Shown here: piece by piece, positions 1-64,000 of the stretch | Layout of the letters: every line of letters starts with the position of its first letter | Position numbering within the stretch: position 1 is the stretch's first letter | Virus record (IMG/VR): IMGVR_UViG_3300024054_000362 | Location: 62,001-126,000 of that record | Strand: one strand, 5' to 3' | Length of the DNA: 64,000 bases | Program-made: the position numbers and the translations under genes | Notes under the pieces: model-generated | Database searches by the model: none | Told to the model about the DNA's origin: nothing | Seen by the model: the letters and a program-made list of their open reading frames with translations, nothing else

Positions 1-6
1 CGCAGT

Positions 7-168
7 TCAGCGTCGACGACGACGGTGGCCGACGGGCTTGTGGAAGCCCATCGCGATCATGATCCCGGCCGACAGAACCAGGCCTGCAACACCGAGCATG
101 ACTGCAGGTCCACGTGACGGCGGCGTCGACGGGGCCGACGTCGGCGGCGCCGCCTGTGCCAACATCAT
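7..168 (-). CDS. small membrane protein, C-terminal TM + poly-Arg
   Basis: MMLAQ...VMLGVAGLVLSAGIMIAMG..HRRRRR; start moved to ATG 168 just downstream of the previous stop. Confidence 0.55.
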   Translation of the reverse strand: MMLAQAAPPTSAPSTPPSRGPAVMLGVAGLVLSAGIMIAMGFHKPVGHRRRRR

Positions 169-200
169 ATACCGCGAAGGCGACGTCCACTGTGCAGCGA

Positions 201-1037
201 TCACGCAGCCCTCCGACGACGACGCATCAACCAGTAACCGCCACCGCCGACAGCCGCCACCGCTCCGACGATCGCGAACCACATCACTGGATTGTTTACA
301 CGGAAGAAGTTGTCACGCTCCTCGCCCGGACGTGCGGACGTTGTTGCTGGAAATTGCGATCCTGGAAACTGCGATCCTGGAACCTTCGGCGGTACGAACG
401 GCGGCGAGCTGGATGGCGGAACCGTCGTCGGTCCCACGTCAACACGCGGCGGTTCGACGGTCGTTGGTACGGGCTCCGTCGATGTCGAGGCCGGCGGCGT
501 CACCGACGTTGCTCCCCCCGGCGCAGGCTCGCCGACGGCAACCGCGAACGTCGCGATGTCGACTTGCTGCACGCCTTGTGGCGGGGCATCGGTCTCGGCG
601 ACCGACTGGTGGGTCACAGCTTGGCCGAAGTACCCACCGAAGCCCGATCGCGGCGTCGCCATCGCAGCTGCCGGCGTGAGTGCAGTGATGAAACCGGCCG
701 CTGTCGGCGTCATCGGCGTCAACGTACGCGGTGGTACTGGAAGCGGTGGCGGCCGTAGCACGTCGAACGTCACCGCGATGCGCCACTTCCCACGACGCGC
801 GTCGAACGCTGTGATCGTCCCGGCCGGATACAGACAGCCGACGGACGTCGCGATCATCCACGGCGCCGGGCAGAGCGGCGGTTGCGTGGGTTGTGGGTTG
901 GTCGTCAACGCAGGCGCGAACTGTCCCGAACGCAGGCAGCCGCGCGACGTCAACACGGAACCCGGCGGACACGCTTGTGGCGTCACCGTTGGTGTCGTCG
1001 GTGTCATTCCGGGTGCGGTGGGCGATGCCGAGAACAT
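201..1037 (-). CDS. Pro/Thr-rich membrane-anchored virion protein, paralog family A
   Basis: GTITAFDARRGKWRIAV motif, GFGGYFGQ, C-terminal WFAIVGAVAAVGGGGYWLMRRRRR. Confidence 0.7.
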   Translation of the reverse strand: MFSASPTAPGMTPTTPTVTPQACPPGSVLTSRGCLRSGQFAPALTTNPQPTQPPLCPAPWMIATSVGCLYPAGTITAFDARRGKWRIAVTFDVLRPPPLPVPPRTLTPMTPTAAGFITALTPAAAMATPRSGFGGYFGQAVTHQSVAETDAPPQGVQQVDIATFAVAVGEPAPGGATSVTPPASTSTEPVPTTVEPPRVDVGPTTVPPSSSPPFVPPKVPGSQFPGSQFPATTSARPGEERDNFFRVNNPVMWFAIVGAVAAVGGGGYWLMRRRRRAA

Positions 1038-1039
1038 GT

Positions 1040-2119
1040 TCAGGCCGCCTTCGCTGCGGGGACAGTTCTGCGACGACGGATATACCAGTAACCGCCACCC
1101 ACAGCGGCCACACCGCCGATCGTAGCGACCCAGAACAACGGCTTCTTGTAGAACGGCGTCGTGCCGGTCAGCTTCTCCAGCTCGGCCTCAGTAACCTGTC
1201 GAGCAGGCGCTGCGGGTGCGGTCGTCGACGGTGCCGTCTCGGTGAACGTCGCGCTCGCAGCTTGTCCGAGGCCACAGTCCCCGAAGATGCACTGACCGCC
1301 TCCGAACGTGGTGTCACGCATGATGCCAAAGCCAAGACCGGCCGTCTTGGGAGGTGTCGTAGTCGTCGGTGTCGGCGTTGTGACCGGAACCTTTGGGACG
1401 GCGACGCGATACTTGCCGAGCTTCTTGCTGAATGCGTAGACCGTGCCGGCCTTGACCGGGCTGGCCTTGACCGGGCTGGCCTTGAGCACCGTACCTGTCG
1501 TCAAGCTTTTCAGAACGTCCGGCGAGACGTGCGCCGTGATCTTGCGGCCACCGCTTGTCGTTGTCCCTGGTGCACCGGGCGTTCCCGCTTGCGGCGTTGT
1601 GCCAGCGGGGAAGATGACACGTAACGCTTTTTCGATGATCGCTGCTTGTCCGCCGACAGCGTTGTAGATCGTGTCGCGCATCTTCAAGGCCGCATCTGCG
1701 GCTTGATCACCTCTACCTTCACTGATTTCATTGCCGACTCCACGAATTAGCGCAGTAACATCTGTGAAGTGGCGGAACAAATCATATAGATTGAAGAAGC
1801 CTTTCGTCCAGCTCTCGATCTGAGCATTAGCGTCCTTCAACGTCGTAACGATCTCGGTGATGGCCGACTTGACGTCCGGCTGCTTGTCGAGCAACGACAA
1901 CTTGCTGACGAATTCAGCCGTTGCAATGAACTCGTTGAAGATCGCCGCCATCGTGATGTCGTTGATCACGCCGGTTGCTTGATCCTGTGGAATCTTTTTT
2001 CGGCTTATCAAATAAGTCTGGAGCGACTTGATCGCAGGCGAAGACATCTCTGCCCCGAGACCATTCATCGGGCTCAGGAAACCGGCCGGGCTCGCACCGA
2101 GAAGTTGAGTCGTCAGCAT
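1040..2119 (-). CDS. membrane-anchored protein, family A, with peptidoglycan-binding-like N-region
   Basis: ATG 2119 after GGAG RBS; AIKSLQTYL..ATGVINDITMAAI; GTVYAFSKKLGKYRVAV; EKLTGTTPFYKKPLFW-TM-RRRR. Confidence 0.75.
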   Translation of the reverse strand: MLTTQLLGASPAGFLSPMNGLGAEMSSPAIKSLQTYLISRKKIPQDQATGVINDITMAAIFNEFIATAEFVSKLSLLDKQPDVKSAITEIVTTLKDANAQIESWTKGFFNLYDLFRHFTDVTALIRGVGNEISEGRGDQAADAALKMRDTIYNAVGGQAAIIEKALRVIFPAGTTPQAGTPGAPGTTTSGGRKITAHVSPDVLKSLTTGTVLKASPVKASPVKAGTVYAFSKKLGKYRVAVPKVPVTTPTPTTTTPPKTAGLGFGIMRDTTFGGGQCIFGDCGLGQAASATFTETAPSTTAPAAPARQVTEAELEKLTGTTPFYKKPLFWVATIGGVAAVGGGYWYIRRRRTVPAAKAA

Positions 2120-2180
2120 CCGCGTGCTCCTTGGTCGATCGCGCGAGCGATCTAACCCCTTCAAGCTACGCGGTGGGGAG

Positions 2181-4160
2181 CTACCTTGTCAAACGTCGTC
2201 GCCGTCGGTACAGCACGTAACCGCCCGCTCCTGCTGCGATTACGCTAGTCCCCACCACGACCCAGAACAACGGTTGCTTGGTGATCGGCAACGTGCCCGT
2301 CGCCTTCTGGAATTCGGTCAGTGCCACGAGCGACGTGCTCGATGGTAACGTCGCCGCAGTTTGCTGGACGACTTCAAAGGGTGCGCTTTGCTCAAAAGCG
2401 CCGAGCCTTGTATGAACTCGTTTCGCGATTCGAAAACGCTGGATCTTCGGATCGAATGCGGCAATCGACCCCCTCGGATAGATCGGCGTCGTAGCAAGCG
2501 GGACAACTGGTGGCGTCAACGGCAGGAGCACCTGGCCGCCAACGGGCGTCTTCCCCGGACAACCCGTCACGTCGTTGGCAGCAGTCGCCATCGTGATCAT
2601 GTTCGCGGAGATGTTCGCGAGGATCGACGCACGCAGCTGTAGGAGGTGATTCGGAATTCCCGTAACTGGTGTCGACGAACCCGCGCCGGGCGACAGCGGC
2701 GCCGGCTTGGGGAAGTCCATCGCGAGGAACTTCAAGATCGCATACACCAGCTCGGCGACGTCGAGCGCCGCGCAAGCCGCGCGACCCTGTGCCGCTGCCG
2801 ATACGACGGCGGCTGACGTCGCCGGTGTTGCGACGAGACCGGTTCCAGCAGCCGCGATCGCGACGACGACATCGTTGTTGATCAGTGCGCAGCCGAACTC
2901 CTTGATGGTGGAGTAGATCTCCCCGATGTTGTCTTCGATCCAATTCCACGCGTCCGACGCAGCGTCGATGACCGTTCGCGCAGCAGCTGCAACAGCATCG
3001 GCAACGTAGTCCCACGGGTACCGCGATTCGTCTGGATCGGGGACGCGCTTGATCACGAGCAGCTCGGTCTGATCGTTCCAGAACGCGCCCATACGCGAGC
3101 CGTCGTTGCCCTTGAAAACGAGGAACGCAATCGCGCCACGCCGAACACTCAGGTCGAGCGAATCACCTTCGTTTTTGTGTTTCTCCCACTCAGCGAGATC
3201 GCGTGCCGCGAGATTCGCGCGCGGAGCCTTACCGGAGTACGACCGTGACGCGCCCCAGTCCGCCGACACGATCTCCTTACCCTTGGGCCACTCACGGTGG
3301 TCGCGTACTGCCTCACGCGCCATGATCCCTGGCGAAGGTGGTGGCAGCACGGGCTGGCAACCGGCTGGCGACGGACACGTCGTCAGCTGCGCCGTCATCA
3401 ACGGATACTTGATCGTTCGATCGACCTTCTTACACCACTGCCCCGAACGAAGTCGCTCCCAGTGGCCCGGCACGCCGGGCGACGCCGCCCAAATGAAGTT
3501 TCCGTCCGCGCTACACGTTCCGACTTCTGGTGCTGCATTGGTCGCACAACCGCCGAGGCCAATTTCACCGTTTCCACCAAGCCCATAGAGCGGACCGTCG
3601 ATCTTGGGGTCGTAGAAACGGGGCGGACGCCAATCCGACGCGAGAACCGCCTCAGCAGATCCCAACCCTGACGACGGCGCAGGCGGCGGGATGACGGCAA
3701 GCAGTGTTGCGATCGGAGCTGCTGCAACGCTCAACGCGCTCTTCACGGCCTTCATCGCGTTGTCGATGCTGCTCGCAACACCGCCACCGCCTGGAATCAA
3801 CCGAATGATGCCGAGCAGCGCGCTGTAGACCGTATCGATGATCCACGGCGAGAGGACGACGTTGATCACTTCCTCGCCGTACGGGATGACGCTGATCGGT
3901 TTTTTGATCAGTCCAACGACGTCGACAGCAGCGCCGACGACAGGATGGATCTGCGTCCCTACGAACTTTCCCGTATGCGCGATCGCGATGATCGTGCTCA
4001 ACGTCATCGTCCCGTCGTAGCGCGCAGGATCGCATTCGAGCTTCCCACGCTCGAATGCAAAACGGCGGAGCTGCTCCTGCAGCGCCTTTACGCCCGCCGT
4101 GACACCCGTCGGAATCGCGGCGGCGTCACCGAGCAAGTCACCTTGGTTGTAGTGGAGCAC
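2181..4160 (-). CDS. large membrane-anchored virion protein, family A
   Basis: 659 aa; GVKALQEQL..YDGTM; GSIAAFDPKIQRFRIA; QKATGTLPITKQPLFW-TM-RRRRR; several GLG motifs. Confidence 0.75.
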   Translation of the reverse strand: MLHYNQGDLLGDAAAIPTGVTAGVKALQEQLRRFAFERGKLECDPARYDGTMTLSTIIAIAHTGKFVGTQIHPVVGAAVDVVGLIKKPISVIPYGEEVINVVLSPWIIDTVYSALLGIIRLIPGGGGVASSIDNAMKAVKSALSVAAAPIATLLAVIPPPAPSSGLGSAEAVLASDWRPPRFYDPKIDGPLYGLGGNGEIGLGGCATNAAPEVGTCSADGNFIWAASPGVPGHWERLRSGQWCKKVDRTIKYPLMTAQLTTCPSPAGCQPVLPPPSPGIMAREAVRDHREWPKGKEIVSADWGASRSYSGKAPRANLAARDLAEWEKHKNEGDSLDLSVRRGAIAFLVFKGNDGSRMGAFWNDQTELLVIKRVPDPDESRYPWDYVADAVAAAARTVIDAASDAWNWIEDNIGEIYSTIKEFGCALINNDVVVAIAAAGTGLVATPATSAAVVSAAAQGRAACAALDVAELVYAILKFLAMDFPKPAPLSPGAGSSTPVTGIPNHLLQLRASILANISANMITMATAANDVTGCPGKTPVGGQVLLPLTPPVVPLATTPIYPRGSIAAFDPKIQRFRIAKRVHTRLGAFEQSAPFEVVQQTAATLPSSTSLVALTEFQKATGTLPITKQPLFWVVVGTSVIAAGAGGYVLYRRRRRLTR

Positions 4161-4168
4161 GCACGTAC

Positions 4169-4957
4169 CTAGTAGTACGCCGCCTTCGCCACGACAGGTG
4201 CACGACGACGCATGAGCAGCGCCGCGCCGCCACCAAGGATGATCACGCCGCCCGCGATCGCGACCCAGAAGAGCGGCTTCTTGAAGATCGGCTGCGTGCC
4301 CGTCTTCTCTTCGAAGTTACCCTCCGTGATCGTTGTGGCGCTTGCTGAAGGCGTTGCCGCGGATGGAATTTCAGAAATGGTTGGGGATGCACCTAAACCG
4401 AAAAAATCGCGCAAACCGGTTTGCGGCGGCAACGTCGTACCAACGGGAATGCCAACACGCCACAACCCCGTCTTGGCACTGAACGCTTGAACTGATCCGA
4501 CCGGCAGGTTGGTGTATGTCTGCGGTGTGCCAGTACTCGATGGCGTCGTCGGAAACTGCGTCGACGGCGGAAACTGCTGTGTTGATGTCGTCGGGAATGG
4601 CTGGCTCGGTGGGAACTGCTGGTCCGCGCCTGCCGGCTGGAACGTGTTCGATGTCTGGAACGCCGCGAACCGTGGATCCGTCGAAGACGACGATGTCGTC
4701 TGGAACGACGGTCCGAAAGCCGCCTGCGCGAGATGTGCGTTCGCCGTTGTGGTCGGCGTGTGCTGCTCTGCGGGTCGACCGCCACAGATCCCTTGCGCGG
4801 CGGACGTCACGAAGGCACCCATCGCCTGCGGCGTCGAGCGTGGCGCATGAACGCCCTCGACAGCAGGTCCGATCTCGCAAGCGAGATTCTGCAGATCGGC
4901 CACAGTCGAGTCCTCGACTGGGCGCGCATCACGACCGTTCAGCTGCGCGTAAAGCAT
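4169..4957 (-). CDS. membrane-anchored protein, family A
   Basis: GSVQAFSAKTGLWRVGIP; EEKTGTQPIFKKPLFW-TM-RRR; QQFP repeats. Confidence 0.75.
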   Translation of the reverse strand: MLYAQLNGRDARPVEDSTVADLQNLACEIGPAVEGVHAPRSTPQAMGAFVTSAAQGICGGRPAEQHTPTTTANAHLAQAAFGPSFQTTSSSSTDPRFAAFQTSNTFQPAGADQQFPPSQPFPTTSTQQFPPSTQFPTTPSSTGTPQTYTNLPVGSVQAFSAKTGLWRVGIPVGTTLPPQTGLRDFFGLGASPTISEIPSAATPSASATTITEGNFEEKTGTQPIFKKPLFWVAIAGGVIILGGGAALLMRRRAPVVAKAAYY

Positions 4958-5096
4958 GTTGGCTCCAAGTCGATCGCGCGCGCGATCTTGACACTTTCAA
5001 GCTACTCGCCGGGTACGCACGTTGTCAAATGCCCGATCGCAGCAGCGATCGCCGCGAAGCTACCCAGAAACCCTGAGGTCATGTTAGGTTGAACGT

Positions 5097-5942
5097 ATGA
5101 CCGAAGCGGTACTCGGGCGCGCTTTCACCGTCGGTGCTCAGGCCGGCCGCGCGCTCGCGCGACGACATCGCGTCCGCAGCTCCCTCGGTGCAACCGACGG
5201 GTTGACTACGACTTCCAGTGAAAAGATCGCCATCGCTGCCATCATCGCAGGCGGTGTCGCCGTGCTTGGTGGTGCAATCGCGTATGGAATTGCCGCGCGC
5301 CGTCGTACGGCTACACTGCGAGACACGCTCGGTCGCGTCCAGACACGCGTCAGCAAGGGCGGCATGACGCTCACCCACCACTACGATCCAGAGATGCCGA
5401 TCCAGCAACGCGTCGGCATTCTCCAGGATCTCGTGTGGAAGGGCGTCACCAACCCACAGATGCGCGAACTTGCGCTCGCGATCACGGGCTACGGAACACG
5501 TGACGTCACCGTCGGCAAGCGGCGATTCCGTGTGAAGGGTGCGGGTTGTCCCGCGCGCGACGGACTTTGCGAGTCCGAGGCGGTCTACAACTGGACCAAG
5601 AACAACATCCGCTACACCGGCGACGTCGCGCCCGTGAAGATGCCAGGAGGTGACGTTGAAGGCGTCGACCTCTTCCAGGCACCGCACCGCACCGTCGAAT
5701 TCGGTGGCGAAGACTGCGATGGCCACACGGTCGTCACGACGACGCTTCTCTCACTCAACGGCATCCCTGCAAAGTTTCGCATCACCGCGCCGACGAAATC
5801 TAGTGACTGGGCACACATCTTCGGGCTCGCGGGCCTCCCGAAGACCAATCCGAAGCGTTGGGTGCCCTTGGATACAACCCTTCCAGGAAACATGTTTGGA
5901 CGAGAAGTACCCTCGGCCAAGCACATGGATTTTGTTGCTTGA
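5097..5942 (+). CDS. transglutaminase-like cysteine enzyme with N-terminal TM (putative maturation protease)
   Basis: VYNWTKNNIRY, GGEDCDGH (Cys), WAHIF (His), WVPLDTT (Asp): transglutaminase-core triad order; hydrophobic segment IAIAAIIAGGVAVLGGAIAYGIA. Confidence 0.8.
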   Translation: MTEAVLGRAFTVGAQAGRALARRHRVRSSLGATDGLTTTSSEKIAIAAIIAGGVAVLGGAIAYGIAARRRTATLRDTLGRVQTRVSKGGMTLTHHYDPEMPIQQRVGILQDLVWKGVTNPQMRELALAITGYGTRDVTVGKRRFRVKGAGCPARDGLCESEAVYNWTKNNIRYTGDVAPVKMPGGDVEGVDLFQAPHRTVEFGGEDCDGHTVVTTTLLSLNGIPAKFRITAPTKSSDWAHIFGLAGLPKTNPKRWVPLDTTLPGNMFGREVPSAKHMDFVA

Positions 5943-5952
5943 GTAGCAAGAG

Positions 5953-6486
5953 TCACGACTTGAAACGTTGTGTGCCGCGAAGGTAGCGCACGGCAGCTTC
6001 AAGAAGTTCAACGTCATCCTTGAAGCTACCGATGCCGACGTTGCATTGATGGCATAGAAGTCCACGGACCTCATTGGTCTTGTGGTCGTGATCGACTGCG
6101 ATCCATTTCACGCGACTGTTTTTAATTCGCGTCTCGATCTGTCGACAGATCGCGCAACGTCCATCGTGAGCGACGTACAACTGATCGTAGTCGGTTTGCG
6201 TGATGCCATAGTTGCGCATGTACTTGTACGCACGCTGGTTGATCTTTTCGCGTTCGTGAACAAGTCCACCACGCTTTCGATATTGCTTTCGGTATTTCGA
6301 AACCTTTTCTCGATGTCCAGGCTTTGCCCACTTTCGCTTCGCGATCGCCTTCACCTTCTTCGGGTTCTTCCTGTACCAATCGCGGAAGTACGCCTTGCAG
6401 CATTCCTTGCACCAGCGTTTCCGGCCGCGTGGATAGAACTCGCCGGGTAGGTTGCACTTCGTGCAGATTTTGGAGATGTCACTCAC
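5953..6486 (-). CDS. endonuclease VII-like (HNH) homing endonuclease
   Basis: CTKC..CKEC, YGIT, CAIC, VDHDHKTNEVRGLLCHQCNVGIG; AT-richer than its neighbours. Confidence 0.85.
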   Translation of the reverse strand: MSDISKICTKCNLPGEFYPRGRKRWCKECCKAYFRDWYRKNPKKVKAIAKRKWAKPGHREKVSKYRKQYRKRGGLVHEREKINQRAYKYMRNYGITQTDYDQLYVAHDGRCAICRQIETRIKNSRVKWIAVDHDHKTNEVRGLLCHQCNVGIGSFKDDVELLEAAVRYLRGTQRFKS

Positions 6487-6574
6487 GTCTGATTGGTTGT
6501 AACATGCACGCTGATTGGTCGCAATAACCTCGACGCTATGGTGATCGTACCCGCGACCGTGATACGTTCATCAC

Positions 6575-6799
6575 GTGAGCTGCTCCATCGGCTACGAGGT
6601 CTCGTTCGAAGTTCGCTCGCTGAAGACAACGCGCAACGTGGTCTTCACGAAGAAGCAAGCTGCACGCGACTTCAAGAAGAAATGGCCAGGCGCGACGATC
6701 CGCGCTGTGGAAATCTGCGACGACACCGGCAAGATCACGCGTCGAGGCAAGCGTACCTTCACCGGACGTCGCAAGCATCGGGTGCGTCGTCGACGGTGA
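6575..6799 (+). CDS. small basic protein
   Basis: 74 aa ending RRKHRVRRRR; GC3-biased codons. Confidence 0.5.
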   Translation: MSCSIGYEVSFEVRSLKTTRNVVFTKKQAARDFKKKWPGATIRAVEICDDTGKITRRGKRTFTGRRKHRVRRRR

Positions 6800-6802
6800 A
6801 TC

Positions 6803-7141
6803 GTGCCGATTCACTACTTTCAAGACGACAACGGCTACCTCGTCTACAAGAACACCAAGACGGGTGCGTTCGTTCACGTCTGGGATGGCGATCTCGCGAA
6901 CGCCGTCGACATCTGCGAGGACTGGTACGAGAACCAGCGGAGCCCGTGTCATCGCCTGATCAACAACGACTTCTCGTTTCGAAATTTGCGCGGCGTCCTG
7001 CGTGAGCTGAACCGTGCCGTCGAACTCGCCGACGCAACTAGCGCTGAGATCGACGGCGATGACTACCTCGACTTGCTCACGACCGTAGAAGATCTCGAAG
7101 GCATCATCGATCGCATCATCGCGATCGCAGATCAACGCTAG
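6803..7141 (+). CDS. hypothetical acidic protein
   Basis: 112-aa ORF with coding-like codon usage. Confidence 0.55.
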   Translation: MPIHYFQDDNGYLVYKNTKTGAFVHVWDGDLANAVDICEDWYENQRSPCHRLINNDFSFRNLRGVLRELNRAVELADATSAEIDGDDYLDLLTTVEDLEGIIDRIIAIADQR

Positions 7142-7824
7142 TCGTTGACCTGCTGACCACGTCCGCAAATCGGACGACCAGCAGAATCCTTATATGCGAG
7201 CGCGGCCTCGACAGCGCGGTTCTGACCCGTCGCAACGCTGTTGACGAGCCCGTTGTTGAGGCCGCCACGACGGACGCCGTCGCGGTGGATGACGCTCCAG
7301 AAGTGTTTGCCGCCGATGACCGGATCGATCACACCACGTTGCCGAAAGTCTTCCATCTCCTCCGGCGTGAACGACGTGACGCGAAGCGTACAGGCACCGA
7401 GCCTCGCTTCGAGACGCGGTCCACGCCACGCGGCGCCGATACGCTTGCGACCCGGCGGACCCTTCTCACGCCAGTCGAGCGCAATCGGCCCACCCAACGA
7501 TCGACGACGCGTCCGCGCTCGCGCGAAGCCACCCCTCCTGGCGTGTGCGGGCGTGCGCGGAGAGCCTTCAAGGAACTTCTTCGTGAGGAAGACGGTCCCC
7601 GTCATGAACATCGCCGTCAGGATCAGCGGTGGCAGCACTCGCCCGATGATGTCCGTCGTCGGAGGGAGCACTACGTCGTGCTCGATCTTGATCTTGAAAT
7701 CGGACGCGATGGTCGCAAGCTTCTCAGCTGCCGTCGTTAGCTTGTCGACGGCGGTCGCGACCTCGGGTGGAACGGTGATGGTTTGGTTGAACTGACCCAG
7801 TTCGCTGTGTGTTGCAGCCAGCAT
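7138..7824 (-). CDS. membrane protein with LG motifs
   Basis: GGAGG RBS; HSELGQ, TM segment, RRRRSLGG. Confidence 0.65.
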   Translation of the reverse strand: MLAATHSELGQFNQTITVPPEVATAVDKLTTAAEKLATIASDFKIKIEHDVVLPPTTDIIGRVLPPLILTAMFMTGTVFLTKKFLEGSPRTPAHARRGGFARARTRRRSLGGPIALDWREKGPPGRKRIGAAWRGPRLEARLGACTLRVTSFTPEEMEDFRQRGVIDPVIGGKHFWSVIHRDGVRRGGLNNGLVNSVATGQNRAVEAALAYKDSAGRPICGRGQQVND

Positions 7825-7839
7825 AACTTCCTCCGAGGG

Positions 7840-8397
7840 TTAGCAACCGCGAACGACACGAACGACGCGCGCCTTCTTTACACCGCCGCGAACCAGATCC
7901 GCTGCATCGGTCTTGTTGGCCGCTTCGACACAGAGGCTCGTCGGCGTCGGGAACTTCGGGTAGCGCACCGTCACGCGGTAACGCGCACCGAGCGCACGAC
8001 CACGCAGTTTCTTGTACTCGACGGTCGACTGATCAAGTTCGATTACGTCGCCTGTGGCTGGATCAACAAAGTAGACGGGCTCCCGCTCCCGCGTCGGCCG
8101 TTTGTACGGTCCACGCTTCGCGCCCGCCAACGCCTCTGACGAACGTCGAAAGATTGTCAGTGCGGCGATGCCAGCCCCGATCGCCGCGATGCCTGCGACG
8201 ACAACAGCAGGAACGAGAACCTTGCGAGCTGCATCCTCGGCGTTACAGCGAACTGTCGAGACTAGCTCGTCGGCGATGCCTTTGGCCGTCGCTTCGTCGA
8301 TGGGTTGAATCGGACCGACTGAAATACTCGTCAGCTTCTGCACGAGCGCGTTCGGGTCACTCGACGGGCAGGCACCCAAACACGAGACGGCGAGCAT
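7840..8397 (-). CDS. membrane protein with basic C-terminal domain
   Basis: SCLGA, TM VLVPAVVVAGIAAIGAGIAALTIF, RALGA. Confidence 0.65.
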   Translation of the reverse strand: MLAVSCLGACPSSDPNALVQKLTSISVGPIQPIDEATAKGIADELVSTVRCNAEDAARKVLVPAVVVAGIAAIGAGIAALTIFRRSSEALAGAKRGPYKRPTREREPVYFVDPATGDVIELDQSTVEYKKLRGRALGARYRVTVRYPKFPTPTSLCVEAANKTDAADLVRGGVKKARVVRVVRGC

Positions 8398-8624
8398 TAG
8401 GTATCTCCCGACGGCTTTCGTTTGGTGACGTGTGCGAGTACTTCGCTTGGCATGAAGCGAACACGATTTCCGATTCGGAAATGCGGCAGTTCATGAAGGC
8501 GTCGACGAATCGTCGCCGAACTCACTTTCAAGAAGCTCGCTAGTTCCCGCGGCGTCAGCGGCCGTTCGATCGTCTGAGGGATCACGACGTCCCCCAGCGC
8601 GCGTTGACGTCGACGCTTCGCCAT
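8397..8624 (-). CDS. excisionase-like helix-turn-helix protein
   Basis: LTPRELASFLKVSSATIRR..LPHFRIGNRVRF; N-terminal MAKRRRQRALGD. Confidence 0.75.
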   Translation of the reverse strand: MAKRRRQRALGDVVIPQTIERPLTPRELASFLKVSSATIRRRLHELPHFRIGNRVRFMPSEVLAHVTKRKPSGDT

Positions 8625-8741
8625 CTCTTCAGCACAACGTACGTGGAGTCGCGGACGCGATCAAGTCACCAACGTGATCAGGGATGCTCAGTGATGATCA
8701 GGGATCAACAGGCTAACTCAGCGAAATCGCAGTCCTTTATA

Positions 8742-8770
8742 TTGCAGTCGCGCGAGCGATCGACTACGGT
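8742..8770 (+). promoter_or_regulatory. putative sigma70-like promoter overlapping a palindromic operator
   Basis: TTGCAG-17 nt-TACGGT; AGTCGC-GCGA-GCGATC lies in the spacer. Confidence 0.4.
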
Positions 8771-8776
8771 ATTCGC

Positions 8777-9640
8777 ATGATGGTCCCGTGGACGCGCAGT
8801 GAGCACGTCTCGATGCATTGGCGCCCCGACGCCATTACGTCGACGAGCGTGATCCAGCCGATGTGGATCCGTCAGCTCTCGCCCGTGGACATGGCAACGC
8901 ACACCGTCGATCCGTTCGTTACGTCCGTTCGCGGTCGTGGTCCGGCGGTATCGCCGTATCCATCGTCCGAGGACGTCGCGTACGCCGCGGGCAAGCTCGC
9001 ACAGCTGTTCGCCCGCGGCCAGACCGGTGTCGTATGTGCCGGCACGGAGAAGATTCGCGTCGACGCGAACACGCCGCCGAGCGGCGGTATCGTCGGCATC
9101 ATCATCCAGGCCGCACAGCAGCTCATGCGCGGTGGCCCGGTGAAGATCCAGATCGGCTCGCGCGCCGTCATGGTCTGCAACAGCGGACCCAATGGTGAAC
9201 CGGCCATCACACCGACGAACGGCGCGGCACCGGCCATCACACCAGCGAACGGTGCAGCTTCGCCCGCACAGCCTACCTCGATGACAGTCGGCCCGACGAG
9301 TGGCCTCGGCCAGATGCAGGAAGTGCTACCGAAGGTCCCACCACCCGGGCATGTCCCTCAACAACCGTTCCTCGACTACGCATTCACGTACCGGAAGCTC
9401 AACTACGACGACAACGTTTGGGGTCGTCGGAACTTCCAGGCGTCAATCGCGAGTCGCTTTGCACCAAACGCGATCGCGGCGACGAACGCCGTTGCATCGA
9501 TTCCGGTGCGCGACGCTCAACGCCAGGTCGATCCGGCGCTCGCGTCGCGCGCACCGATGGTGATGCGGCGATGGCCACACCCCGAAGCGGTGTGGCCGCA
9601 CCAGGCGCACATGGTCCACACCCGCCGAGGGGGTCGCTGA
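8777..9640 (+). CDS. hypothetical virion protein
   Basis: first gene of the capsid operon; PAITP repeats, SGLGQ. Confidence 0.6.
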   Translation: MMVPWTRSEHVSMHWRPDAITSTSVIQPMWIRQLSPVDMATHTVDPFVTSVRGRGPAVSPYPSSEDVAYAAGKLAQLFARGQTGVVCAGTEKIRVDANTPPSGGIVGIIIQAAQQLMRGGPVKIQIGSRAVMVCNSGPNGEPAITPTNGAAPAITPANGAASPAQPTSMTVGPTSGLGQMQEVLPKVPPPGHVPQQPFLDYAFTYRKLNYDDNVWGRRNFQASIASRFAPNAIAATNAVASIPVRDAQRQVDPALASRAPMVMRRWPHPEAVWPHQAHMVHTRRGGR

Positions 9641-9888
9641 TGCCCAGCGTCTTCACCATCGACGGCGCTCCTGTGGCGCCGCCCAAGAAGTCCAAGTCCA
9701 AGCGAGTGTCCAAAGCGCTCGGTGACGCCCCCGTCGTCGGCTTCTGCAAGACCGTCAAGAACCCGCGAACCGGATGCGAGATGCAGCTCTGCTACGTCGG
9801 CGTCGGTTCACGGACCAAGAACGGCAAGAAGAGTCGAACCGGCTGGGAATTCCAAGAAGGGTCTTCGCGCTGCCCGACGCGGCGCTGA
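9640..9888 (+). CDS. small basic Cys-containing protein
   Basis: start overlaps the upstream stop (TGATG); KKSKSKRVSKALGD. Confidence 0.6.
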   Translation: MPSVFTIDGAPVAPPKKSKSKRVSKALGDAPVVGFCKTVKNPRTGCEMQLCYVGVGSRTKNGKKSRTGWEFQEGSSRCPTRR

Positions 9889-9918
9889 GCACAACCGACA
9901 AGAGAGGTCGAAAGCATC

Positions 9919-10680
9919 ATGAAGAACAACGGCAATCTGGGTGACACCGACGGCTTCTCCGACGTCGGCGAGGTCGACATGTTCGGCCTCGATGAATTCG
10001 GACAACCTGCGGGCGGCGACTCCATGTGGGGTGCCGTCATCGGTGGTGGTGTCGGAACCGGCGTCGCGATGATCGCGCGCAAGATGACGAATAATCCGAC
10101 GAAGTCCATCCACAAGTTCTCCGAGCTGCTCGGCCTCGCGGCCGGCGGTATCGCAGGCGGCGTGATGATGGCGTTCCCGAGCACGCGTCGCATGGGCTGG
10201 GCTGCAGCCGCGACCGCGCTCGTGACGAACGGCCTACGTCAGCTGGAGAACTCGCTCGACAAGCAGGCGCAGCAGGCGGCGGCGAGCCCGACGGGTACGG
10301 CGCCGACGCCGACGCCGGCCGCGTTCGGTCGCGGCTTCGGCATCCCGACGATCGAGCCAGGCTACGTCGTCCCGGCCAACCTCCCAGCGATGGCGAACAA
10401 CGGCTTCGGTGCTGTGACGATCGATCCGGCCTTCCCGGTTCCGGGCTCGATCCACGGTGGCGGCATGGGCGGTGTCGTGATCGACCCGACCGCGGTGATC
10501 CAGCCGGGGCAGGGCTTCGGTCGCCCGGTCGAGCTGGTCGGTCCGCCGACGCTCGTCGGTGCCGGCGACTACGGTATGAGCGACAACGCGGGCGCGAACC
10601 AGACCAAGATCCTGGGCGGCCCGAGCCTGTCAGCCATGGGCGCGCACTTCGGCGCGACCCTGTTCGGCGGCAACAACTAG
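9919..10680 (+). CDS. Gly-rich membrane-associated internal virion protein
   Basis: strong codon bias, hydrophobic helices, repeated GFG-xx-I[ED]P; directly upstream of the putative MCP. Confidence 0.65.
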   Translation: MKNNGNLGDTDGFSDVGEVDMFGLDEFGQPAGGDSMWGAVIGGGVGTGVAMIARKMTNNPTKSIHKFSELLGLAAGGIAGGVMMAFPSTRRMGWAAAATALVTNGLRQLENSLDKQAQQAAASPTGTAPTPTPAAFGRGFGIPTIEPGYVVPANLPAMANNGFGAVTIDPAFPVPGSIHGGGMGGVVIDPTAVIQPGQGFGRPVELVGPPTLVGAGDYGMSDNAGANQTKILGGPSLSAMGAHFGATLFGGNN

Positions 10681-10694
10681 CGACCAACGCTGTT

Positions 10695-10803
10695 CAAGCG
10701 ATCCAGTCGCAACAACGACTGGGTCGTTTGGGCGATCGCTGGTCGGCGATCACGACGCCCGAAGCATGTTGCTTCGGGGTCATCAGGCGGCGTTGAGCCG
10801 CTC
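10695..10803 (+). promoter_or_regulatory. structured intergenic/leader RNA upstream of the putative MCP
   Basis: hairpins CAAGCGATCCAGTCG/CGACTGGGTCGTTTG, GATCGCT/GGCGATC, CCCGAAGCA/TGCTTCGGG, GCGGC/GCCGC. Confidence 0.45.
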
Positions 10804-10830
10804 CTCCCTCGACAACAAGGATACAAGACC

Positions 10831-11580
10831 ATGGCCGGAGCAGTTGGCGTAGCGCCATCAACCACCACCCTCACGCTGCCCGACGGCAGCACCATCGCCC
10901 TCGCGGACTGGATCGACGACAAGCTGTACGGCTCGGTCCAGTTCCAGAACGGGCTCACCACGCCGCTGGAGGCCTACTCGTCGGGCCGCAGCCAGCCGAT
11001 CCCCGGCGGCCAGCGCGTGCAGACGCGCGTCGACACCAACATCCCGCGCAACGGCGACTCCGGTCTGCCCAAGGACTGGGAGATGCTCGTCTATGGATGG
11101 GGCATCGAGGTCGTGCGCGTGATGCGCGCGCCGGACACCGCACCGGATCGCCCGACGCTGAAGGACGACTTCTCGACGGTGATCCCGGGCGCGGGCGCCC
11201 CGATCGCGCCGTTCGCGCTGTCGGATCCGCCGATGCTCGTGACGCTGTTCCAGATGGATCGTGTGACGTTCTTCCAGTACGAGTACAACGCCAAGTTCTA
11301 CACGCAGGGCGTCCTCCAGGACTACCCGCAGGGACACGGCTACAACGTGTTCTCGACGAACACGGCGTTCGAGCTGGCGCAGAACGGCGTGCCGTCGCCG
11401 CGCGACCGCGTCGCGCTCGTGCTCCCCGTGCACGAGCGCGAGAACCTCGGCTACAAAGGCATCTTTCAGCCCGAGGCACCGGTGCGCATCGCGCAAGCTG
11501 CATCGGATGGTGCTACGGCACTGAACTTCGCGGACGTCAAGCTCTACAAATACGGTCTAATCAAAAGAACCGTGGTGTGA
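10831..11580 (+). CDS. putative major capsid protein (single jelly-roll-like)
   Basis: very strong GC3 codon bias, beta-rich, no TM, KLYGS..TRVDTNIPRNGDSGLPKDWEMLVYGWGI motif, followed by a strong terminator; fold inferred, not searched. Confidence 0.5.
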   Translation: MAGAVGVAPSTTTLTLPDGSTIALADWIDDKLYGSVQFQNGLTTPLEAYSSGRSQPIPGGQRVQTRVDTNIPRNGDSGLPKDWEMLVYGWGIEVVRVMRAPDTAPDRPTLKDDFSTVIPGAGAPIAPFALSDPPMLVTLFQMDRVTFFQYEYNAKFYTQGVLQDYPQGHGYNVFSTNTAFELAQNGVPSPRDRVALVLPVHERENLGYKGIFQPEAPVRIAQAASDGATALNFADVKLYKYGLIKRTVV

Positions 11581-11607
11581 GCAACTACGCGTTATTTAAC
11601 GCGTAAT

Positions 11608-11640
11608 ACGGCTACCAAGGGAAACCTTGGTAGCCGTTTT
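11608..11640 (+). terminator. intrinsic terminator
   Basis: ACGGCTACCAAGG-GAAA-CCTTGGTAGCCGT followed by a T run. Confidence 0.8.
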
Positions 11641-11738
11641 GGTTATGTAGTCAAATTTTCACGTCGATCAGTCGCGTACATGAAGAAGTTAGCGTGAAAG
11701 ATTGACAGCTAACGTGAAAACGTGACAAAACTTTCTCG

Positions 11739-13364
11739 ATGACAAGTTTGTCCACGCGTTTTTGGGCACTTACCGAGCAAGTTGATGGATGTTGTGTGTG
11801 GCGTGGCGGACAGTCAAACGGCCATGCGCGGTTTCATCTTCTCGCCGACGAGCGTGCTGTCTTCGAAGGTCGACGCGACATCTCTGCGCAACTTGTCGCA
11901 TGGTATCTGACCCACAACACCACCGAGCGCTTCGTCGATCGCACGTGTGGCAACACGCTCTGCGTCGAGCCAACACATCTTGAAGTGCGAACGATCGCCT
12001 CACGCTTCTGGCGAAACGTCGATCGTAGTGACGCGAACGGTTGTTGGCCGTGGAGAGGCGGCAAACACACCTTCGGATACGGCTCGACGAGTCACGGCTC
12101 GGCACATCGTATGGCCTACGAGCTTACTTACGGCGCAATCCCCGAAGGTGCCGTCGTGCGGCATACCTGCCATCAGCCGACGTGCTGTCGTCCCGATCAT
12201 CTCAAACTCGGTACGCAACGCGACAACGTCCACGACGCCATAGAAGCCGGACGAATGAACTACGCACGCGGTGAACGGATCCCACTCGCGAAATTCACCG
12301 ATGCACAAGCGGCAGCCATTTGTGAAGTCTTCACGGCGATGCGTAAAAACGCTGCTGAACCCAAACGTGAATCCATAGACAAGCTCGCACGCGCGTTGAA
12401 CGTCAATGCACGTACGGTCTGGCGGGTCGTCACCAACCGTGCATATCAAGATGTCGCCGTCGACGGTTCAACCGCGGGTGTTCTTCAGGCACTGCGTAGG
12501 CAAGGCTTCCCATGGCAAACAGTTCTCGACGTCGAAGAAGATCCTATCGCGCGTGTGCGCAATGCCAAGCTTGTCGTCGAGCACGACATCGTTACCAGCG
12601 TTGGAAGCGGCGGTCAGGCAACCTGTCTTCAGGCGCATCCACACCGATTCGCGGCGCGGCACCGCGGGCAACTATCTCTGATTGAAGCGTTCAACGATGA
12701 TGCCACGCTGACGCGCGCCATTCAGTACCAACAACGTCGCGGCGATCCCACTACACCAGCTAGCGTCGTACGCGCGCTTCAAGCGTTGGTGCGTTCACCG
12801 CGCAACTTCCCGCCTGCACTCGCGCGTTGGATCGTCGATGAATATGCACCAGAACATGGAACTGTTCTCGATCCGTGTTCTGGTTACGGTGGTCGCTTGC
12901 TTGGTGCAATAGCAAGCACGAAGAACGTGTGTTACATCGGACGTGACATCAACCCCGACTCCGTCCGCGGCAACCAACAGCTAGCGCAACAGTTGAAGGT
13001 CGACGAACGCGTCACGCAAACGCTCGCGTCCGTCCTCGACGACGATTGGCCCTCGGCGGATTTGATTTTCACGAGCCCGCCGTACTTCAACATCGAGGAC
13101 TACAGCAACGAGCCTGGTACGGAAACGTACGAGAGCTGGCGCGACGGCTTTTTGACGACGCTGATTGCACGCGCGCTCGCGGCTGCACCGCGACTTGTGC
13201 TCAACGTGGCTGCCGTAGGCGAACATGATCTTCCAACTGACGCTGTGCGGATTGCTGAGGTGCTAGGCGGTCGCATTGAGCGGATGTTGACATGGCCGCT
13301 ACGAAGTTTCGGTCGTGGTCCGCGCCGCGAGGAGAAGATCCTTGTCTTTCGATGTACCTTGTGA
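11739..13364 (+). CDS. HNH endonuclease - HTH - DNA amino-methyltransferase fusion
   Basis: CWPWRG..AHRMAY..VRHTCHQPTCCRPDHL (HNH) plus a degenerate upstream copy; LDPCSGYGG (SAM motif I) and FTSPPY (motif IV). Confidence 0.8.
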   Translation: MTSLSTRFWALTEQVDGCCVWRGGQSNGHARFHLLADERAVFEGRRDISAQLVAWYLTHNTTERFVDRTCGNTLCVEPTHLEVRTIASRFWRNVDRSDANGCWPWRGGKHTFGYGSTSHGSAHRMAYELTYGAIPEGAVVRHTCHQPTCCRPDHLKLGTQRDNVHDAIEAGRMNYARGERIPLAKFTDAQAAAICEVFTAMRKNAAEPKRESIDKLARALNVNARTVWRVVTNRAYQDVAVDGSTAGVLQALRRQGFPWQTVLDVEEDPIARVRNAKLVVEHDIVTSVGSGGQATCLQAHPHRFAARHRGQLSLIEAFNDDATLTRAIQYQQRRGDPTTPASVVRALQALVRSPRNFPPALARWIVDEYAPEHGTVLDPCSGYGGRLLGAIASTKNVCYIGRDINPDSVRGNQQLAQQLKVDERVTQTLASVLDDDWPSADLIFTSPPYFNIEDYSNEPGTETYESWRDGFLTTLIARALAAAPRLVLNVAAVGEHDLPTDAVRIAEVLGGRIERMLTWPLRSFGRGPRREEKILVFRCTL

Positions 13365-13783
13365 CCATGTCCTGGCGCCAAACCATCGACGCTTTGAAGC
13401 GCGACGCCTTCACGAACACGATCGAAGATCCGACACCGACGCCCGAAGCGCGCGCCGTCATCGAAGACGCTCTCCGCGCGCCCACAGCCGACGCCCAGAT
13501 GGCCCAAATCCGAACCGCAGCCCGTCAAGGTCTCGACGTCGGATTTGGTGTAGGCGCGACGTGCTCCGCACACGGCTGGAAGATCTCACTGAGCCGGATG
13601 CGACGCCCTAGCGGCTACATCTGGCATCTCGTTGCGTCACGGCGCACGTTCGTGAACGTCGCGCAGGATCTAAAAAAGCTCGGCCAGATCGTCGCACACC
13701 TTGGCGGACCGCGCGATGCGCTCGTGATCCCCGAAGATCCGACGCAGGTACATCATTGGCGTTGGCCGGAGATCGCCAGCTGA
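13361..13783 (+). CDS. hypothetical protein
   Basis: GTG overlaps the upstream TGA. Confidence 0.5.
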   Translation: MTMSWRQTIDALKRDAFTNTIEDPTPTPEARAVIEDALRAPTADAQMAQIRTAARQGLDVGFGVGATCSAHGWKISLSRMRRPSGYIWHLVASRRTFVNVAQDLKKLGQIVAHLGGPRDALVIPEDPTQVHHWRWPEIAS

Positions 13784-13811
13784 CACCGCGCACCTGTGTT
13801 ACGTTGAGCCT

Positions 13812-14021
13812 ATGACCACCCAGCGCCCAACTTCCACCAAGGCGCTCAACGCCTTCCTCGTCGCTCGCGGCCTGACGTTGACCGTCGCACTCTCACAGGT
13901 CGGCGGCGATGTCGCCCTCCTCAACGAGGAGACTATCAGCGACGACATGATCGGCAAGATCGCACGTCGCTACGGCCTGACGTTCGAGCAACTGCGTGAC
14001 GGCGCCGCAGCGCACGCGTAA
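13812..14021 (+). CDS. small XRE-like DNA-binding protein
   Basis: 69 aa, helical, ..KIARRYGLTFEQL. Confidence 0.4.
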   Translation: MTTQRPTSTKALNAFLVARGLTLTVALSQVGGDVALLNEETISDDMIGKIARRYGLTFEQLRDGAAAHA

Positions 14022-14607
14022 GCGTAGCGTCCATATACACAGATCACTCACAGATCACCGTGATCTTCTTCTTGGTACGGATGATCTTCGCCAGCATTTC
14101 GAAAAACGCTGCGATGTCTTCACCGTCCGCACTCGAAAATTCACAAATCACGCGCGCTGCCAGAAGCTGTCTCGGCAGAGGCTTGGTAGGTACGCGACTC
14201 TCCGGTGGCTCGATGTCGTCAACGATCGTCTTCTCGACCTCGTCTATCGCCGACCGCGCCGCATGGCGCTGACCAACATCATGGCCACACGGTGTAACTA
14301 ACGTCGTTCCAATCGGGCACGTGTTGCATGCGTCGCCGCGACAGAACGGACACGTCGGACCTGGGCACGTGAGCGGCGAGATGTCTCTAGGTTACCCGAG
14401 TTGTCGATCGCTGGAGCGATCCAGTCGCGCACGGCATCTTGCTCTCGACTTGGCGGTCGTGTTACGGCTGACACCGCGATCGATGAGTTAGGGGTTGGTC
14501 TGCACCGTACGTAACGCCTCGATTTGATTTGGGAAAATCTCCGTTGTCAGACAGCTCCTGTAGCGTTGATCGCGTTCAACCGACCGTTTCAGAAGGAGCA
14601 CGAGAGC

Positions 14608-16917
14608 ATGGGGAAGAAGATCGACGCCGTTTCGTTCGAGATCGACAAGGGCCTCTACCTGATCGAGCAGACGATCAGTCCGGGACAATCAACCAAGGCT
14701 GCCGAAACGCCGACCAATCACATCGCCGTCATCGACTGCTCGGGCAGCATGACCAGCGATCTGCCGCGCATCCGCGAACAGCTCAAGAAGAAGCTGCCGA
14801 AACTGCTCAAGGACGGCGACACGCTCTCGATGATCTGGTTCTCGGGCAAGGGCGAGACTGGCGCTCTGTTCGAGGCCGAACCTGTCGCGACGCTCGCCGA
14901 TCTCAACGACGTCAACAAGGCCGTCGACCGCTGGCTGCGCCCGATTGGCCTGACCGGCTTCAAGGAGCCGCTCGTCGAGGTCGAGAAGCTCGTCGGCCGC
15001 GTCGCCAAGAAGAACAAGAACCCGTTCTCGCTCTTCTTCATGAGCGACGGCTGCGACAACCAGTGGCCGCGCGCCGACATCCTGAAGGTCGTCGAGAAGA
15101 CGGCCGGCGTTCTGGCTTCGTCAACGTTCGTCGAGTACGGCTACTACGCCGACCGACCGCTGCTCGCCGCGATGGCCGAGAAGGCCGGCGGAACGCACAT
15201 TCACGCCGATGCCTTCGACAAGTACGAGGTCACGTTCGAGGCTTCGATGCAGAAGCGGCCGATGGCGGGCAAGCGCGTCGAGGTCGCTGTCGGCGGCGAC
15301 CCGATCGGCGGCTTCGCGTGGACGATCACGTGCGACGACGATCTCGTCACCTATGACGCGTCGACCGGCAAAACGTCCGTCCCCGAATTCACCGAAGCTA
15401 TCTACTACTTGTCGCCGACCGCCGTCGGCAACACAGGACTCCTGGCAGACCGCGCCGAGAGGGAGGCATCCGGCAAGGCGCGTTGCGCGATCAGCCCCGC
15501 GCACGCGGCGATGTCACTCTTCGCCGTTCGCATGAAGCCGGACATCGTCTACCCGATCCTGAAGGCACTCGGCGACGTCGCATTCATCGATCAATTCAGC
15601 GTGTGCTTCGGCAAGCAGAAGTACTCCGAATTCATGGACGCCGCGAAACTCGCCGCCGTCGACGAGACCAAGCGCTACACGAAGGGCCGCGACCCCAAGA
15701 AAGTCCCAACCGACGATGCGTTCACGGTGCTCGATCTACTCCGCGTGCTTTCTGAAGACGATAACACGCGGTTGCTCCTCGATCACCCCGACTTCAAGTA
15801 CTCGCGGATCAGCCGCGGACGCGTCGACGCCGACGAAAACCTGACCGCCGACGAACAGCTCGCCGTCGAGGTCATCCGTCAACAGATGGCCGGCGAGAAG
15901 TCCGCCAAGCGTCTCAAGGAGCTACAGTCTGAACTGGACGGCGTTCTCGCAGCCAAGCGCGACGCACTCAAGTTCGTGGCCGACGAAGCGCCGGACGGCT
16001 ATGCGATCTCAGGCCTCGTGTTCAACGAGAACAGCCCGAACATCAGCGTGCGCGTCAGGAAGACCGGCAAGGTCGATCTGTCGTCGCGTCCGGATCACGC
16101 CAAGTACAAGATCCCGACGAGCTTCCAGACGCACATCTGGCGCAACTACGCGATCGTGAGCCACGGCCTCGTGAACGTCGACAAGCTACCGGTTCGAATG
16201 TCGAAGACGGTGTGGGACACGCTTCACAAGGCGGGTGTTGCGATGTCCGATGACGGACACGGAACCGTCGTCATCGATGTGAAGCCGCTGCCGATCATCA
16301 ACCGCAAGATGGTCAAGGCGGTCTCCGCGAAAGACATCATCGAGCTGGAATATGAGCTGACGCGGGCTCGCGCCGCGCAGAAGGTCTACAAGGCCTACCA
16401 GGGCGAGCTGTTCCCGGACGCGAAGACCAAGAGCTTTGCCGATCTCTACGGTGAAGACGGCGCGACGTGGCTCAAGGACAACGGCTTCACGTACAACGGC
16501 TTCGCGCCGAAGATGGTCCAGGCCGAGAGCAAGGACTTCATCGTCGGCAAGGAGCTGGAGGTGAAGCTCAAGGGCTACTCGACGCTGCCGTCGCTCAAGG
16601 ACGCCAAGGCGAAGATGGGCGGCAAGATGAACGGCCCGACTGCGCTCATGGCGAAGGTGATCAACGAGGTCGACGACTTCCTCAAGAAGAACCCGAAGAA
16701 CCTCCACGAGAAGTGGCTCACGGGACAGACGCAGGCGCAGATCGCGAAGACCCGTGGCCTCATCTACCAGACGGCGCAGATCAAGTTCGGGATCATCGTG
16801 GGCCAGGTCTGGTTCAATGAATGGTCGAGCCTCGACGAAAACACCATGACGGTGAAGATCGACGGGCAGGAGATCGTCGGCGTCTGCGAGATGCGCGAGA
16901 TTGAGATCAGGATCTAG
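14608..16917 (+). CDS. large vWA-domain protein
   Basis: AGGAG RBS; MIDAS motif IDCSGSM, T, FMSDG; strong codon bias. Confidence 0.8.
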   Translation: MGKKIDAVSFEIDKGLYLIEQTISPGQSTKAAETPTNHIAVIDCSGSMTSDLPRIREQLKKKLPKLLKDGDTLSMIWFSGKGETGALFEAEPVATLADLNDVNKAVDRWLRPIGLTGFKEPLVEVEKLVGRVAKKNKNPFSLFFMSDGCDNQWPRADILKVVEKTAGVLASSTFVEYGYYADRPLLAAMAEKAGGTHIHADAFDKYEVTFEASMQKRPMAGKRVEVAVGGDPIGGFAWTITCDDDLVTYDASTGKTSVPEFTEAIYYLSPTAVGNTGLLADRAEREASGKARCAISPAHAAMSLFAVRMKPDIVYPILKALGDVAFIDQFSVCFGKQKYSEFMDAAKLAAVDETKRYTKGRDPKKVPTDDAFTVLDLLRVLSEDDNTRLLLDHPDFKYSRISRGRVDADENLTADEQLAVEVIRQQMAGEKSAKRLKELQSELDGVLAAKRDALKFVADEAPDGYAISGLVFNENSPNISVRVRKTGKVDLSSRPDHAKYKIPTSFQTHIWRNYAIVSHGLVNVDKLPVRMSKTVWDTLHKAGVAMSDDGHGTVVIDVKPLPIINRKMVKAVSAKDIIELEYELTRARAAQKVYKAYQGELFPDAKTKSFADLYGEDGATWLKDNGFTYNGFAPKMVQAESKDFIVGKELEVKLKGYSTLPSLKDAKAKMGGKMNGPTALMAKVINEVDDFLKKNPKNLHEKWLTGQTQAQIAKTRGLIYQTAQIKFGIIVGQVWFNEWSSLDENTMTVKIDGQEIVGVCEMREIEIRI

Positions 16918-17825
16918 GACATCGCCTTCCAGCCGTCGTAGCTGTGCACAGACTGCCCCAGGAAGCTCGCGTTCGCGGTCACGCGAAACTGGTTTGAGAT
17001 CAGCGAGTGCTGTGCTTCCATTGTGGCCTTGCTCATGCCGAAGTACGTCACGTATGCGGGCGTGACACTGATGGTCTCCGAGCCTGCATAGAGCCCGAAG
17101 TTCTTGCCCTGCTGGCTCGCGTAGTCGTACCAAGGCTGGAACAGCGAGATTTGACCGGGGCCGTCGGTGCCGTTGTCGGCGGCGTGGTTGCGGTAGGAGC
17201 CGACAGCAACGAAGTCACACACGTCCATCAGATGCTCGCCGTCCTGCGCGCTCTTGCCGTTGTACGAGATGCTCGGGCGCGTGCCGGTGTTGTCCTTCAA
17301 ATAGAACGCCGCGAAGCAGCCGACTTCGAGGTTCGTCATCTGCTTCGTCGCCTTGATCAGATCGCACAGACCCGGCAGGTTCGTCGCGGGCGGGTACGTG
17401 ACTTCGTCGCTCCAGTACTCGACATCGTAGATGACGCCGTCGAAGCAACCTGAGATGTCCTGCGACTGTGCGTTGAACGCCATGATCGCGTTCAGGATGT
17501 TTTTGGTCACCCACGACTGGTTGGTGCCCCAGTCCGGCGAGCCGCACAGCGCGTAGACCTTGATGCCTGAACGCTTCGCGCGGTCTACGAACTGGCGCAT
17601 ACGGTCACGCTTTGTGTTCGTCCAGTTGCTACCGCCGAGGTAGAGCCAGATGTCGAGGAAGATGACGTTGCAGCCGACGGTGCCGCAGAAGTTGAGCAGG
17701 TTCTGCTGATCGGTATCGGTGTCGAGCGGATCTTGTGCTGCGTTCGATGTCACCCACGTGAACATTGCGCGGTTGATGTTGCTGTTGGGCGGGACAGGAC
17801 GATTGGTCAGCGGGGTCACAGCCAT
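16914..17825 (-). CDS. glycoside hydrolase-like TIM-barrel protein
   Basis: GAGGAG RBS before MAVTP; AKRSGIKVYALCG, FDGVIYDVEYW, YAGSET. Confidence 0.55.
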   Translation of the reverse strand: MAVTPLTNRPVPPNSNINRAMFTWVTSNAAQDPLDTDTDQQNLLNFCGTVGCNVIFLDIWLYLGGSNWTNTKRDRMRQFVDRAKRSGIKVYALCGSPDWGTNQSWVTKNILNAIMAFNAQSQDISGCFDGVIYDVEYWSDEVTYPPATNLPGLCDLIKATKQMTNLEVGCFAAFYLKDNTGTRPSISYNGKSAQDGEHLMDVCDFVAVGSYRNHAADNGTDGPGQISLFQPWYDYASQQGKNFGLYAGSETISVTPAYVTYFGMSKATMEAQHSLISNQFRVTANASFLGQSVHSYDGWKAMS

Positions 17826-17844
17826 AGTGGTTTCTCCTCTTGAG

Positions 17845-18603
17845 TTAGAACTGCATGTACTCGAAACCGGCGACCGCTGTCGAGGCCGTTGCTGCGACAG
17901 GTCGTTCGACGAGCCATACAAAGTCAGGGCCCGGAACAGCAAGAGGGATCTTAAGTTCGTTCTTGAACGAGTTTGCTGCCGCGTGGACGATCGTCGGGCC
18001 GATCTGCAGCTGCGGTAAGTTCGTCGCCAACGGATTTCCCGACCGGTTCAGGTTGGTCTGTCCTGCGACAACCGTCGCCCCCGCGACGATGCCGAGCAGA
18101 TAGCACGTCACGCCTGCAGGAACGTAGTGGTGCGCCCAAAACGTTTGGTTGTCGCTTGCAGCGATCGATCCCCAGATCGCGCCTGTGCCGTTGTTCGCGG
18201 TCCACAGCTGGATCGTGCCGACGTTACCGCCCGCCGAGCCGACTGTGTCGACGACGATCGACTCGATGAATGCAATGTCGGTCGCGACCGTCGCGACCGC
18301 CGTCAAACCGTTGAGTGCAACGACCTCACTCTTGAGCACGAAGTTCGTGTCGAGATAATTGATCGTGACGGTGCGGGCACCCGTACCGGCCGCTGTGTCG
18401 TTCGCGTTCGTCGAATTGACGCTGCGCTGCGCGTTCGCACCCTGTGGCGCGTACGTCGTCGCGCGGATCACCTTGCCGGTGGTTGCGCTCGTCGCGGTGT
18501 AGCCTTGCACACGTCCTGTGACGGCAACACCGTTACCGACCTGCCCCATGGCCAAGGACCAGGAGCCGTCGAGGATCGTGAGAGCGGTATCGAAGAGGGC
18601 CAT
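17845..18603 (-). CDS. beta-rich spike/fibre-like virion protein
   Basis: shares ANAQRS..ANDTAAGTGAR..NQT.WA.HYV with the C-half of 18607-19965. Confidence 0.6.
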   Translation of the reverse strand: MALFDTALTILDGSWSLAMGQVGNGVAVTGRVQGYTATSATTGKVIRATTYAPQGANAQRSVNSTNANDTAAGTGARTVTINYLDTNFVLKSEVVALNGLTAVATVATDIAFIESIVVDTVGSAGGNVGTIQLWTANNGTGAIWGSIAASDNQTFWAHHYVPAGVTCYLLGIVAGATVVAGQTNLNRSGNPLATNLPQLQIGPTIVHAAANSFKNELKIPLAVPGPDFVWLVERPVAATASTAVAGFEYMQF

Positions 18604-18606
18604 AGA

Positions 18607-19965
18607 TTACTGATCGTAGTAGTCGAAGCTCGCACGGGTGGTGATGCTCGGTGTGCCTTCAGGCGCGCCGTAGAGGAGTAGACGTGCCGGACCTGTCACG
18701 ATCAGCGGAACGGTGCGAGGCCGTGATGCTTGAATTCCGCCCCTACCGCCGACGCGGATGAAGTCGCTGATCTGAATGTCTGGGGCCGTACCACCAAGCG
18801 ACTTACTGCGCAATGTCACGATCGTACCGTTGGACGCGTTGCTGTTGTGGCCCGAGATGATCGAGACGCTACATTGTTTACCCGTCGCGACATAGTGCTG
18901 CGCCCACAGTGTTTGGTTGTCACCTGCGTTGACTGTCGCGAGCGTACCGCCACCGCCTGCCGTCGCGTTGAACAGCGTCAAGATACCCGCGTTCTGACCG
19001 CCCGAGCCGACGGAGATGACCTTGATCGACTCGATGTAGCAGATGTTCGTTGCGACGGTGTTGACCGCCGCGACGCCGTTGAGCGTGACATCTTCCGTGA
19101 ACGGACCTGTGAACGTCGCGGTGTAGTACGTGATCCGAACCTGGCGTGCACCGGTACCGGCGGCTGTATCATTTGCATTCGCCGACGAAATCGAACGTTG
19201 CGCGTTCGCGGCAGGCTCGTTGTACGTCGATGCACGGATCGGCACGTTGGTCGTCGCCGCGGTTGTGACCGTACCGAACTGTGTGCCTTTGATGTTCGTT
19301 GAATCGAGTGTTGTGAGCGTCGAGTTTTCAACCGCCGACGCACGAAGCTGACACGACGCCGTGCCTGATGTGAACGCCGACACACGCACGCGAACGTGCG
19401 AAGCGCCGCTCGACGCGAAGAACGATCGTGCCGTTGCCGTGTTCGCGGCACTAAATACCAAACTCGATGCTGTCAGATCTGTCGTCGGATCGAAAAAGAA
19501 CGTCGAGACCCACGTCGTACCGCCATCAAACGAAAGCTCGGCGACGAGCGTGCCGATCAACGTACCGGCCGAGAGTTGCATGCCCGCGCCTGCGAGACCC
19601 GCAAGCGCGACTTGCACCGCAACGTTGAGCGCGTTCAGGTTACCGGTCGACGTGACATCCGTGGCGCCCGTCGTACCGATGATCAACTTGCCGGTGGCGT
19701 CGGTCAGTAGCGTACGCGCGTTTGCGCCGTCGGAGCCCGCGACAAGTACTGGGTTGCCCGCGACCGCCGCGCCGCTCGCTGCCGCACCGACCGCCAACTG
19801 ACGCCCTGACGCGTCGAGGAGAATAAACCGCGCGTTCGTGCCGTCGGAACCTGCTGCGAGAAGCCCGCGTGTACCGACCGGAATCGCGACACCGTTGGCG
19901 ACAGCCAGCTCGACCCCGTTGGAGTCGTAGAGCATGACGTCGGGTGTCTGATCGGTAACCGGCAT
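18607..19965 (-). CDS. spike/fibre-like virion protein
   Basis: AGSDGxNAR repeats, Ala/Thr/Gly-rich beta domains. Confidence 0.6.
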   Translation of the reverse strand: MPVTDQTPDVMLYDSNGVELAVANGVAIPVGTRGLLAAGSDGTNARFILLDASGRQLAVGAAASGAAVAGNPVLVAGSDGANARTLLTDATGKLIIGTTGATDVTSTGNLNALNVAVQVALAGLAGAGMQLSAGTLIGTLVAELSFDGGTTWVSTFFFDPTTDLTASSLVFSAANTATARSFFASSGASHVRVRVSAFTSGTASCQLRASAVENSTLTTLDSTNIKGTQFGTVTTAATTNVPIRASTYNEPAANAQRSISSANANDTAAGTGARQVRITYYTATFTGPFTEDVTLNGVAAVNTVATNICYIESIKVISVGSGGQNAGILTLFNATAGGGGTLATVNAGDNQTLWAQHYVATGKQCSVSIISGHNSNASNGTIVTLRSKSLGGTAPDIQISDFIRVGGRGGIQASRPRTVPLIVTGPARLLLYGAPEGTPSITTRASFDYYDQ

Positions 19966-20006
19966 CGGTCGGGTCCGACGCTATCCCATCGCAGTCGCTG
20001 GTGCGA

Positions 20007-20561
20007 CTACGGCGTCAGCTCGGTGGCGAGCATCGTTGCTGTTCCCACAGCCGTGATCGCCGTAATGATGCCGGTATAGACCGGGAACGGGATTTCCCAC
20101 TCGCTCTGGTTCGCAAGACGCGCCGTGAAGCTTGCTGTCGTCGCTGCGGCGCCGAGCTTGACGTATGCCTGCTGGGCGCCGTTGTTCCACAGAATCGCAC
20201 CTAGGCGGTTCGCGTTCGATGCGAGGACCGTTGCGACGACGGTCGAGAGCGCGACGCTCGTGACTGTCGATGTGGCAGGTTGCGCGATTGTCGTGGTGAT
20301 AGAACCTGCGACACGAACGACGAGACCGAAGGCGCCCGCGCCCGGTGCGGCGTTCACGACCTCGGCGGTGTCGACGCCGTCCGTGACCAGAATCGGCCAC
20401 GCACTCGCGACAGCAGCTGCAGTGCCCTGATTCGCCGTAACCGTGCCGCTCACAGGCTGCGTGGTCGTGCCTGTCGGGTCGATGCGTAGCGGGTTGGCAG
20501 CGGTGCCGGTCTCGACGTCCGCGGAGTTGTACAAAACCGTGTAGGCGTTCGTTAACGACAT
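20007..20561 (-). CDS. spike/penton-like small beta-sandwich protein
   Basis: LASNANRLGAILWNN..YVKLG..IPFPVYTG..TELT; paralog of 21866-22270. Confidence 0.55.
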   Translation of the reverse strand: MSLTNAYTVLYNSADVETGTAANPLRIDPTGTTTQPVSGTVTANQGTAAAVASAWPILVTDGVDTAEVVNAAPGAGAFGLVVRVAGSITTTIAQPATSTVTSVALSTVVATVLASNANRLGAILWNNGAQQAYVKLGAAATTASFTARLANQSEWEIPFPVYTGIITAITAVGTATMLATELTP

Positions 20562-20648
20562 CCGTCTATGCTCCTCGTCGATCGCAGGAGCGATCGCCCC
20601 CCAAGTCTACCTCGATCGACCCGTCTTCGTGCGTGTTACCGTGCCGCC

Positions 20649-21569
20649 GTGAAGACGATCATCCGTATTAGCCCTCACGCCCTCGACACACCCGAGCGAA
20701 TTGTCGCGGAAAAGCTGCCCCCACTGGCGGTACGAATGCTTGCCGAAGCGTACTCGACGCGTCGTGCCGAGCTAGGAGACGACGCCCTTCTCGTGCTCGA
20801 CCAAGGTAAAGACGGCAAGCCTGTCTACTTGACAATCGGCTCGAAGCCGCCCGAGCTAACCATCGGCGGTCGGCGCGTTCACGCCGTCTTTGCCCCACCT
20901 GAAAGCCAAGAACCGCTTGCAACGTTCTTCGATCGAGAGGACGCCAAGAAGTGGGCACTCGCGAAGTGGCCCGTCGATCCAACGCATCCAGTGTCCGACG
21001 AATTCAAGATCGGCGAGATCGATGCAACAGACAAACCCGTCGTTCGCGTCGCCGTCACCGCGCTGATGATCCACGAGGGCAAAGTCCTCATGGGCAAGCT
21101 CAAGAAGAGTGGCTTCTGTGTACTCCCAGAAGGCACGCTCGAAGTCGGCGAGTCGGTCGAGAGCGCCGTACAGCGCGCCGTGAAGGTCACGACCGGGCTC
21201 GACGTTGGGCGCATCTCAGTCTCGAAGTTTGCGCCCTACGTCTCGACGTTCGTCGAGAAGGCGGGTCAGCACTTCTTGACGCTCGTGATGTCCACCGAGT
21301 ACGTCGGTGGCGATCCACAGGCGCTCGATGCGATGTGGGAGAGCTGCGGTTGGTTCGACGCCGAACAGCCGCCCGAACCACGCAGCGTGATCGTTCAACA
21401 GATCATCGCGCTTGCGAAGTACAACACCGCGTCGCCCGTGCCGCCGGCACCGCCCGTGACGTTGCCCGAAAATCCGCCGAGTCTCGTCGCAGCTGCGGCG
21501 AAGGCCCGAGAGAAGGCGAAGACGAAGAAGGTGAAGAAGCCCGCGCGACGTCAGCGTCGTTCGGCTTAA
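20649..21569 (+). CDS. Nudix-fold protein with a degenerate Nudix box
   Basis: VRVAVTALMIHEGKVLMG..LPEGTLEVGESVESAVQRAVKVTTGL. Confidence 0.7.
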   Translation: MKTIIRISPHALDTPERIVAEKLPPLAVRMLAEAYSTRRAELGDDALLVLDQGKDGKPVYLTIGSKPPELTIGGRRVHAVFAPPESQEPLATFFDREDAKKWALAKWPVDPTHPVSDEFKIGEIDATDKPVVRVAVTALMIHEGKVLMGKLKKSGFCVLPEGTLEVGESVESAVQRAVKVTTGLDVGRISVSKFAPYVSTFVEKAGQHFLTLVMSTEYVGGDPQALDAMWESCGWFDAEQPPEPRSVIVQQIIALAKYNTASPVPPAPPVTLPENPPSLVAAAAKAREKAKTKKVKKPARRQRRSA

Positions 21570-21856
21570 CCGTTCGCTTTGGCGGCGTCCGCGGCGAGCT
21601 TCGCTGCACGCTCCTCGGCGAGCTTCGCAGTTGCTTCCTCGTGTTCCTTCTGCACGATGGCAGCATCCATGTCGCAGATCTTCTGCAGCGCGAGATTTGC
21701 GGCAGGATCCTTGCCTTCACCGTCCATCGATGCCGTTACGATGACGAGCGATGCGCCACCTCCGGCATCCTGGATCGTGAGCTTGGCCTTCGAATCGGTG
21801 ACGGCCTTGTCAACCTGCGCACGGGTGAGCTTGCGGATGAGAGCTTGAACGGGCAT
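21566..21856 (-). CDS. hypothetical protein
   Basis: 96-aa ORF with coding-like bias. Confidence 0.5.
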   Translation of the reverse strand: MPVQALIRKLTRAQVDKAVTDSKAKLTIQDAGGGASLVIVTASMDGEGKDPAANLALQKICDMDAAIVQKEHEEATAKLAEERAAKLAADAAKANG

Positions 21857-21865
21857 GGCTTCATC

Positions 21866-22270
21866 CTACGTCAACTCGGTGACCGTCGCGAAGCCACCAA
21901 CGCCGGGCCCCCAAACGCCTTCGATGACGCCCGTGTACGCGGGAAACGGCAGCTCGAAGTAGCTGTGCGGCCCCAGGCGTACCGAGTAACTAACGCTGCT
22001 CACACCGCCGCCGAGCTTGATGTACATGAAGCGGTTCGCCGAGTCGTTGTTGATCGTCGCGCCGAGCCGCGCGGGATTGGCTGCCAGATAGACTGCCGGG
22101 ACAGCCGACGCTGGGATCGTCGTCGTCACGCCGATAGACGGCTGCGTGATCGTGACGATGATCGGAATCCCGCCGCCCTTGAGCAGGACAACCATCGCCC
22201 AGTCGTCGGGCGCTGCAGGCGCGTCCTGACGAATCGTCGGTGACGTGACTAGCGCCCGCGCCGGGTCCAT
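21866..22270 (-). CDS. small beta-sandwich virion protein
   Basis: LAANPARLGATINND..YIKLG..ELPFPAYTG..TELT. Confidence 0.6.
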   Translation of the reverse strand: MDPARALVTSPTIRQDAPAAPDDWAMVVLLKGGGIPIIVTITQPSIGVTTTIPASAVPAVYLAANPARLGATINNDSANRFMYIKLGGGVSSVSYSVRLGPHSYFELPFPAYTGVIEGVWGPGVGGFATVTELT

Positions 22271-22300
22271 GTCCTCAGCCTATCACGCGCACCCAAACGC

Positions 22301-23164
22301 TCAGCGCGAAGCATAGTTGTCGACGCCGCTGATCGAGACGACCACGGGGCCCGTCGGGTTCAGCGTAGGCGACATGTTGCCCTTGGCATACAAGACTTGC
22401 TTTGCATTCATCCGAATCAGTTGATGTTGACCAGCTGGAACGGTCAGCGTGTCTCCGGCGGGCACCGTTGACAAGCCGGCGGCAATCACGTTCTGTGGGA
22501 TATTCAGCTCGTTCGCCGAAAACGAAAACGATGCGAGCGCTCCCGGCGGAGCGACCACGCGAACGATGACTTCGTGAGAGACGCCGCCTGCTGTAGCGAT
22601 GCGAATCGCAGGTGTGTTTGCGTCAGCGAGCCACGGCAACCGATACGTTCGCATCGTTGATTGTCCGAAAGGACGCTCTGAGTGGCTCACGAGTGCACCG
22701 ATCCCCGATTCGAGACGGCCGATCGCCGCCAGCATGTTGCTGTCGTCGAAGATCGGCGGCTCCGGCGATATAGGCTCCGCGCGAACCACTTGCGCTTGAC
22801 CGTTACCGGTGTTGATCAAGTACACTTGCGGCGATGGCGCCGACATGAACCGTGGCTCGGACGCGCCAAGCGCCGTTTTTGTCGAATCGTCCTTACGGAG
22901 AAGTAGGTATACGATCACGCCAGTCAAGCCGATGAAGGCGATCGCACCCAGACCGATCGCGAGCGGTACCCATGGAGAAAGGCGATCCGTCGACGTCGGT
23001 GAAGAGCCCGTAAGAGTTGGCGTAGACGATGATGGTTCTGACGGTTCTGGGGCATCACGATGGACGATTACAGCCGTAGTCGGCGCTCGCACGGAAGGAC
23101 CGCGTGCGAACCGTCGTACCATCCCACGGCCAGCAAGAAACACGCCTGTAGGGTATCCGGCCAC
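22301..23164 (-). CDS. single-TM protein with C-terminal beta domain
   Basis: TM WVPLAIGLGAIAFIGLTGVIVYLLL, TALGA, RPFGQ. Confidence 0.6.
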   Translation of the reverse strand: MAGYPTGVFLAGRGMVRRFARGPSVRAPTTAVIVHRDAPEPSEPSSSTPTLTGSSPTSTDRLSPWVPLAIGLGAIAFIGLTGVIVYLLLRKDDSTKTALGASEPRFMSAPSPQVYLINTGNGQAQVVRAEPISPEPPIFDDSNMLAAIGRLESGIGALVSHSERPFGQSTMRTYRLPWLADANTPAIRIATAGGVSHEVIVRVVAPPGALASFSFSANELNIPQNVIAAGLSTVPAGDTLTVPAGQHQLIRMNAKQVLYAKGNMSPTLNPTGPVVVSISGVDNYASR

Positions 23165-23205
23165 GCGCGCCCAATCAACCCCAGTAAGTCGCTGAAGATG
23201 AACGC

Positions 23206-23688
23206 GTGATCACGATGGTCGACAAACGGGTCGGCAGGGCGCTTGTCGCCGCTGTCTACGCGACCGATCGGCACATCTCGATCATGGAAGTCGCGCTGAA
23301 GGCATCACGACAAGGTCTTTCACCCGTCGACGTTGACACACCGAACGGTGTCGATGCGTTGATCGCAATCGCCGTCGCACTGATGGCCACACCGATCCTG
23401 TACCGACCGGTGATCGATCGACCGCGAGGTCTCTGGGCTAGCGCGGTCGACTGGGCACTCAAGATCGTCTCGTCCAAATTTGAAACGCCGGCTCAAGTTG
23501 CGGCTGCACACTGGCGCGCCGAGGTCGACCGTAAGCGCGAGATCAACCGTCGTATAGAGATGCTGAGACGTGCCGCGACCGTTTGCGGTACGGGCTTCGC
23601 CCAGAAGGCCACCGTAGACGCTCAAGCTCATCCAGAAGTTGCTCCGCTTCATGAGGTTCAAGATCAGCTCGGTAACGCGTCAGGATGA
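23206..23688 (+). CDS. hypothetical protein; 3' end overlaps the LAGLIDADG gene
   Basis: RQGLSPVDVDTPNGVDALIAIA, similar to 52866-53205. Confidence 0.5.
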   Translation: MITMVDKRVGRALVAAVYATDRHISIMEVALKASRQGLSPVDVDTPNGVDALIAIAVALMATPILYRPVIDRPRGLWASAVDWALKIVSSKFETPAQVAAAHWRAEVDRKREINRRIEMLRRAATVCGTGFAQKATVDAQAHPEVAPLHEVQDQLGNASG

Positions 23689-24532
23689 GATCGACTTCTG
23701 CGGCCTTTTCGATCACGTATGGCCGAACGTCTTGTAGAAATTTGAAAACGGCCTCGCGCGCGATCAGACGATACATGATTGATGAACGTTCTCGCCCTGT
23801 ACGGGCGACGTACTGAAAGCATCCACCATAGACCTGCCAGATGCGTTTGACGCCGTCTGCAAAGGTTTGATCGAACGCAACACGTACGTGCCACGTACGA
23901 CCGATTTTCTGGACGTCGATGTTACCGTCGCCGTCGAAGTACCCCGCGAAATAGTTCAAGTCCGTTTCATTTGGTTGACGTACGTACTCGAACGTTCGCA
24001 ACTTGTTTCGCGGTCCGACAACGAACGCACCATCGCGCTTCGCTTGTTGATAGTGACAACCACACAAGCCGCGACAAACGGCCACGAAACGACAGCCTTC
24101 GTGACTGCACGAGCCGCGACGTTTCTTCGTCAACGGGACATCAGTTTTCTTGAGACGACGTCTCTTCGCGCGCGCAAGATCTCGCATCAACGCTCGGCCC
24201 ACTGTGCGCGGTAACCGCGATGCGAAACGATCCAAAACCATCTGTGCTTGATCACGCTTCTCACCGAGGAAAGGCAAAACGTCGTTGAGGAAACATGCAA
24301 CGACAGCGTAGCGACGCATTTGCCAGCACGTCTTGTTGCCACTACGACGTAATGTTCCACCGTAGATCTGTTGAATACGTTCGAGGACGATCGGCTTTAC
24401 TTGCTGGAAGGCGACAGTCGCCTGCCAGAACTGCTCGTGATTCGTCGCGACACGAATACAACCTTCGGCGTCGAAGTAGCCCGCAAGATATGCACGGAAG
24501 CTAGACGACGGGGCAGGCAAACCGCGTGTCAT
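23543..24532 (-). CDS. free-standing two-domain LAGLIDADG homing endonuclease
   Basis: AYLAGYFDAEGCI and NYFAGYFDGDGNI; LPFLGEKRDQA and VRPYVIEKAAE; central CSHEGC..GLCGCHY. Confidence 0.9.
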   Translation of the reverse strand: MTRGLPAPSSSFRAYLAGYFDAEGCIRVATNHEQFWQATVAFQQVKPIVLERIQQIYGGTLRRSGNKTCWQMRRYAVVACFLNDVLPFLGEKRDQAQMVLDRFASRLPRTVGRALMRDLARAKRRRLKKTDVPLTKKRRGSCSHEGCRFVAVCRGLCGCHYQQAKRDGAFVVGPRNKLRTFEYVRQPNETDLNYFAGYFDGDGNIDVQKIGRTWHVRVAFDQTFADGVKRIWQVYGGCFQYVARTGRERSSIMYRLIAREAVFKFLQDVRPYVIEKAAEVDLILTRYRADLEPHEAEQLLDELERLRWPSGRSPYRKRSRHVSASLYDG

Positions 24533-24670
24533 AAGGAGATCTTAGCAACGACATGTTGCGATCCGCAAGGGAACTTTGCTCGACAGACGCACGTCGGTCT
24601 TCGCTTGCGTTAAGTTCGATCACAACAGCGATCAACATCGATCGCGCCCGTGACTAGCGAGGAGGACAAC

Positions 24671-25536
24671 GTGGGCCGATTGCCACTACAATTTGCCGGA
24701 AAGGACATCACCTTTCGGATTCCGTACAACATCGCTGCTGAATTGGACGTTGGTCCAAATCTCAACGGTGTTGTCTTCCCCGAAGCGTCCAACTACTGAA
24801 CGCCGCCCAAGGTAACTTGGGACGAAAAACCACGTGAACTGCTGGAACCCCCTAAAGCTCGAACGCCACAGCGTGGCCGGCAACGGCGAGCGCGACGGCT
24901 TGAAAAGCGTCGAGATGTACAATGGGCAATCAGCAGCCAAGCGACTCGGCGACGAGTCGAAGGTTCAACGACTAGGGCATGGAGTCTCAGCGGCGCAGGT
25001 CGGTGAGATGGTAGAGCCCCACGAGTGCGTGGCAACCGGTCACACCGGTTGAAGATATAGTCTGAGCTACCGGGAAACCGGTAGGAGCCGCATAAACAGC
25101 GGCTCGCTAACACACCTGCTTCCTCCACAACGTCGACAAACCGTTCGAGATCCACCGCGTCAAGATCGAGCTGACGGCCAAGGGCACCCCAGAAGGCTTC
25201 AGCACGCCGACTGTATTGGAGCCCCAACCGACGACGATGCAGCGTCGCGTGCGGCTCAACATCCTCGACTTCTCGAAGAACGAGAAGCTGACGAAGTCGT
25301 CGACGCTCGTCGGGCTTCTTCTTGCGCGCAACACGGGTGCGTGGGATCTCGAAGAGCCCTACACGATCGTCCGCAGCGAGGGCTTCCAAGTCGGCGTCGA
25401 CACGCTCGACTTTCCCGCCGTCGTCATCCTCGACGAGAACATCGAACCCGAGCGCGTGCTCGTCGAGTTCGTTCGCGTCGAGGTAAATCTTCAGGGCTAT
25501 CTCGACATCGTCGGTCCACCCAGCGAGGTCCGCTAA
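24671..25536 (+). CDS. intron-split beta-rich virion protein (exons 24671-24789 and 25119-25536; 178 aa)
   Basis: GGAGG RBS + GTG; joined exons read ..VVFPEASFLHNVDKPFEIHRVKIEL.. in frame to the stop at 25536. Confidence 0.75.
24790..25118 (+). ncRNA. group I self-splicing intron without ORF
   Basis: P AACTGCTGGAA (24837), Q AATCAGCAG (24928), R GTTCAACGACTA (24963), S AAGATATAGTCT (25052); P3 CCACGT/GCGTGG, P7 GACTA/TAGTC, P8, P9 with GAAA loop; terminal G 25118. Confidence 0.92.
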
Positions 25537-25557
25537 CGCTCACGCGTTCGGTGAACC

Positions 25558-25860
25558 ATGCAGAATACGACCTTCGAGACCTTCAACGTTCAACCCGTCG
25601 GTTCCAACACGCCGACAACGCTGGCCAAGGCCGCGACGCATCCGTTGCGCGTCCTTGTCAACAACGTCGGTCCGGTCACGATCTTCGTCAGCCTCAACAC
25701 GACAGATCTACAGCCGACGCCGTCGATGCAGACCTATCGCGTGTTCCCGGGTCAACAGCACGCGCTCGTGCTCGCACCCAAACAAGGCCTCCACGCCGTT
25801 GGTGTCGCTGCCGGCGGTCTCATGTCGGTCACCGCTTCCGAAGCGTTGCCGGTCGGCTGA
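25558..25860 (+). CDS. small beta-sandwich virion protein
   Basis: RVLVNNVGPVTIFVS.., 100 aa. Confidence 0.55.
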   Translation: MQNTTFETFNVQPVGSNTPTTLAKAATHPLRVLVNNVGPVTIFVSLNTTDLQPTPSMQTYRVFPGQQHALVLAPKQGLHAVGVAAGGLMSVTASEALPVG

Positions 25861-25870
25861 AAGGACAGTC

Positions 25871-26218
25871 ATGAAGGATCAAGAGACCTGGGACGATCGC
25901 TACAATCTGATCAACCACCCGTACCTGCACTACGGCACCTTCACGACGACGGTGTCCATTACGGCTGGTGAAGAAAGCGCTGCGGCCGTCATCCTCGCGA
26001 ACGGCGCCATCACGATCACGCTGCCGCTCGCCGTCGACAACAAAGGCCGCGCGTTCTACATCAAAAACATCGGCGTTGGCGCAGTCACCGTGGCACCATC
26101 GGGCGGAGACCTGATCGATGGCGGGGCCGGCGGATCGCTGCCCGATCAGTACGACGTTATGTTGGTCGTGTCCGACGGCACAACCAACTGGTGGATCCTG
26201 TCGTTCAGCGATCTGTAG
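25871..26218 (+). CDS. fibre/baseplate-type small beta domain protein
   Basis: AITITLPLA..GRAFYIKNIG..VTVAPSGGDLIDG..SDGTTNWWI. Confidence 0.6.
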   Translation: MKDQETWDDRYNLINHPYLHYGTFTTTVSITAGEESAAAVILANGAITITLPLAVDNKGRAFYIKNIGVGAVTVAPSGGDLIDGGAGGSLPDQYDVMLVVSDGTTNWWILSFSDL

Positions 26219-26352
26219 CGTTCCGTCGTCGGAAACTTACCGTCGGGTTGACAGCGCGTCGGGTAACTTATTGAATTTTCAGCGTATTACAGGCCCGGAA
26301 ACCTACCGTTTGCAGGGCTTCGTACAGCATGCCAACATACTCTTGACAAGTT

Positions 26353-26787
26353 ATGAAGCAGATCAAGAAGATGATGATGATGGTTCTGATGCTCACGCTC
26401 GCCGGGTGCGGTTGCAGAGACAACCACGGCGACGATGATGACGCCGACATCGACGCGCCTGCGGTCGTCATCGACGCGCCCCCCGACGGGCCCAAGTCGT
26501 ACGCGCCGTGTGAAGGCTGCTGCGATCCGATCAACCAGACCGGCTGTGCGACGGGACAGGCTTGTTACCATCACGCAACCGGGCCCGATGCCGGACGGAC
26601 GTACTGCGATACGATGGGTACTGCGCCTTACGGCGGAAACTGTTTTGTTGATACTGACTGCTCAGCAGGCACAGGGTGCTTCAACGGCAAGTGCATCAAG
26701 TTCTGCACCGTCGCCGCCGAGTGCGCACCGATCCACAACAATTGTTTCCCAGCACAAGACCCGTTCATCTACGGCGTCTGTAGTTAG
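26353..26787 (+). CDS. Cys-rich lipoprotein, myxobacterial type
   Basis: lipobox LAG-C, DIDAP/IDAPPDG linker, CDPINQTGC.. Cys repeats. Confidence 0.75.
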   Translation: MKQIKKMMMMVLMLTLAGCGCRDNHGDDDDADIDAPAVVIDAPPDGPKSYAPCEGCCDPINQTGCATGQACYHHATGPDAGRTYCDTMGTAPYGGNCFVDTDCSAGTGCFNGKCIKFCTVAAECAPIHNNCFPAQDPFIYGVCS

Positions 26788-26790
26788 TGG

Positions 26791-27777
26791 TTAGTCGAAC
26801 GCGTCGATGCTGATCGAGACACCTGCGATGACGATCGCCGACGTCTTGACGAGCATGAAACTGACGCCGGGGTTACAAAGTTGAAAAACGGCGCTCTCCC
26901 CTGCAGGAACAGTCGTCGCTGCAAGCATCTCGACCTCTTCGTTCGTGTGCGACGCGAATACGGGACCTGAAACTTCCACGACCTGATGAAAGGTCCCGGA
27001 TACCGCGAGGTCGAAATCCGAACCGCCGATGTTGCGCACGCTGACCGAGATGTTTCGTCGGCCAGCAATCGGAACGACCATGGTTCCTTGAGGCACGTTG
27101 AGCGGGTAGGTGTACGCACGGTGGAACGGCGCACGTCGTCCCGTCGGAAGCGCCCCGAGACTGCTCATGTAAAGCAACAAGCGTAACTCAGGGTTCGTCC
27201 ACGTATCCGGCAGTGCAACCGTTCCTGAATTCATCGCGGTGCCGTATGGCAAGCTCGCGCCTGTTGTCAGCTGCAGGTACGTGTCGCTGTACCAGTGCGC
27301 GGGATCCGCGCGCACGATGAACGGCCCCGGTACGACGCCAATCAACGGCGATTCCTTGTTGAGAACGAACTCCGTCTCCAGGATGCCGCCGCGATTCACG
27401 AAGCCCGACTCGAACGGCACGTTGCCGCCGGGGGGCGGCACCTGTGGCAACGGCGGCGGAACGAACAAAGGCGACGGCGGAACGTTCGGCAAACTGGGCG
27501 GCGTCTGCGGCAACGAGTTGAAGTGCAAGATGCAACGGTCGATGTCGCTACGCGGCGAGATCGCGATGGCGTAGACGCTCGGGATCAACGGCGCCATGAA
27601 CCGTCCCTCGATGGGGATCGATCCGTTGGCGTTGGTCTTGACCGGCGGATACTGAATCGAGCCGTTGTCGGCGTCCTGTTTTTGTCCGCGGTTTCCCCAG
27701 TTCGTCAGGATCAGCTCGTAGATGTTGTCACCGAGCTTGATCGCGTCTGCGAACGTTCGCGGGTTGATCTGGGCCAT
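26791..27777 (-). CDS. hypothetical virion protein
   Basis: 328 aa, Pro-rich linker, beta-rich C-terminus. Confidence 0.55.
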   Translation of the reverse strand: MAQINPRTFADAIKLGDNIYELILTNWGNRGQKQDADNGSIQYPPVKTNANGSIPIEGRFMAPLIPSVYAIAISPRSDIDRCILHFNSLPQTPPSLPNVPPSPLFVPPPLPQVPPPGGNVPFESGFVNRGGILETEFVLNKESPLIGVVPGPFIVRADPAHWYSDTYLQLTTGASLPYGTAMNSGTVALPDTWTNPELRLLLYMSSLGALPTGRRAPFHRAYTYPLNVPQGTMVVPIAGRRNISVSVRNIGGSDFDLAVSGTFHQVVEVSGPVFASHTNEEVEMLAATTVPAGESAVFQLCNPGVSFMLVKTSAIVIAGVSISIDAFD

Positions 27778-28049
27778 AGCGCCTCGGTCCCAATGTACGA
27801 GGCCTCGAAGAGAGGGTCAAACGGTCGCTGCTGGGATCCCTCATGTTCCTGCGGCGATCGCTTGCGCGATCGCTCCTGGGATCGTGCTAGGATGGCCGCA
27901 TGCTCGGTCGTCGTGCTCCCAAGGCAGCTGGCAACAACTGTTGTGTTCGGCAGGTCCCCACTCGTCCTGCAGTCACACCGCGTCCAGTGCCACAACCGAC
28001 ACAGCGCCCGATCCAACGCCCCCTCGTGAAGCGATAAGAGGAGATCAAG

Positions 28050-28370
28050 ATGCTCGGAGACATGTTCGGCAACCTCGGTGCTCGTCGACGCAAGCGCAGC
28101 CGCAAGAGCCGCAGGGGCCGCGGTGGATGTGCTGTCAAGACGATCACGATCAAGACGCGTCGGGGCAAAGTCGTCCGGTTCCGCGGCAAGAGCGGCGCCG
28201 GCTGCGGTCCGCGTCCGAAGCCGCGTACCGGCCACCTCGCCCCGTACAAACGCGCTATGGCAAGCGCCGCACGCTCCTGCAAAGGCCTCAAGAAGCGCCA
28301 GTTCGAGAGCTGCGTCGCGAGCGCAATGCGCAGTGGTGGCGGCAAGCGCCGTCGCCGTCGCCGCAAGTAG
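28050..28370 (+). CDS. protamine-like basic core protein
   Basis: GAGGAG RBS; MLGDMFGNLGA followed by a very Arg/Lys-rich body. Confidence 0.7.
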   Translation: MLGDMFGNLGARRRKRSRKSRRGRGGCAVKTITIKTRRGKVVRFRGKSGAGCGPRPKPRTGHLAPYKRAMASAARSCKGLKKRQFESCVASAMRSGGGKRRRRRRK

Positions 28371-28378
28371 GTCACGCC

Positions 28379-28600
28379 GTGGACTTCTTGCAGATGGTCA
28401 TCGAACGATGGGGCTTTCCAGCCTTCTTCGTCGTGTGGCTCATGCGAGACGTCATGCGTGAACAGCGGGCGCAGCGAGCACAGATCACCAAGTTGGTCGT
28501 CGTCAACACGGTGATTCTGAAAACGCTGGACATCCCGGAGGCAGAAAAGGCGGCGCTTCTCGCCGAGGACGAGGGCAAGGACGGGGGCAGAAAGGACTAG
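28379..28600 (+). CDS. small holin-like membrane protein
   Basis: IERWGFPAFFVVWLM TM, charged C-terminus. Confidence 0.45.
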   Translation: MDFLQMVIERWGFPAFFVVWLMRDVMREQRAQRAQITKLVVVNTVILKTLDIPEAEKAALLAEDEGKDGGRKD

Positions 28601-28603
28601 CCC

Positions 28604-28840
28604 ATGGAGTCATTTCTCGTTTCGATCATCGTGTTCATCGTCGCCGGGATCGCGCTCGGCATTTGGAAACACGCGACGCGGAAGCGATTCAAAATCGAGG
28701 TCGCACACCTTGATGAACAGATCGCCGAGGTCGCTGAAGTCGCCCAACGACGACACAAGAAGCGCTTCGGCCGTGCCAGCACCGACCTCAACGCCTCGTT
28801 CACAATCACCGCTAACGGCGGTGCACACCGAAAGGTGTGA
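28604..28840 (+). CDS. small membrane protein
   Basis: N-terminal TM. Confidence 0.55.
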   Translation: MESFLVSIIVFIVAGIALGIWKHATRKRFKIEVAHLDEQIAEVAEVAQRRHKKRFGRASTDLNASFTITANGGAHRKV

Positions 28841-28892
28841 AAACATCGTGAGGGCCGCCCACACCCAACGTGAATCACCGAGTAGTACCCAA

Positions 28893-29189
28893 GTGAATCA
28901 CCACGAAGTCCCCATTGCAGCCTCCGTCCTTGTCGCGCTCGCGTGGCTGCCTGTGCTGCTCCGGTTCTTCCGGTCGTGGCGCATTCGGAACAACCCGATC
29001 AGCTTCGCAATCTGCATGCTGGTGCTCTTCGCACTGTACATGCCGGTCTTCGCGATCGCGTCGTTCGACTTCCAGTTGTGGCCGCTCGCGACGATCCTCA
29101 CGCTCAACACCATGGTGTGCATCACGTTCTACGTGACGTTTCGCCTGTCCGACCGGAAGTTCCACGACGCTCGAAAACACGGCGGCTGA
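28893..29189 (+). CDS. three-TM membrane protein
   Basis: three hydrophobic segments. Confidence 0.55.
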   Translation: MNHHEVPIAASVLVALAWLPVLLRFFRSWRIRNNPISFAICMLVLFALYMPVFAIASFDFQLWPLATILTLNTMVCITFYVTFRLSDRKFHDARKHGG

Positions 29190-29205
29190 CGCCAAGGAGA
29201 TACTG

Positions 29206-29634
29206 ATGCTCGCCCTGCAACACGAAAATGCACAAATGATGTTCGGTCAGGCGACTGCCCCGAGCGTCACGCAACAAGTCACCCAGTCGATCGCAGACCG
29301 CATCGCGGCAATTCGCGCGAAGATGGTCAAGGTTGGCATCCCGGCCGCCGTCGGCACTGGCGTTGTGGCAACGTTCGTGTCCGCGGGCGCTTTCGGACTC
29401 GCACGCACCGAGCGCGTCTGGACGCCGAGCCTCTTCCTCGGCGGTGTCGCCGTCGCAGCAGGCCTCATTGCAACAGCGCTGGCTGCCAAGGTCGCCAAGG
29501 ACACAGCAACTGCGCAGGCGACCGCGGCGGCGACAGCACCTACTGCAGCGCCTGCAACTGCACCGGTCGTCGATGCCTCAGCAGTCGCGACGGGCAACGG
29601 CTTCGGCTTCGGCTTCGGCTTCGGCGGCTACTAG
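29206..29634 (+). CDS. two-TM membrane protein with (GF)4 tail
   Basis: AGGAG RBS; MMFGQ; C-terminus GNGFGFGFGFGGY (GGCTTC x4, 29599-29622). Confidence 0.7.
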   Translation: MLALQHENAQMMFGQATAPSVTQQVTQSIADRIAAIRAKMVKVGIPAAVGTGVVATFVSAGAFGLARTERVWTPSLFLGGVAVAAGLIATALAAKVAKDTATAQATAAATAPTAAPATAPVVDASAVATGNGFGFGFGFGGY

Positions 29635-29686
29635 ACGACGTGCTAGCTTCCTCCTGTCGCCACTTCGTGACGACATGGGTAGAAAC

Positions 29687-30019
29687 CTAGAGCGATGTGT
29701 GGTGGTGCGTGTAGATGCCCGGCGGTAGCCCCACTGGACAGTTGATCGCGTGCTCGGTCCACGTCACCTGGCCGTTCGAGAGGCGCGTCAGGAAGCGCAT
29801 GCGGCAGATGAACGGCCGCGACTGCGAGACCGGTTGCGGCGGTCCCGGCGGCATGAACGCCGGCTGCGGCGGCCGTGCGTTCTGGGGCAGGCCGCCTTGC
29901 TGCTGGAGCTTGACCATTGCGTCGGCGAAGGCACTCTGCAGGTTGTTGTGGGCCGACGGATCGATGGCGACCGAACCGAGAACTTGTCCGTTGGCGCTGC
30001 GCAGGTTGGCGTACATCAT
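29687..30019 (-). CDS. hypothetical Pro/Gln-rich protein
   Basis: GGAG RBS, 110 aa. Confidence 0.55.
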   Translation of the reverse strand: MMYANLRSANGQVLGSVAIDPSAHNNLQSAFADAMVKLQQQGGLPQNARPPQPAFMPPGPPQPVSQSRPFICRMRFLTRLSNGQVTWTEHAINCPVGLPPGIYTHHHTSL

Positions 30020-30034
30020 GTGCGTGTTTCTCCC

Positions 30035-30364
30035 TTAATGATTGGTTGCGGCCTCGCGCGCAGCGATACCGAGCAGTCGCGCGATTTCAGAATCTGGAGC
30101 CCCGCCTTCGAGACGAGCAACACCCGTTGGGCGTCGCAATACAAACGTGACCGGAACGTTGTACACGCCCAGTCGCGTCGCGATCTCAGCACAGCGGGGG
30201 TCGTTGGCGTCGTACATGAAGATGGGGACGTGTTGGAGTGCAGGGACTTGCTGACGGTAATGCTGCACGGCGCGAATGAAGCGGGGTTTGTACTCAAGAC
30301 ACGCTTCACAGCCTGGAATCGTAAAAACCAAGATCACGACACGCGCTTCGACGAGATTTGTCAC
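30035..30364 (-). CDS. thioredoxin-like protein
   Basis: FTIPGCEAC (CxxC), LGVYNVPVTFV (cis-Pro); GTG overlaps the upstream TGA. Confidence 0.75.
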   Translation of the reverse strand: MTNLVEARVVILVFTIPGCEACLEYKPRFIRAVQHYRQQVPALQHVPIFMYDANDPRCAEIATRLGVYNVPVTFVLRRPTGVARLEGGAPDSEIARLLGIAAREAATNH

Positions 30365-30486
30365 GGAACGTGTCTCCAGCTTTGGCCATTCACAGCACTT
30401 CGACAGGTCCACGCCGAGACATTGAACTTACGCGCAAGCGCAGCCCAGGACAACCCGCAGTCTCTCGCCTGACGCAGTTCAACCAT
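30361..30486 (-). pseudogene. remnant C-terminal HTH of an HNH homing endonuclease
   Basis: GLSWAALARKFNVS..AVNGQSWRHV, a typical HNH-associated tail with no nuclease domain. Confidence 0.55.
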
Positions 30487-30487
30487 T

Positions 30488-30598
30488 TTAGAACGCGCCA
30501 CGGCTATGTCCCCTACAGGCTTCGCAACCTGGGATCGTGAACAGCGCCACGACGACGTTCGGTCCATGCGGCATGCGTTTTTGCCTTGCAGCCATCAT
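30488..30598 (-). pseudogene. truncated original 5' end of the thioredoxin-like gene
   Basis: NVVVALFTIPGCEAC then an early stop; duplicates the start of 30035-30364. Confidence 0.6.
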
Positions 30599-30733
30599 CC
30601 TACTCTGGAACGGACGTTTGATCGAGGTTTCAGCGCACTTCGGAGGGCGATCGCGCGAGCGATCTTTGACCGGTCCGGTAGGTGCGTGATACACGTTTGA
30701 GGGACGTAGGCGCACGATCCGACACGGAGATCC

Positions 30734-31396
30734 ATGAGTCTCACCCAAGATACGGACTTCAAGTGCGTCGACAAAGCGGGCAACCCGCTGAACTTCTGCT
30801 TCGGGATCGGTGCAGCAAACCACACGCTGCTTCAGAAGTTGCAACAAGCAGTCAACCGGCTCGCGAACCTCGGTGGATTCCCCGCGTTGACCGTCGACGG
30901 TTTTATCGGACCTGATACGGTGGCTGCCGTTCGAAAGGTGCTCTTCATCGGCCCCGTAGGCAGCCTTCCTTGGACCAAGGAGACAATCTCCAACAACGCG
31001 TCTGAAGTCATCGACGGGTTGAACAGTATCGCCGCCGATCTTCAAACCAGGGGCGACGTACTAGCGCCCGAGGGTACGCCCGTCGAGCCGACCATCCAGA
31101 CGATGGCGACGTCGACCGGTATTCCTCAAGAAAGCGCAGCTGACATCATCGCCGCCGCACTCGGACCGGCACCGAGTAACCAAAAAACCTTCAAGCTCCT
31201 GCCGTGGATCTTGGGTGGCTTGGCGGTCGTCGCCGCTGTCGGCGTCGGCGGCTACTTCTACCACCGCCACAAGGCGCGTCAGCAACTCGGATGGGGCGAC
31301 GACGATGATTTCGGAGACGATGATCTCGGAAACGATGATCTCGGCGACGACGATCTCGGCGACAACGACTTCGACGGCGGTAGCGAGGAGCTATAG
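30734..31396 (+). CDS. peptidoglycan-binding-like membrane protein, family B
   Basis: LQQAVNR..LTVDGFIGPDT; TM; acidic DDDLG repeat tail. Confidence 0.7.
   Translation: MSLTQDTDFKCVDKAGNPLNFCFGIGAANHTLLQKLQQAVNRLANLGGFPALTVDGFIGPDTVAAVRKVLFIGPVGSLPWTKETISNNASEVIDGLNSIAADLQTRGDVLAPEGTPVEPTIQTMATSTGIPQESAADIIAAALGPAPSNQKTFKLLPWILGGLAVVAAVGVGGYFYHRHKARQQLGWGDDDDFGDDDLGNDDLGDDDLGDNDFDGGSEEL
31301..31375 (+). repeat. 5 x 15-nt coding tandem repeat (DDD[LF]G)
   Basis: GACGATGATYTCGGM-like units. Confidence 0.85.
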
Positions 31397-31398
31397 CC

Positions 31399-32037
31399 GT
31401 GAGTCTTCTCCCCGAGCAGTTCCCACTTCCCGACAGTCTTGTCCCTGGAACAGACTTCAAGTGCGCCGATCGTGCCGGGACGCCGCTGAACTTCTGTTTC
31501 GGAATCGGCGCCGGCAACCACGCGACCCTTCAACTCCTACAGCAGGCCATCAACCAGTTCTCGGTTCTGAAGGGCTTCGCACAGCTCACCGTCGACGGTT
31601 TTGTTGGTACCAACACCGTCAACGCCGTACAAGCCATCCTCCCGATCGATCCGCCATGGACCAAGGAGCAAGTCACGGAACGTGCAACGGGCCTGTTGAT
31701 ACAGATCGACAACGCTGCAAGGCAGCTAGAACAACAAGGACACACGCTCGCATCAATCGGCGAGCCCGTCCCTCCAGCACAGAGCGTGGCGTCGACCGGG
31801 GTTCCGTCGTCGACCGGCAGTGAAATCGTCGCTGCGACGACAGCACCGACAACCGCAGCAGGCATCGCTGCCGTTGTCCCAAAGTCGAAGTTGCTACCGT
31901 GGATCCTCGGCGGTCTCGCTGTTGTCGCCGCGGTCGGCGTCGGCGGTTTCTTCTATCATCGAAACAGACTCCTGAAACAGGCGGGATGGGGTGACTACGA
32001 CGACGCTGACGACCTCGGCGCCGACGAGGAGGACTGA
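31399..32037 (+). CDS. peptidoglycan-binding-like membrane protein, family B
   Basis: close paralog of 30734 (TDFKC..PLNFCFGIGA.NH, LTVDGF.G, LLPWILGGLAVVAAVGVGG). Confidence 0.75.
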   Translation: MSLLPEQFPLPDSLVPGTDFKCADRAGTPLNFCFGIGAGNHATLQLLQQAINQFSVLKGFAQLTVDGFVGTNTVNAVQAILPIDPPWTKEQVTERATGLLIQIDNAARQLEQQGHTLASIGEPVPPAQSVASTGVPSSTGSEIVAATTAPTTAAGIAAVVPKSKLLPWILGGLAVVAAVGVGGFFYHRNRLLKQAGWGDYDDADDLGADEED

Positions 32038-32040
32038 TCC

Positions 32041-32775
32041 ATGTGGGGTGCTGCGCTCACACAAAACGTCGACTTCAACTGCAACAAGGACATCTGCTTT
32101 GGAATCGGTCCCGTCCACGACAAGTACAAGCTGTTTCAGCAAACGCTGAACCGCTTCGCACCGCTCGGGAAGGGTTTCAAGCCGCTCGATGTCGACGGAT
32201 TCATCGGAGATCTAACCGTCGCTGCCGCAAACGCGGCTGCTGAAGTTGCAACACTACCGTCACCAGGTCTCACGCACGAAGCCGTCGCAGCCAGCGTCGA
32301 CGACTTCACGTCGCAGCTGTCGAGTATCATCGACATGCTTGTCACGGCAGGCGTGATCGCGCCGATCAACGATGCCGAACGCGCCAAGATCGCGGCCACC
32401 GATACCGACCTCACCAAGCCACCGCCGGCTGCTGCAACCGCCATCGTCGGCACATCGACGCCGTCGCCTGAGATCGACGGTGTGATCCAACAGACCGTTG
32501 CCGCGTGTCGTGCCAGTCGTTCGAGTCCTGCGTGTACCCGCGCCAAGACGATGTGCAAGAGCATCCGCGGGACGCCCCAGGCTTCGCTCGCCGAAGTCAA
32601 AGAAATCTGCGACTCGACTTCGACACCGCTCTGGGTGTTCCTGCTCGCAGGAGGCCTCGGCGTAGGCGCCATCATCGGAATCGGCGTCCTCCACGCCCGT
32701 CGACGTCGCGCCGCCGAAGCCGTGGCACTCGGGAACGATGCACGTCCGGCCCGTCGGTATAAGCGCGTTCGTTGA
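32041..32775 (+). CDS. peptidoglycan-binding-like membrane protein, family B
   Basis: DFNC..CFGIG, LDVDGFIGDLT, TM, RRRR. Confidence 0.7.
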   Translation: MWGAALTQNVDFNCNKDICFGIGPVHDKYKLFQQTLNRFAPLGKGFKPLDVDGFIGDLTVAAANAAAEVATLPSPGLTHEAVAASVDDFTSQLSSIIDMLVTAGVIAPINDAERAKIAATDTDLTKPPPAAATAIVGTSTPSPEIDGVIQQTVAACRASRSSPACTRAKTMCKSIRGTPQASLAEVKEICDSTSTPLWVFLLAGGLGVGAIIGIGVLHARRRRAAEAVALGNDARPARRYKRVR

Positions 32776-32827
32776 GCGATCGCTTGCGCGATCAAGTTTG
32801 TGGTAGGCTCTGCTAGAGGCACCCCAC

Positions 32828-33772
32828 ATGCTCGCAACCTATGTCAACGGTTACGCGTACGGCTTCGGACAGGCGCCAACGTCGTTCGTGCAGTACTTCG
32901 CCCAGATGAGCAAAAAACGGCAACTGGGTGCAGGATTTCAAGGACTAGGGCAACCGGCGAACGACTTTATCGCCTTCAACAACGGCCAGTCGTCACCTGC
33001 ATCCTTTGTCGGTGACCCTGCAGGGTTCGGTCTCGGCAATGTGGTCTTCTGCAACAAGGAAGCAGGGACCAACCGTCCGCAGTGCATCTTGAATCAGACC
33101 GGTGATGGAGCGCGTGCACCCATTCGTGCAATGCAGCTAGCAGCTGATCGGATCATCACACTCATCAATCAAGGCCTTCGTAACCAACTCGCAGGCGACC
33201 AACTGTGTGCACAGTTCCCGCGCGCAGATGGTTCCGGTACGTTCGAGAACTGTGCTCCGATCGGTCAGATTCAAGACAATCCAATCGCGAGCGGCGGTGG
33301 CGGCGGAATCGACGGCATTGTTGGCGACACCACACGAGGTGTCGTCGGCCTAGCACTGACATTTGCCGGAGCCCTCAAACAAGTTCCTCTGGATGCCCGA
33401 GGGCGGAACGTGATGATCGCGATCATCGAACCGCTCAACAACGGCATTCAGGCCGAAATGTCTGGCGATATTGCGGCCTACCTGAACGATGTCGCCGACA
33501 ATTTTCCAGCGCTTGTTGAAGCATTCAAGGCACGCGGCGGTACGTCGATTCAGACGGTGATCGATCCCGCCACGATCGAAGCGCTTCCATTCGTGCTTCC
33601 GGCCGCTGTCGCCGGCACGTCGAACAAGAAGGCGATCATCGCTGCGACGGCCGCAATGATCGGCCTGACCTCGGTCGCAGCGTACGCTGCCGGCGTGAAG
33701 AAGCCGATGGCGCTCTACGCCGACAAGCCCGCGCTCGGTCGCGGTCGTCGCCGTCGCTCGCGGAGGTACTAG
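32828..33772 (+). CDS. membrane protein with PG-binding-like motif
   Basis: IDGIVGDTT; YGFGQ, KKRQLGAGFQGLGQ, PALGRGRRRR. Confidence 0.65.
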   Translation: MLATYVNGYAYGFGQAPTSFVQYFAQMSKKRQLGAGFQGLGQPANDFIAFNNGQSSPASFVGDPAGFGLGNVVFCNKEAGTNRPQCILNQTGDGARAPIRAMQLAADRIITLINQGLRNQLAGDQLCAQFPRADGSGTFENCAPIGQIQDNPIASGGGGGIDGIVGDTTRGVVGLALTFAGALKQVPLDARGRNVMIAIIEPLNNGIQAEMSGDIAAYLNDVADNFPALVEAFKARGGTSIQTVIDPATIEALPFVLPAAVAGTSNKKAIIAATAAMIGLTSVAAYAAGVKKPMALYADKPALGRGRRRRSRRY

Positions 33773-33810
33773 CCCGTGCTCGCCTCCTCGACAAACTGGA
33801 GAGGTCGTCT

Positions 33811-34269
33811 ATGCTCTCCGTGACGCAATCCCAACGCGTCGAGGATAGAAACGGCGAGAGCGCCAACGAACTGATCGCGGCGTGGGGGCGGAGCGGCTAT
33901 CGCTACGGCTTCCCCGACTTCTACGCAGCGCAGTTCCCGGTCCGTCCGATGTACTACGACCAAAGCTGCATCTACAACGGTGTGATCGGTCGGCACTACC
34001 CGGACGCGCAGACCGGCCGCTACCACTACATGTTCGATCAGAACATGTACCTGCAGCCCGGCAACTACGATCCCAACCCGTTCCCGACGCGGGGGTTTGG
34101 TCAGACCGAACCAGCGTCGACACCGCCGGTAACACAGGCCGCCGTTCAGACCCCGTCATCAGGTACAGCCCGCGCAGGTCGCGTCGCAATCGGTGTAGGG
34201 ATCACGGCAGTTCTGATCGGCGCCGGCATCTTCATCAGCTCGCGATCGCGGCGTTCTTCCCATCGCTAG
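33811..34269 (+). CDS. Tyr-rich membrane protein
   Basis: RGFGQ, C-terminal TM + basic tail. Confidence 0.65.
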   Translation: MLSVTQSQRVEDRNGESANELIAAWGRSGYRYGFPDFYAAQFPVRPMYYDQSCIYNGVIGRHYPDAQTGRYHYMFDQNMYLQPGNYDPNPFPTRGFGQTEPASTPPVTQAAVQTPSSGTARAGRVAIGVGITAVLIGAGIFISSRSRRSSHR

Positions 34270-34302
34270 CAAGTAGGGCAAAGCGCGAGTATAATCACAC
34301 TC

Positions 34303-34533
34303 GTGAACAAGCCCAAACGCCCCAAGTCCCGTGCGCGACCCAGTCGCAGCGGCGATCGAATCTCCCATCTGCACGTCGTGATCGACGAGGAACTGCAAGA
34401 AGGCCTCGAAGCGCACGCCGTCAAGCTTGACCCTCGCGCAAAGGTTGTCGGTCGCCGGCTGAACCTCTCCGCGGCGGCGCGAGACGCCATGCGGAAGGGC
34501 CTGGGGCTCCGCACTGCTGCGCGCGCAGCCTGA
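34303..34533 (+). CDS. ribbon-helix-helix-like DNA-binding protein
   Basis: LHVVIDEELQEGLE..NLSAAARDAMRKGL. Confidence 0.55.
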   Translation: MNKPKRPKSRARPSRSGDRISHLHVVIDEELQEGLEAHAVKLDPRAKVVGRRLNLSAAARDAMRKGLGLRTAARAA

Positions 34534-34569
34534 CGATCGCTCCAGCGATCGGTGTGGTATCGTCGCGGT

Positions 34570-35067
34570 ATGCGCCGACTCGGCCGATCTCGGATTCCCA
34601 ACGGCTATGCGCGTCGTCACGGCTGTACGGCCAAGGATGTCGATCCTGCGCAGCTCAAGATCGGAATGGAAGTCGAGATGGAGCACACGAGCGACCCAAA
34701 AATCGCTCGTGAAATCGCCCTCGATCACATCTGCGAAAACAAGGGACGTCCCTACTACATCCCGGCAGGTGTTCGACACGAACAGCTGCTTCTCAAACGT
34801 CGTGGTGGATTCGGTGCCGTCGGAGGGACGAGTTGTTCGACGAGCCCACGATGGGTCCGTGGCGGTATCGGACTTTTGTTGGGCGGCGTCCTCGGCGGCA
34901 TGATCGGCGGCGGCATCGCCATGGTGATGGTCAACTCGGCCAGCATCACCGAGCCGCTACAGTCGGCGATTCGGCTGAAGACCGCAACTATGCTCCCGAT
35001 CTTCGGAGCCCTCGTTGGTGGCGCGGGCGTCGGCATCTTCGCCGCCGCCAAGCCGGAGTGCACGTGA
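34570..35067 (+). CDS. DUF5661-like domain fused to a Gly-rich membrane hairpin
   Basis: QLKIGMEVEMEHTSDPKIAREIALDH..YY; C-terminal ..KPECT. Confidence 0.65.
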   Translation: MRRLGRSRIPNGYARRHGCTAKDVDPAQLKIGMEVEMEHTSDPKIAREIALDHICENKGRPYYIPAGVRHEQLLLKRRGGFGAVGGTSCSTSPRWVRGGIGLLLGGVLGGMIGGGIAMVMVNSASITEPLQSAIRLKTATMLPIFGALVGGAGVGIFAAAKPECT

Positions 35068-35324
35068 GACGCCGACACCGTCAGTTAGGCGCGGAATGTG
35101 CCACCAGCTCACGCCTGTCGCGTGGCGTCGTCGGCGGCATCATGGGCGGCGTCGCAGGCGGCGTAATCGGCCTCCTTGTCGGCGCTGTCGTCGGTTTCAA
35201 AAAGATCAACGATGCATCGTCGCAGACGGCACCGTTCAAGGCCTCGATTGGAGCTGCCGCCGGGGTCACCGCTCTCGGCATTCTTGTCGGCGCGACGGCG
35301 AGCGCCATCCAACCGGAGTGCTGA
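35064..35324 (+). CDS. Gly-rich two-TM hairpin protein
   Basis: RRRHRQLGAEC...IQPEC. Confidence 0.65.
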   Translation: MRRRHRQLGAECATSSRLSRGVVGGIMGGVAGGVIGLLVGAVVGFKKINDASSQTAPFKASIGAAAGVTALGILVGATASAIQPEC

Positions 35325-35557
35325 TGGCACGCGACATCCTTGTGAAGCGCAGCTGTAAGGGAAGCTCGCGTGCTGCACGCGCAGTCGAAGGTGCAGCCCT
35401 CGGCGCGATCGTCGGTCTGTTTGCAGGCGGTTTGATCGGCGGCCTTGTATTTGCGGGCGGGTCTTCGAAGAAGACCGCGATCCTTGTCGGACTGGGCGTG
35501 ATGGGCGCCGCCACGGCCGGCGAGAGCGTGCTTACGGCTCTGCCGCCCGAATGCTAG
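35324..35557 (+). CDS. Gly-rich two-TM hairpin protein
   Basis: RSC...LPPEC. Confidence 0.65.
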   Translation: MARDILVKRSCKGSSRAARAVEGAALGAIVGLFAGGLIGGLVFAGGSSKKTAILVGLGVMGAATAGESVLTALPPEC

Positions 35558-35615
35558 CGAGGTAGCGCTCGCGGTCTCTTGCGTCGTGCTTCATGTTAGT
35601 GGTGCTGCGTGGACG

Positions 35616-36822
35616 TTACTTGACCCCCTTATTGCAGCCCTTCCCCTTGCGACAGAAGAAGTACGTGCCGTCGTAGTAGACATGCGCGATCAGGTTCTTC
35701 GCCGGTCGCCGTGCAGGCTTGCGTCGAACCTTGCAACAGCTCGTCGGAAGCAGTCGGTTCGGCGGGTTCTTGACCCAGTGGTTGCGGTCCAACAACGCGA
35801 TCGCGTAACGCGTCGCCGGCTGATCCACAGCACGGTAGATGTGGAAGCTCATCGGGACCTGCGCTCCTTCTGAACGACGTCGTACGCCGCCTCGGCCTGT
35901 GCGTACGTCGTGACGATGCCCTCGCGAGCTTGGGTCGCGATGATGGTCGGGACCATCAACCTTCGACGAAGAACCGGATCGGCCAAGATCGCCCGGATAT
36001 CGACTCGTCTCAGCATGGCCAACCCTCCGTTTCGAGATGGTGCGCCCACGCGCCTGCCTCGTAGTCTTCGAGCTGATCGGCGAACCACTGTCGCTGCCGC
36101 TCGTCGCCGTTGTGGGCGGAACGCCAAGACTCCATCCGCTCGTTGTAGTTGCGATAGCCGTCATGGAAGGCGGTCGACGGAAAGCCGCCTGTGATGTGCT
36201 CGAACTTCCCGATCAGGAAGTCGTAGGCGAGCTGCTCGACGTACGGGTTCAGCGACTCGCCGAACGGCAGCAGCGCGAAGCAATGATCGCAGTGAAACGT
36301 CCGCGCGGTTTTGAAATCGCGCCGCATGTGGCACTTGTACCCGTTGGCGTCCTGCCAGTGACGTCCGGGCGGATGCTCGCAGCGTTTCTGGAGAGCCTTG
36401 AGCTTCCGCAGGGCCTTCGCTCGACGTTCATCTTCGGTCATGGGCTAGTCCTTCCCCATCACGTCGACGTGGAAGCGGCCAGCACTGTACGCTGCCTTGA
36501 GCGCTCGCGCGTGGCCGTTGCGGTACTGCGTCGCGAGCAGCGCCACCAGCTCGTTCCGTGACCGCGGCTTGTTGCCGATCATGGCATCGGTGACGCCGAT
36601 CTTCGCCGCCATGTTGAGCTGCTCGCACCATTCGTGCGGCGAACAGTTGACGAGATCGACGCGCTTGAAGGTGATGCTCTTCGGTTCATTCGACGAGATC
36701 TCATCGATGGTGAACGGCCCGCCAGACGTGTACTGCAAGAGGCCGAGACCGTCGATCGAGACCTGGCAGGAGTTGCGGCCCTGACCTGCGTGGATTCGCG
36801 CTGCGAGCTTGGGAGACTTCAT
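35616..36822 (-). other. leftward operon of four small hypothetical genes (35616-35852, 35849-36016, 36010-36441, 36445-36822)
   Basis: abutting or overlapping ORFs with coding-like bias. Confidence 0.55.
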
Positions 36823-36871
36823 CGGGGTGTTTCCTTCCGTTCGTTCGCTGGTTCGCTTGACAGACGTATGA

Positions 36872-37241
36872 ATAGGGCCGGCTATTCGACAAAGCAAGAG
36901 CTAGTTGATAAGAAAGCAAAACCACGAGTGAAAGTCAGGCTGATCTGTCGATAGTCCCGGCGATCTGCCGACAGATCCGGCGATCGACGTGCTGTCGTTT
37001 GAGGGCGGATCCAGGCTTGGATCGCTGCAGATCCGCCCCTGATTCACGGGCTATTGACGTAAATTCACATAGTTACGCGAGTCCGCAAGCTCCCGCGCGA
37101 GGTCTCTCGCGCGCAGAAAGGATACAGGCTTCCCTGAGCTTAAAGACCTGATGAAGAAGCTGGTTTTTGGAGCCTCCAAAACCCCTTGAAATTACGCATA
37201 TTTAGCAAATAGCTCTTGCTTTGCGAATAAACCGGCCGTAT
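36872..37241. promoter_or_regulatory. AT-richer divergent control region flanked by an inverted ~32-bp motif
   Basis: TAGCTCTTGCTTTGTCGAATAGCCGGCCCTAT on minus (36872-36903) vs TAGCTCTTGCTTTGCGAATAAACCGGCCGTAT on plus (37210-37241). Confidence 0.7.
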
Positions 37242-37257
37242 CAACCGTCCTACAGAC

Positions 37258-39381
37258 ATGGCAACGAACAAACACCCCGGAAAGTGCGCGACCTGCCAGA
37301 CTCCCGTTCCTGCCGGTCAGGGCGAGCTGCGCATGGGCAACAAGGGCTGGATGGTGCTGTGCGCTGCGCACGGCTCGGTGTCTGCTGCTCAGGCAGTCGT
37401 CGCACTGGTCATCCGGGTGTGGCTGGCTGCCGGCCGCGTGTTCTGTGCGCCGGTTGCCCGGCTGAACGGCACCTTCGAGAAGTACGTCGCCATCACCCGC
37501 GAGGCGGGCTTCGGCTACAGCAAGGCGGACAACGCGCAGGTCGGCACGGTGGCTCAGGCGCTCGCGTTGGTGAACAACCTCCGTGCAGGAGGGTTCACGC
37601 CGGACGTCTCACCCGAGCTGTTGGTGCAGCTCCAGGCACGTGAAGCACAGGCCCGTCAAGAGGTCACCGATGCACAGGGTCGTGCTGTCGAAGTCAACGC
37701 GCGCCTCGCCGAGCGTGGCCTCGGACTGATGGCGTTCCAGAACATCGGCATCGAGTGGCTTGCGCCGCGCCAGAAGGCCCTACTCGGCGACGACATGGGC
37801 CTCGGCAAGACTGTTCAGGCACTCGCGGCGTCGCCCGTTGGTGCACCGATTGTCGTGGTGTGCCCTGCCGTCGCCAAGGGTGTGTGGCTCCGCGAGGTCT
37901 CGCGCTTCCGTCCTGATATCACGCCGGTCGTGCTGTCCGGTCGCAACTCGTTCCGCTGGGCGCAGCCAGGCGAGATGATCATCGTCAACTACGACATTCT
38001 CCCGGGCGAGCCGGCCACGGAGAAGGGCTACGCCGCCACGCTGTCGGCCGATCTCGCGAACGCGCCCGAGGGCACGGTGCTGATCGGCGACGAGGCCCAC
38101 ATGCTCAAGGAAAGCGACGCCAACCGCACGAGCCAGTTTCGCGCGCTGCGCCAGGCCGCGCTCGCTTCGAACGGTCGCGTGTGGCTGCTGACGGCGACGC
38201 CGATTCTGAATCGGCCGACGGAGCTGTGGGCGCTTCTGCAGGCGATGGACGCCGGTCGCGAAGTCTACGGCAGCTACGACAAGTTCAAGCGCCTGTGGAA
38301 CGCACAGCAGGGCCGTTACGGCACCGTGTGGGGCGATGCACAGCCCGAGGTCGCGTCGCTGCTCAAGAAAATCATGCTCCGCCGCATGAAGCGCGACGTG
38401 CTCACGCAGCTGCCGCCGAAGACGGTCCGCGACGTCGAAGTGAACGGCCTGTCCGATTCCGTTCGCCGTCTCTGTGACCAGGCGCTCGCCCAGCTGGAGG
38501 CCGACGGCGTCTCCATCGAGGAAGCGCTCCGCATCGCCTCCGAAACGGAGAACATCACGCGTCCGAGCATCCAGATCTGGTCCAAGGCGCGCGCCGCCCT
38601 CGCTACGGTCAAGCTCGGCGCCGCCCTCGACATGATCGAGGCCTTCGAGGACGCCGAGGAGCCCGTCGTCGTGTTCAGCGCGCACCGCGCGTCGGTGGAC
38701 ACGCTTGGCAAGCGTCCCGGTTGGGCGGCGATCACTGGTGACACGCCGGGCACGGAGCGTGAAGCGATCGCGGCACGCTTCCAGGCCGGTGAGCTGGCCG
38801 GTGTGGCTGCGACGATCAAGGCTGGCGGTGTTGCCATCACGCTGACTCGCGCCTCCAACGCGATCTTCATCGATGAGGAAGTCACCCCGGCACTCAACAA
38901 CCAGGCACAGGATCGCGTCTACCGCATCGGCCAGTCGCGCGGCGTGGTCATCACCCGCCTGGTTGCGACGCACGCACTCGATCGCCACACGGCGATGCTG
39001 CTCGATCGCAAGAGCGAGATCATCGCCAGCAGCGTGGACGCTGCCGTCGTCGGCGGCGATGAAGTCGTGTCGAGCGTCCCGACGGTCGACGTCGCCGCGA
39101 TCACCGCCGGCGCTGAGAAGGCGATCGCAGCCGAGATCGCCGTGCTCGAAGCCGAGCAGGCTGTCCCGGCGCCTGTCGCCCCGGCACTGTCGCCGACGGA
39201 CGCACGCATCGCCGTCATCAACCACGACCTGCGCGAGCTGAACATCGGCCGCACGATGCTCGCCGGCAATCGGGCGGCCTGCGAAGTGCTCGACGCACGC
39301 ATCGCCGAGTTGATGGCCGAGTACACCAAGCTCGCGTACGACGACATCGAGATCGTCGTCCCCGCCGAGTGCCCGTTTTGA
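37258..39381 (+). CDS. SNF2-family helicase/ATPase
   Basis: DDMGLGKT, DEAH, LTATPILN, QAQDRVYRIGQ. Confidence 0.92.
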   Translation: MATNKHPGKCATCQTPVPAGQGELRMGNKGWMVLCAAHGSVSAAQAVVALVIRVWLAAGRVFCAPVARLNGTFEKYVAITREAGFGYSKADNAQVGTVAQALALVNNLRAGGFTPDVSPELLVQLQAREAQARQEVTDAQGRAVEVNARLAERGLGLMAFQNIGIEWLAPRQKALLGDDMGLGKTVQALAASPVGAPIVVVCPAVAKGVWLREVSRFRPDITPVVLSGRNSFRWAQPGEMIIVNYDILPGEPATEKGYAATLSADLANAPEGTVLIGDEAHMLKESDANRTSQFRALRQAALASNGRVWLLTATPILNRPTELWALLQAMDAGREVYGSYDKFKRLWNAQQGRYGTVWGDAQPEVASLLKKIMLRRMKRDVLTQLPPKTVRDVEVNGLSDSVRRLCDQALAQLEADGVSIEEALRIASETENITRPSIQIWSKARAALATVKLGAALDMIEAFEDAEEPVVVFSAHRASVDTLGKRPGWAAITGDTPGTEREAIAARFQAGELAGVAATIKAGGVAITLTRASNAIFIDEEVTPALNNQAQDRVYRIGQSRGVVITRLVATHALDRHTAMLLDRKSEIIASSVDAAVVGGDEVVSSVPTVDVAAITAGAEKAIAAEIAVLEAEQAVPAPVAPALSPTDARIAVINHDLRELNIGRTMLAGNRAACEVLDARIAELMAEYTKLAYDDIEIVVPAECPF

Positions 39382-39589
39382 TCATGGACCGTTTCATCAT
39401 CGTACAGCGCACCGGTTTCTGTACGTACTTCCTGTACGCGTGGGACGGCGGTGAAGACCGATGGCTCGCGCACATCGACCTCGCGCAACAGTTCACCGCG
39501 AAGCAGGCGCGAAAGATCGTCAAGCAGATCAACGCGCGGTACCCCCTCGCACCGATCCCTGTCCACGTCCAACGCCTCTAGGAGCCACC

Positions 39590-39964
39590 ATGCAGATTCA
39601 GAATCCTGACCTCGGCATGCCCGAAGGCCTCAGCGATAAGGGCCAGAAGGCTCACGCGATCATCGTCGAGTACCTCGTCGCCAACGGCCTCACCAGGACC
39701 GAGGTGCAAGCGTTCTACGCGCCCGCGGAGTGGTGCGAACGCGGTGAGGAGTACGGCCGCGACTCGCTGCTGGTCGTCATGTACGACGGCTGTGCTGCGC
39801 TGAAGACGGCCTTCTCGTTGGACTACTGCTACGAGGTTGTCGCGTCGAGGCGCGGCTATCCCGAGTGCTACGAGCACCACACGGCCATGCAGGCGAAGTT
39901 GGAAGAAGCTGGCCTGCGCGTCGAGGAATGCACCCGATGGTATGCCGCGATCTACGCGAACTAA
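39590..39964 (+). CDS. hypothetical phage protein
   Basis: AGGAG RBS; FYAPAEW.ERGEEYG. Confidence 0.6.
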   Translation: MQIQNPDLGMPEGLSDKGQKAHAIIVEYLVANGLTRTEVQAFYAPAEWCERGEEYGRDSLLVVMYDGCAALKTAFSLDYCYEVVASRRGYPECYEHHTAMQAKLEEAGLRVEECTRWYAAIYAN

Positions 39965-40040
39965 CATCGCGCAAGTTACTCTTGACTTGTTCGAATAACC
40001 AACGACACTGAAGCGTCTCACCGGCGAAGGCAGACACCCC

Positions 40041-41924
40041 ATGAGCAAGTTTACCCCCGGCACCTACCGCCTGACCGTCGAGGTCGTGAACCCTACGCCC
40101 GATCGTCGCGTCAAGGACGATTGGCGCAAGCGCCCGACGGTCCCCAACGGGAAAATTTTCCGCGTGATCAGCATGTACTCGGGCATGGAGAACCCCGAGA
40201 CGGGTGAGGCGATCAGAATTGCCAAGCTCGTTCCCGTCGGAGATCGTTTCTGGATCCTACACGACGTCACGATCGACGGGCGCTACGAGCACAAGGAGCT
40301 GTGGACCGCGCCCGACGGTGCATGGCGCCTTGCCATGTGTCTCAATAACGACGCCAGCGACGATCGCGAAGAGGGTCTTGCAGACGTCGCGCTCGGGATC
40401 TTAAAGGGTACAAAAAAGCTCGTCGGGAACGAGAGCGGCATGAAGCTCGTCAAGGAGCACAAGAAGGTCACCGAGGCCTACTTGAAGCAGGTCGCGTTCA
40501 TCTACGCCGGCCGCATTCGCATCCGCGACAAGTGGTACCGCCCGATCGCGTACGTGACCAACTGCGGTCGACACGACATGCGCAACGATCACAACAAGCC
40601 TGTGTACCGTTGCCGGGACAACATGGGCTACGCCAACCGCGCGTGGCATTACGCCGGACCCGACGAAATCGTCTCCGAGAGCGCCACCTACCCCGACCCC
40701 GATCATCCCAGCATCAAGCGCGAGGTCATCTTCCGCGCCTGCGGCGACCGCCCCCACTGGCTGGACGTGCCGATCACCGAACAGGCCGCCGTCGACGAGT
40801 ACCTCGCGGCAGGACAGTTCCTTGAAGAGCGCAGCCACTCGATCATGTACCGCAACGAAGATGTGTCATCCGACGAGGAGACGCCGATCAATCGAAAGCG
40901 GATCCTCGCGCTCGGCGAGCGCGTCTCGCGCGAGCGCAAGGCCATCAAGAACGGCGACCTGACGCCGATGAACGCGCGCCTCAACGCTGAGCTGGAGCTA
41001 GCGCAGGTGCTCGACGAGGACGATCGTCCGATCGTGCAAGTGCTGCGCACCGACAAGGCGCCCAAGAAGAAGTCCGAAGCTCCGCTCGAAGAACATCTCG
41101 GTCCCGACACGCTCGCCTCCGTCCAGAAGAAGATCGTAGGTCTTCGTGAAGATTTGTACCTAGCCCGAGAGATCGACGACGAGGACGAGCGTGAGCTTGC
41201 CGAAGAACAAATCGAGCGCGAGTTGGAAGATCTGCGCGTGCGAGAACTTGCCGTGTTGCGCGAAGCGATTCTGAAACAGGCGAACGGCGATCTGATCGAT
41301 CTCACCTGGGACGCAGTCATGAAGACCCGCCCCCTCGACGGGGAGGAGGCTCGCATCCCTGCTGGCAGTATCAAGGTCCCGCGCGCGCCGTTCCTACACT
41401 GGGCGTTCGCTCGCATGAAGATGTTCGAGTCGCAACTCCCACCATGGAAATGCGTCTGCCCCTCAGGCATGAAGATGGCGATGGACGATCCGTTCCACAC
41501 CGACTGGGTCGTCGGTGGCGGTCTCGATCCACAGAACCGCGAACTACTCTACTACCCGGGTCCTGTTTGCGAAGCGTCGCTCAAACTCGCCCACGAGCTA
41601 CAGGACAAGTTCGATGCGCCTAGCGACGTGCACGTCCTCGTCGACGGTGCACCTGTCGGCGGCGCCATCCACCATGGCCGTAAGAAGAAACCGTGTCCCG
41701 ACGGTGCGATCGTCGTGCTCCCCAACCTGCATCCTGACTACGTCGAGACCATCGAGAACGCGGCGGCGGTCATCACCGAAGAAGGCGGCATGACGGCACA
41801 CCTCGCCCAGGTTGGTCGTGAGCGCGCTCTACCGATCGTCCGCATCGCGAACGCACGTACGCGCTTTCAGGAAGGCGACATGGTGGTGGTCAACACGGCG
41901 AACCGGACGGTAATGGGCGTATGA
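40041..41924 (+). CDS. multidomain protein with C-terminal PEP-utilising mobile (phospho-His) domain
   Basis: AAAVITEEGGMTAHLAQVGRERALPIV..EGDMVVVN. Confidence 0.7.
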   Translation: MSKFTPGTYRLTVEVVNPTPDRRVKDDWRKRPTVPNGKIFRVISMYSGMENPETGEAIRIAKLVPVGDRFWILHDVTIDGRYEHKELWTAPDGAWRLAMCLNNDASDDREEGLADVALGILKGTKKLVGNESGMKLVKEHKKVTEAYLKQVAFIYAGRIRIRDKWYRPIAYVTNCGRHDMRNDHNKPVYRCRDNMGYANRAWHYAGPDEIVSESATYPDPDHPSIKREVIFRACGDRPHWLDVPITEQAAVDEYLAAGQFLEERSHSIMYRNEDVSSDEETPINRKRILALGERVSRERKAIKNGDLTPMNARLNAELELAQVLDEDDRPIVQVLRTDKAPKKKSEAPLEEHLGPDTLASVQKKIVGLREDLYLAREIDDEDERELAEEQIERELEDLRVRELAVLREAILKQANGDLIDLTWDAVMKTRPLDGEEARIPAGSIKVPRAPFLHWAFARMKMFESQLPPWKCVCPSGMKMAMDDPFHTDWVVGGGLDPQNRELLYYPGPVCEASLKLAHELQDKFDAPSDVHVLVDGAPVGGAIHHGRKKKPCPDGAIVVLPNLHPDYVETIENAAAVITEEGGMTAHLAQVGRERALPIVRIANARTRFQEGDMVVVNTANRTVMGV

Positions 41925-43433
41925 ATCAGTTCTACGAGACGATCGCGAAGCTTTGTGAGCCCAAGACCCGTGCGCTGATTGCCTGCCAGATCCCATGCGG
42001 CGACGGTTGGATGGATCGAACGTACGAGGTCGTTCGGTCGCGCGACGGTCAGTGGATGGTCGACTTCGGCGCTGGCCCGCTCGAACCTCGACGGAGCTGG
42101 GAAGACATCCTGAACTGGCTCTGTCGCCTGTCGCCGCGCGACGTCGAGATGATGGAGGAGGAGCGCAGTGTTTTCGAGAAATCTGTACGAAGACGTTCCC
42201 GTGAACGAGGTCGAGCGCTTCTTATGGCGTGAGAAGCACGTACGCGGCTTCTTGACAAACATCCAACGCGAGCTGATTGATTCGGCACTCACGCGTGACG
42301 ATGTCGAACAGGCCAAAAAATTTCTGCGTGACTGGAAGGTTCTACGTGATGACGCTCGATGAGATGAAGACGCTGTACGTGAAGACGATGGGACCATCGT
42401 CGTTCGAGATCGAAGGCGACGGCCCGTTCACGGTGCGTGTCTACGACGGCATGGACCACTGTTGGTGCGATGTACTTGTCGGCGTCGATTTAGCGTTCGC
42501 GTTGCAGCGTTGGTGCAAGGAAACCAAGAACGGCACCGAGAAGACCTGCTTCGACGACATCGACTACTACCGGATCTTCCCGGCGAACACGCGCATGCTC
42601 AACCCTTGGGCCCGGGACGACTGATCGTGAAGATCTTGAAGGGCCGCGTCGACTGGCGGGAAGACGATCACACGGAACGCCCCGACGTTCTGCTCCTGGT
42701 TGATGCTGTTCCCGCACGCGAGGACATGCGTTTCGATCAACGAAACTACGCACTCAACAACGGCTGCCACCGTAGCGTCTTCTACGCCGAGGACGACGGC
42801 TTCTGTCGAGCGTTCTCGACAAGCATGGGAGTGTTCGAAGAGGAACCTCGCTCGGTAGTCGGCCGTACGACTTGGCGACCGATCACGATGCACGATGGCT
42901 CACGTCGGTGGGCATCTACTTCGACCGTCGCACCGTCCGGTTTTCGTCTCAACGATCTAGGTTTCGGCCCGTGCATGCCGATTCGCTATACGACCTGCGA
43001 ACATCGCTACCGACAAGGACACGCGCTGACGGGCTGGGTGCTCGTCTCGAAGCTTCGCGCGAATGCACATCTGATCGACGTCGGAGAAGGCTATAGCTGG
43101 CGACCCGGCCTCGCTTCAGCTGCTGGCGTCGTCTTCCCCGGAGGTAGTCGGTTCTCGTTGGCGTGCTGTGCCGCTGGGAACGAGTACAGCAGCACCGGGT
43201 ATCGAAGCGAAAAGCGAATCGTCACCGATCGTTTCCCTGACGGCGTTCTCGTCGAAGACGCCCGCAACGCCATCCAAGCTTCGCTTGCTGCAGGACACGC
43301 GAACGTCGCGAAGGAAATCGCCGACCGCTACGTCCGTTACTTGGGGGCGAACGCAACTGGTGTCCTACTGACCTTGCTGAGCTACGAGCCGGCTGTCAAG
43401 CTGCCAGACGGCACGTTTTGGGTCCGCCCATAG
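41921..43433 (+). other. cluster of hypothetical genes (41921-42232, 42349-42624, 42627-43433)
   Basis: co-oriented abutting ORFs. Confidence 0.5.
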
Positions 43434-43592
43434 GGGCCCCTCAAGAGCTTTCTCGTCGAAGATCGCCTCACCGCCAACAGGTCGATCGCTGATGCGATAA
43501 AGCTCTTGACAAGTCGCGCGAGCGATCGCAGACTCGTCGCTGACACGATCGAGCTACGGCCCGCGGGGCCAAACTAGGGAGCCACGAAGAAC

Positions 43593-44687
43593 ATGCCACT
43601 GTCGTTCGAGAAGACCGAGCAAGCACTGCTCGCTTGCGTCAAGACCCAGATCACGCCCGTCGTCGTCGGACCGCCCGGAATCGGCAAGACGGCGATCGTC
43701 CGCGCCGTCGGCGTCAAGGCCAAGCTGCCGGTGCACGAGCTGTTGGCATCGAACTGCGACGCCGTCGACATCGCCGGTTTCCCGTTCGTCGATGCCAAGA
43801 CCGCAACGCTGAAGCGCGCACTGCTGCCGGAGATCGAAGCCTGTGTCAAGGCGCCCGGCATCCTGTTCCTGGACGAACTGACGGCTGTCCCGCCGAGCGT
43901 ACAGGGGCCGCTGATGCGGCTGCTCCTCGAACGATACGCAGGTGGGACTCGTCTGCACCCCGAGAGTTGCGTCGTCGGCGCCGCCAACCGTCCCGAAGAG
44001 TGTCCCGGCGGCATCGAATTGTCGGCAGCCAGCATCAACCGCGTGATCAAGATGGTCGATTTCATGCCGACCCTCGACGAGATCCGTGGCTACTTCGAGC
44101 GTGTCGGCGATGCTGGTACGCGTCTCCACGAGGAGATGGTCGATTTCGCAGCCACGCTCGCGGTCAACGCAGACCTTCTCGACATGTCGCCACCACGCGC
44201 GTCGATCGATGCCGGTGCGCCGTTCGCGTCGCCGCGCGCGTGGGATCGAGGACTCACGGTGTACGCCAGCTACTGCGACGCGGCCAAGGTTGGATTCAAC
44301 CTCGGTCAGAACGAGGATGACGTCGGCTTCGCGCTGCTCTCCGGCGCTGTGGGGGAGACCAAGGCGGTCGCGTTCTTCGCGATCCGCAAGATGCGCAAGC
44401 ATCTACCGAGCATCGACGACATCCTCAACGATCCTGTGAAGGCCAAGGTCCCAGAGAAGAAGGACCAGCAGATCGCAGCCGTTGGGCTCATCGCGCGCGT
44501 CGCCGAGAAGGATCTCTGGGCGTCATGGATCTACGTCGAGCGCCTCCTGCCCGAGATCAGTGCCGCGTGCGCGCGTGTCCTCATGACCAAGAACGACCCC
44601 GGCAAGTCGAAGTGGCTCATGCAAGGCAAGAACGCGCAGGTCAACGGCCTCGCTGCGATTCATCGTAGCATGAACACCAAGCCGTAA
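43593..44687 (+). CDS. MoxR-like AAA+ ATPase
   Basis: GPPGIGKT, LFLDEL, GAANRP, SPRAW. Confidence 0.88.
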   Translation: MPLSFEKTEQALLACVKTQITPVVVGPPGIGKTAIVRAVGVKAKLPVHELLASNCDAVDIAGFPFVDAKTATLKRALLPEIEACVKAPGILFLDELTAVPPSVQGPLMRLLLERYAGGTRLHPESCVVGAANRPEECPGGIELSAASINRVIKMVDFMPTLDEIRGYFERVGDAGTRLHEEMVDFAATLAVNADLLDMSPPRASIDAGAPFASPRAWDRGLTVYASYCDAAKVGFNLGQNEDDVGFALLSGAVGETKAVAFFAIRKMRKHLPSIDDILNDPVKAKVPEKKDQQIAAVGLIARVAEKDLWASWIYVERLLPEISAACARVLMTKNDPGKSKWLMQGKNAQVNGLAAIHRSMNTKP

Positions 44688-44710
44688 CTCAGCTCGTAGG
44701 AGCGCCGTCC

Positions 44711-46024
44711 ATGTCCAATCGCAACAAGAGCCCCCATCAGGTCAACACGTCGACGGAAAAGCCGCTGCGGCCTCGCGTGGTTGATCCGGCTGTTGCGGCG
44801 GCACTGATTTCACGGTGCAAGGCCAACGCACTGTATTTGGGATGGAAACAGACGCCGTTTTTCCTGCCCGCGGTAGGACGCGTCGAGTTCCGTCCCACAA
44901 CAGAAATCCCGACCGCGGCTGTTGATTTGCGTGGACGGATCTACGTCAACGTCGATTTCGCTGCCAAGCTGAAGGACGCTGAGCTGCAGTTCGTGATCGC
45001 ACACGAGCTGATGCACCTCCTGTTGCTCCACCACGATCGTCGTGGACACCGCGATCGACTGAAGTGGAACATCGCCACCGACCTGATCATCAACCGTACG
45101 CTCAAGGACGTTGCTGACGCTGTCGGCGCGGGCGCGTTCGAGATGCCCAAGGTGGGACTGATCGCCGACGAGAGCCAGGCTGGCTTGACTGCAGAACAGC
45201 TCTACGCCGACATCCCAGATCCGCCGGCCGAGATGCGCGCAGCCTTTGAGGCTGGGACAATCCCCGTCGGCCAAGGGTGTGGTGTCGACGACGGCACCGA
45301 TCCCAACGGCAACCCGGATCCCGATGATCCGGACGGTCAAGAAGCCAAGACGCCCGACCAGCTCAAGCGTGATTGGCAGGAGTGTGCGGTCCAGTGTCAG
45401 ATGCAAGGCCGTCAAGCTGGTGATGTCGCAGGCAACATGCTCGCCGACATTCTCGACGTTCCCGATCCTCTCGTGCGCTGGTCCGAGGTTCTGCGTGGTG
45501 CGCTTCTCCGTGCCATCGCCGAAGCCGGCCGCGACGATGTGTCGTGGCGACGCCGCTCGCGACGTAGCACGGTGGAGTTCATCCTACCTGGCGGCGTCAA
45601 CTACCGCTGCAAGGCAGCCGTCGTGATCGATGCGTCCGGATCGGTCGACGATGAAGCTCTTGCACGCTGTACCGCCGAGACCACGGCCATCGTCAACCAC
45701 TGTGGCGTCGCAGTCTTTCTCGTCGTTCACGATCACGCCGTACAGTCTGCTACCTGGATCCGTCCTGGCGTCAAGTCCAAGGTCCATCAGGACATCAAGA
45801 AGGAAATGAAAGGCCGTGGCGGTACCAGCTTCGACGAGGCGTATGATCGTGTTCAAGAAGAAGGCGAAAAGTTCAACGTCATGGTCCACCTGACTGATGC
45901 AGAAATCGGCGGTGTGTGGCCTCCACGTCCATCGTCGGTACGGCGCCTCGTCGTCGCACTGGTGGGTTCGGCTTGCAAAGACAACTGTCCGCCGGATGCA
46001 CGCGTCATCGAAGTCGAAATCTGA
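44711..46024 (+). CDS. HEXXH metallopeptidase-like + vWA protein (DUF2201-like)
   Basis: IPTAAVD, HELMH, WNIATDLIIN, IDASGS, GRGGTSF, HLTD. Confidence 0.85.
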   Translation: MSNRNKSPHQVNTSTEKPLRPRVVDPAVAAALISRCKANALYLGWKQTPFFLPAVGRVEFRPTTEIPTAAVDLRGRIYVNVDFAAKLKDAELQFVIAHELMHLLLLHHDRRGHRDRLKWNIATDLIINRTLKDVADAVGAGAFEMPKVGLIADESQAGLTAEQLYADIPDPPAEMRAAFEAGTIPVGQGCGVDDGTDPNGNPDPDDPDGQEAKTPDQLKRDWQECAVQCQMQGRQAGDVAGNMLADILDVPDPLVRWSEVLRGALLRAIAEAGRDDVSWRRRSRRSTVEFILPGGVNYRCKAAVVIDASGSVDDEALARCTAETTAIVNHCGVAVFLVVHDHAVQSATWIRPGVKSKVHQDIKKEMKGRGGTSFDEAYDRVQEEGEKFNVMVHLTDAEIGGVWPPRPSSVRRLVVALVGSACKDNCPPDARVIEVEI

Positions 46025-46089
46025 AGCTGGCACGTCGCAGCGTCGGTGCTTACTGATCACCGACGAGGGTTGAAATCTAGGGAGAAATC

Positions 46090-46893
46090 ATGAGCAAGAG
46101 CAAGAAGAGCGAGAGCGGTGTGTTCCACTTCAGGCCAGGGTGGATGATCGTCGACTGTTCGTCGGCGAGCGGCGGCATCCAGTACGATCGGGAGCTTCTC
46201 AAAGAGAAGTCGATCAACGAAGGCAACGGCATGCAGGCCGATCACAAGACCCGCAAGACCGTCGACAACGTCGAATTCTGCGCGGCGGTCGATGCTGTCG
46301 TGAAAAAGGTCGATTACGTGCTGCGTAAGCACTGCGCGCGCACCGAGATGGGCTGGTTTGCCGACGACCGTGCCCTCCAGAGGGTCAAGGCTGAAGTCGC
46401 CGAGATCGAGGCCGAAGCCGAGGAGCTGAACACGGCGGGTGCGCGCCGCGCCAAGAGCGCACGCCGCGCCAAGATCCGCGTCGTGCCGCTCCGACTCGAT
46501 CTCGCGAAGCCGGAAGCCGTGCAGGAGATCGCGCACACGATCCGCTCGATTCTGATCGAGCTGCGCGACACGCTCCGCGCCGGTGACCTGGCGAACCTTC
46601 ACAAGCTCAAGATCCGCTCGAAAAACCTCCACCAGCTGGCCGTCGGTTTTCAGTCGGACGCCATCCGCTTTGCGCTCGATCGCGTACCGCTCGCGGCAAA
46701 CGAGATCCGCGAGGAGATGAAGAACGCCAAGCGCGGTGCGCAGAACGACGGCAAGAGCAAGGAGAGGGTCGAGAGGGACGTCAACGCCGCCGCCAGGCGG
46801 GCAGGCGCCAAGGTCGACATCCAGGCGATCGAGGCGGCGATCATGCACTTCACCGACGACTCCGTCGACGCCGATCTCGACGAGGCTGCGTAG
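46090..46893 (+). CDS. helical protein following the AAA-vWA pair (possibly DUF3150-like)
   Basis: GGGAG RBS, position after the AAA/vWA genes. Confidence 0.5.
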   Translation: MSKSKKSESGVFHFRPGWMIVDCSSASGGIQYDRELLKEKSINEGNGMQADHKTRKTVDNVEFCAAVDAVVKKVDYVLRKHCARTEMGWFADDRALQRVKAEVAEIEAEAEELNTAGARRAKSARRAKIRVVPLRLDLAKPEAVQEIAHTIRSILIELRDTLRAGDLANLHKLKIRSKNLHQLAVGFQSDAIRFALDRVPLAANEIREEMKNAKRGAQNDGKSKERVERDVNAAARRAGAKVDIQAIEAAIMHFTDDSVDADLDEAA

Positions 46894-49800
46894 ATGCAGC
46901 GTGCGGTCTGGAAGTGGGTGCTGGAGCCAGCGCTCAACGAGATCTCGATGCCGCGCGGCGCGCGGATTCTCACCGTTCAGCTTCAAGGCGACAAACCGGT
47001 CGTCTGGGCGCTCGTCGATCCAAACGCACCGTGTGAGGTTCGTAAGCTACGTGCGGTCGCGACGGGCATCGAGTGGTCGTGCGACGCGTTCCACTACATC
47101 GGCACGTTCCAGTTCAATCATGCGGTCCCGCTCGTGTTCCACGTATTCGAAGAACTGCGCGATTCGAATGAGATCTCCTGATGTCAGACGAAAAGCCCGA
47201 CAACCAGTGGTTGCTCGACGCCATCGAGCGCGCCAAGAAGAGCGCCCTCCCGGTCTTCCTGCGAACTCTCGTCGAAGATCCCGACGACGAGGTAGCTATC
47301 GAAGCGCTCTGTGACGCCATCGAGGTGAGCCTCTTGGCCATCACGGGCGACGTCACTGAAGAGAAGTTGCGCAACGCGCTTCGCGCGGTCGCTGAATCAC
47401 TCGCCGCGAACATCGGCTGCCAGTGGCAGAAGCTCGTCGACGCACTTCTCGGGACCATGGAGTGGCTTCCGCCGGACAAGTCGACGCACGTCATCGGCGG
47501 TCGGTAGAGAGGAACGAACATGTACAACCGAGACATCGAATTCATGACCCTGGATGAGATCAACACAGAGATCGCCGCTTTCAAGAAGTTGCCGATCGGA
47601 CAGCGGTCGGTACGCGATGCCGATCGCCTGCGAGATTTGGAATTTGCACAACGCCGCATCCGCGGTCTGCCCGGTCGGCGCTTCGGCTGTCGCTAACGCC
47701 GTGAACGCCTTCGCATTCTGTCGTCGATGTGGTGACGTCGACGTCGTACACGTCAACGGTGCTGGACGTGTCGTCGAGCACAACCATGTCTGCCGCACGT
47801 CGACAGCACCCGCCACCAAGTACACCAGTCGCCGGGTCTACTTCCGCGCCCGCAACGGACTGATCCGATGCGTGCCCGTGTCCCTGTAGGAACTTCATGA
47901 AGCACGAACAGCTGCTCGCGATCCTCGCCGACATCAAAATCTTCGATCGGCTCTTCATCGCGACGCCCTCGGACCGAGGGGGATGGCATCTTCAGGTCAC
48001 GTATCCTGAGGCCGACGTCGAAACTGGTCAGATCGAGCCACAGTACTCGCGCAAGTGGTTCATCGAGCCCGACGCGACCGAGAGCGACGTCGTCGCCACG
48101 GCCTACGCCGCCACACGGCGCAGCTATAAGCACGTGGTGCAGGAGCATTTTACGTACAAGGGCCATCGCGTCTTCTCGCCGCACTTCACGGTCGATCAAC
48201 GTTTGCGCATGTGCGAAGAGAGTGACGGCGTCAAACGCACGCAACAAATCGTCGAAGGCAAGGCAAGGCGTTCTATCGCGCAGAGCATCACCGAAGTGAT
48301 TCTCGGATCGTTCGAGTTCGTGCTGAGGATGGGGAAGTTCGACGACGCCGACGTTCTACTCACGCAGCTCAACATCGCGACCTTGCCGCCCGAGGCGTTG
48401 TTGAGTGCGTTGTCGATCACGTTTCACGCCAAGGACAAGCTCAAGAACCGCGAAACGTTCTTGGTGCAGGTCGAAGCGCGGCTCCGCGCCGATCTCGGTG
48501 ACGTGCGCACGGAAGACCTGCTCAAGCATCGTCGATGACCGCTGAGCGACCGCTGTCGAAGACGCAAGTTCGCATGCTGCGTCTCGTTCGCGAAGGTGAA
48601 CCGTACGATCGCGGCGCCTACGGCATGTCCGGTCACGCTGGCGTCGAGAGTACGCTGCACTCGTTGGAGCGTCGCGGACTTCTAGCGACGCTCGATCGCG
48701 AGGTCGTCATCACCGCTGCGGGACGCGTCGCGTTGATGGAGATCTCCGACGAGGACTGACGGTTGCTAGGTTACTCTTGACTTGCTAGGCTCGGGTGCAG
48801 TACTTGGAGGGTGCCGTGGGCATGCATTTCGAAATGCCGACCATTGAACTGTCGCCCGAGAACGTGGCGAAGAACGCGCACGAGATCGCGGCAGCGCGTG
48901 TCACGCTGAAGGCGATGTTGAAGGCTTTGGACGGCTACGAAAACGCCAACCTGGCGATCTGCGATCACGAAGGCAGTATCGAGGTCTGGAAGGGCGCAAA
49001 CTACGGCGGATACAGCCCCGAGCGCTACCTTCGTTGCCCGAAGTGCAGACACGATCGGAGGGCCTGATGGTCGAGCCGAAGTACCCGAAGTGGATCGTCA
49101 TCTACAACATCCACACGCCGGGCAGTGATTGGCTCGGGAAGAGCGTCGAGTTTTTCGACGATGCGGTTCCCGCTCGCGCACGCAGTCACGAAACCAGCGG
49201 CTCGTGTCGTCCGTTCTACCCTCCGTACGACCGGCAGTATCTCGCCGCCACACAAGGCTACAAGCCGGCCGTGTCTTGGGAGGACTACATCAAGGAGTGC
49301 AATGACGCTACGTAGCCGCAAGAGGGCGGCCAAGGCGCTCCTTCTGATCGTCCTGAAGGAATTCAAGGTGACGTTCACCGACGTCCAACTGCTCAACGGC
49401 ATGCGTCGCCTCGCGGCGCAGGCACAACGTCAAGGGCTCACGCCAGATGACCTGGTTACACGCAACGGCTACGACGCCTTCATCGTGATCGCGCGCGCGA
49501 TCGCCCACCAGCAGGCACGAAACGGTGATGTGGGCGCCGAGTGGGCGCTCGTGATCGCGCTTGCCGAGCCCAAGACCAAACGCCCGAAGAAACAGGAATT
49601 GCTCGCTGTATGACGTTCGAACGACTCAACCGCATCGGCCACGACGGCGGACCGTTGTGGACCATGCGCCTCAACAAGAACGGTTACGGTGAGCGAGGAC
49701 GCAACCGCGCGCTCGTTTTCGAACCAACGCAATCGCGAAACCCGTCACGAGGTGCCGAGTTGTACTTCTGGATGGAAGAAGACCGTCCACGTTTGTATTG

Positions 49801-52800
49801 GCGCGTCGATTACGACAGGGAGATGGCACGACCACCGGCCACGACAACTCCAGAGTTTGTCGTTGACCGCGTCGAGGTCAACAACTCACGGCGCGTTCTC
49901 GGATCAGCGTCCCCTTACGAGTACATCTGTGTGCGCGCTCTCGCCACTAGCGAACTGCTCGGTGAGAGTGCGACGTCCGCCGTGTACAGCATCTTCTGGC
50001 AGAACTTCGTCGAAAATGACGGCGGTCTGCACTACTTGCACCGGTTCGCGGATCGCGAGACCGCCAACTACTACGCGCGTCAACGGCTGCTTCGTTACAT
50101 CGGACACGACGGCCCGCAAGCCCACTACGTAGCGCGCTCTCTCGTCGAGGATTCGATGACGCATGACCACGCGCTCGCCGAACGATTCTCGATGCGACTC
50201 GTACGTGATCGAAACCTGGTCGCAGCCATCGAAGCGATTGGGATGACGAACGACGACAAAGACACGCAGCATACCAACGTCCGTCGTATCGTCGAGCTGA
50301 ACGCGAGCCGCATGGATCACGTCATCACGCGTGTCGTCGATACGACGCGTGACAAACAAGCGCTGCTCGGGCTCCGTGCCTGTCAGCGCATCGAAGCCGA
50401 CGCAACGTTCTTCGCCGCGTGCGACGCGTACGTGCTCGCCCATCCCGACGGCAAAGGCCTCAGCAAGATGTTGAGACCGCACTGCCCGACGCCCAAAACG
50501 CACTGGCCGCCGGATTCGTCGCGGTACGACACCGATGAGACCGAAGCGGACCTCGACGATCCCTCCGACGACGAGGAGTCACAAGATGCCGCCTGAGAAC
50601 CATCACACGCGCGAACCCCATCAGCCAACCTACGCGATCCTCGTCGACGGTACGTACTACTGCAGCCACTGCAGCGCGAATCATCATCAACGCTCCGCCA
50701 TCCCCTACGAGATCAAGCTCACGCGAACAGGACCCGGTGCTGTCGAGTTCAAGCTGACGATCGACGGCAGCGCCTACGGCACCATGCCGTTCGACAACCT
50801 GGTGAAAGCTGCGACGCGCATCGATCCTGATCATGCCGTCGGTCCCGAGAAGCAGATCCGCGAGCTTCGTGAAGAGGTCGCGAAGGCTCGTGCTGCGATG
50901 TACGACCAGCAAGCGCGCGCCGATCAAGCTGAACAACGCGTTCACGCCCTCGAAGCTGAGCTGAAGCAAAAGAACGATGCGACCGACTGACACCACGCCG
51001 ATTCAGGATCCGCGCAACGCCGTCGGTCTCATGATCGACGTCGCCGAGCTTACGATCCCAACCGACGACAGCATCCCGGACGTGACGAACAGCGTGTTCA
51101 TCACAGCGCGCGACCTCGGGCGCGAGTTTTCCAGAGCATCGCGCCGCGTGTTCAACGGCTACCGACGACAGGACGGCGCGGATCTCTATGAACGCACACA
51201 ACGCGTCTACCGCGACGAACTACGAGACCACAGCAAATTGATGATTCGTCCAGGTTCGGCCGCCGAACGAACGTCGACCATCACACATCTCTTCGAGCGC
51301 GCGCTCGGCATCGCCGAGCTGGTCATGCGCAATTTCGACGGCTGGAAGGCCTACACGCACGAACAGGTCCCCCCACGCAGTCCGTATAGCGGCGTCCGCG
51401 CGACTACTCCTGCCCTTTGGGCCAAGACCTGGCACGACTTCGTCAGCACAGCCCTTCGTGCCGGCGTCGACGGCACCAAGATCGAACTGATCGAATGCAA
51501 CTGGCGCTTTCGCGATCTGACCGACCGCAAACATCGTGGCCTCAACCGTCGCGCTGCCTTCGAAGCTGCTTGGCTCGTCGGCAACTACAAGTTCGCCAAG
51601 CAACTGCTCGAATGAAAGGACGAACATGACTGTCTCTGTTGCCCTCTCCGAAGCCCTCCGCGCCGAGATCCGAACCGCCCTCGAAGCCGACGGCAAGCCG
51701 TTCTCGATCGCCGTCGCACGGCGCGTCTACGACATCGCGATCGCGGCCCGAGATCTGCTCGTGACTGCTTCCGGCAACAGCGTTGGAAGCGCGATCGAAG
51801 CCGTCGAGGACGCACAAGGCCCGCTCGACAACATCAGCGGACCGTCAGCGACGCCTGCACCATCCATCGTCGCCGAGACCTACGGCGCTCGCATGATCCG
51901 TGAGCTGCTTGCCGCACTTCCAATGCTGCGTGGTGAGACTCAGTCGCCGCCAGGCGAAGACCCCAAGGCGCTCGTTCACGCACTCGCAGAAGCTCGTCGG
52001 CATGGCATGAACGACATCGGTGACGAGCTGGAGCGGAAGCTGTTCGGCCGCGTCCTCACGGTGCCCAAAATGATCTCGGACGCACCTCCCGACGACTTCC
52101 CCAAAGACAGTTTCGAACAAGGCTTCGTCGACGGTCAGGACGGCCTACCGCCGGACGTCGACACGTCCGAGTACAAGGCTGGGTATCAGGAGGGCGTGCA
52201 CGCGCGGTACATCACGCCGTTTCGATTCGAGCCGCCGCGTTGCTCGATGTGCGCAGCCGAACGCAGTGATCGCAAGGCGTCCGACTGCGAACTTCGCAAG
52301 GCCAAAGCTCTCAAGCTCACAAGCGGCGAGTGCATCCGTGTCGTTGCGGGCGGTCCGTTCGAACGATGGGGACAGAAGGCGAAAACGCTTCAACGCGAGT
52401 TTCGTGTCTGCTCGATCGGCGGCGCCGGGAAGGCTGCTTCGATTCAGATCTCGACGCCGGACATTCCCGATCCAGACATGCCCGGCGAGCGAACGACACG
52501 CAAGATCCTCGTCGGCGACGTCAACAAGATGTGCCGCTTCGGCTGGCCGCAGGTCTCCTACGAGTCGGATCTGGAGCCGTACAAGAAGAACGTCAAAGAA
52601 ATCCATGGACGTCGGCGGTCACGTTCTCGGCGCAAGAGGAGCCGCTAGTCATGGCGCGCAAGAAAGCGGCACGTGAAGCATCCGGGCAACAGCAGAAGCA
52701 GGTGGCACGCGCTGCGGAGCAGCGCATGTTCAACGTCTGCAACACCTTCAACGAGATCCAATCCGGCCCCAACCCGCTCACGCAGGCCGAGATCGAGAAG

Positions 52801-52863
52801 CTGATCGCGAAGCGTCCTGACGTCTACGGCGTCTTGCGCGCCTGTTCACGAAGGAGAAGCTAG
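46894..52863 (+). other. array of co-oriented hypothetical early genes (e.g. 46894-47181, 47181-47507, 47897-48538, 48535-48759, 49610-50596, 50977-51615, 51626-52648)
   Basis: abutting plus-strand ORFs with no recognisable motifs. Confidence 0.55.
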
Positions 52864-53214
52864 CCATGGCGCACAAGAGCACGCTATCCGTAACGGGCAG
52901 GGCCATCGCGAACTACGTCCGCGACGATCGTGCGACAGGCGAAACGGCAAGGGCTTGAGCCCATAGACATCGATGCCGCGAACGGCGATCCCAAACGCCT
53001 GTTCGACGGTCAGAAGGGTGTCGAGGCGTTGGAGGCGATCGCTGCAGTGATCTTGCGGCCCGATCCAAACGATTCTATCGACGGCGTTCTAGGTCCGCGC
53101 GAAACGACCATCCGCGTAGCACTTTCCGACGAGTGGCGTCATGTCGTCCAGGCCGCCGCTCGCATCCTCGCTAGGGCAGTAGATGCTAGGTTCGGCGGCC
53201 TGTAAACTTGCGTC

Positions 53215-53877
53215 ATGGGCAAGAAATTCTGGAAAGGCGGCGGCAACGTCACCGAGTCGTGGCGTTCGTCGCTGGAGAAGATCGCCGACTGGGTGCCCGT
53301 CGACTTCTTGCTCGGCTGGATCGATGTCGAGTCGAACGGCATCCCGACCATCATCGAGCTTGGCGCTGACCCGCGCGGCGAGCGTGGCCTCTTCCAGGTT
53401 CACCCCGACGAGCGTGAATATTTGGGCCTGACGCAGGAACAGTTCGAGGCACTGACGAAAGACATCGGTCTTGCGCTACGTACGGGCGTGAAGCACGCCA
53501 AGATGTTCGCGTACCAGGCCAAGCGTGCGCTCAACAACGTCGGTCAGGAGTGGCACGGGCGCGACTTCTGGAAGCTCGTGAAGCTCTATCACGGCGCGTT
53601 CGGCATGCCGAACACTGCCGTCAACGCGTTCAAGCGTTCCAAAGGACGCGGTCCTGACACGTGGGACGAGTTGATGGCGTTCGCCCTCGATGAGGCCAAG
53701 AACGGTCGCGCACTCGATCCCGCCAACCCACAGCTCTCGACGACACTTCGCAACCTCACCAAAAGCACCTTCGAAAACGCGCAAGACACGGGTGAGCGTT
53801 CCGAGCTGCCGATTATCGCGCGCAGCACGGTGTCGTCGGTCGCCCCAGTGTTGCGACAGGGCGGCCTCTTGCTCTAA
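53215..53877 (+). CDS. lytic transglycosylase (SLT/lysozyme-like)
   Basis: GWIDVESNG (catalytic Glu), GERGLFQV, LYHG. Confidence 0.7.
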   Translation: MGKKFWKGGGNVTESWRSSLEKIADWVPVDFLLGWIDVESNGIPTIIELGADPRGERGLFQVHPDEREYLGLTQEQFEALTKDIGLALRTGVKHAKMFAYQAKRALNNVGQEWHGRDFWKLVKLYHGAFGMPNTAVNAFKRSKGRGPDTWDELMAFALDEAKNGRALDPANPQLSTTLRNLTKSTFENAQDTGERSELPIIARSTVSSVAPVLRQGGLLL

Positions 53878-54191
53878 TGGCGCTGTACGGTCCCTACGGC
53901 GCGATGGTGGCGCTTCTCAAAAAGACCTACTCGGTGGAGGAGTACTTGACCCGCGAGAAAGAGCTTGGCGTCTGGACGTACCCGCACTTCGTGCGATACC
54001 TGCGCGCGTTGATCCCACATCTCACGCCCGAGCCGCATCACACCGTGAAGCAGCTCCTCACAGCACTCGACAGCGGCACGCTCAACAACCCGACGCCGAC
54101 AGCCCTGCGATCGCTACAAACTGTCCCGCCGAACAAAAACAGCCCCGGCCAGGCTGCGCGCGTAATCGCGAACGCGATTTGCGACATCTGA
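53877..54191 (+). CDS. hypothetical protein
   Basis: start overlaps the upstream stop (TAATG). Confidence 0.5.
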   Translation: MALYGPYGAMVALLKKTYSVEEYLTREKELGVWTYPHFVRYLRALIPHLTPEPHHTVKQLLTALDSGTLNNPTPTALRSLQTVPPNKNSPGQAARVIANAICDI

Positions 54192-54347
54192 GCTTGCTGC
54201 GCCCGACCACGTGCTCTCGTTCAGCATGGTCCCGAACGACATGCTCTTCATCGACAACACGGCGATCGCGCACGATCGCGACGCCTATATCGATGATCCG
54301 ACCGCGCCGCGTCTCATGTTGAGGCTCTGGCTATCCGAGAGGCAGCC

Positions 54348-54779
54348 ATGACCGACACGAACGACGATCCCCCGAGCGAGATCCTTCCAGGCCAGCTTTA
54401 CATGGGTAGACACCAGCAGCCCGGCACGTTGACTGCGTTCGACGTCGTCATCGGCGTGTCGAAACAGAAGCCGGTCTACGTCATCGATCATCCACATGCG
54501 ATCGTCATCCACGTCCCACTTCAAGACGAAGGACCGCCAACGCCAGAAGAGCGTGTTGCCGCCCGCGCGGCGGCCCAACTTGTCAACCAACACATCGACG
54601 CCGGCAAGAAGGTCTACGTGAGCTGTTCGATGGGCCAGAATCGATCCGGCTGGGTCGTCGGTTTGGCGCTCCGCGCTCGCGGCTACTCTGGCGTAGCGGC
54701 GGTCTTGTTGATGCGTGAACGGCGAAGCTACGCAGTGCTCAACAACGAGTTCTTCGAGCGCGACGTGAAGCGAGACTGA
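54348..54779 (+). CDS. dual-specificity phosphatase-like protein
   Basis: SEILPGQLYMG, PLQD, VYVSCSMGQNRS (Cx5R). Confidence 0.85.
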   Translation: MTDTNDDPPSEILPGQLYMGRHQQPGTLTAFDVVIGVSKQKPVYVIDHPHAIVIHVPLQDEGPPTPEERVAARAAAQLVNQHIDAGKKVYVSCSMGQNRSGWVVGLALRARGYSGVAAVLLMRERRSYAVLNNEFFERDVKRD

Positions 54780-55005
54780 TCATGGAGACGCACATCTCGT
54801 TCTGCGACCGCGTGACCGGCGTCGTTCTCTACGGCGTGAACGGTTCCTTCGATCATCTTCCGCGACAACATGAGCACGTGCTCGTCGAGCACGTTCGCTA
54901 CACCGTCGATCGCGTTGAATGGTGGTTCGACTTCACGAACGATCGTGTTGTAGTCAAGGTTCTCATCGGCAAGCTCATGGACGAACCCGAACGAAAGGAG
55001 CGCAC

Positions 55006-55248
55006 GTGAAGAAGACCATCAAGAAGCTGACCCTCAAGACCGAGACCATCAAGCAACTCAACGACGTCCAGCTCGGACAGGTCGCTGGAGGTATGACCGG
55101 TAGTATCTGTGTTGGGTGCTCGGGAACCGTGTGCCCAAGCGGCGGCCAGAACCCGTGCCCGCAGAGCGTGACGCTGTGTTCCGGCCTCAACTGCACCGCC
55201 AACACATGCGTCACGGCGTGTGGGAGTTGTCAGGGGTGCAACGGGTGA
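55006..55248 (+). CDS. Cys-rich double-glycine RiPP (lanthipeptide-like) precursor
   Basis: AAGGAG RBS; leader KKLTLKTETIKQL..QLGQVAGG; core with 10 Cys and many Ser/Thr. Confidence 0.75.
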   Translation: MKKTIKKLTLKTETIKQLNDVQLGQVAGGMTGSICVGCSGTVCPSGGQNPCPQSVTLCSGLNCTANTCVTACGSCQGCNG

Positions 55249-55423
55249 GAACAGGCGTTCCCGTCGGGATCGTGATCGTCTCCCGTCGGGACGGTGATCG
55301 TCTCCGTCGGGATCACCGTCCCGGCCGGAATCAGAATCGCCGGGATGACCTCGAACCATGTCGAGTGCGCCGCGCAGCGGCCGGTCTGAGCCGCACAGTC
55401 GCGACAGAAACGCCATGGCTCGG

Positions 55424-55741
55424 TTACGAGTTGCACGACCGAACCTCTGCAACTCGCTTGGTGCCGAGCGGATGCTCGCCGAGCGGCGTGCCCGATTCCC
55501 ACAACCGGTGATAGCTCTTGGGGGTGACCGGTGGCGGTTCGATCGTCACGCCACGCGTTGCGTAGTCCGCAACCGCCGCGTCGCGGATGTCGAACATGTC
55601 GCCGAGCGCGGCGACAGCATCGAGTGCTGTCTCGTCGGGGAGGACTTGCGTGGCGAGATCTTCTTCGAGAGCTTGCGCAACCCACACAGGGACGTGTTCG
55701 CCGCTCGATTCGCGTTTCACGAGCACACGGAGTTTAGTCAT
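55424..55741 (-). CDS. HicB-like protein
   Basis: LRVLVKRE..WVAQALEEDLATQ..ALDAVAAL. Confidence 0.45.
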   Translation of the reverse strand: MTKLRVLVKRESSGEHVPVWVAQALEEDLATQVLPDETALDAVAALGDMFDIRDAAVADYATRGVTIEPPPVTPKSYHRLWESGTPLGEHPLGTKRVAEVRSCNS

Positions 55742-56037
55742 CCCGAGAGCTTAACGGGAAACTTCTCCGCAAGGCGCGCGACGCACGCCGCGTCAAGATC
55801 GACGACGTTCTGTCCAAACCGCGCGGCGCAAATGACGAGATCGGCGAGATACTTCCCGATCTCGTCGGTGCGAAGCGCGTGTCGTTCGTGCTCCGCGTCG
55901 TTCAACGCCGAAGCGACCTTGCCGAGCGCCTTGGTTATGTGAAGAAGTGCGTGCTCAGGATCCGAGAGATGGCACGGGTTGTCCTTTTGGCTGCCCCACC
56001 GGTCGTTCACTTCGCACTGCAGCTCCTTGAGATCCAT
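55738..56037 (-). CDS. MazG-like helical protein
   Basis: MDLKELQ..HALLHITKALGKVA..YLADLVI. Confidence 0.55.
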   Translation of the reverse strand: MDLKELQCEVNDRWGSQKDNPCHLSDPEHALLHITKALGKVASALNDAEHERHALRTDEIGKYLADLVICAARFGQNVVDLDAACVARLAEKFPVKLSG

Positions 56038-56080
56038 GTTCGTGCCTCACGGATTTGATGCTCGAACGGCGCTGCACGCT

Positions 56081-56365
56081 TCAGGTTGTAAGTCGTCCCC
56101 AGTCGTCGAGCTGCACGAATTCGTGGAACGTACATGGTGGGAACGGACAGACATACGACGGCGACACCGTGCCGTCATCGGCGACCGTGTGGTTGTGACC
56201 GACCATCGAGACTTTCTTGCAGATCGGGCAGGCACACTCCGCCCAGAAACGCTGCGTCGGCGTCTTCAGGTGATATGCCTTCCACATCTCGGCGATGCGG
56301 CGATACGTACCCGGCACCGTCGGGAGATCGTGATCATTCGCGACGCGTCGGAACAGGAACATCAC
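56081..56365 (-). CDS. small Zn-binding protein
   Basis: CPIC..H..VSPSYVCPFPPCTFH. Confidence 0.5.
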   Translation of the reverse strand: MMFLFRRVANDHDLPTVPGTYRRIAEMWKAYHLKTPTQRFWAECACPICKKVSMVGHNHTVADDGTVSPSYVCPFPPCTFHEFVQLDDWGRLTT

Positions 56366-56407
56366 TTCGCCTGATCGTCGGGATCGACCGGCAAGCCGGG
56401 CAGTTTC

Positions 56408-57061
56408 TCACGACACTTGGGACAGACCATCGTGAGCGTCGACTTGCCGAGCCGACCTCCGGCGCCGATCCAGCCGTAATGAATTTTCAGAAAGCGCATC
56501 ACGAACGCGCGCGGATCTGAGACGTGCCTGCCGAATGCGAAGTCCCCGCTCTTGATCAGTTGCTCCTTGGCGTACTGAACGTCGACCTTGACGCGTGCCC
56601 TGCACTCGCACTGAACGGTGACCACGGCCACACACTGTACCGCGTGACGGGCGTAGCGCGACGCGATCAACGAGCCAGACGATTCCTTCGACGGCGACAC
56701 CGAGGATGCCCCACAAGAGACCGTGATCGAGATCGATGCAGCCGGCCCACGGGTTCGCGCAATTCTGATTCGAGTAGTCCCACGAGCACGATCCGAAGAC
56801 GCGACGGTTGATCTGACAACCGGCGAATTCAACGCCCGTCAACAACGCTGAGTAGATCGGCACGCGCACGATCCATGGCAGCTTGTCGAGGTACGGCCGC
56901 GTCGCCATGATGGTCATGCCGCCGAAGGCGTACACAGGAAGAAACGGGATTTGGACGCCGTCGAAGACCGTCGAAAAGCGCGGTCCGAAGAAGACATTCT
57001 CTAGTGTCCAGCCGCCAACGCCGAACAGCGTTCCCTGGAGCGCAAGTTCGGCGGCGTCCAT
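56408..57061 (-). CDS. CmpB/DUF1113-like membrane protein
   Basis: GWTLE, PFLPVYAFG, TGVEF, WDYS, AGCI; 3' end uncertain. Confidence 0.6.
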   Translation of the reverse strand: MDAAELALQGTLFGVGGWTLENVFFGPRFSTVFDGVQIPFLPVYAFGGMTIMATRPYLDKLPWIVRVPIYSALLTGVEFAGCQINRRVFGSCSWDYSNQNCANPWAGCIDLDHGLLWGILGVAVEGIVWLVDRVALRPSRGTVCGRGHRSVRVQGTRQGRRSVRQGATDQERGLRIRQARLRSARVRDALSENSLRLDRRRRSARQVDAHDGLSQVS

Positions 57062-57414
57062 CAGTGCACCGTCTCCTCGACGAACATGCTCTTGCCCGTC
57101 TTCACATCGCAGTGCGCGCAGCCCCACGCTGGGATGTCTTCACAGCCTGGCGTCGCCGTGATCACGGTGTCGATCGTGTATTCGTGTTCGAGACGCGTGA
57201 AACTGCAGCGGCCGGTCAGGATGCGCACGATGTCCCAGGCCATGAAGACGGCGCCTTCGGGTGTCGGATCACATCCGATCTGAACGCCGCACGAGAGGCC
57301 GATAATCTTGGCAACCCACAAGTTGTCATCGCCGATCGACTTCTCGACGACGATCGTGAACGGCTGCTTGATGTCGATCAGGCCCTTGTCGATACGGCGG
57401 CGCACGTCATCCAT
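57061..57414 (-). CDS. HicB-like protein
   Basis: FTIVVEK..WVAKI..TPEGAVFMAWD. Confidence 0.4.
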   Translation of the reverse strand: MDDVRRRIDKGLIDIKQPFTIVVEKSIGDDNLWVAKIIGLSCGVQIGCDPTPEGAVFMAWDIVRILTGRCSFTRLEHEYTIDTVITATPGCEDIPAWGCAHCDVKTGKSMFVEETVH

Positions 57415-57673
57415 CCTAGAACGTCTTGTGCGTGTGTTCTACGGGTCCCATCGAACAGCGCCGCTCCCAACGATCAGTCCCGTCGACGGGCTCGTGCACC
57501 ATGTCTGTGAAACGACCGCAGTTGTAACAGATGTCCGAGTGAACCTGGCCGCAGTTGCACTCGAACACGAACGCCTCGTAGCAGCCGCACCTCGTACAAG
57601 GCTTGTCGGAGATGTAGATCGGCGTGTTGCCGTTTTTCGTGACGATGTTGGTCGGCGTCTTCACGCGACGACT

Positions 57674-58519
57674 TTACCGACGTCGGCGGCGGCGTGACAG
57701 ATCCTTCGGCGCAGGGCACGTCAGCCGGTAGCGCACGCAGCCATCGCGTCCCGCCGTCGCCATCCAGTCGGGCACCTCATCCTCGTCGACGGCGCGCATA
57801 TCAGAGACGCACGACGCGCGACCCTTCTTGACCTGCTTCTGCCAGAAACCCTGTGACATCGCCGAGCGTTCGACGTCGCTGTGCAGTGGTTCCTTGAACG
57901 TCTTGCACGCGAACTGTGCAGCCTGCTCGTAGAGCTTGGTACCGACGCCGCAACGTTTCATCTCAGCAGCGACACGAATGTCGGAAACATAGGGGACGCC
58001 TTCGCCGTAGACAACGATCGCCTGCCCAACGCTCTCGCCGTTGACGATTGCGGCGATCGCCGCGCCGCGAATGCCGCTGCCTTTCGGTGGTTGGCGCGTT
58101 TCGAATTTGACCACTGGACACGAATCGGCGAGCTGTCGGCGACGTTTCATGGTGAACCTCCGTAGCGTTCTTCCGAGCGCAGCCACAAAACCCGTAGCAT
58201 TCGGATCGATCAACCCTGTTACATCGATCGCACGCACCGTCGACATTCCACGACGCTGTGCCTCGGCGACGCGATGACCACCATCAATCAGCTTGCCGTC
58301 GGCGATGACAACGGGCGGTAGGTTCAACGGGTCGTACGAGCGCGTCTGAGCGGCGGGATACCCCGAGACGTCGATGCGCGCGATGTCGATCTCGCGAAGC
58401 GGGACCGTTCGCGCCTCGAACCCACGCTGGGTGGCTCTTGGGTTGACGCCGGTCGCGTGCAGGCCGAACAACTCCTCGCGCATGTCACGCGGAAGATCTC
58501 CGATGCGCATCCGCTTCAT
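57674..58519 (-). CDS. ParB-like N-domain + GNAT acetyltransferase
   Basis: PPVVIADGKLIDGGHRV; VAAEMKRCGVGTKLY..GFW; internal GGAGG-ATG at 58150. Confidence 0.7.
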   Translation of the reverse strand: MKRMRIGDLPRDMREELFGLHATGVNPRATQRGFEARTVPLREIDIARIDVSGYPAAQTRSYDPLNLPPVVIADGKLIDGGHRVAEAQRRGMSTVRAIDVTGLIDPNATGFVAALGRTLRRFTMKRRRQLADSCPVVKFETRQPPKGSGIRGAAIAAIVNGESVGQAIVVYGEGVPYVSDIRVAAEMKRCGVGTKLYEQAAQFACKTFKEPLHSDVERSAMSQGFWQKQVKKGRASCVSDMRAVDEDEVPDWMATAGRDGCVRYRLTCPAPKDLSRRRRRR

Positions 58520-58824
58520 GGCGTTCCTCTCCGACGTTTCGCGCGCCTGCGTCGCGCGAGTGCCGCCGGTCGTTGGAGCAGCGTCGGGTCGGCCATGAAG
58601 CTGTGGGCCCACGCCTGACGGTAGTTGCAGACGGGGCACTTCCAGCCTTCGGACGTCGCGACAAGTTGACCGTTGTCTTCGTCGTGCTGCTCAGCGTACG
58701 CGCTGTGCGCGGCGTTACCGCGGTCGCGCCCACACGTGAATGGGTGGAACGCGCCGGATCGTTGGTACGCGTTCAACGCGTCGACCTGCTCCGGCGTCCA
58801 TGGTTGGTAGATCTCGTCGGTCAC
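58516..58824 (-). CDS. hypothetical Zn-ribbon phage protein
   Basis: HPFTC..GWKCPVCNYRQAWAH. Confidence 0.55.
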   Translation of the reverse strand: MTDEIYQPWTPEQVDALNAYQRSGAFHPFTCGRDRGNAAHSAYAEQHDEDNGQLVATSEGWKCPVCNYRQAWAHSFMADPTLLQRPAALARRRRAKRRRGTP

Positions 58825-59072
58825 TTCCTTCGACGCCTTCGGCGGCGAGCGCGATTCGCGAGCCCTCGACGTACGCGATCCGCGACGATCTGTTTCGCAG
58901 TCGTGTGAGCTTTGCTGCACGGCCCCGGTTCAGAACCAGTCATTCTCCATCCCGTGCGGTCATCGGTGATCACGAACTCACACGATCGGCCCGTCTTACG
59001 CGTGAACACGTGATGGTTGTCGATGGTTTCGTCGACGTACGTATCCAGATCACTCGTCCATTTGCGCGCCAT
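58821..59072 (-). CDS. small protein with poly-Arg tail
   Basis: ..RGLANRARRRRRRK. Confidence 0.5.
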   Translation of the reverse strand: MARKWTSDLDTYVDETIDNHHVFTRKTGRSCEFVITDDRTGWRMTGSEPGPCSKAHTTAKQIVADRVRRGLANRARRRRRRRK

Positions 59073-59086
59073 TCAACTAATCTACC

Positions 59087-59581
59087 TCACTTCTTGCGCC
59101 TTCGACGGCGGGATAGGTCCGTCGAGCTGCAACTGATCAGCTGGTACATCCCACAGCCACCGCGTCCCATGCGCGGGCCGTCCGTGTCTTGCGTCGAGGC
59201 CTTCTGCGACGCACCGACCATGCACCGTGCGCGGCCCTTCTTGACCTGCTTCTCCCAGAAGCCCTGCGAATCGGTCGTTCGAAGCACGTCGCTCGTAAGC
59301 TTCATGCCGTTGGCGCATCCCCATTTGGCCGCCGCCTCGTACAGTTTGGTCCCCAGGCCACAACGCCGAAACTTTGCGTCCTCGATCGCGATCGATTCGA
59401 CCTCTAGCGCGCTCCCCGACGTCTTCGTCTGAAGCAGTCCGATTTGGCGTACCCCTACAGTCATCTCGAAGTCGACCGCCAGCACGCCGCCCGTGATCGA
59501 ACGGTGCTCGTACTCGTGGATCTTGAAACGCGGACAGCTCGCCGCGTCCGTCAACTGTCGTCGACGCTGTCGTTTCGCCAT
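59087..59581 (-). CDS. GNAT acetyltransferase, paralog of the 57674 C-half
   Basis: FRRCGLGTKLYEAA..SD..SQGFWEKQVKKGRA. Confidence 0.75.
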   Translation of the reverse strand: MAKRQRRRQLTDAASCPRFKIHEYEHRSITGGVLAVDFEMTVGVRQIGLLQTKTSGSALEVESIAIEDAKFRRCGLGTKLYEAAAKWGCANGMKLTSDVLRTTDSQGFWEKQVKKGRARCMVGASQKASTQDTDGPRMGRGGCGMYQLISCSSTDLSRRRRRKK

Positions 59582-60240
59582 CCGACAAGCCTATCGCGGC
59601 TCGTCGAAACCATCGAGGGCTTCGTCCTCGGGCGGGACCTCGTCTTCCATCAACGATTCGGCACGCTTGAACAGCTCGTTGTGTTCGACGTTGAAGACGA
59701 TGCCTTCACGCTTCGCGACGCGCACGAGGGTCAGCATGTTGTTGAGAGCGGTCAACGCCTGATCCAGCCGTTGCCGATGGACCATTTTCGGACGCTCCGT
59801 CATCCGACAAGCCTATCGCACCCGCGCGCCGTCTCGCGGGTGCTGCTTTGCGCCGGACGGCCAGCCTCAGGGCCCACGTAAGCCTCAAGGAGGACAGTTT
59901 ACCGCGTCAGCTCGCGTTCTGACGTGTTTCCAGTTCGTGCTTCGCGAGGTCGACGATCGCCTGCAACACCTTCGGTTCGGCAAGCTGGATCACGCGGCGT
60001 ACGATGTCGAAATCGTGTTCGCCGATCGCGGCTGCTGACGGCGGCGCGATCGGACCTGTCGTCGTGCGACGGACGGCGTCGGCGATCACGTCGCTGAGGC
60101 GCGAGTCCGAGAACCGCGCCTCGATGTCGACGCCCTTCCCGTGAATCGACACCGTCAAGAGCTGGATCGGCGTCTTCACGTTTCGCTTGCGAGGCATCGT
60201 CGCAAGCTAGTAATCGGCCACGCCCTCCGCAAGCCAACAG

Positions 60241-60663
60241 CTATCGCGCCTTCGGCGGCGTCACCCTCTGGCGACCTGTTCGCCGGCTTGAGGTCGCGGG
60301 GGGTGATGACCCTGCGCCCGGCTTAGCCTTCGACCTAAATTTAGCCGGCGGACTCAATCGAGCTGGTTTTTGTCCGCGTCGTGCCTTCGGCAGGCTCGCC
60401 GCGAGCGGCCGGACCCGTAGGTTCGACGGGTGCCAGTTCCATGGGTCCCCGTCGATCACGACGACGGCCTCGCCGCGAGTAACCCACCGGCCGAGCTGCT
60501 CGCTCGCGACGAATCGGTGGATCGACACGTATCCGCGGCGATCCGCGATCGCGCGCTCCGGCGCCGTCGGCGCCGCGAGGAAGGTCGGCGAGGTCCCGTT
60601 GAGCACGACCTCGCGGCCTCGAAAGAAGGCGCCTGAGCTTGGTTGTGGTCCACGTTGGCCCAT
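60241..60663 (-). CDS. degenerate HNH endonuclease
   Basis: GYVSIHRFVA..LGR..VVVIDGDPWNWHPSNL (the HH residues are replaced). Confidence 0.55.
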   Translation of the reverse strand: MGQRGPQPSSGAFFRGREVVLNGTSPTFLAAPTAPERAIADRRGYVSIHRFVASEQLGRWVTRGEAVVVIDGDPWNWHPSNLRVRPLAASLPKARRGQKPARLSPPAKFRSKAKPGAGSSPPATSSRRTGRQRVTPPKAR

Positions 60664-60798
60664 GGCTCGACGTTGCCGGAATCCTTAGGAGTCGGACAAG
60701 CGACTCAACGAGGATAACGTATAAATGCTTGAAATTATTAAGGAAACACCAAATCTGGGATCTGTTGACATAAGTAGCAGTTATGTTACTCCTGGACA

Positions 60799-61689
60799 GT
60801 GTCCGATCAGGCCCTTGCGCGACCCGTTGGTGACTTCCAGTTCGAGCAGGCCGCCCGCGCCCTGATCGCCGCGAAGCGCTCTGAGAACACCCGCGCTGCC
60901 TACCTGCGGGACCTCGATCGTTGGCTCGACTTCTGTCACGTGATCGACGCGAATCCGGGCTCGCCGCCCCTCGACGCGACGACGGCCTTTCGCGACCACC
61001 TACAAGCGAGCCTGTCCAACGAGAGCGCTCGCCGAGCAATCGCTGCGATGTCGTCGATCTATCGCGCGCTTCTCGCCGCCCGCGCGGTGCGCGTCAATCC
61101 CTTTCACCCGGCCGTCCTCAGCTGGCCCCCAGCGAACGCGCTGCCCAAGACGCAGCTCGTCGGTGACACCCACGCCTGCGCCATGATCGCGAACGCGGAA
61201 GCCGACGCCGATCCACTTCGTGGGGCGCGCGACGCCGCGATCCTACAGCTGCTCTACGACACGGGGCTCCGCCGCGCGTCAGTCGCGCGCATCCTGCGGG
61301 CGACCTATCGAAACGGCGTTCTGCGGGCGATCGTGAAGGGCGCCAAGGAGGTCGAGATCGCACTGCCGGCATCCAGCGTAGCTGCCGTCGACCGGTGGTT
61401 GAGGAACGCGTCGGGGCCGTTCCTGTTTCCTGGGCCGCGCGGAGCGATCAACGTCGCCACGATCAACAAGATCGTGAAGCAGCGCGCGAAAGCCGTCGGT
61501 GCGGGTCACGTTCATCCCCACTGCTTCCGTGCTGCATTCGTGACCGCCGGCTATGACGCAGGGCTGCCGGAACACGAGATCCAGGCGTCGGTACATCACA
61601 GCGATCCCAAGACGACGCGTCGCTACGATCGCCATGCTCGCGGCGGTGCAGTACCTGCGGCAGTAGCGGCGTTCCGAGGACAGAAGTGA
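60799..61689 (+). CDS. tyrosine recombinase/integrase
   Basis: SENTRAAY, RDAAIL..TGLRR, VKG, HPHCFR, HSDPKTTRRY (R-K-H-R-H-Y). Confidence 0.92.
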   Translation: MSDQALARPVGDFQFEQAARALIAAKRSENTRAAYLRDLDRWLDFCHVIDANPGSPPLDATTAFRDHLQASLSNESARRAIAAMSSIYRALLAARAVRVNPFHPAVLSWPPANALPKTQLVGDTHACAMIANAEADADPLRGARDAAILQLLYDTGLRRASVARILRATYRNGVLRAIVKGAKEVEIALPASSVAAVDRWLRNASGPFLFPGPRGAINVATINKIVKQRAKAVGAGHVHPHCFRAAFVTAGYDAGLPEHEIQASVHHSDPKTTRRYDRHARGGAVPAAVAAFRGQK

Positions 61690-62441
61690 TCGACGACGAC
61701 AAGCAGATGGTCGTCGTTGGTCGTGCGGATCTCGAATTTGAAGACACGTCCGACGAGGTGCTGCTTCAACAAGATCGACGGGCCTACGCGGCGCGCGTGC
61801 AGGCGCGCATCGACCTACGGCGTCATGAATTGCTCGACGCACACGGAGTCCCGAACGAGTTGTTTGCGACGTTGGTACTTCTGAGAGACCCTGTCCGTTG
61901 CCAGGAGGTCTTGGACCTCTTGAGTCGCGTAGACATCGACGGCATCGAGCAGGCGCTCACGCGAATCTGGGACGAGGAACACGGTCTGGCGTTACGTCTC
62001 TGTGCACAGTGTCAAGGAGTGCTTCATCCAAACGATCTACGGTTCCCTGCGACGGGGCGGTTCAGTGGATCGATCTGTGATTCATGTGAACAGCGGCGCC
62101 TCGCCGCGCCAAGCAGGCCGCCGCGAGGCGGCATCAGATCGGCGCTTGTGCGTGCGCGCCGAGCGCATCTTCCGGCGACGCTTACCGAGAAAGAATGGGC
62201 ACGCACGGTCGAGTTTTTTGGTGATCGTTGTGCGCTTTGTGGTGGTGCTTGGTCCCTCGTCGAGCATGCGGTGCCTATCGATTTGGGGGGCGGCACGACG
62301 GTAGGAAACTGTTTGCCGGCATGTGTCGGCTGCAACGTTCGCAAGGGCAAACGAGTTCTCGATGCCCTCAGCACACATGAATTTTCGTCGGAACGGCTTC
62401 GCAACGCACGTGAATGGCTTCTCAGGAGTGAACATGGTTGA
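61686..62441 (+). CDS. HNH endonuclease
   Basis: LTEKEW..CALC..EHAVPIDLGG..NCLPACVGCNVRKG. Confidence 0.8.
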   Translation: MIDDDKQMVVVGRADLEFEDTSDEVLLQQDRRAYAARVQARIDLRRHELLDAHGVPNELFATLVLLRDPVRCQEVLDLLSRVDIDGIEQALTRIWDEEHGLALRLCAQCQGVLHPNDLRFPATGRFSGSICDSCEQRRLAAPSRPPRGGIRSALVRARRAHLPATLTEKEWARTVEFFGDRCALCGGAWSLVEHAVPIDLGGGTTVGNCLPACVGCNVRKGKRVLDALSTHEFSSERLRNAREWLLRSEHG

Positions 62442-63859
62442 TGACGATGATCGGATCGCGGCCAAGGAGGCTCTTCGAAGGGCTCAGCTCGAAGCCGCAA
62501 GAAACCTGGAGCCGGACTGCGCCTACGGGGCCGTCGGCGCCGGGCGGTATCGTGCGGACAACGAGCGTAGGCGGGCGACCGCCGGCATTGACCCAGCAGC
62601 GACCCCGCAGGCCGGCGACTTTATCGCTGTGTACCCCAACGAGCAGATGTACTTGTTCGAGGACGAGCGCGGGCGTCGCGCGCTTCGGATGAAGGAGTAG
62701 TCGATGAACACACCCACGAAGCAGCGTCGTCGCCACGAGATCTACGAAGCCACCAAGCCGTGCAAGAACCACAAAGGCTGTGCTTTGTACGGTGAGTGTG
62801 CCGATCCACCGTGTGAGATCACCGTCGTCGACATGATCGAGTACGTCCCCAAGGAGAACTGGGAGGATTTCGAGAAGCAACGCCTTGCGAACTACGTCAG
62901 GCAGACGGGCCGCTTTGCCAATGGAAGGAGCCGACCAATATGAACGTCGCCGACACTAAGAAGTGGCTTCTCGTCGCCGGGCGCGCTTACGTGCGAGCGA
63001 TGGAAGCCAAGTCGTGTTCTCTCGCCACCACGAACCTTCGGCTCGGTCAGCAAGCCGAGCAGCGTGCTCGTGAAGGTCTACGTGAACATCTTCCTCGTAA
63101 GCTGGAGCCCCGGTTTTATTCGTCAGTGCAGCGCGAGTTGAGCAAGCTTGATGCACAACTCCCCAACGCGGAGATGAACGCGCACCTGCACCGCCTCGAA
63201 CGGTGCGGCATCACGCAGATGCAACACGAACAGCGTACCGCGAAGGAACGTCAGGCTGTCGACGACAATCGGGCGCGTGATCGTCACGATCGCAAGCGCC
63301 CCAAGGTCAGGAAGTGATGAACAAACGCGACAAGGAGCGCCTGAAGGCGGCCTACGAGATGGAAGGCGACGCTACGATTGGTGCGGGCGCCGGTTTCGAC
63401 AAGTACACCAAGGAGGTCGCGATGCGTATCCGTTGGCGCGGCACCAAGTTTGATCCGCGGTGCGGTTCACAGGGCGTCGACGGCGACGGTCACTGTATGC
63501 GTTGCGGCCTGCGTGTTCACGAAGACGCCGATGAGAACTGTCCTCCAGGTTTCCTGCCGGCGCCGCCGACAGAAGCCAAGACCGAGGCCGCGCCCGTCGA
63601 ACGCATCGTCGCAGCCGCGATCAATTTCGATGACATCACCATGTCCATGCCGCCGCCTGCGCGGCACCACACGATCTTGTGGAAACTGGTCGAGCTGAAC
63701 CTACCCGAAGGCTTCATGGACATTCGCAACCAGGGCTTCGTGACAAGCACGGGCCGCTTCGTCGATCGCTACGAAGCGTGCAAGATCGCGCGTGCTGCAC
63801 GGCAGCTGGTTCGAGAGCCGACGCCGAAGGACGTGTTGACCTCGGAGGACGTCTGGTGA
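62434..63859 (+). other. hypothetical genes (62434-62700, 62704-62943, 62940-63317, 63314-63859)
   Basis: abutting ORFs; the last has a phage-type RHH..QGFVTSTGRFVDR..LTSEDVW motif. Confidence 0.55.
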
Positions 63860-64000
63860 GTCGCTTCGAAGACCGAAATCACGCCATTTCCGGTTTGCGT
63901 AACGCGAACGGCTCAGCCTTACGCGAGATGTACGACGCAGGACGTTCCCTCGACGAGATGCGTGAGTATCTGCGCCATCACATTGATCTGGCCTGGCTAC

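What the first reader, a model, noticed from the sequence alone, without database searches (positions are those of the whole stretch)
55006..55248. Orphan lanthipeptide-like precursor in a viral genome
Seen: leader MKKTIKKLTLKTETIKQLNDVQLGQVAGG and a 51-aa core with 10 Cys and 12 Ser/Thr; no LanB/C/M, radical SAM or peptidase-transporter gene in the window. Established: KKLxL..ET...L leaders ending in GG typify RiPP precursors. Inference: the virus borrows host maturation/export enzymes to make its own modified peptide, or decoys them.
Basis: partly seen in the sequence, partly recalled or inferred. Interest (0 to 1): 0.65.

Follow-up and report, generated by a model that had tools for sequence, protein, structure and literature searches.

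The report
Phage-borne lanthipeptide-type precursor without synthetase
A 221-kb lake-water jumbo phage carries a real gene for a lantibiotic-style precursor peptide but none of the enzymes that would modify it, so it most likely relies on the host's peptide-modifying enzymes.

Summary
Window 55006-55248 (+) encodes an 80-aa peptide with a GTG start, an AAGGAG ribosome-binding site and a GTGA overlap with the upstream ORF. Its 29-aa leader passes the curated cut-off of NCBIfam NF038153 (class I lanthipeptide leader L1a). It has the canonical double-glycine pattern (V-4, L-7, L-12, I-15, GG). The uncharged 51-aa core has 10 Cys and 12 Ser/Thr.

The window lies in a CheckV-complete 221,422-bp virus record. 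Searches for LanB, LanC, protein and APH kinases, radical SAM, YcaO and an ABC ATPase found nothing convincing. The record does encode a membrane-anchored stand-alone C39 double-glycine peptidase, 50 kb outside the window. That peptidase is a core gene of the phage clade, and relatives that carry it lack the peptide.

The peptide is an accessory gene in a variable slot. A distantly related phage-like contig carries a homologue (dN/dS 0.29). The nearest named-genome relatives are in Acidobacteriota genomes. One of them holds 23 such leaders, 18 of them far from any LanB or LanC, so orphan precursors are normal for this family.

Best reading: a phage-supplied substrate for trans-acting host maturation. 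Modification, cleavage, host and function remain untested.

The parts
55006..55248 (+). Precursor peptide gene, 80 aa plus stop
   Evidence: ORF and translation. It was also called as an 80-aa gene on 11 metagenome contigs. NF038153 scores 24.9 bits against a cut-off of 22. Homologous small peptides exist elsewhere.
55006..55092 (+). Double-glycine leader, 29 aa, ending AGG. Hydrophobic residues sit at -4 (V), -7 (L), -12 (L) and -15 (I).
   Evidence: Sequence. Leader HMM match covers residues 1-29. M1, K2, K3, L8, L10, T14, L23, V26, G28 and G29 are invariant across 7 family members.
55093..55245 (+). Core peptide, 51 aa: 10 Cys, 6 Ser, 6 Thr, 9 Gly, no charged residue. S/T-x3-C spacing occurs five times.
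   Evidence: Composition count. The GG-x-T-[GA]-... start and the CP motif are shared with relatives.
54995..55000 (+). Shine-Dalgarno AAGGAG, 5 nt before the GTG start
   Evidence: Read directly from the sequence.
54782..55009 (+). Upstream 75-aa ORF of unknown function. Its stop overlaps the precursor start (GTGA), so the two are probably translationally coupled.
   Evidence: No Pfam family. The Atlas gave only unnamed small-protein clusters. The AlphaFold model was too poor to use, at pLDDT 48.
55281..55329 (.). Inverted repeat (19-nt arms, 15 perfect pairs, 11-nt loop) 33 nt after the stop, between convergent genes. It looks like a terminator but has no T-tract.
   Evidence: The whole-region z-score is only -1.69, so this is weak evidence.

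Best explanation
The ORF is a genuine, translated accessory gene (a 'moron') of a lake-water jumbo phage. It encodes a double-glycine-leader precursor of the class I lanthipeptide L1a leader family.

The phage has no dehydratase or cyclase. I therefore infer that the peptide is made during infection or lysogeny and matured in trans by host enzymes. A host LanB/LanC-type system would dehydrate Ser/Thr and cyclise the 10 Cys onto the dehydro residues. The leader would then be cut after Gly29, either by a host peptidase-ABC exporter or by the phage's own membrane-anchored C39 peptidase. The product would leave the cell by export or simply at lysis.

The leader acts as the adaptor to host enzymes that, in bacteria with this family, already serve many dispersed precursors with one conserved leader and hypervariable cores.

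Shown:
- gene reality and leader family membership
- double-glycine architecture
- absence of synthetase domains on the phage
- presence of a catalytically intact C39 on the phage
- accessory status of the gene
- orphan precursors being the norm in one bacterial genome

Inferred:
- trans-maturation
- who cleaves the leader
- host identity (Acidobacteriota-like, weak)
- the product's role (antimicrobial, anti-rival-phage or signalling)
For: Gene reality: SD, GTGA coupling and frame. The NF038153 match is above cut-off and unique in the genome. Six homologous peptides have an invariant leader skeleton.

Selection: dN/dS is 0.29 over 33 codons against the copy on L021. L021 is a contig that shares three proteins with this phage.

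Link to lanthipeptide chemistry: homologue P0003 sits directly upstream of a LanC gene scoring 106 bits. Several L1a leaders in genomes G004-G006 abut stand-alone LanC genes.

Trans-acting precedent: G004, G005 and G006 have 40, 18 and 29 leader matches. They also carry 5-10 LanC domains, 3 LanB matches each and PCAT-type C39 genes. In G004, 18 of 23 above-cut-off leaders have no LanB/LanC within 50 kb or on the same contig.

No synthetase on the phage: LANC_like, Lant_dehydr_N, Lant_dehydr_C, Pkinase, APH, Radical_SAM and YcaO all gave no match. ABC_tran gave only a sub-threshold 15.5-bit hit. The same tool found LanB and LanC in G004-G006.

Phage C39: PF03412 scores 60.6 bits. It aligns to the ComA peptidase domain (3K8U) with Gln, Cys, His and Asp in place, and these are invariant in 12 homologues.

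Accessory status: relative G407 shares 131 of 291 proteins at a median 56% identity, is 90% complete and lacks the peptide. The syntenic slot there holds other cargo.
Against: - There is no direct evidence of expression. No RNA run holds the stretch.
- All 11 contigs are essentially identical, so there is no population signal.
- The host is unknown. Only 6 of 401 sampled Acidobacteriota genomes match the peptide, and no close C39 or prophage of this clade was found among them.
- The C39 peptidase occurs in four related phage records that lack any L1a leader. It therefore has some other primary role.
- A neutral, 51-aa, 10-Cys core is atypical for characterised class I lantibiotics (my knowledge).
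- The leader score is only 3 bits above the cut-off.
Confidence: 0.5

Rival explanations
1. The peptide is an unmodified, disulfide-rich double-glycine-leader peptide, like a class II bacteriocin or a signal. The leader only directs cleavage (phage C39 or host PCAT) and release, the 10 Cys form disulfides outside the cell, and no lanthionine is made.
For: The phage supplies a protease but no modifying enzyme. Double-glycine leaders are shared by unmodified bacteriocins (established knowledge). The even Cys count of 10 allows five disulfides.
Against: The leader matches a lanthipeptide-specific leader model above its cut-off. Relatives abut LanC genes. Ser/Thr (12) match or exceed Cys (10), with repeated S/T-x3-C spacing, as expected for thioether rings.
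Confidence: 0.2
2. The peptide is a decoy or competitive inhibitor. It occupies the leader-binding sites of the host LanB/LanC or PCAT and blocks production or export of the host's own lanthipeptides, for example anti-phage ones, without itself needing to be an active product.
For: The leader is the best-conserved part. Lanthipeptides with anti-phage function have been reported (bioRxiv 10.1101/2024.06.26.600839; review PMC12360287). An unusually long core with 22 modifiable residues could tie up enzymes.
Against: The core keeps family features (GG-x-T-G-S-x-C start, CP motif, balance of Cys and Ser/Thr) that a decoy would not need. The second phage-borne copy also has a full Cys/Thr-rich core. 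No evidence ties the unknown host's lanthipeptides to defence.
Confidence: 0.12
3. The gene is neutral passenger DNA, a host precursor gene recently captured in a variable slot, with no role for the phage.
For: It lies in a hypervariable slot and is absent from the closest complete relative. Only one clonal phage population carries it.
Against: It has an intact SD and translational coupling to a phage ORF. Its 61% GC context resembles the phage rather than the roughly 67-68% GC of the three Thermoanaerobaculia loci. A second phage-like contig carries a homologue, with dN/dS of 0.29. The phage has been found in lake-water metagenomes from 2018 to 2025.
Confidence: 0.12
4. A host radical-SAM/SPASM maturase modifies the peptide (a ranthipeptide or sactipeptide-like Cys thioether), not a LanB/LanC pair.
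For: There is a weak match to TIGR04149, the rSAM-target GG leader (11.1 bits). Cys-rich GG-leader precursors are known to be ambiguous between rSAM and class I lanthipeptide classes (PMC11118758).
Against: The TIGR04149 score is far below its cut-off of 25, while the L1a model passes. Neighbours of bacterial relatives are LanC, not rSAM.
Confidence: 0.05

Closest known systems
Class I lanthipeptide precursors with L1a-type leader (NCBIfam NF038153)
   Same: The leader passes the curated cut-off. It has the MKKxxKKLxLxxETIxxL...GG skeleton, and the core is rich in Cys and Ser/Thr.
   Different: No LanB or LanC is on the same replicon. The gene is carried by a phage. The core is longer (51 aa) than in the relatives found (about 19-40 aa) and is uncharged.
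Prochlorosins (ProcA precursors / ProcM) of marine cyanobacteria
   Same: The logic is the same: many dispersed precursors with one conserved double-glycine leader and hypervariable cores, served in trans by shared enzymes. I saw this pattern for the L1a family in genome G004.
   Different: The leader family differs (Nif11/NHLP versus L1a) and the enzyme class differs (class II ProcM). This comparison rests on my knowledge and on a mention in PMC11118758. No phage-borne member turned up in the one literature search I made.
Sublancin locus of prophage SPbeta (sunA-sunT-bdbA-sunS-bdbB)
   Same: It is a phage-borne, Cys-rich, double-glycine-leader peptide (my knowledge, not tested here).
   Different: SPbeta carries the whole pathway: modifying enzyme, PCAT exporter and oxidoreductases. 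This phage carries only the precursor and an unlinked stand-alone C39.
C39 peptidase domain of ComA / PCAT exporters (PDB 3K8U, 5XE8)
   Same: The phage's 204-aa protein aligns over about 125 residues with the catalytic Gln, Cys, His and Asp conserved. The precursor leader has the -4/-7/-12/-15 hydrophobic pattern such domains recognise (established knowledge).
   Different: It is stand-alone, tail-anchored by one C-terminal helix and not fused to an ABC transporter. It is a core gene of the phage clade regardless of whether the peptide is present.
Phage arbitrium peptides (AimP)
   Same: A phage-encoded small peptide that depends on host proteins for processing (my knowledge).
   Different: There is no sequence or architectural similarity. 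AimP uses a Sec signal and extracellular proteases, and has no Cys-rich core.

Membership tests
Class I lanthipeptide precursor, L1a leader (NF038153) | Leader matches the family HMM at or above the curated cut-off | tested here: met
   24.9 bits against a cut-off of 22, residues 1-29. It is the single match in the genome.
Class I lanthipeptide precursor, L1a leader (NF038153) | Core contains Cys plus Ser/Thr able to form (methyl)lanthionine | tested here: met
   10 Cys, 6 Ser and 6 Thr in 51 aa.
Class I lanthipeptide precursor, L1a leader (NF038153) | LanB dehydratase and LanC cyclase encoded with the precursor | tested here: not met
   No LANC_like, Lant_dehydr_N or Lant_dehydr_C in the 221-kb record. 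The tool finds these families in G004-G006.
Class I lanthipeptide precursor, L1a leader (NF038153) | Product carries dehydro residues and thioether rings | not testable with these tools
   This needs mass spectrometry of the native or co-expressed peptide.
Double-glycine leader peptides (C39 substrates) | GG (or GA/GS) at -2/-1 with hydrophobic residues at -4, -7, -12 and -15 | tested here: met
   V-4, L-7, L-12, I-15 and G-2 G-1, read from the sequence. The pattern scan finds no other convincing case in the genome.
Double-glycine leader peptides (C39 substrates) | A catalytically competent C39 peptidase is available in the same genome | tested here: met
   PF03412 scores 60.6 bits. Gln21/22, Cys28, His112 and Asp128 are invariant. 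The gene is unlinked, about 50 kb away and outside the window.
Double-glycine leader peptides (C39 substrates) | Cleavage after GG by that peptidase | not testable with these tools
   This needs an in vitro cleavage assay.
PCAT (peptidase-containing ABC transporter) | C39 domain fused to an ABC membrane domain and ATPase | tested here: not met
   The phage protein is 204 aa with one C-terminal helix. The only ABC_tran hit is 15.5 bits, below the cut-off.
Class II-V lanthipeptide systems (LanM, LanKC, LanL, class V kinase) | LanC-like domain and/or a protein or APH-type kinase on the element | tested here: not met
   No LANC_like, Pkinase or APH match.
rSAM-modified GG-leader RiPP (TIGR04149) | Leader HMM above cut-off, plus a radical SAM maturase | tested here: not met
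   11.1 bits against a cut-off of 25. No Radical_SAM in the genome.
Linear azole peptides / TOMM | YcaO cyclodehydratase | tested here: not met
   No YcaO match at E <= 1.

The most novel reading that the evidence does not exclude
Phages can plug their own precursor genes into a host's promiscuous lanthipeptide machinery. A viral leader acts as a passkey, so the infected cell makes a virus-specified, heavily cross-linked peptide. The phage would use it against competing bacteria or rival phages, and the clade's own tail-anchored C39 peptidase would free it without any exporter. Two diverged phage lineages would have kept such genes.
Probability: 0.35. Interest if true: 0.75.

Novelty: new variant of a known kind. 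Interest (0 to 1): 0.55.

Why it matters
RiPP mining normally starts from the enzymes, so precursors on mobile elements that lack enzymes go unseen. A virus that supplies only the substrate would be a cheap way (243 bp) to reprogram a host's secondary metabolism. It would also show that conserved leaders make RiPP pathways open to hijacking. The case is directly testable: co-express one small gene with candidate LanB/LanC enzymes and measure the mass. Separately, a tail-anchored double-glycine peptidase conserved across a jumbo-phage clade raises the question of what phages cut with it.

Tried and rejected
- Complex prediction of the C39 domain (residues 1-165) with the precursor (residues 1-45) gave no verdict (score 0.02). 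It is not evidence either way.
- The AlphaFold2 model of the coupled 75-aa ORF had pLDDT 48 and was unusable, so I ran no fold search.
- The word-index search with the peptide found only itself.
- The IMG/VR scan with the peptide found no relative.
- tblastn against 50,697 GenBank phage records found no hit at E <= 1, with the low-complexity filter on.
- Population variation gave nothing: five contigs are 99.96-100% identical.
- No RNA run holds the stretch. I did not use read laying, because only DNA contigs were on offer.
- Host assignment through the C39 gene failed. Only 30-34% identical stand-alone C39s occur in 8 of 401 sampled Acidobacteriota genomes.
- Virus Rctr197k shares a 58% identical 624-aa protein. 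It shares only 5 proteins with this phage over the roughly 108 kb of it that I fetched, so it is not a close relative.
- Antisense ORF 54975-55214 has a higher GC3 (0.76 against 0.67). I rejected it because leader homology, the SD and the gene calls all support the + frame.
- The long 109-aa reading from ATG 54919 was rejected, because homologues start at MKK and that stretch overlaps the upstream gene.
- Literature searches found no report of a phage-borne orphan lanthipeptide precursor. This is not proof that none exists.

Full report
**1. The observation**

Window 55006-55248 (+) is an 80-codon ORF starting at GTG. AAGGAG lies at 54995-55000, 5 nt upstream. The TGA of the upstream 75-aa ORF (54782-55009) overlaps the start as GTGA, which is typical of translational coupling. 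The gene closes a long run of + strand genes. It faces convergent - strand genes across a 19-nt-arm inverted repeat at 55281-55329.

The product has a 29-aa leader, (M)KKTIKKLTLKTETIKQLNDVQLGQVAGG, and a 51-aa core. The core has 10 Cys, 6 Ser, 6 Thr, 9 Gly and no charged residue.

Cys-richness by itself is not special in this 61% GC genome. Five off-frame open stretches are as rich or richer. The leader is what makes the ORF stand out:
- It scores 24.9 bits on NCBIfam NF038153, lant_leader_L1a, 'class I lanthipeptide' (curated cut-off 22).
- It is the only match in the whole genome.
- Fourteen control genomes give no above-cut-off match.
- Reading back from the GG gives V-4, L-7, L-12 and I-15. 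This is the spacing recognised by C39 double-glycine peptidases (established knowledge from ComC/ComA work).
- A generic scan for that pattern finds no other credible case in the phage.

Pfam and PHROGs have no model that matches.

**2. The replicon**

The window is G000:C1:62001-126000 of a 221,422-bp IMG/VR virus record, rated 100% complete by CheckV, linear, 61% GC. The record carries:
- 13 tRNAs
- a DNA polymerase with a LAGLIDADG insert, and both ribonucleotide reductase subunits
- SNF2 and other helicases, a primase, a thymidylate-synthase-like gene and a terminase-large-subunit-like gene (phrog_2666, E 1.4e-17)
- a tyrosine recombinase near 60.8-61.7 kb of the window

The stretch is present in at least 11 lake-water metagenome runs from 2018-2025. 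No run is recorded as RNA. Five contigs that carry the peptide are 99.96-100% identical.

**3. Enzymes on the element**

The following family searches of the whole record found nothing:
- LANC_like
- Lant_dehydr_N
- Lant_dehydr_C
- Pkinase
- APH
- Radical_SAM
- YcaO

ABC_tran gave only a 15.5-bit sub-threshold hit. The same tool finds LanB and LanC readily in bacterial genomes. Signature domains of lanthipeptide classes I-V are therefore not detectable.

One relevant enzyme does exist, outside the window. G000:C1:166508-167122 (-) encodes a 204-aa Peptidase_C39 (PF03412 60.6 bits, PF13529 44.7 bits). It aligns to the ComA peptidase domain (3K8U/5XE8, E 2e-5) with the oxyanion Gln and the catalytic Cys, His and Asp in place. 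It ends in a single hydrophobic helix followed by RRRR. An M23 peptidase with a similar C-terminal helix lies next to it.

**4. Is the C39 peptidase the peptide's partner?**

The C39 has 57 homologous clusters at 48-100% identity. All 12 aligned members are about 200 aa, with the C-terminal helix and with Gln21/22, Cys28, His112 and Asp128 invariant. Many sit on contigs of 90-241 kb.

In IMG/VR it occurs in four other records: G001, G003, G407 and G408. None has an L1a leader at E <= 1. A 595-kb huge phage with a distant C39 has none either.

G407 is the best comparison. It is 195.8 kb, 90% complete, and shares 131 of 291 predicted proteins with this phage at a median 56% identity. It has no double-glycine Cys-rich ORF. 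The syntenic slot between the homologues of the flanking genes holds unrelated cargo.

The C39 is therefore a clade core gene with some other primary role, and the peptide is an accessory gene in a variable slot. The C39 could still cleave this leader, but the data do not show it.

**5. Relatives of the peptide**

The word-index search found only the peptide itself. Exhaustive HMMER over 1.84 billion representatives found six small peptides at 35.6-42.6 bits. They share MKKxxKKLxLxxETxxxL...V.GG followed by x-T-[GA]-... and a Cys/Thr-rich core.

- **P0004** (56% identical) lies on L021, a 13.5-kb, 62.6% GC contig. Three of its proteins resemble proteins of this phage at 29-43% identity. L021 is thus a second, distant phage-like carrier. 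Over 33 aligned codons, dN/dS is 0.29 with dS near 1. This argues for protein-level constraint in the + frame.
- **P0003** sits directly upstream of a LanC gene (106 bits).
- **P0006** is an orphan among metabolic genes on a 65-kb bacterial contig.

A scan of species genomes with a leader pattern confirmed three loci, all in Thermoanaerobaculia (Acidobacteriota) MAGs. The ESM Atlas neighbour is an Aminicenantota cluster carrying PF28317 Lant_leader_dom (score 0.88, a lead only).

**6. The bacterial setting of the family**

The three MAGs hold 40, 18 and 29 L1a matches at E <= 0.1, about 50 of them above the cut-off. They also hold:
- 5-10 LanC domains each, some inside roughly 1,100-aa LanM-sized ORFs
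- three LanB matches each
- one to three PCAT-type C39 matches each, in open frames of roughly 600-940 aa

Several leaders abut stand-alone LanC genes: G006:C156, G006:C187, G005:C182 and G004:C9. In G004, whose contigs are long, 18 of 23 above-cut-off leaders have no LanB/LanC within 50 kb or on the same contig.

Leaders are conserved and cores are hypervariable. This is the prochlorosin-like logic of shared enzymes acting in trans. The trait is patchy:
- 6 of 401 sampled Acidobacteriota genomes match the phage peptide.
- 6 of 121 genomes in the class of G004 have a strong leader match, and only two of them show large expansions.

**7. Interpretation**

What the feature is, I hold with high confidence: a real double-glycine, L1a-type lanthipeptide-style precursor gene carried as an accessory gene by a jumbo phage.

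How it works is inference. The phage lacks any synthetase, and orphan precursors are the norm for this family. The most economical model is therefore trans-maturation by host LanB/LanC-type enzymes. Leader removal would be by a host PCAT or the phage C39, and release by export or lysis.

Four rivals remain:
- an unmodified disulfide peptide
- a decoy for the host's RiPP enzymes, which is notable because anti-phage lanthipeptides are now known (bioRxiv 10.1101/2024.06.26.600839; PMC12360287)
- neutral cargo
- maturation by a host radical SAM enzyme

The host remains unknown. The Acidobacteriota lead rests only on leader similarity. Searches for this clade's C39 in 401 genomes of that phylum found only 30-34% identical proteins.

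**8. Novelty**

Neither the GenBank phage collection nor my literature searches turned up a phage-borne precursor-only lanthipeptide gene. The peptide class is known, and prophage-borne complete bacteriocin loci are known (SPbeta sublancin, from my own knowledge). The variant here is a virus that carries only the substrate. I rate it a new variant of a known kind, of moderate interest and readily testable.

Noticed in passing
outside the window: G000:C1:166508-167122 (-) = L002:1330-1944 (-): A stand-alone, tail-anchored C39 double-glycine peptidase is a conserved core gene of this jumbo-phage clade. There are 57 clusters at 48-100% identity, on contigs up to 241 kb. Its substrate in phages without GG-leader peptides is unknown.
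   Followed up: partly
outside the window: L002:741-1328 (-): An M23 peptidase (40 bits) with a similar C-terminal hydrophobic helix lies directly downstream of the C39 gene. It is not next to the C39 in L020, and the tblastn comparison at E <= 1e-10 did not find it in G407.
   Followed up: partly
window 54211-54351 (+): A 46-aa ORF looks like the C-terminal remnant of a TauD/TfdA-type dioxygenase (weak PF02668 hit in the precomputed gene table). It is probably a decayed gene fragment, and it lies two genes upstream of the precursor.
   Followed up: no
window 54348-54779 (+): A dual-specificity phosphatase (DSPc, 36 bits; phrog_10650) lies two genes upstream of the precursor. Its homologue in G407 sits at an unrelated locus, so it is probably not linked to the peptide.
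   Followed up: partly
window 56362-57127 (-): Two overlapping frames both look real. 56408-57127 matches PF06541 ABC_trans_CmpB, a small membrane protein (44 bits). 56362-56832 has a 61% identical counterpart in G407. JGI called the identical DNA differently on two contigs. This may be a frameshift or a fused gene.
   Followed up: no
window 55259-55302: Two tandem 22-nt direct repeats (91% identical) overlap the inverted repeat downstream of the precursor gene. A third, partial copy of a 16-nt unit follows.
   Followed up: no
outside the window: L015:5583-9335 (-) and L015:12719-14698 (-): The DNA polymerase (1,251 aa) carries a LAGLIDADG homing-endonuclease-like insert at residues 239-415. 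The ribonucleotide reductase small subunit (660 aa) has a roughly 330-aa insert. Both look like inteins.
   Followed up: no
L069:16330-16962 (+) (relative G407): The slot that holds the precursor in this phage holds other cargo in G407. One item is a 210-aa protein with a GGQ motif, like a peptide-chain release factor or ArfB. Another is a 425-aa Gly-rich protein.
   Followed up: no
L025:3-4532: In this bacterial locus a Ser/Thr protein kinase and an FHA-sigma54 activator precede an L1a precursor (P0003) and a stand-alone LanC. No LanB lies within 8.6 kb.
   Followed up: partly
window 40041-46024 (+): A 627-aa protein with a PEP-utilising mobile domain (phrog_11532) is followed by a MoxR-like AAA ATPase and a DUF2201 metallopeptidase/VWA protein. 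Their function in the phage is unknown.
   Followed up: no
outside the window: G000:C1:59285-59678: Five tRNA-Leu genes with five different anticodons lie in tandem. They are part of 13 phage tRNAs, none of which is tRNA-Glu, Cys or Thr.
   Followed up: no
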